DNA of 20,000 nucleotides from an uncultured virus (IMG/VR IMGVR_UViG_3300022833_000008) (IMGVR_UViG_3300022833_000008); one strand, 5' to 3'; numbered from the stretch's first letter, positions 1 through 20,000 are shown. Notes: generated by a model not told the origin, from the sequence alone. Translations and numbers: made by a program.

Positions 1-392
1 ATAACGGTACAGTACTGGTTTCTGTTGTTGACGGTGAACAAATTCAAATGCAACTAACAGTAGGTTGGATGACTAACCTTTCAAGTGCAAACATCGTGGC
101 TAAGATTGTTGAAGGTAGTAACTTAGGTGATGGTGAGTTGCCCGAAGGTACCGCTACAAACCCTATTGTAAAAACTTTGGTGATTTTAGATCAAGATGCA
201 ACAGACAACGTATTCAAGATTGTTATCCCAGAAGATTTGACTTCAACTTGGTCTCAAAAGGCAACACCTAATAAACCTGTTTACGGATTTATTGGGCTTG
301 AGATTGATGACGGTGGGATTGGTTCTGCAAAACAAATCTGGAAGCCCTTGCGTGGGCTTGTAGAAGTCTTGTATAGCCCTTCGGAGGCTTAA
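1..392 (+). CDS. Phage virion/tail-associated protein, 5'-truncated by the window edge
   Basis: The frame of ORF 48..392 is open back to position 3 (NGTVLVSVVDGEQIQM...), so the real start is probably upstream. Beta-rich sequence in a fibre-cluster context; function inferred only. Confidence 0.6.
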   Translation, partial: NGTVLVSVVDGEQIQMQLTVGWMTNLSSANIVAKIVEGSNLGDGELPEGTATNPIVKTLVILDQDATDNVFKIVIPEDLTSTWSQKATPNKPVYGFIGLEIDDGGIGSAKQIWKPLRGLVEVLYSPSEA

Positions 393-396
393 TAAC

Positions 397-867
397 ATGA
401 CTACTAAGTACAGTTTAATCCTCTCTCCAAACGAGTACAGTTTAGAAATTAATGAAAATCAGGTATCTCTCTCTCTTAGTAGAGTAGGTGGACAAGGCTC
501 TCAAGGGCCGCTAGGTTCTTCTATCGACAATGCTTATGTAAACTCAAGTAATGAACTTCTTCTTGTAATCAAAGATCACTTAGGAGGAGAGACTTTATTC
601 AACGCAGGTGATGTTTCTACTAACTCGACCTCTTTAACCAACATTCAGATTACTTCTGTGCAAGATGGTGACATGCTGTATTATAACGCAGCTACAACCA
701 ACTGGGAAAATAAAGCTCATACTCTTACTACTGCTAGCGTCTCTGATATTGACAGTACTAACAAAGCGGACGGGGCTGTTCTCTTGTATGATGGTTCTTC
801 TTCTAAGTACAAGGCCACTACACAAATAAATAATTCAAACTTATACTTAATCGGAGGGTCATACTAA
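397..867 (+). CDS. Tail-fibre-associated/adaptor protein
   Basis: 156 aa, S/T/N-rich. Has fibre-type repeats (DGDMLYYNAATTNWEN, DGAVLLYDGSSSKYK), a short Gly-X-Y stretch (GGQGSQGPLG) and a GGSY C-terminus. TAATG overlap with the next gene. Confidence 0.65.
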   Translation: MTTKYSLILSPNEYSLEINENQVSLSLSRVGGQGSQGPLGSSIDNAYVNSSNELLLVIKDHLGGETLFNAGDVSTNSTSLTNIQITSVQDGDMLYYNAATTNWENKAHTLTTASVSDIDSTNKADGAVLLYDGSSSKYKATTQINNSNLYLIGGSY

Positions 868-1895
868 TGGCTACTAAAATTATTCTAAAAAAATCCGTCA
901 CTAGTGGCTCTGCTCCTGTAGCTGGTGACATTGATGTCGGCGAACTCGCTATTAACCTTGCAGACCGAAAGATTTATGCTAAAGATAATAGCGGTGCTAT
1001 TGTACTCTTAGGCGGTGCTTATGTAGACTCTAGCGCCCCTGCTAACCCCGCCGAAGGTGACTTGTGGTACGACACTACAAACAACCTTTTAAAGGCTCAC
1101 AACGGCTCTGGCTTTATTGCTGCTGGTTACTCAACACTAGCTGCCTTAGAAGATGTAACTATTACCTCTGTTTCTAATGGCGATTTCTTGCGTCATAACG
1201 GTACAGCTTGGGTAGACTCTACTATTCAAAACAGTGATGTTTCTGAAGCTATGATTACACAGCATGAAGACGCTATTACAATTGTAGCTTCTCAAGTAAG
1301 TGACTTCGATACTGAAGTTGCAAACAACTCTGCTGTAACAGCTAACACTGCCAAGAATACTAACGTATCGACTAACCTCGGTTACAACTCTGCTTCTAAT
1401 AATGGTGTCGTTACTTCTTCTGATGGTACTAACGCCACTATTCCAGCTGCAACTACTTCTGCAGCAGGTCTTCAGACAGCAGCTGACAAGACTAAGCTAA
1501 ATAATATTGAGACTGCTGCCGATGTAACAGATACAGTAAATGTTACTGCTGCTGGCGCTCTTATGGATAGTGAACTTACAAGTATTGGCTCTGTAAAAGA
1601 AATTGATCAAGGTCTAACAACGACCTCTAACGTCAATTTTAATAACATGATCCTTGCTGGCAACTTGACTGTAAATGGTACTACTACTTCTGTCAACTCT
1701 AACGAAGTAAACATTGGTGACTCTATCATCGTGCTTAATTCTGATGAAACTGGAACACCTTCTGAGAATAGTGGTTTTGAAGTTGAACGTGGCACTTCCA
1801 CTAACGTATCTTTTGTTTGGAACGAGACAGACGATGCTTGGGATCTCTCTGATGAGACCTTGCAAAACGTAATCCTTGATGGTGGTACTTACTAA
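867..1895 (+). CDS. Tail fibre protein
   Basis: 342 aa with an N-terminal KKS...AP...GELAINLADRKIY fibre module and the motifs PANPAEGDLWYDT, GDFLRHNGTAWV, AGLQTAADKTKL, GNLTVNGTTT and SGFEVERG. Ends in LDGGTY. Confidence 0.8.
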   Translation: MATKIILKKSVTSGSAPVAGDIDVGELAINLADRKIYAKDNSGAIVLLGGAYVDSSAPANPAEGDLWYDTTNNLLKAHNGSGFIAAGYSTLAALEDVTITSVSNGDFLRHNGTAWVDSTIQNSDVSEAMITQHEDAITIVASQVSDFDTEVANNSAVTANTAKNTNVSTNLGYNSASNNGVVTSSDGTNATIPAATTSAAGLQTAADKTKLNNIETAADVTDTVNVTAAGALMDSELTSIGSVKEIDQGLTTTSNVNFNNMILAGNLTVNGTTTSVNSNEVNIGDSIIVLNSDETGTPSENSGFEVERGTSTNVSFVWNETDDAWDLSDETLQNVILDGGTY

Positions 1896-1900
1896 CTCTA

Positions 1901-1915
1901 CAAGGCCCGTACAAT
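1901..1915 (+). promoter_or_regulatory. 15-bp intergenic motif CAAGGCCCGTACAAT, copy 1 (candidate phage promoter)
   Basis: Identical to 17944-17958; both copies are intergenic, just after a stop codon and upstream of hairpins. Confidence 0.5.
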
Positions 1916-1923
1916 AAAACTCT

Positions 1924-1949
1924 AGGGGGTGGCTCTATAGTCACCTCCT
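1924..1949 (+). other. 11-bp stem-loop (AGGGGGTGGCT-CTAT-AGTCACCTCCT); attenuator, processing or stabilising hairpin
   Basis: Inverted repeat with two G-U pairs; no good U-tract follows. Confidence 0.5.
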
Positions 1950-1976
1950 TCCTCACAAACAAAGGAAAACAGCCCA

Positions 1977-3182
1977 ATGGCAACTAGTTTAATTCATAAA
2001 AAATCTTCTACTGCAGGGTCTGCTCCAACAGCGACAGACTTACAGCCCGGAGAATTGGCCCTAAACCTCTCTGATAAGAAGATTTATTCAAAAGACACTT
2101 CTGGAAACATTATTGAATTTTCAGGAGAAGCCGCTGGGGTTCTACTCTATGCAGAGAAACCAGTAGCGCAAACAACACCTAGCGCTACAGGAAACAACTC
2201 CCTAGCGTTTGGTAGTTCTTCAGTATCTTCAGGAGTTAGCTCTGTTTCTTTCGGAGAAGCTTTGGCCCAAGGTGACTATTCTATCGCTATTAACATACAA
2301 GACAACACAAACACCTACGGCGCACTTGGCTTTGGTTCCATTGCAATGGGTGAAAACTCAAAAGCTGATAATATAGGCGCTTTGTCTATTGGTGAAAGCT
2401 GCACAGCTTCAGGCGAAAAAGCTCTAGCTATTGGTGAAAGCTCAATTGCTGCTGGTTTTGAAGGTTTTGCACTTGGCAGTCAATCCGAGGCTTCTGGTTA
2501 TAGAGCTTTTGCCGCAGGTTTTAAGTCAATTTCTTCTGGCAGTTGGTCTTTTTCAATAGGTCCAAGAGAAGCCCTTGCTAGTGGTCATGGATCTATGGCT
2601 ATTGGTCGGTTTGCAGAAGCTACTGGTCGCCACGCTGTTTGCATTAGCAGCACAGAGTTTGGAGAAAGTGTCGCCTCTGGTGAACACTCTTTTGCTATAG
2701 GTAATAAAGCAGAAGCAAGTATTATCGGAAAGATGGTTTACTCAGGTCCAAACTTTGGATCTCTCGGAGACGCTCAAACAGGAACCCAAGTTCTATTTGC
2801 AACAACTCTTGACGGTAGTTCTACTATTAGTTATTTGACTTCAAATGGTCAAAATAAAAGTGATGATAATCAAATCTGTTTAGCTCCTGATTCTGCTCTG
2901 ACTTTTTCAGGAACAGTCATTGCAAGAGAAGATTCTTCAGATGGTAGTGAATACGCTAGCTGGGAAATCAAAGGTGTTGCCTTACGTGACACTGGACTAA
3001 ACACTATTGTTTTAGGTTATTCTACAAGCACCAAGACGTTTTCTACAACTAACGCGAGTAGTTGGGCTATATCGATATTAGCAGACACTTCTCACGGTGC
3101 CATAACTATTAGGGCAGACGGAGAGTCTTCTACAAACATACGCTGGGTTGCCAGTATACAAACAAGTGAGGTAAAGTACTAA
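1977..3182 (+). CDS. Tail fibre/adhesin with YadA-head (Hep/Hag)-like repeats
   Basis: AAGGA RBS. N-terminus is paralogous to 867..1895. About 14-residue repeats of type (S/A)xAIGxxSxAxG (SIAMGENSKA, ALSIGESCTASG, ALAIGESSIAAG, SMAIGRFAEATG, SFAIGNKAEA), followed by a beta-rich C-terminal domain. Confidence 0.8.
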   Translation: MATSLIHKKSSTAGSAPTATDLQPGELALNLSDKKIYSKDTSGNIIEFSGEAAGVLLYAEKPVAQTTPSATGNNSLAFGSSSVSSGVSSVSFGEALAQGDYSIAINIQDNTNTYGALGFGSIAMGENSKADNIGALSIGESCTASGEKALAIGESSIAAGFEGFALGSQSEASGYRAFAAGFKSISSGSWSFSIGPREALASGHGSMAIGRFAEATGRHAVCISSTEFGESVASGEHSFAIGNKAEASIIGKMVYSGPNFGSLGDAQTGTQVLFATTLDGSSTISYLTSNGQNKSDDNQICLAPDSALTFSGTVIAREDSSDGSEYASWEIKGVALRDTGLNTIVLGYSTSTKTFSTTNASSWAISILADTSHGAITIRADGESSTNIRWVASIQTSEVKY

Positions 3183-3484
3183 TGGCTATTGAAATCGATT
3201 TTAACAGTGATAAATTTGGAATTACCTTTGAAAAGGCTTACTTTATTATTGTAAACACTTCTGTAAAACGTCAACAACCCGAAGAAGGTGAGAAGTTTGT
3301 TGCGGTTATTGACATTGCAGGTTATACTGACAAGTCTTTAGTATCTGTAAAAACCCCGTTAGAATTCAAACGCTACCGTGTTAATCTGTCTACAGTCGAT
3401 AATTTTTCAGGTTCTAATTTCGTTGAACGTTGTTACAGCTGGGTTATGACACAACCTGAACTAGCTGGCGGCAAAAAAGTATAA
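3182..3484 (+). CDS. Small protein coupled to the fibre gene; putative fibre assembly chaperone
   Basis: 100 aa, TAATG overlap with the upstream fibre gene. Function inferred from position. Confidence 0.6.
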   Translation: MAIEIDFNSDKFGITFEKAYFIIVNTSVKRQQPEEGEKFVAVIDIAGYTDKSLVSVKTPLEFKRYRVNLSTVDNFSGSNFVERCYSWVMTQPELAGGKKV

Positions 3485-3521
3485 AACATTAAAGCCTAGC
3501 CAAAAAAAAAAAAGAATGAGA

Positions 3522-3758
3522 ATGGCAATTCAAGTAGCAGGTACAGAGGTTCTTAGTAACGCTCGAAGCCTAAACAACATTACAGCAGTAGACTCTACTA
3601 CCGTAATTGACGCTGGGTTCGGCGGCGGCCCTGTTGTTGCTGGTCACACCTATGAGGTTCAAGGAATTTCTCAAATTTAAGTTTCAAATACTGGACATGG
3701 TGTTCAAAATAACCTTGCCGATGAAGTTTACACTGGAGTTATTGGCTACTTGGCTTAA
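3522..3758 (+). pseudogene. Probable decayed fibre-like gene (52-aa ORF 3522-3680; frame continues to 3758 after an in-frame TAA)
   Basis: Translates MAIQVAGTEVLSNARSLNNITAVDSTTVIDAGFGGGPVVAGHTYEVQGISQI*VSNTGHGVQNNLADEVYTGVIGYLA*. An A12 run sits where an RBS is expected. Confidence 0.45.
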
Positions 3759-3819
3759 TGTCTTTAAACTACACTAACTTATCATAAAACTTAAACCTTT
3801 TCTAAGGAAAACTTAACCT

Positions 3820-4545
3820 ATGTCTAAGCAAAAACTTCGCAAGTCACGTCAAAAGCCTATTTATGAGCGTGATCAGCAGAATAATAATATGTATCAAGAT
3901 ACTAAGGTTAGCAACTTTAACGTGCTACCAAAGAACGAAAAACAAGACTTTCTTATCCACTCAATTGAAAGCTCAGTTATTACTGTTGCTATTGGTTGCG
4001 CGGGTACAGGAAAGACTTACTGTTCTGTAGGTACTGCCGCTAAGTTGTTTTTAAAAGGCGGTTACAAGAAAATTGTAATCACTCGTGCTAACGTCCCAAC
4101 AGGTAAGTCTCTCGGAAGTTTCCCCGGAAATGTAGGTGAGAAGATGACACCGTGGCTTATGCCAATGCTAGATGTCTTGAAAAAGGCTTTTGGTAGCGGG
4201 AAGTACGAGTACATGCTAAACAAAGAGCAAATTGAGATTCAACCTATTGAAACAATCCGTGGACGTTCTTACGAGAATGCCTTAGTGCTTGTAGATGAGT
4301 CTCAAAACCTCGACATGGACGAGTTGAAAGCAGTTAGTACCCGTATCGGAGAAAACTCTAAACTTGTGTTCATGGGCGATCCTGCTCAATCCGATGTGCG
4401 TAATGGTCGAGACCTTCTTCAATTCGCACGTCTGTGTAACAAGCACAACTTAAAAGTCCCTGTTATTGAGTTTGAAGTAGAAGACATTGTTCGTTCAGAT
4501 ATTGTCGCAGATCTAGTTCGGATGTTTATTAAAGAAAATATTTAG
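3820..4545 (+). CDS. phoH: PhoH-family ATPase
   Basis: Walker A GCAGTGKT, ITR, LGSFPG, EKMTPW, IRGRSY, VDESQN, GDPAQSD and EDIVRS are all hallmark PhoH motifs. AAGGA RBS. Confidence 0.95.
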   Translation: MSKQKLRKSRQKPIYERDQQNNNMYQDTKVSNFNVLPKNEKQDFLIHSIESSVITVAIGCAGTGKTYCSVGTAAKLFLKGGYKKIVITRANVPTGKSLGSFPGNVGEKMTPWLMPMLDVLKKAFGSGKYEYMLNKEQIEIQPIETIRGRSYENALVLVDESQNLDMDELKAVSTRIGENSKLVFMGDPAQSDVRNGRDLLQFARLCNKHNLKVPVIEFEVEDIVRSDIVADLVRMFIKENI

Positions 4546-4560
4546 AGAGATCACAACAAA

Positions 4561-4616
4561 GAGTAACAACTTTAATTTTTAATAGGTTATTCTATTAGCT
4601 ATTAAGGTTGTTACTT
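4561..4616. other. Long imperfect palindrome between phoH and the tail-tip genes
   Basis: AGTAACAAC(4562-70)/GTTGTTACT(4607-15), TTTAAT/ATTAAG and TAATAG/CTATTA form one interrupted stem. Confidence 0.55.
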
Positions 4617-4641
4617 TAAGTTCGTAGATATAGAGGTTATT

Positions 4642-5085
4642 ATGAAGTATTACACGTATGATGAGATGTTCTTTGCTATACAACAAGCTAAAGACAAAAT
4701 TAATGATCTTACTAATAGTTGTAAAGAATACACAAGAGGTACAAACGATTGTTTCGCTTTAATTGCCGAGTACGATTTAAATCTTAGAGGTAAAACTAAA
4801 GCTAGAGACATTGTAAAGCTACCTTACAAAAATTTTAAAGACTGGTATGTTAAACTTATCAGACTAAACTACACCCCAGAATCCTATGCTGAATACTGTG
4901 GTTACGAGATTGTTAAAAACAAAAAAGCCAAACTAGGAGACATTGCTTTTGATAGCGGTGTTGCTATACACGCTGGAGATTTTTGGTTAACAACAAACGA
5001 ACAAAACAAAGGTACCGAAAACAAACGGCAAACCTTTTTCTTAGAAACAAAAATACCACTTATAGCTAGACCAGTTAGGAATTAA
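4642..5085 (+). CDS. NlpC/P60-like (papain-fold) tail-tip associated protein
   Basis: GTNDCFAL (candidate catalytic Cys), LGDIAF and a downstream His (AIHAGD). GAGG RBS; adjacent to tail-tip genes. Confidence 0.6.
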   Translation: MKYYTYDEMFFAIQQAKDKINDLTNSCKEYTRGTNDCFALIAEYDLNLRGKTKARDIVKLPYKNFKDWYVKLIRLNYTPESYAEYCGYEIVKNKKAKLGDIAFDSGVAIHAGDFWLTTNEQNKGTENKRQTFFLETKIPLIARPVRN

Positions 5086-5086
5086 A

Positions 5087-5695
5087 ATGTCTGTTTATTA
5101 TTTTGATGGTGCTCAAATACTAGCACCCTTTACTATCAATTCTAACGAGCCTATGTTTGAAGCTGAAACCGTTTCTCTTAAAATACAAAGGGCTTCTCAG
5201 AATGTTCAACGTTGGGAACTTTCTTTTGAAGTTTCAGGGGTAGATACTACTCAAGTAGACTTGCTGGTTAACTCTGTTATTAACTTAGATCAGGTTTCTA
5301 ACATGATTATGCCTCAACTACCAACAGTAGATAAAAACTACACTGTTAGTTCAGGTGACACTTTAGTAGGGGCTTCTGCTGACGCAGGCTCTAATTCTGT
5401 ATTTGGAAACACTTCTAATAAGTCAGGTGTTCTCCCAAAAGGTAGTTTTATAAAATTTTCTAACCATGACAAAATTTATTTAGTAACTTCCGAAGTTAAT
5501 TTTAATACAATTTCAAACCCCGCTATAAGTATTTTTCCTAGTTTAAGAGTTGCAGTTACTACAAGCAACTTAATAAAAACAGGTCAAGAAGTTCTTATCA
5601 CTTATAAACGTAGCATTGATAACAGTTCTGGTATTACTTTTGTAGACGGTGTTTTATCTAGTTTAGGAACTATTAACATTATTGAGGACGTATAA
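5087..5695 (+). CDS. Putative distal tail (Dit-like) protein
   Basis: 202 aa. QRWELSF, LPKGSFIKFSNHDKIYLV and IFPSLR match siphovirus Dit-like patterns; lies upstream of the hub and J-like genes. Confidence 0.65.
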   Translation: MSVYYFDGAQILAPFTINSNEPMFEAETVSLKIQRASQNVQRWELSFEVSGVDTTQVDLLVNSVINLDQVSNMIMPQLPTVDKNYTVSSGDTLVGASADAGSNSVFGNTSNKSGVLPKGSFIKFSNHDKIYLVTSEVNFNTISNPAISIFPSLRVAVTTSNLIKTGQEVLITYKRSIDNSSGITFVDGVLSSLGTINIIEDV

Positions 5696-6255
5696 TGAGA
5701 TCCTTTTCAGAAAAATTTCAAGAAATTATTGATAGTAACACTATTAAGTATATATTTTTAATCAGGTTGGGATTTAACTCAACCTATTATCTTTCATCTT
5801 ACCATAGCAATGTTATTTATGACGGTAACACTTATGTAGCAGACGGGGGTTTGTTCGAATTTGATTCTCCTAAGTTTTCTTCTGTTGTAGACAGAGAGTC
5901 CTACAAAATTGTTATTGCCGACTTAACAAATCAAATGGCTTCTGAATTTAGATATAACGTAGTAGGTAAATCTATTGAAGTAAAGGTTGCCCTAATTGAT
6001 GCTAACGGTAGTCCTTTGTTAAACAATGAAGACGTACTGAGCGTTTATAAAGGCTTTGTTGACAAACCTTCTGTTGAAACAGATTTCGAAGGTAAATTTG
6101 CTACTCTGGAAGGGACTTCGCCTATGTCTGATTTAGATATGGTAAGATCGTTTATTACGTCTAAAGCCGGTATGGATCAGAAAAGTAGCACAGACACTTC
6201 TTTTGATGAAATATTTAAAAACAATGAAATTTCAATTAAGTGGGGTAAAATATAA
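5695..6255 (+). CDS. Putative baseplate hub / minor tail protein
   Basis: 186 aa with YDGNTY, VYKGFVD, D.SFD and a C-terminal IKWGK, typical of hub proteins preceding J. TAATG coupling on both sides. Confidence 0.65.
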   Translation: MRSFSEKFQEIIDSNTIKYIFLIRLGFNSTYYLSSYHSNVIYDGNTYVADGGLFEFDSPKFSSVVDRESYKIVIADLTNQMASEFRYNVVGKSIEVKVALIDANGSPLLNNEDVLSVYKGFVDKPSVETDFEGKFATLEGTSPMSDLDMVRSFITSKAGMDQKSSTDTSFDEIFKNNEISIKWGKI

Positions 6256-8840
6256 TGCCGGACCAGTTACTATTACAATTATTTATTTTTGCAGCTTCTA
6301 CTGCATACCAAATATCTCAACAAAACAAAATGAAAAGACAAGCCGATAAGCGTAAAGGTTTTAACATAACTGTTTCTGGAACAGCGGAACACTTACCTAT
6401 TGTTTATGGTAAAAACATGTTAGGTGGGATAGAAGTAAAACATAGCGTAACAGATAGTTTTTCTTCCGCTACAAGTACTTCCTCTAAAGATTTTTTAAAA
6501 GGCTTTACAAACACAAACAAGAGCGGTTCTAAAAATGAATTCTTGCACGTACAGTACGCACTGTGCCAGCAAGGTATTGAAGGTGTTCAGTGGGTTAAGG
6601 TTAACGGACAACACTACAACTCAAATCAAGAAAAGTTTAAACACTTCATTAGAACTTTCAACAATGGAGGTAGTGCAGATCCCGTTGCTACAACTAACGG
6701 CATCCCGTCAACTAACACTTTTACTAAAACTGCCTTTGCTTCTTCAACTTTCAGTCTTGATCGTGATGAGTACAACTACAACGGAATTCCTCAACTAGAG
6801 TTCCTTGTGAAAGGCCGCAAAGTTCGGTGGGTTAAAAAGATTTCAGGCGTTTATAGCTTAAGCGCCGAGTATGTGTATTCTAATAACCCTGCACTGTGTC
6901 TTTTAGACTATCTAACAAGCGATGACTTTGGGAGAGGTCTCGATACAAATCAAGTTGACCTAGAATCTTTTTATAATGCCGCAGACGTTTGTGACACTAT
7001 CGTCGCAACTTCTCGCACTATTGGGGGCAAGGTCAACGGACAAAAAACAGTAACCACGGTAGCCAACAATAACTCTCGACCCACAAATCTTGAAAAACAC
7101 ACCTATGAGAATGAGGTTTGGTTTACAACAGATAGCGGAAAATACTGGTACTGGAATAAAACAGTCTGGGTTGAGACTACTTTAACATCAACTCGTCCAA
7201 TACCTTTGTATGAATGTAACATAACACTTGACACAGAAGATAACATTCGCAACAACATTGAACGTATCTTGTCTACAATGGGTATGGCAGAAATGACGTG
7301 GTCTTCTGAAGGTAAGTATAAGCTACTCGTTGAGTACCCGACTACCCTAGAACAACAGAATAGCCTTGTAGATGCTAGTAACTATTTTACAGATGATGAT
7401 GTTATCCGCGATGCTATTAGTATCTCTTGGCCTTCCGCTTCAGACCGACTAAACCAAGCAACAGTTAGCTTCTTGAACGAGCATGAAGACTTTAAAGAAG
7501 ACTCTATGACTTGGCCTACGTCCTTCTCTACAGTTCATAACACATACCTCACAGAAGACAACAACCAACCTTTCCAAGCGGACTTTTCTGCAGATGGAGT
7601 GACAGACCCTTACCACGCACTAGCAATGGCAGAGCAAGCTGTTCGTATGGCCAGAACTATGTTTACTATTTCCTTGACAGTATCTAAGAAAGGCTTAAAT
7701 CTAGAACCTGGTGATTTTATTAACCTCACTTCAAATTCGTTAGCAATCACTGAAGAAGTGTTTCGTGTACAGTCTATTGAAGTTATGACGGACTTCACAG
7801 TAAAGTTAACTTGCTACAAGTTTGAATACCAGAATCTTGCATGGAATGTGGATGACGATATTGCTTACATTGAAGCTCCTGTGTTTGACTTCACGGTAGA
7901 ACCCCCGACTGCTTTTAATTACACACAAGGGGCAACAACAACAATTGGCACTTCTTCTGGTAAGCTTTCTTGGGTTCTTGCTAATGATATCGTTGCAACT
8001 GAATATCTTTTAGAGATCTCAGGAGACAACGGTAATACATGGGAAAACCTCGGAGTAACCCGTGCAAATGTCTTTGATGTTGGTGGGTTAGTTACTGGTG
8101 TTTATGATTTTAGTATAAGATCTCGATCCCCTGCAGGTACTCTTTCTACAAGAGTAACGGTAGAGAATGTTACAATCCAGTTGCTAACTTTAGGCAAAGT
8201 TGCGGTTATCTATGCAAACACTGAAAATGCCGTAACAAACAACCAGAGCTACAACCTTGGTTCTAACACATATGTTGCCTATTACTCTTATACAGGCGAC
8301 TTACCTACGCTACCGATTCGTTCTAGTATTGAGTTTGCGTTGTTTGTCGGAGAAAACGGCGAGGCTGGTGAAGACGGTGAAGACGGTGAAGACGGCTCCG
8401 CAGGTCCGCGTGGTGCAGGTTGGTGGCGTTATGAAACAGGAACCTCGGATACAACTGTAGGTCTTTCTAACTCAACACTAGATTCTTTCTTTTCTACGGC
8501 AACGGGTCTATCGATTGTTTCAGGCGACAGGCTCATTGTTGTTAACACTGCTGACCTCGCTACAGGTTACTTGCGAAACAACGCCAACACATCTTGGGTT
8601 GAGCAAGCTGAGTTTATCGATGGAAATTTGCTCGTATCAGGAACAGTTACAACAAGCGCTTTAGATGCAGGGGCTGTTACAGCAGATAAAATTAATGTTA
8701 CTAGTCTCAGCGCAGTTTCTGCCACACTTGGTACATTTCAAAGTGCAGTTTCAGGAGAAAGACTTGTAATTGAAGATGGTGTCATATCTGTGTATGACTC
8801 TTCAAATGTAATTAGAGTAAAGATAGGGAATTTGTCATAA
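6255..8840 (+). CDS. Tail tip attachment / central fibre protein (lambda J-like)
   Basis: 861 aa with LPIVYG, VKGRKV, YSNNPALCLLDYL...GRG and LEPGDFI. Also an FN3-like segment (LSW...YDFSIRS), a Gly-X-Y stub and a C-terminal VTADKI...LSAVSATLG...RVKIGNL. Confidence 0.88.
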   Translation: MPDQLLLQLFIFAASTAYQISQQNKMKRQADKRKGFNITVSGTAEHLPIVYGKNMLGGIEVKHSVTDSFSSATSTSSKDFLKGFTNTNKSGSKNEFLHVQYALCQQGIEGVQWVKVNGQHYNSNQEKFKHFIRTFNNGGSADPVATTNGIPSTNTFTKTAFASSTFSLDRDEYNYNGIPQLEFLVKGRKVRWVKKISGVYSLSAEYVYSNNPALCLLDYLTSDDFGRGLDTNQVDLESFYNAADVCDTIVATSRTIGGKVNGQKTVTTVANNNSRPTNLEKHTYENEVWFTTDSGKYWYWNKTVWVETTLTSTRPIPLYECNITLDTEDNIRNNIERILSTMGMAEMTWSSEGKYKLLVEYPTTLEQQNSLVDASNYFTDDDVIRDAISISWPSASDRLNQATVSFLNEHEDFKEDSMTWPTSFSTVHNTYLTEDNNQPFQADFSADGVTDPYHALAMAEQAVRMARTMFTISLTVSKKGLNLEPGDFINLTSNSLAITEEVFRVQSIEVMTDFTVKLTCYKFEYQNLAWNVDDDIAYIEAPVFDFTVEPPTAFNYTQGATTTIGTSSGKLSWVLANDIVATEYLLEISGDNGNTWENLGVTRANVFDVGGLVTGVYDFSIRSRSPAGTLSTRVTVENVTIQLLTLGKVAVIYANTENAVTNNQSYNLGSNTYVAYYSYTGDLPTLPIRSSIEFALFVGENGEAGEDGEDGEDGSAGPRGAGWWRYETGTSDTTVGLSNSTLDSFFSTATGLSIVSGDRLIVVNTADLATGYLRNNANTSWVEQAEFIDGNLLVSGTVTTSALDAGAVTADKINVTSLSAVSATLGTFQSAVSGERLVIEDGVISVYDSSNVIRVKIGNLS
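8367..8393 (+). repeat. 9-bp tandem repeat GGTGAAGAC x3 (collagen-like GED repeat)
   Basis: Seen directly; lies within GENGEAGEDGEDGEDGSAGPRG. Confidence 0.9.
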
Positions 8841-9244
8841 TGGGTTATGGTTTTGAAAGTTATAAAACAGACGGTTCATCTCTAATTAGCTCGACGGATG
8901 GGGTGGCAAGATTGATATACGCCAGTGATCGTGCAGAATCTTTCAATGGTAATATCAGTGTTCCAGACTTTGACATTAATTTAGGTTACTTTGCTGCCAA
9001 AGTTTATCCGCACTTAAATTCATATTTTATGGGCAGATTTACGAGCCAGCCAAAATCAGAAGCATCTTCATGGAGTAGTGTTTCATACATGAAAGCTTAT
9101 CAGCAACAAAACAGATCTCCCTCGTTGTCGTGGAATAACTCTACAAAAGTGTTGAGCGTAACATCAAATAACAGTTCCGAAAACAACAACAACAGAGTTA
9201 ATTATAGATACAGGTATAGAATAATAATGGTGCATTACAAATGA
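8840..9244 (+). CDS. Small tail-tip protein downstream of J
   Basis: 134 aa starting MGYGF..Y..DG, a start typical of small proteins after siphovirus central fibres. TAATG overlap. Confidence 0.6.
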   Translation: MGYGFESYKTDGSSLISSTDGVARLIYASDRAESFNGNISVPDFDINLGYFAAKVYPHLNSYFMGRFTSQPKSEASSWSSVSYMKAYQQQNRSPSLSWNNSTKVLSVTSNNSSENNNNRVNYRYRYRIIMVHYK

Positions 9245-10161
9245 GTTTTGGGTTAGAAGTTAAAAACGCTTTTGGCGAAAACATTATAGATACAACGGAA
9301 GGATACACCTATTATCATAAGTCTTCTGGCAGCACAAAAAAGCGAAGCAGCGCACCGACCTACATTTCTTCGGGCGGCAGTGCTGGGTATTTAAGCGTAA
9401 TAAATGGTGAACATCTTTTGCCGTTTGGTACGGGTGTAAAACCATTTCACCTTCAAAAAAGCTATTACTCAACCTATACTACGAATCCTGTGTTTTGTTG
9501 GGCAACGCCTTCTTGGGGATACATAATTGGTAAATCGGGATCGTCTCAAGAAAACCATAGTTTTCCGAAGCCCGTATCTACAAATAAGAACGATATAATA
9601 TTTTTTAAAGTACCAACAGAAGGTCTTCTTTCGATGGACTCTGTATGGTTCAATTTTACGGGAAGTGATCGTAGAGGTGAAAAAGTAGATGTCGGGTTAC
9701 ACGGAACTTGTTGCCCACACCCAAGTTTCAATGGAACAGTAGAATATAAAGTTGTGTCAACAGACTTACCTGCACCGTTTACAGACCACGGTCTTCGTGT
9801 TTTTGGAAGCAACGGTTCTGACATAAAATTCGATACTTCGCGGGAAATAGCTTCATTCTCAGACCATGTTTTCTTAACCGCTGCTCAACAGGAAAGTGTT
9901 ATAAAAAACGGTGCAACGATCAACATTACGTTGAGGAAACCCATTTCTAATCTATGGATGGCAAATGCGTCAGGAGTTAATTCCTCAAAAAGAACGTATT
10001 ATAACTCTAGCGGAATGACAACTTGGTTAGCACGCTACAGACTTACAAGTCCTACAAATCTACAAGTTAGTCGTGTAACACTACGAGCCACAGGGGTAAA
10101 TTGGGCAACTACAACTCTTGAAATGTACGACGATGTTTTGTTTATTCTAGGTGACTATTAA
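9241..10161 (+). CDS. Putative tail-tip receptor-binding protein
   Basis: 306 aa with a duplicated module (FGLEVKNAFGENIIDT and HGLRVFGSNGSDIKFDT). ATGA overlap; last gene of the tip cluster. Confidence 0.55.
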   Translation: MSFGLEVKNAFGENIIDTTEGYTYYHKSSGSTKKRSSAPTYISSGGSAGYLSVINGEHLLPFGTGVKPFHLQKSYYSTYTTNPVFCWATPSWGYIIGKSGSSQENHSFPKPVSTNKNDIIFFKVPTEGLLSMDSVWFNFTGSDRRGEKVDVGLHGTCCPHPSFNGTVEYKVVSTDLPAPFTDHGLRVFGSNGSDIKFDTSREIASFSDHVFLTAAQQESVIKNGATINITLRKPISNLWMANASGVNSSKRTYYNSSGMTTWLARYRLTSPTNLQVSRVTLRATGVNWATTTLEMYDDVLFILGDY

Positions 10162-10227
10162 TACATCGAATGAGATTACACTATACTCCTTCTTAGGTGT
10201 ATATAAAAACAAAATAAGGAATGACGT

Positions 10228-10629
10228 ATGTCAGTATCAATTATTACTCTTTTAGCACCTATTATTGGAGATTTAGTTAAAAAGCTAATCCCTGACGCAG
10301 ACAAAGCTAAAGACATTGAAAAAGAAGTAAAGTTGGCTTTACTAGATCACACAGACTCTCTCGAATCTATCCGAGGGAGTATTGTACTTAGCGAAACAAA
10401 ATCAGACAGTTGGTTGACCGCCACATGGCGACCCTTACTTATGATGGTCATTGTCTCTATTGTGGCAATGAACTACCTCATATTTCCACTAATAGGTTTA
10501 ATGTTTGGTGTTGAACTTATGATCGACCTTCCTGAAGAACTTTGGGGTCTTCTCCAAATCGGCGTAGGTGGTTATGTTGTAGGTCGATCTGGTGAGAAAA
10601 TGATAGAAAAATGGAGTGACTCAAAATGA
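10228..10629 (+). CDS. Holin (GTA-type 3TM holin family)
   Basis: SWLTATWRP motif, hydrophobic helices, LLQIGVGGYVVGRS.EK. AAGGA RBS; overlaps the endolysin. Confidence 0.85.
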   Translation: MSVSIITLLAPIIGDLVKKLIPDADKAKDIEKEVKLALLDHTDSLESIRGSIVLSETKSDSWLTATWRPLLMMVIVSIVAMNYLIFPLIGLMFGVELMIDLPEELWGLLQIGVGGYVVGRSGEKMIEKWSDSK

Positions 10630-11141
10630 AGACGACTAAAATGTTTAAAGATAAACCTCAAGCAAAAGATAAAAAGGAACCTAAATTGAAAACTTATGAT
10701 TGGCATTTCGGAAATCGTTCTGAAATGAAGATGGTAGACGTAGATGCTCGACTTATTGAAGTTGTACGTCTTGCCCTGCCACTTAGCCCTATTGATTTTG
10801 GTATTACTTGTGGGCTACGTTCTCAACACGAACAAAACCAATTACTTGCACAAGGTAAGACACAAGCCCGTTACTCTCGTCATCAGGACGGAATGGCAAT
10901 TGATGTTGTTGCGTATGAGAATGGTAAGGTGTCTTGGGAACTTGAACACTACATTACTATTGCGGACGCTTTCGCTAAGGCTTGTAAGCAGACAAAGCTA
11001 GGTGTTCGTTGGGGGGGTGGTTGGCCGTTCTACCTTGATGAACATACAGGCAAAGAGTCTCATGACGCCTATCTTGAAATGAAAAGACTACAGGGCAGAC
11101 GAGCATTTATTGACGGGCCTCACTACGAAATCCCCAAATAA
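10626..11141 (+). CDS. Endolysin, peptidase M15 family (L-Ala-D-Glu peptidase, T5-type)
   Basis: DFGITCGLRS..EQ, SRHQDGMAID (Zn ligands His and Asp), RWGGGW and DGPHYE. Confidence 0.9.
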   Translation: MKTTKMFKDKPQAKDKKEPKLKTYDWHFGNRSEMKMVDVDARLIEVVRLALPLSPIDFGITCGLRSQHEQNQLLAQGKTQARYSRHQDGMAIDVVAYENGKVSWELEHYITIADAFAKACKQTKLGVRWGGGWPFYLDEHTGKESHDAYLEMKRLQGRRAFIDGPHYEIPK

Positions 11142-11163
11142 TAAATACCCGCAAATAATGATA
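11140..11163 (+). repeat. 24-bp direct repeat AATAAATACCCGCAAATAATGATA, copy 1
   Basis: Identical to 11272-11295. Confidence 0.95.
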
Positions 11164-11225
11164 CAGTGGAGCAGGCTCTCAAGTCTGACAGCTCCTCTGT
11201 CTTCAAGATGACCGGAATACATCTA

Positions 11226-11253
11226 GTTAGGGTGGGTTAATTCTCACCCTGAC
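11226..11253 (+). other. 11-bp stem-loop GTTAGGGTGGG-TTAATT-CTCACCCTGAC
   Basis: Inverted repeat with two G-U pairs, located between the two 24-bp repeats. Confidence 0.6.
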
Positions 11254-11271
11254 GACCTTATTTCTATCAAG

Positions 11272-11295
11272 AATAAATACCCGCAAATAATGATA
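11272..11295 (+). repeat. 24-bp direct repeat, copy 2
   Basis: Identical to 11140-11163, 132 bp downstream. Confidence 0.95.
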
Positions 11296-11322
11296 GTAGG
11301 TGTCCCTAATTAAAGGGATAAT

Positions 11323-11376
11323 TTAAGTATATCTAAAGGTATAATAGTGATTATGTTTGTCTTTAAATATACTTAA
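11323..11376. repeat. 16-bp inverted repeat (15/16 match) upstream of the portal
   Basis: TTAAGTATATCTAAAG (11323-38) and CTTTAAATATACTTAA (11361-76), with an inner ATAAT/ATTAT stem. Confidence 0.75.
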
Positions 11377-11433
11377 CAAAACAAAACAACTAGAAGGGCT
11401 TTATTGCCTGTTAACCAGATAATGAGGTAAATA

Positions 11434-13008
11434 ATGGCTCTAATTAAAACAGCAGCTAATACAACTAAACGTGGAGTAGAAACACCTTCTGCAGCTTACT
11501 TGTCTATGAAACCACTTTGGAAGAAAGCTCGGGCAATTCTTCAAGGTGAAGCTAATGCTAAGGCACATGATGACTTGCTGAAGTACGACTATAGCAACTT
11601 ACTACTACCTTTCTCTCCAAGTATGACTGCTGCACAGTATGACTTTTATAAAGCTGAGGCTGAACTTCCGGGTTTAACTACCCAGTATGCAAGAGTATTG
11701 ATTAGTGCATTGTTGCGTAAACCATCTTCTTTAGAACTACCTGACGCTCTTGACGATAGTGTAAAAGAGTGGTTAACAAAAGATATTACCTTAGACGGTG
11801 CTTCTCTGTTTAACTTCTTAGATGCTGCTATCTGGGAAGAACTCCAAACTTCTCGTGCTTGGGTTTATGTTGATCGTCCAACTATTTCTGATGAAGAGCT
11901 AGAAGATATGGACCCTGAAGTCAGAGATATGATTTCACCGTATCCTGTTTTGATCAGAGCAGAAAATGTAATTAACGTACAATTGAGCACACACCCTGTT
12001 ACAAGGGTAAAGACACTCAGCCGTTGGGTTACTAGATACATTTCTGAAGAATTTACTCTTGACAACCCTTGGCATCCAAGTTATGTTGATACTGTTTGTG
12101 ATCACTACCTTGATGAACAAGGTTTCTTAGTTCTTGATTATTACAAAAAATCAGGAGGAGGCCAGCAAGTAGAAGCTCTCAATGGAGAAATTTCTCAAGA
12201 ATACGCCGACTCTGCTGCTGGTGGTTTTACTAAGTATGATACTAAATTCCCAATGAAGTTTGGTAAACGCCTAAGTCGTATTCCTGCTTGGCCTCTTAAT
12301 GGGCAGCTAGACGCGGTAGAACCTGTACTTATGCCCTTGATCGATAGAGAAGTTGCACTGTATAATAAAGTTTCTCGTCGTAACCACCTTTTAATGGGTG
12401 CTGCTACTTATACTCCAATTGTTCAATCTGATATGACAGATGAAGAGTTTGACAAGCTTTGTGATGCGGGTTTAGGTTCTTGGCTACGAGTTCGTAAAGA
12501 TGAATCTATTACTGTTTTAGAAACACCTACTAGTGCGCTTGCAGACATGGATCGAGCTATCGAAGCTACAGTTGGTGAAATGGCTAAGATGGGTATTCGA
12601 ATGTTATCTCCGGAACAAGCCGCTTCAGGTATTGCTTTAGAGATTCGTAACGCTTCTCAAACTGCACAGCTAGGGACTCTTAACGCTAAGATTTCCGGTA
12701 CTATGCAAGAAATTATTTCTTTTATGATCAACTGGAAGTACGATACTGACTTGACAGGTAATGATGTTGAATTTCAGCTTTCTTCTGACTTTGCTGCTAC
12801 TGTTGGCGGTGAAGGTGCAATGCGCTTGGTAGCTGAGTGGTATCAGTCCGGTGTTATTGATCGTAATACTTTCGTCACAATTGCCAAGTTTAATGATTTT
12901 CTTCCAGCTGACTATAATGATGAAGAAGCCACAAAGTCAATTCAAACTGACCCTTTAGTGGCAAATCCTAACTCACAGGAATCACAAGTCACAATGGAAG
13001 ATATGTAA
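11434..13008 (+). CDS. Portal protein (DUF4055/SPP1-like)
   Basis: 524 aa, GAGG RBS, WVYVD.P, PY..LIRAENVIN, acidic tail. First gene of the portal-MuF-scaffold-MCP series. Confidence 0.85.
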   Translation: MALIKTAANTTKRGVETPSAAYLSMKPLWKKARAILQGEANAKAHDDLLKYDYSNLLLPFSPSMTAAQYDFYKAEAELPGLTTQYARVLISALLRKPSSLELPDALDDSVKEWLTKDITLDGASLFNFLDAAIWEELQTSRAWVYVDRPTISDEELEDMDPEVRDMISPYPVLIRAENVINVQLSTHPVTRVKTLSRWVTRYISEEFTLDNPWHPSYVDTVCDHYLDEQGFLVLDYYKKSGGGQQVEALNGEISQEYADSAAGGFTKYDTKFPMKFGKRLSRIPAWPLNGQLDAVEPVLMPLIDREVALYNKVSRRNHLLMGAATYTPIVQSDMTDEEFDKLCDAGLGSWLRVRKDESITVLETPTSALADMDRAIEATVGEMAKMGIRMLSPEQAASGIALEIRNASQTAQLGTLNAKISGTMQEIISFMINWKYDTDLTGNDVEFQLSSDFAATVGGEGAMRLVAEWYQSGVIDRNTFVTIAKFNDFLPADYNDEEATKSIQTDPLVANPNSQESQVTMEDM

Positions 13009-13089
13009 GTTAGAGCAGGTCGCGGTCTCAAACGATGTCACAGGCGTCACATCAATGAGAAGCTTGGTTCGATTCCATAACTAACACCA
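13009..13089 (+). ncRNA. tRNA-like element (T-loop, partial acceptor stem, 3' ACCA; no D or anticodon arm)
   Basis: GTTAG(13009-13)/CTAAC(13081-85)+ACCA, GGTTCGATTCC T-loop, and an internal long hairpin TCTCA..GATGT..ACATC..TGAGA. Confidence 0.5.
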
Positions 13090-13095
13090 AAATAA

Positions 13096-13130
13096 AAGGC
13101 ATCCTTGATATAATTTTACAAGGGTGTCTT
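13096..13130 (+). other. 12-bp stem-loop directly before tRNA-Thr; loop contains TATAAT
   Basis: AAGGCATCCTTG / CAAGGGTGTCTT with G-U pairs. Confidence 0.5.
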
Positions 13131-13132
13131 GC

Positions 13133-13208
13133 GCTGCAATAACTCAGTTGGTAGAGTGCTTCACTTGTAATGAAGATGTCCGGAGTTCGAACCTTCGTTG
13201 CAGCACCA
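13133..13208 (+). tRNA. tRNA-Thr(UGU)
   Basis: Acceptor GCTGCAA/TTGCAGC, D-stem ACTC/GAGT, anticodon arm CTTCA-CTTGTAA-TGAAG, T-loop TTCGAAC, encoded CCA. Confidence 0.95.
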
Positions 13209-13212
13209 ATAA

Positions 13213-13289
13213 CCGTGCATAGCTCAAATGGATAGAGCAAGATTTTTCTACAGTCTAGGTTGTGGGTTCAAGTCCTACTGCGCGGTCCA
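13213..13289 (+). tRNA. tRNA-Arg(UCU)
   Basis: Acceptor CCGTGCA/TGCGCGG, D-stem GCTC/GAGC with A20, anticodon arm AGATT-TTTCTAC-AGTCT, T-loop TTCAAGT, CCA. Confidence 0.88.
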
Positions 13290-13310
13290 AGTATTACACT
13301 AATAAAATAT

Positions 13311-13385
13311 TCTCTGTAGCGCACAAGGTGTGCGGTCTGACTGTTAATCAGCTGTAGCTTGGTTCGATTCCAAGACAGAGAGCCA
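13311..13385 (+). tRNA. tRNA-Asn(GUU), atypical D arm
   Basis: Acceptor TCTCTGT/ACAGAGA, G73, CCA. Anticodon loop CTGTTAA; T arm CTTGG-TTCGATT-CCAAG. Confidence 0.85.
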
Positions 13386-13489
13386 ATATTTAACCTAGCT
13401 GGATAGGTAAAGCCTGTAAAACGACCCTGCTGGGGTTTGGCGTCCAGACTTATAAATCAATCTCACGAATGAAGTAATGGGGAAAACTT

Positions 13490-16400
13490 ATGTCTATTAA
13501 CGAAAAGATCTTTGACCGTATTGTTGACCATAGCGGTGATGTACGTTTATACGAAAACGGAGTCCAAGCGAAGAATAATACAATTCTTAAAAAACACAGG
13601 TTTAACCTTAGAGACCTTCTAAAAGGAAACTTGAGGTCTAATGTCAAACCCGAGGTAACTCGTTTTGCTAAAGAATTAAATGATCACAACGTTAAGAGTA
13701 TGCTAGACTTTAGCAACTCCCAGACTGTTTTCCACACAAATAACTTAAACGCAGAAGTGAAAAACTTCTATAGACTTCAAAAACCAAAGACTAAAGACCT
13801 TCTCCTTGAGATTACTGGCCCTCAGATTAAAGGTGTTAAGTCTCTTTCTGGCAACGTTAAAAACATTGCTTCTGGTGAACTAGTCCGTATTCAAACTAAA
13901 GTAAAAGGTGGCCTTGCTAGAGGTCTAACCCCTGATGAAATTATCGATGATGTTTTAAAAACAACTAAGATTACAGAACATCAGGCGCGTACTTTAACAA
14001 GAACTTCTATTACAGCTACACAAACGAACGCCTTGAATAGTGTTATGTCTGCAAACTCTGACTTGATCAGTGGTTTTATGTTTACTGCAATCTTAGACGG
14101 TAGAACAAGCGCTGTATGCTCTTATCACAACGGCAAAGTTTATGACATTGGTGATAATAGGTTTAAACCCCCTCTGCACTGGCAGTGCCGATCAACAATG
14201 GTTCCTGTAATCAAGAGTCAAGAGGAACTATTAAGTCTTCCTTTAGCTAACGTAAAACCCAGGAACTTGGCAAAAGTACACCCTTCAGAACTAACGGGTA
14301 TAATGCCAGCTATTCGAACTTACTCCGCTTGGCTGCGTACACAAGGTTCTAACGTACAAATTAAGATGCTAGGCGGTGAGCGTCAAGCTAAACTATTCCA
14401 AGACGGTAAGTTAGAAGCTTCAGAGTTTGTTTCCCCAGAAGGTAAAGCACTTTCTATTATGGGTTTAATGCGTAGAGCAAATCAAACTATTAAGCGACCT
14501 ACTTCGACTAACGATAGTAATACAACTTTAAGATTTTCTAACCCTAAAGAACTAATGGAGTCTAAAGCAAATAGAGCCGCCTTGCTAGATCACTTTAAGA
14601 ATGACGCAGCAGAAAATGCTCAAGCTTTAGCTTTGACTGATTTTAAAGGCAACTCTCTTTCACAAAAGCAAGGTAGCAGACGTTCTTTTAAGAACAGTCG
14701 AGAAGGCTCAGTTATGTCTGCTAGTGGTACAGACTACACAAGTAATGCAGGTCGTCACCTTCAAGTACAAGAGCCAGACATTCTTACTGAAAGACTCGCA
14801 AGGGTTCAAGATAGCGAAGGTTTAGAACTTGCTCAAAAGAAGTTTATTAAAGACTTTGTTTCAGATCTAGGCAGAGACGTTTCTATTAATCAGCGATCGG
14901 TTATTACTGACGTTCTCCGACAGACATTTACTCGTTCTAACGTTAGTGGTGAGCCTTGGGGTAAACCAACTTCTGTAATGAGAAAGTTCACTATCAATGC
15001 TGTACAAGATTTAGGTACTTTAATGTTTAACCGATCAACAGATCGTGGTAAGCTATTTGGGAACTTGACTGCAAAACTAGCAGATGACCCCGAAGTATTT
15101 TTGTTTGGTAAAAAGTATACTATTTCTGAACTTGTAGATAGTCAAATTGCAGATAATCGATATATTGAAACTTGGAGAGGTAAGTACGGGGCTAAGTTAG
15201 CAAAGAAGTCTTACTTTAATGGTAAAGCCCCTTTAGCAGCCTACACTCAACCAATTATCAAGCTGTACCCAAACCGTTCAGATCTTGTTAAAAAGCTTCT
15301 AGACTTGTTCGTGAGTGAGTCAAAACGCAAAAACATAAAAGAATTGTTTAAAACAAAACCTCCAACAGACAGCTGGATTACTTCGCAGATTTCAAATGTT
15401 AGAGGCAAAGCTAGAGAATTTCTAGACTTAGAGTTTTTGTACAATAGAGACCGTAAACTTGCTTTAGACAACTTAAAAGAAAAAACTATTAAGGCTACTG
15501 CAAAAGCAATGGAAGCTATTGCTACAGCAGATGGTGCCGATTATGATCTTCTTGCTATTAAGATTGGACAAATGTTTGATAAAGAGTTAGGTTCTTTGAA
15601 CCCTTTACGATCTAAATCTCTTAAAGACTTCCACAAGGACGGGAGCCGAGTTATAAACTCTCTTGAGAAGCAAGGGATGATACGGACAACAACTCTTAGA
15701 GATATTGGTACTTCTTCGCCTATTGACTTAGAAACAGGTAGACCAGTTAGTGATAAAGCATTACGCGGTATTAGTGTATCTCGGCAGCTTACTATTGTAA
15801 ACGGACCAATGCGCCAGTTACAGATTGCTGCTGAAAAGGCACGGACAGCTAGGCGTTTTGGCATTTATCATCCTAGAGATAAGATTTATGCTAGGGCTGG
15901 AAGTAAAGAGTACTTTGATGCCAGAGGCCGTAAGACCACTATGCCTGTTGTTTCTGAAAAGGTTTATGCCGATTACGATGTAAATCAAATTGACAGAGAT
16001 ATTTCTACAATGCTAAACCACGCTACTTCAGTTAAGTATGAAGTTGATAACGAGTACTTTGACTTCGCAGAAAGAGTTATTTACTTCAACGACAAACGTG
16101 GTGAAGCTAAAAAATGGGATGATATGAACGAGTGGAAGAAACTCTTTATGTCGCGCGGTAATGATGGTCGTGGTGTTTTAGCAACAGCTAAATATCATCG
16201 TAAACGTAATCAAGCCTTCTCTGTAGACGCCTCTATTGACTTTCGTGGTCGAGTGTATCACCGTGGTCTACTAACGCCTACAAAGGGTGAAGCTGTACGT
16301 CCTTTCTTGAACACTGCCAAAGCTTACAATATTGATGCGGACGCCTTAGAAGAACTTCAAGTTCAGATTGGTGCCTTGGTAGGTAGTCCTTTGGACACTT

Positions 16401-17929
16401 TGACACTAAAAGGAAGACTTACTGCTTTTAAAGAGCAAGAAGACAATCTGTTAAAAATCGGAGATTATATGTTGAGTCCAACTCAACCTGATCGAAGAGT
16501 TAAAGAATTCCTTTCTAACCCACTAGTAGCAGCTACTGAAGAAAAAGAAGTAGGTAAACTCGCTCGACTAGCATTGGAATACACTCGTATACATAGGCAT
16601 ATGGGCGGTAAAATGTTAATTGACAAGTCTAAGTGGACACCTGATGATTTAAAGCTAATCTCTGAATACAAAACAAAGATGATGATTGAAAATGACGCTA
16701 GTTCTTCTGGCGCTCAAATTATTTCCTTGTCTACAGGAGATCGTGCTGCAGGTGAACTCTCTAACGTACTTCAGACTTCTAAGAAACAAAGACTTTATGA
16801 TGAAATTGCAAAACGTACAGTTGACGATCCTGAGTTTCTAGCTATCCCTGAGTTAGCTGATCTCGATCTTAACTGGACAGACCTTATGAAAGCCGCCAAG
16901 AATCAAAACATGGTTGCCTTTTATGGTGCTGGAGACGCAACTAAAGCTGCAAACGTAGCTAATAAGTTTGCCGATGTTCTAGCAAAGAAAGGTAAGATTG
17001 CAATTTCAACAAAAGAAGTTGATAAGTTTAAAGCCGCTATTGATGCTAAGATTAGCTTCGAAATGGACAGAAAAAACTGGACTCGTATTGATGAATTACG
17101 AGACATTAAGAAACAAGTAGTAGCTGCCTCGAAAGAAGGTAACTCTATAACCGACTCTCTTTATGAAACCGCAAGGTCAGAGTTTAGAGAAGGTATGAAG
17201 AACTCCGAAGACATGCACACATTTTTAATGAAGTTAACCGATGAAACAGGAGACCTTGTAGGTACTCGTTTATTCGCTAAGATTTCAGCAATTATGTCAC
17301 GTCAGTTGGAAAAGGAAGTTCCTGTCACTGGTAAGTTTATTAACTTCTGGAAAGATATTGCGAAAGACTTTGTAAAAGAGTCGGGATCGGTAGACATTCC
17401 TTGGGTTACGTTTGATGGTAAAACCATGTTACAACGTTACCGTGTAAAGGAACAAGTAAGAATAGACTTTAAAGATCCAATTACAGATCAAAAAGTCTTC
17501 AACATATACGAAGCACCGAGTAAGGATGACAAGTTTGCATCCCAACAGTCCATTCAAGAAGCTTCCATTGGGCTAGGTGTTAACGGTAATCACAGTAACG
17601 ATGCTGTAATTGTCCGACAATTTCACTTATGGGGCGCGAAGAATAACGTGGAAACTGGAACTATCCACGATGCTTTCTTCACAAACTTAGGTAAGGCGGT
17701 TCCCGCTAAATTTGCCTTGAGACAGATCTATGCAAATGCTCTAGAACAAGGTACTATTAAACAAACCCTCGCAGCAATGCGCAAGGCTGGTCTTTCAAAC
17801 AAGACTTATAAACTATACTTACAACGCGCAAAAGATGACGGACTTATTGACCCTGTTAATAAGATTACTCCTTCTGAAATTGTTGAAGCTATCCGTCCCG
17901 GAAATGACTGGTACGGCATCGGCCCCTGA
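13490..17929 (+). CDS. MuF/SPP1-gp7-like minor head protein fused to a T7-family single-subunit DNA-dependent RNA polymerase (putative virion RNAP)
   Basis: N-terminus has the MuF signature ARTLTRT, FTAILDGRTSAVC and PPLHWQCRS (about aa 227-235). C-terminus has DFRGRVY (about 917), motif A NDASSSGAQ (D about 1069), motif B K-x7-YG (K1137..Y1145), IPWVTFDG, NGNHSNDA (about 1368) and motif C IHDAF (D about 1394). Confidence 0.92.
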   Translation: MSINEKIFDRIVDHSGDVRLYENGVQAKNNTILKKHRFNLRDLLKGNLRSNVKPEVTRFAKELNDHNVKSMLDFSNSQTVFHTNNLNAEVKNFYRLQKPKTKDLLLEITGPQIKGVKSLSGNVKNIASGELVRIQTKVKGGLARGLTPDEIIDDVLKTTKITEHQARTLTRTSITATQTNALNSVMSANSDLISGFMFTAILDGRTSAVCSYHNGKVYDIGDNRFKPPLHWQCRSTMVPVIKSQEELLSLPLANVKPRNLAKVHPSELTGIMPAIRTYSAWLRTQGSNVQIKMLGGERQAKLFQDGKLEASEFVSPEGKALSIMGLMRRANQTIKRPTSTNDSNTTLRFSNPKELMESKANRAALLDHFKNDAAENAQALALTDFKGNSLSQKQGSRRSFKNSREGSVMSASGTDYTSNAGRHLQVQEPDILTERLARVQDSEGLELAQKKFIKDFVSDLGRDVSINQRSVITDVLRQTFTRSNVSGEPWGKPTSVMRKFTINAVQDLGTLMFNRSTDRGKLFGNLTAKLADDPEVFLFGKKYTISELVDSQIADNRYIETWRGKYGAKLAKKSYFNGKAPLAAYTQPIIKLYPNRSDLVKKLLDLFVSESKRKNIKELFKTKPPTDSWITSQISNVRGKAREFLDLEFLYNRDRKLALDNLKEKTIKATAKAMEAIATADGADYDLLAIKIGQMFDKELGSLNPLRSKSLKDFHKDGSRVINSLEKQGMIRTTTLRDIGTSSPIDLETGRPVSDKALRGISVSRQLTIVNGPMRQLQIAAEKARTARRFGIYHPRDKIYARAGSKEYFDARGRKTTMPVVSEKVYADYDVNQIDRDISTMLNHATSVKYEVDNEYFDFAERVIYFNDKRGEAKKWDDMNEWKKLFMSRGNDGRGVLATAKYHRKRNQAFSVDASIDFRGRVYHRGLLTPTKGEAVRPFLNTAKAYNIDADALEELQVQIGALVGSPLDTLTLKGRLTAFKEQEDNLLKIGDYMLSPTQPDRRVKEFLSNPLVAATEEKEVGKLARLALEYTRIHRHMGGKMLIDKSKWTPDDLKLISEYKTKMMIENDASSSGAQIISLSTGDRAAGELSNVLQTSKKQRLYDEIAKRTVDDPEFLAIPELADLDLNWTDLMKAAKNQNMVAFYGAGDATKAANVANKFADVLAKKGKIAISTKEVDKFKAAIDAKISFEMDRKNWTRIDELRDIKKQVVAASKEGNSITDSLYETARSEFREGMKNSEDMHTFLMKLTDETGDLVGTRLFAKISAIMSRQLEKEVPVTGKFINFWKDIAKDFVKESGSVDIPWVTFDGKTMLQRYRVKEQVRIDFKDPITDQKVFNIYEAPSKDDKFASQQSIQEASIGLGVNGNHSNDAVIVRQFHLWGAKNNVETGTIHDAFFTNLGKAVPAKFALRQIYANALEQGTIKQTLAAMRKAGLSNKTYKLYLQRAKDDGLIDPVNKITPSEIVEAIRPGNDWYGIGP

Positions 17930-17943
17930 ATATTTGTAATAGG

Positions 17944-17958
17944 CAAGGCCCGTACAAT
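17944..17958 (+). promoter_or_regulatory. 15-bp motif CAAGGCCCGTACAAT, copy 2, upstream of scaffold and MCP
   Basis: Identical to 1901-1915. Confidence 0.5.
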
Positions 17959-17972
17959 TACTAAAAACAAAA

Positions 17973-18020
17973 GAGTCTGTGACTCGAAACATAACAAATT
18001 ATTAATCCAAGCTGTGCTTG
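17973..18020 (+). promoter_or_regulatory. Twin 5-bp hairpins with TGT loops in the scaffold leader
   Basis: GAGTC-TGT-GACTC (17973-85) and CAAGC-TGT-GCTTG (18008-20), the second abutting the AAGGA RBS. Confidence 0.5.
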
Positions 18021-18033
18021 AGAAGGAAATACT

Positions 18034-18741
18034 ATGACACCTGAAGAAATTGCTGCTAACGACAAACTCGCTGCTGAAAAAGAAGTCGAACGACTCGCTG
18101 CAGAAGTTGAAGCGCAACGAATTAAAGATGAGGAAGACGAAAGCGACAAGACACCAAAAACACCTGAAGAAGAACTCGAAGCAATCGTTGAAGAACGTCT
18201 TGCTAAGATGAAAGCTAACATGGATAAAATGGCTACTGAACGCGATGGTCTTTTGAAAGATAAGGTGACTGCTGAGAAAGCAGCCAAAGAAGCGACTATT
18301 GCCCGTATGAAAGAAGAAGGTAAAGTACAAGAAGCACTCGAACTTGAGCTATCTGAAGCTCGTACCCGTCTTGCAGAATACGCTACTGAAACTACACAAC
18401 TCAAACGGGACGGTGTCCTCAACGATGCACTCTCAGGAATGGATTTCCGAAACGATAAGTCAAGAGATATGGCTCGACGTGAGATTGTAGACCAACTCGT
18501 TCAAAACGAAGATGGGTCTTGGTCACACACTGGCGGTACTAGTATTCGTGACTACACTGCCGCCTATGCAAAAGAAGAAGGCAACTCTTTCTTGTTCCGT
18601 ACTAAGTCCAATACTGGCGGCGGGACAAATAACAATGACGGTAAAATTAACACCGATGTAAGCAAGTCCATTATGGAAATGTCTACGCAAGAAATTCTAG
18701 CTCAAGCCGCAAAAGGCCAGCTAGGTAACTTTAGTGTCTAA
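18034..18741 (+). CDS. Capsid scaffolding protein
   Basis: 235 aa, E/K/A-rich coiled coil, FLF followed by a Gly/Asn linker, directly upstream of MCP. Confidence 0.85.
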   Translation: MTPEEIAANDKLAAEKEVERLAAEVEAQRIKDEEDESDKTPKTPEEELEAIVEERLAKMKANMDKMATERDGLLKDKVTAEKAAKEATIARMKEEGKVQEALELELSEARTRLAEYATETTQLKRDGVLNDALSGMDFRNDKSRDMARREIVDQLVQNEDGSWSHTGGTSIRDYTAAYAKEEGNSFLFRTKSNTGGGTNNNDGKINTDVSKSIMEMSTQEILAQAAKGQLGNFSV

Positions 18742-18775
18742 TCATTAGACTAAAAAACTCCAAGGAATAAAAACT

Positions 18776-19894
18776 ATGCCTATTACAAATACAGACTTCC
18801 AGAACATTGCACTTGCAATTTCTGCTTACGCCGATGAAGCTTATACCTCCGCTAAAAAGCTGAATGGTACAGGCATTGTCACTTCCGACCAAAAGATCGA
18901 CGTTTCCGGTGAATCGTTTATCGGTCAATTCCGCTGGTACAAGCCACTGAACGCAACAGTAAACGTTGCATCTTTGTCTTCGGCCACTGATGGTACCTAT
19001 ACAAGCGTTGCAACAGACGTTGCTAACTTCGTTAAGACTGTTCGTACCTTCGGTGCAGAGCAAGTCAACATGCAAGAAGTTGTTTCAAAGCAAGACGGTC
19101 TGGCCAAGATTGCCCGTGATTTTGCTGAAGTCCGCGCCCAAGATGAGCATGATGCTCTGTTGTCAGTTCTCAAGGGTGTCGCACTTAGCGAAGTTACTCT
19201 CGGTGACAAAGGTGGCTCCGGCAACGGCGGCATGATCGCTTTTGATACAGACGCAGACGTAGCTGCAACTGGCTTCTTTGTTGACGTAAACGCAGAAGGT
19301 CTTCACGGCGCTGCTGCAACTGGTGCTAACGACGCACGTAAACTCTTCGACGCATCCGGTATTGCCGCTGCTCGTGGTGAGCGTTTGTTCCGTTCGATCG
19401 GCGCAGCTTTCAAAGACTACGAACCAGATTTCATGTACTTGGCAACAAGCCCAGAAATCATGGCTGAAATGCGTGCGGCAAACTTGGTTGACCAAGACCG
19501 TATCAAAGATGGGAACCTTGAGTTCTCGACAATCTTTGGTGGTAAGTTCCGCCTCGTTATGACACGTGCAAATCAAATGGCATCGGGCTTCGCGTCCGGC
19601 GACCTGAACGCGCAATCAACACAGTGTTCTTTTGTTATTAAACCCGGTTCGGTTGCTGCAACAGCACTCGTAATGCCTACACCTGTTGAAGTTGACCGCA
19701 ATGCGGCTTCCTACACTGGTGGTGGTTCGACTAACGTTTGGTATCGTTGGGGCTATGTAAACCACCCAATGGGTTACGACTGGGCAGGTTCGACCTCCGC
19801 TTTCGCAACCAACGCAACAATGGGCGCAGCTGCTTCTTACGACCGTAAGATGGACGCACTGAACCTCGGCATCCTGCCAATCTTCCACACATAA
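18776..19894 (+). CDS. Major capsid protein
   Basis: 372 aa, AAGGA RBS, strongly biased codons. C-terminal VEVDRNA...GGG.....YRWGYVNHPMGYDW is typical of this HK97-fold coat family; follows the scaffold. Confidence 0.9.
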   Translation: MPITNTDFQNIALAISAYADEAYTSAKKLNGTGIVTSDQKIDVSGESFIGQFRWYKPLNATVNVASLSSATDGTYTSVATDVANFVKTVRTFGAEQVNMQEVVSKQDGLAKIARDFAEVRAQDEHDALLSVLKGVALSEVTLGDKGGSGNGGMIAFDTDADVAATGFFVDVNAEGLHGAAATGANDARKLFDASGIAAARGERLFRSIGAAFKDYEPDFMYLATSPEIMAEMRAANLVDQDRIKDGNLEFSTIFGGKFRLVMTRANQMASGFASGDLNAQSTQCSFVIKPGSVAATALVMPTPVEVDRNAASYTGGGSTNVWYRWGYVNHPMGYDWAGSTSAFATNATMGAAASYDRKMDALNLGILPIFHT

Positions 19895-19912
19895 TAGAAA
19901 GAGAGCGCACTA

Positions 19913-20000
19913 ATGACATTAGTTCTAAATGAAAACAGCTATGTCACTATTGCAGAAGCTGATAGTTACTTTGAGACTCGTATTGATAGTGCCGAATGGT
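19913..20000 (+). CDS. Head-tail adaptor/head completion protein (DnaT-like N-terminal motif), 3'-truncated
   Basis: MTLVLNENSYVTIAEADSYFETRIDSAEW contains the NSYVT..EAD.YF motif typical of the gene after MCP. Confidence 0.75.
   Translation, partial: MTLVLNENSYVTIAEADSYFETRIDSAEW

Follow-up and report, generated by a model that had tools for sequence, protein, structure and literature searches.

The window, a stretch of 20,000 nucleotides from an uncultured virus, encodes on its plus strand a protein of 1479 amino acids (13490..17929, stop codon included) in which a MuF/gp7-like head morphogenesis module is followed by a complete T7-type single-subunit RNA polymerase (RNAP). Our best reading, and a probable one, is that this protein is a virion RNAP delivered by MuF, taking part in a polymerase relay like those of phages N4 and P23-45. 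Virion RNAPs themselves are already known; what would be new here is a T7-type RNAP as the cargo of a portal-associated MuF head protein, and our search of the literature found no paper describing such a design.

Genomic context and domain organization of the fusion

As the first-pass annotation had proposed, the protein is specified by one uninterrupted open reading frame (ORF) with a portal gene on one side and a scaffold gene on the other. Its ribosome binding site, GGGGA, stands 8 nt 5' of the ATG. The portal protein gene is of the DUF4055 type (11434..13008, plus strand; phrog_145, E 2.1e-45), and its product is the protein on which the MuF module would be expected to dock. The portal gene stops 481 nt short of the fusion gene, and this gap holds three tRNA genes only: tRNA-Thr(TGT), tRNA-Arg(TCT) and tRNA-Asn(GTT) (13133..13385, plus strand). 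On the 3' side of the fusion gene, also on the plus strand (18034..19894), lie the scaffold gene (18034-18741) and the major head protein gene (18776-19894). Synteny of homologues, put forward in the same annotation as a check, is kept: the order portal-(tRNA)-fusion-scaffold-major head is identical in roseophage DSS3_VP1, which has a tRNA-Asn at the same spot between portal and fusion gene. The portal and fusion genes are adjacent in a further genome (L153) as well, and the fusion gene consistently lies within the head module. Phages with the fusion are long-tailed and have a tape measure gene. The source phage of the window is marine.

The MuF module spans residues 1-335 (13490..14494, plus strand). 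Its core, residues 134-237 (13889-14200, plus strand), matches the Pfam family Phage_Mu_F (PF04233; E 2.9e-10, 41.3 bits against a curated cut-off of 29.6), and residues 1-365 match the head morphogenesis family phrog_241 in PHROGs (E 2.5e-50). The MuF signature noticed earlier near the amino terminus is present, with the residues LD..T...C and PP.H..CRS invariant among the aligned relatives. A predicted model of residues 1-560 (pLDDT 81.6), confident up to residue 335, had no match in the PDB at E<=0.001, and a VIA comparison returned generic helical bundles only (best Z 10.1). The identity of the module rests on the profile matches, since no solved structural relative of it emerged for comparison. 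The module is followed by a connector of about 200 residues (344-542; 14519..15115, plus strand), which is predicted to be helical with low-confidence stretches at residues 404-426 and 525-532; it matches no family in Pfam or PHROGs and is conserved among relatives.

The polymerase module

The remainder of the protein, residues ~543-1479 (15116..17926, plus strand), is a complete T7-type RNAP module including the N-terminal domain. Residues 1057-1429 match RNA_pol (PF00940; E 7.5e-7, 28.7 bits against a curated cut-off of 22), so that, as had been anticipated, Phage_Mu_F and RNA_pol are found above their curated cut-offs on one polypeptide. In PHROGs the module matches the RNA polymerase family phrog_414 (E 8.9e-25), and there is a weak match of the fusion protein to phrog_2166 (E 1.2e-4). 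A model of residues 430-1479 (pLDDT 85.6, pTM 0.81; Foldseek match E 5.7e-21) aligns with T7 RNAP at Z scores of up to 30.5 (519 residues aligned, rmsd 3.4), with mitochondrial RNAPs at 26-27.6 and with N4 virion RNAP at 14.8-17.2. Structure prediction against T7 and N4, another of the suggested checks, thus gives a full-length match to T7 far above that to N4: model residues 114-1049 align with T7 residues 31-883, covering N-terminal domain, thumb, palm and fingers, at a sequence identity of just 16-18% in the structural alignments.

The T7-family motifs that had been read from the sequence, in order, in the carboxy-terminal part are all there, and the catalytic residues align with those of T7. 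Motif A carries Asp1069 (T7 D537; 16694..16696), motif B carries K1137, Y1145 and G1146 (T7 K631, Y639 and G640; 16898..16927), and motif C carries His1393-Asp1394 (T7 H811-D812; 17666..17671), all on the plus strand; in addition, R921 corresponds to T7 R425 and H1368 to T7 H784, and Y1145 aligns with the ribose-discriminating tyrosine of T7. These eight residues are at least 98% conserved among 115 aligned full-length relatives, and D1069, D1394, K1137, Y1145 and G1146 remain invariant even when the alignment extends to relatives of ~20% identity. The predicted module appears to be a catalytically competent single-subunit RNAP of the T7 type. In the model, a beta-hairpin before the His1368 helix (residues 1315-1345; 17432..17524, plus strand) seems to occupy the position of the T7 promoter specificity loop. 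The protein ends in YGIGP, whereas T7 RNAP and the second RNAP of this phage family (see below) keep the FAFA end.

Conservation of the fusion among relatives

Among the 120 relatives listed, 100 carry both Pfam families, 19 MuF only and one RNA_pol only. An amino-terminal MuF was also found in 19 of the 29 scanned hits of an exhaustive search, among them seven proteins of 1264-1538 residues whose RNAP part is just 23-28% identical. A further lineage has a MuF plus RNA_pol ORF of 1603 residues 3' of a DUF4055 portal gene. Because both domains are carried by 100 of the 120 listed relatives and by far more distant ones, the fusion is, judging from the sequences, real and no artefact. The first-pass annotation had supposed that homologues might be annotated only as RNA polymerase, but the deposited records and source names that we saw use head-protein names ('minor head protein-like protein', 'head morphogenesis', 'SPP1 gp7 family...', 'minor capsid protein'). 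RNA polymerase, MuF and virion go unmentioned in the main texts of the DSS3_VP1 papers.

A second RNA polymerase and two classes of promoter-like motif

A 63.9-kb genome (G002), which is 95% identical in nucleotide sequence to window positions 10228-20000 and whose fusion protein is 99% identical, encodes a second RNAP. This is a canonical T7-like enzyme (778-residue ORF; PF00940, E 9.9e-76), and DSS3_VP1 likewise has a second RNAP, gp080, annotated 'RNA polymerase'. Within a genome, the two RNAPs can hardly be aligned with each other (BLASTP E 0.021); between phages, the fusion RNAPs and the T7-like RNAPs are each ~43-44% identical. Of the 102 ORFs chosen in G002, 96 share one strand.

Two classes of promoter-like motif accompany these polymerases. 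Class 1 (middle/late) is a 20-mer that occurs twice in the window upstream of the portal and fusion genes (11143..11162 and 11275..11294, plus strand) and five times, without a mismatch, in G002, where all copies lie on the coding strand and none on the other. Its sequence is different in each of six genomes, and elsewhere class 1 motifs precede replication and structural genes. Class 2, of about 40 nt, has the form AAAAAAGTGAG-N-GCATCTATAATGA and is nearly identical in all six genomes, where it is confined to the coding strand. Each of the six has one to three copies, ahead of the early genes; without exception they fall past the structural block and upstream of the T7-like RNAP gene (6/6 genomes).

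The class 2 motif is family-specific. It was found in 108 stretches of IMG/VR, against one for a reversed control pattern, and 596 Gb of bacterial and archaeal sequence (185,579 species genomes) held seven singletons. In all, 23 contigs of 21 kb or more bear the motif, a set that takes in G002, DSS3_VP1 and G003; 17 of these encode the fusion, four (fragments) show the T7-like RNAP only and two show neither. Pelagibacter phage Kolga, which has a MuF protein without RNAP as well as a T7-like RNAP, shows no class 2 match at up to two mismatches, in what is a single genome. In the fusion, the hairpin placed by the model as specificity-loop-like is better conserved than the residues around it (mean pairwise identity 0.68 vs 0.60), whereas the corresponding hairpin of the T7-like RNAP is less conserved (0.37 vs 0.55), which fits a frozen class 2 and a variable class 1 motif. 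The motif classes, their specificity, the hairpins and Kolga are non-independent tests, since the genomes are related and motif and fusion are a family trait.

Proposed mechanism and alternatives

In the mechanism that we favor, the MuF module would dock on the portal while the procapsid is being assembled, which would leave a few copies of the fusion enclosed in the head. The fusion gene is encoded among virion genes, between portal and scaffold and behind class 1 motifs, and its product would be made late, alongside the head proteins; synthesis of an RNAP together with head proteins makes best sense for a packaged enzyme, of which N4 gp50 is an example. At the next infection the fusion would be ejected with the DNA and would transcribe the early region from the class 2 motif, acting as its promoter. 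This region includes the gene for the second, canonical T7-like RNAP, which in turn would read the genome-specific promoters ahead of the replication and structural genes. Since almost every gene has the same orientation, the relay may in addition draw the genome into the cell. The second RNAP, the late position in the head operon and the separate early motif lend this delivery model circumstantial support.

More broadly, we lean, by a modest margin, towards viewing the MuF-RNAP fusion as an undescribed and widespread third route for phage-borne transcription, next to N4 gp50 and to the two-barrel virion RNAPs of crAss-like phages and P23-45. This route would start a relay independent of host RNAP that may draw the genome in, with the ejected polymerase reading a near-invariant ~40-nt promoter common to phages that differ in host and GC content. 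If so, enzyme and promoter would form a single-subunit transcription system that is orthogonal by nature and differs from those of T7, T3 and SP6.

The class 2 motif could also be read by the host. Under a T7-like scheme, which we consider unlikely though worth serious attention, host sigma-70 RNAP would read class 2 and make the T7-like RNAP, and the packaged fusion would have a different task during entry, for instance drawing DNA in from other sites, priming, or transcription restricted to host shut-off. Class 2 indeed holds a perfect sigma-70 -10 hexamer, TATAAT, and its one to four tandem copies before an RNAP gene resemble the T7 host promoters A1-A3, which stand in tandem before the T7 RNAP gene; a universal host reader could also explain why the motif is invariant while the polymerases are ~43-44% identical. 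However, class 2 has no TTGACA-like hexamer 16-18 nt upstream of TATAAT and no TG extension, its non-sigma-70 block AAAAAAGTGAG is conserved as strongly as TATAAT, and the motif is essentially absent from the bacterial and archaeal genomes. Nor does such a scheme suggest what a conserved RNAP with an intact catalytic site, made with head proteins, would be for. We think it improbable that the fusion stays in the producing cell, serving late transcription or the coupling of transcription to packaging, with a MuF part for head morphogenesis only. MuF proteins were originally described as morphogenesis factors and a position in the head operon tells only the time of synthesis, but the genome's T7-like RNAP already has presumed promoters ahead of the late genes, SPP1 gp7 is enclosed in the capsid and active at infection, and the order of MuF and carboxy-terminal cargo is the one proposed for delivered cargo.

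The low score of the RNA_pol match and the lack of the FAFA end might suggest that the polymerase part is an inactive relic, now a structural or DNA-binding head protein. This is very hard to reconcile with catalytic and NTP-binding residues that are invariant or nearly so down to ~20% identity, and with the group I intron that, in some relatives, lies with an HNH homing endonuclease gene exactly within motif B (residues 1142|1143; 16915|16916), a pattern known from functionally constrained sites. The same intron bears on whether the ORF is an assembly or annotation artefact of what are truly two genes, an explanation that is almost certainly wrong. Two RNAP-only proteins, of 785 and 812 residues (P0127 and P0131), are in the databases and would speak for it; they may be fragments, and the relatives of the 812-residue protein are fused. 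Where relatives have split genes, the break falls within the RNAP at the intron-holding residues 1142|1143 and not at the MuF/RNAP junction, and the single ORF recurs in two cultured phages and, across many samples, in 115 aligned relatives.

Comparison with known systems

The proposed relay has its closest parallels in N4 and P23-45. N4 gp50 (Schitoviridae) is, like the fusion, a single-subunit RNAP of the T7 superfamily encoded among late genes; available accounts describe it as packaged and injected, and as transcribing early genes that include those for a second phage RNAP. The present genome family, too, has two very divergent single-subunit RNAPs. However, gp50 is a protein of ~3500 residues with its own amino- and carboxy-terminal injection and encapsidation domains and no MuF, whereas the fusion has 1479 residues and presumably uses MuF for loading, and N4-like phages are podoviruses whereas the fusion phages are long-tailed. 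An N4-like virion RNAP of the gp50 type was rejected on the length of 1479 residues, the carboxy-terminal RNAP, the match to phrog_2166 of E 1.2e-4 only, and the N4 Z scores, far below that for T7. In the accessible parts of Iyer 2017, N4-like virion RNAPs are confined to N4-like phages and prophages, and no MuF-RNAP fusion is named there.

In Thermus phage P23-45, according to the sections available of the published report, the virion RNAP gp96 is fused to the tail tape measure protein and transcribes pre-early genes, including the gene for a non-virion RNAP; there are two distinct promoter motifs, and that of the virion RNAP co-occurs with the fusion in relatives (PMC10770324). Both the fusion of an RNAP to a virion structural protein and the co-occurrence of motif and fusion are seen in our family, but in P23-45 the tape measure protein carries a two-barrel RNAP of the cellular type, and in the family described here a portal-associated head protein carries a T7-type RNAP.

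The loading step is modeled on SPP1 gp7, the MuF prototype, which is described, in the excerpts available, as binding the portal gp6, being targeted into the procapsid in few copies and supporting the start of infection (PMC6316719). Proteins of the gp7 type are thought, in the same source and in another seen in part, to carry carboxy-terminal cargo (PMC6316719, PMC5512222). SPP1 gp7, Mu gpF and the MuF polymorphic toxins share with the fusion an amino-terminal MuF encoded beside the portal gene and a cargo at the carboxy terminus. The cargos named in the passages available are toxins, nucleases, ADP-ribosyltransferases and alarmone synthetases (PMC6316719, PMC5576092, PMC5512222), and the word 'polymerase' does not occur in the main text of Jamet 2017.

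T7 RNAP (gene 1, Autographiviridae) shares fold, domain order and catalytic residues with the fusion. It is, however, a free early protein of 883 residues, non-virion and ending in FAFA, whereas the fusion RNAP makes up the carboxy-terminal two thirds of a head protein. A gene 1 RNAP in the narrow, Autographiviridae sense was therefore rejected for the fusion, which stands behind MuF, belongs to the head operon and has a YGIGP terminus. The features of that type, namely a free protein of ~800-900 residues encoded among early genes and ending in FAFA, are found in the family's other RNAP of 778 residues.

A predicted MuF-RNA polymerase fusion protein

The fusion gene (13490-17929, + strand) is a single unbroken open reading frame (ORF) of 1479 amino acids that sits, according to the window annotation, inside a co-directional block of structural genes. 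The order in the window is tail fibre genes, PhoH, distal tail and J-like tail proteins, holin, endolysin and then the portal onward. The portal gene (11434-13008) lies upstream of the fusion gene and is separated from it by tRNA genes for Thr-TGT, Arg-TCT and Asn-GTT (13133-13385), while the scaffold (18034-18741) and major head protein (18776-19894) genes follow downstream. A tRNA-Asn occupies the equivalent place between portal and fusion gene in the cultured roseophage DSS3_VP1. Both Phage_Mu_F (aa 134-237; 41.3 bits against a cut-off of 29.6) and RNA_pol (PF00940, aa 1057-1429; 28.7 bits against a cut-off of 22) match this one polypeptide above their curated Pfam cut-offs. In PHROGs, aa 1-365 correspond to head morphogenesis family phrog_241 (E 2.5e-50), and the protein also matches RNA polymerase family phrog_414 (E 8.9e-25). 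Because the single ORF and the Pfam and PHROG matches agree, the first-pass annotation, which had described one 1479-residue ORF with a MuF region followed by a T7-type RNA polymerase (RNAP), was correct in every observed detail. A sequence search of the whole protein against the PDB gave no match at E ≤ 1.

The structure of aa 430-1479, modelled on an alignment of 53 relatives (mean pLDDT 85.6, pTM 0.81), has T7 RNAP as its top Foldseek match (E 5.7e-21). The comparison with T7 and N4 enzymes that the first-pass annotation had proposed places the module with T7: VIA-align gives Z 30.5 for T7 RNAP (519 aligned residues, rmsd 3.4), Z 26-27.6 for the yeast and human mitochondrial RNAPs, Z 17.2 for the N4 mini-vRNAP and Z 14.8-14.9 for N4 gp50. 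Predicted viral structures rank in the same vein, with the DSS3 homologue ahead of T7-like RNAPs and these ahead of N4-like vRNAPs. Since model residues 114-1049 pair with T7 residues 31-883, the RNAP module is predicted to span approximately aa 543-1479 and to comprise a whole T7-type enzyme, including the N-terminal promoter-binding domain. A MAFFT alignment with T7 RNAP (from NC_001604) equates R425, D537, K631, Y639, G640, H784, H811 and D812 of T7 with R921, D1069, K1137, Y1145, G1146, H1368, H1393 and D1394 of the fusion protein. These residues are at least 98% conserved in 115 full-length relatives, and D1069, D1394, K1137, Y1145 and G1146 are invariant even when relatives of about 20% identity are included. 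The alignment and this conservation bear out the earlier reading of T7-family catalytic motifs in their proper order. The C-terminus reads YGIGP, as against FAFA in T7.

The model of aa 1-560 (pLDDT 81.6) is confident over aa 1-335, with low-confidence stretches at aa 110-116, 336-343, 404-426 and 525-532 and helical segments between them. It has no Foldseek match at E ≤ 0.001, and a wide VIA search returned generic helical bundles only. Since no solved structure is alike beyond such bundles, the assignment of aa 1-335 as a MuF module rests on the profile matches and the portal-adjacent position of the gene. In SPP1, the portal protein gp6 strongly binds gp7 and targets a few gp7 copies into the procapsid, and phages probably use gp7-like proteins to bring C-terminal toxins into the capsid, as stated in a review (PMC6316719); PMC5512222 gives much the same account.

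Distribution of the fusion among relatives

A word-indexed protein search identified 157 relatives of the fusion protein. According to precomputed Pfam families, 100 of the 120 relatives listed carry both MuF and RNA_pol, 19 carry MuF only (most of these are full length) and one carries RNA_pol only; full-length identity in the listed relatives ranges from 78% down to 37%. Two separate genes in homologues, which the first-pass annotation had held to count against a fusion, are not the pattern among the relatives listed. When aa 430-1479 were searched exhaustively with HMMER against 1.84 billion representatives, only 124 proteins were returned. Among the 29 scanned, 19 have an N-terminal MuF domain, eight have RNA_pol only and two have neither; seven of the MuF-bearing matches (1264-1538 aa) are just 23-28% identical in the RNAP part. 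Two of the RNAP-only matches (785 and 812 aa) span the polymerase module alone, and they may be fragments, since IMG/VR relatives of the 812-aa protein are fused: both domains occur in one ORF of 1603 aa that follows a DUF4055 portal gene. On these sequence comparisons we regard the MuF-RNAP fusion as real and old.

Some relatives depart from the common architecture. Three proteins (P0126, P0129 and P0138) of 1821-2073 aa carry an extension past the RNAP. A fourth, P0157 (1301 aa), contains MuF and part of the RNAP N-terminal region, followed by nucleotidyltransferase and GNAT matches that stand where the catalytic palm would be.

In 50,697 deposited phage records, the fusion occurs only in the roseophages DSS3_VP1 and DSS3_PM1, matched at 43.7% identity over the full length, and in the metagenomic EBPR siphovirus 1. 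The suggestion that homologues might be annotated only as RNA polymerase did not hold: the three phages name the protein 'minor head protein-like protein', 'head morphogenesis' or 'head protein'. The nearest record (G001) is a 17-kb fragment without the fusion gene. A close relative, G002, is a 63,880-bp IMG/VR record (93% complete) that matches window 10228-20000 at 95% identity; the two fusion proteins are 99% identical.

A group I intron within motif B

The fusion gene is uninterrupted in the window and split in several relatives. In L005, a relative at 78% identity, coding breaks after aa 1142 and resumes at aa 1143 in the same frame 864 nucleotides on; the insert (L005:13421-14284) contains a group I intron (Rfam RF00028, 91.8 bits, E 6.5e-24) with an HNH/I-TevI-like ORF. 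The break in EBPR siphovirus 1 is at this residue too, where an HNH gene separates the two parts (gp47/gp48/gp49), and two more contigs (G007 and G017) are broken at the same profile position. The break, common to relatives that are just 39-78% identical, points to the aa 1142/1143 boundary as a conserved homing site. Its location inside motif B, between K1137 and Y1145, and not between modules, argues for a single spliced product of the split genes and for strong constraint on the site.

Homing elements recur elsewhere in these genomes. An HNH endonuclease ORF divides the large terminase gene of G002 (L020:1878-3845) in two, and that of DSS3_VP1 is likewise divided (terminase / endonuclease VII / terminase). 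HNH ORFs are also present downstream of the G002 tape measure gene and upstream of the fusion gene of L005. The phage family is rich in homing elements.

A second RNA polymerase and two classes of promoter-like motifs

G002 and DSS3_VP1 also encode a second, canonical T7-like RNAP. In G002 it is a 778-aa ORF (PF00940 E 9.9e-76; phrog_414 E 8.3e-131) ending in FAFA, and its DSS3_VP1 equivalent is gp080, annotated 'RNA polymerase'. The second RNAP can barely be aligned with the fusion protein (BLASTP E 0.021). Between G002 and DSS3_VP1 the two polymerases have diverged equally, to 43.7% and 43.3% identity in the fusion and the T7-like RNAP respectively. One strand carries 96 of the 102 chosen ORFs of G002, in the order terminase (HNH-split), tail genes, lysis genes, portal, fusion, head/tail genes and tape measure; a terminator-like hairpin, small ORFs and the T7-like RNAP follow, and then SSB, DNA polymerase, primase-helicase, RNR and others.

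Promoter-like motifs fall into two classes. The class 1 motif of G002 is a 20-mer present in five exact copies on the coding strand only. Two precede the portal gene (window 11143-11162 and 11275-11294, 132 nucleotides apart) with a terminator-like hairpin between them (11226-11253), and of the other three one directly follows the T7-like RNAP gene, one precedes the exonuclease gene and one is near the record end. In DSS3_VP1, class 1 is an unrelated 21-mer with 14 places on the + strand within five mismatches, 13 of them good; no good match falls at 29.4-45.9 kb, where the small ORFs and the RNAP gene are located. The most repeated words also differ from genome to genome in four further genomes.

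The class 2 motif, in contrast to class 1, which changes completely, is unchanged across phages of 36-47% GC. It lies directly after the tape measure region, in three copies in G002 and two in DSS3_VP1. The pattern AAGTGRG-N10-CNTCTATAATGA (IUPAC) occurs in 108 IMG/VR stretches, as against one for the reversed control pattern, and in 596 Gb of bacterial and archaeal genomes (185,579 species) it yields seven single sites. The 80 loci listed, on 69 contigs, often comprise two to four copies per contig on one strand, and the consensus of 80 unique instances, AAAAAAGTGAGAAAA..AA.GCATCTATAATGAta.AAt, has high information also where the search pattern was free. All 23 class 2-bearing contigs of at least 21 kb were examined: 17 (including G002, DSS3_VP1 and G003) carry the fusion, four are fragments with only a T7-like RNAP of about 750 aa and two have neither. 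In each of six genomes, the class 2 copies (one to three, at most two mismatches) all fall in the interval that starts where the structural block ends and runs to the T7-like RNAP gene; none was found on the opposite strand at this threshold. The next closest MuF protein (633 aa), from Pelagibacter phage Kolga (MT375529.1), has no RNAP domain; this phage encodes that protein and a T7-like RNAP ORF (769 aa, E 3.1e-60) (34484-35788 for the RNAP ORF and 45152-47053 for the MuF protein), and as a single control genome it has no class 2 match at two or fewer mismatches. An A/T-rich run followed by GA closes both motif classes, and by analogy these ends may resemble the T7 promoter layout, in which initiation occurs at the G after TATA.

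Many class 2 copies directly precede a palindrome of the GATACAAT.AGTATC type, and 5' of many copies are a hairpin with a T-run and a second short repeated word, TTGTACGGGCYTTG. This word is also found inverted directly past the fusion stop codon (window 17945-17957, - strand) and at 1902-1914 (- strand). N4-style hairpin promoters were considered and dropped, as the short inverted repeats upstream of the three G002 copies are not kept in the 80 unique instances. A sigma-70 scan of window 10900-19000 gave 16 sites against 16.1 expected. In RNA data, 7% of the words sampled from the G002 early region were found in only two marine metatranscriptome runs, both of one study, which exist as short contigs without transcript starts or strand.

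Which polymerase reads class 2

A beta-hairpin in the fusion model is a candidate counterpart of the T7 specificity loop. Across six related genomes its mean pairwise identity is 0.68 against 0.60 for its surroundings, whereas the same position in the T7-like RNAP shows 0.37 against 0.55. Recognition of class 2 by the fusion and of class 1 by the T7-like enzyme would be expected to pair a frozen loop with a frozen motif and a variable loop with variable motifs, and the pattern is circumstantial evidence for that assignment.

We lean towards a MuF-delivered virion RNAP that starts a two-polymerase relay. Late in infection, the T7-like RNAP would transcribe the portal, tRNA and fusion genes from class 1 promoters; the MuF module would dock on the portal, and a few copies of the fusion protein would be enclosed. 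In the next infection the protein would leave with the DNA and its RNAP would initiate at class 2, so that the small early ORFs and the T7-like RNAP gene are transcribed, after which the T7-like RNAP would take over. Since nearly all genes have the same orientation, the relay could in addition pull the genome into the cell; transcription-driven genome entry has been described for T7 and N4.

The main competing reading, that the host RNAP recognizes class 2 while the packaged fusion serves some other function at entry, seems unlikely to us yet deserves weight. Class 2 holds an exact TATAAT, which makes the host sigma-70 RNAP a fair candidate, and T7 itself sets tandem host promoters before its own RNAP gene. 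However, class 2 has neither a -35-like hexamer at 16-18 nucleotides nor a TG extension, and a block that is not part of a sigma-70 promoter, AAAAAAGTGAG, is as invariant as TATAAT. The near absence of the motif from bacterial and archaeal genomes, and its constancy in phages of differing GC content in which class 1 is fully replaced, also weigh against a host promoter. We consider it improbable that the fusion acts only within the cell that produces it. An inactive relic in the polymerase part, with its invariant catalytic residues, is very improbable, and an artefact, in an architecture that recurs in so many relatives, can practically be discounted.

Relation to known systems

Among systems already worked out, N4 gp50 with RNAPII and P23-45 gp96 come closest. 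The P23-45 enzyme is a virion RNAP joined to the tape measure protein, and the pre-early genes that it transcribes include the one for the non-virion RNAP; P23-45 has two distinct promoter motifs, as does the fusion-bearing family, and those of its relatives without the fusion also lack the vRNAP motif (PMC10770324). According to Iyer 2017, N4-like virion RNAPs are confined to N4-like phages and prophages.

In the open-access literature, searched at main-text level, no description of a MuF-RNAP fusion was found, nor an account of the fusion among papers on Naomviridae and DSS3_VP1. The main texts of two DSS3_VP1 papers make no mention of RNA polymerase, MuF or virion, and the word 'polymerase' is absent from the main text of Jamet 2017; an Endozoicomonas phage preprint proved unrelated. 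The architecture is present in databases, the MuF and RNA_pol pair being visible in precomputed Pfam tables, but undescribed. The finding also corrects the annotation in public records, where the protein is labelled a head protein only.

Few phage groups are known to have virion RNA polymerases, each of which has altered ideas on how infection starts. If the relay is true, delivery by MuF, a common 'cargo carrier', extends beyond toxins to an entire transcription enzyme, and a globally distributed marine phage family (Naomviridae and relatives) begins infection without the host RNAP. A new orthogonal expression tool could also come from this compact enzyme with its conserved candidate promoter. 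The model is directly testable because a cultured member exists, DSS3_VP1 on Ruegeria pomeroyi.

Other features of the genomes

A link between the fusion and dU-DNA was considered and dropped. DSS3_VP1 has Dcd (PF00383) and Dtm (PF12917-like) genes, described in PMC12697855, and G002 has neither and yet carries the fusion, which is therefore not bound to dU genomes. As the genes for dCTP deaminase and HD-type dTMP phosphatase, which support dU-DNA in DSS3_VP1, are lacking from G002 (L017-L020), the phages of this branch probably have normal, thymidine-containing DNA.

Divergence between the window and G002 is greatest in the region of tail-fibre-like genes (84-87% identity, or no match). Two adjacent genes of this kind (window 867-1895 and 1977-3182) begin with a similar segment of roughly 45 aa but differ beyond it, suggesting that their receptor-binding parts can be exchanged.
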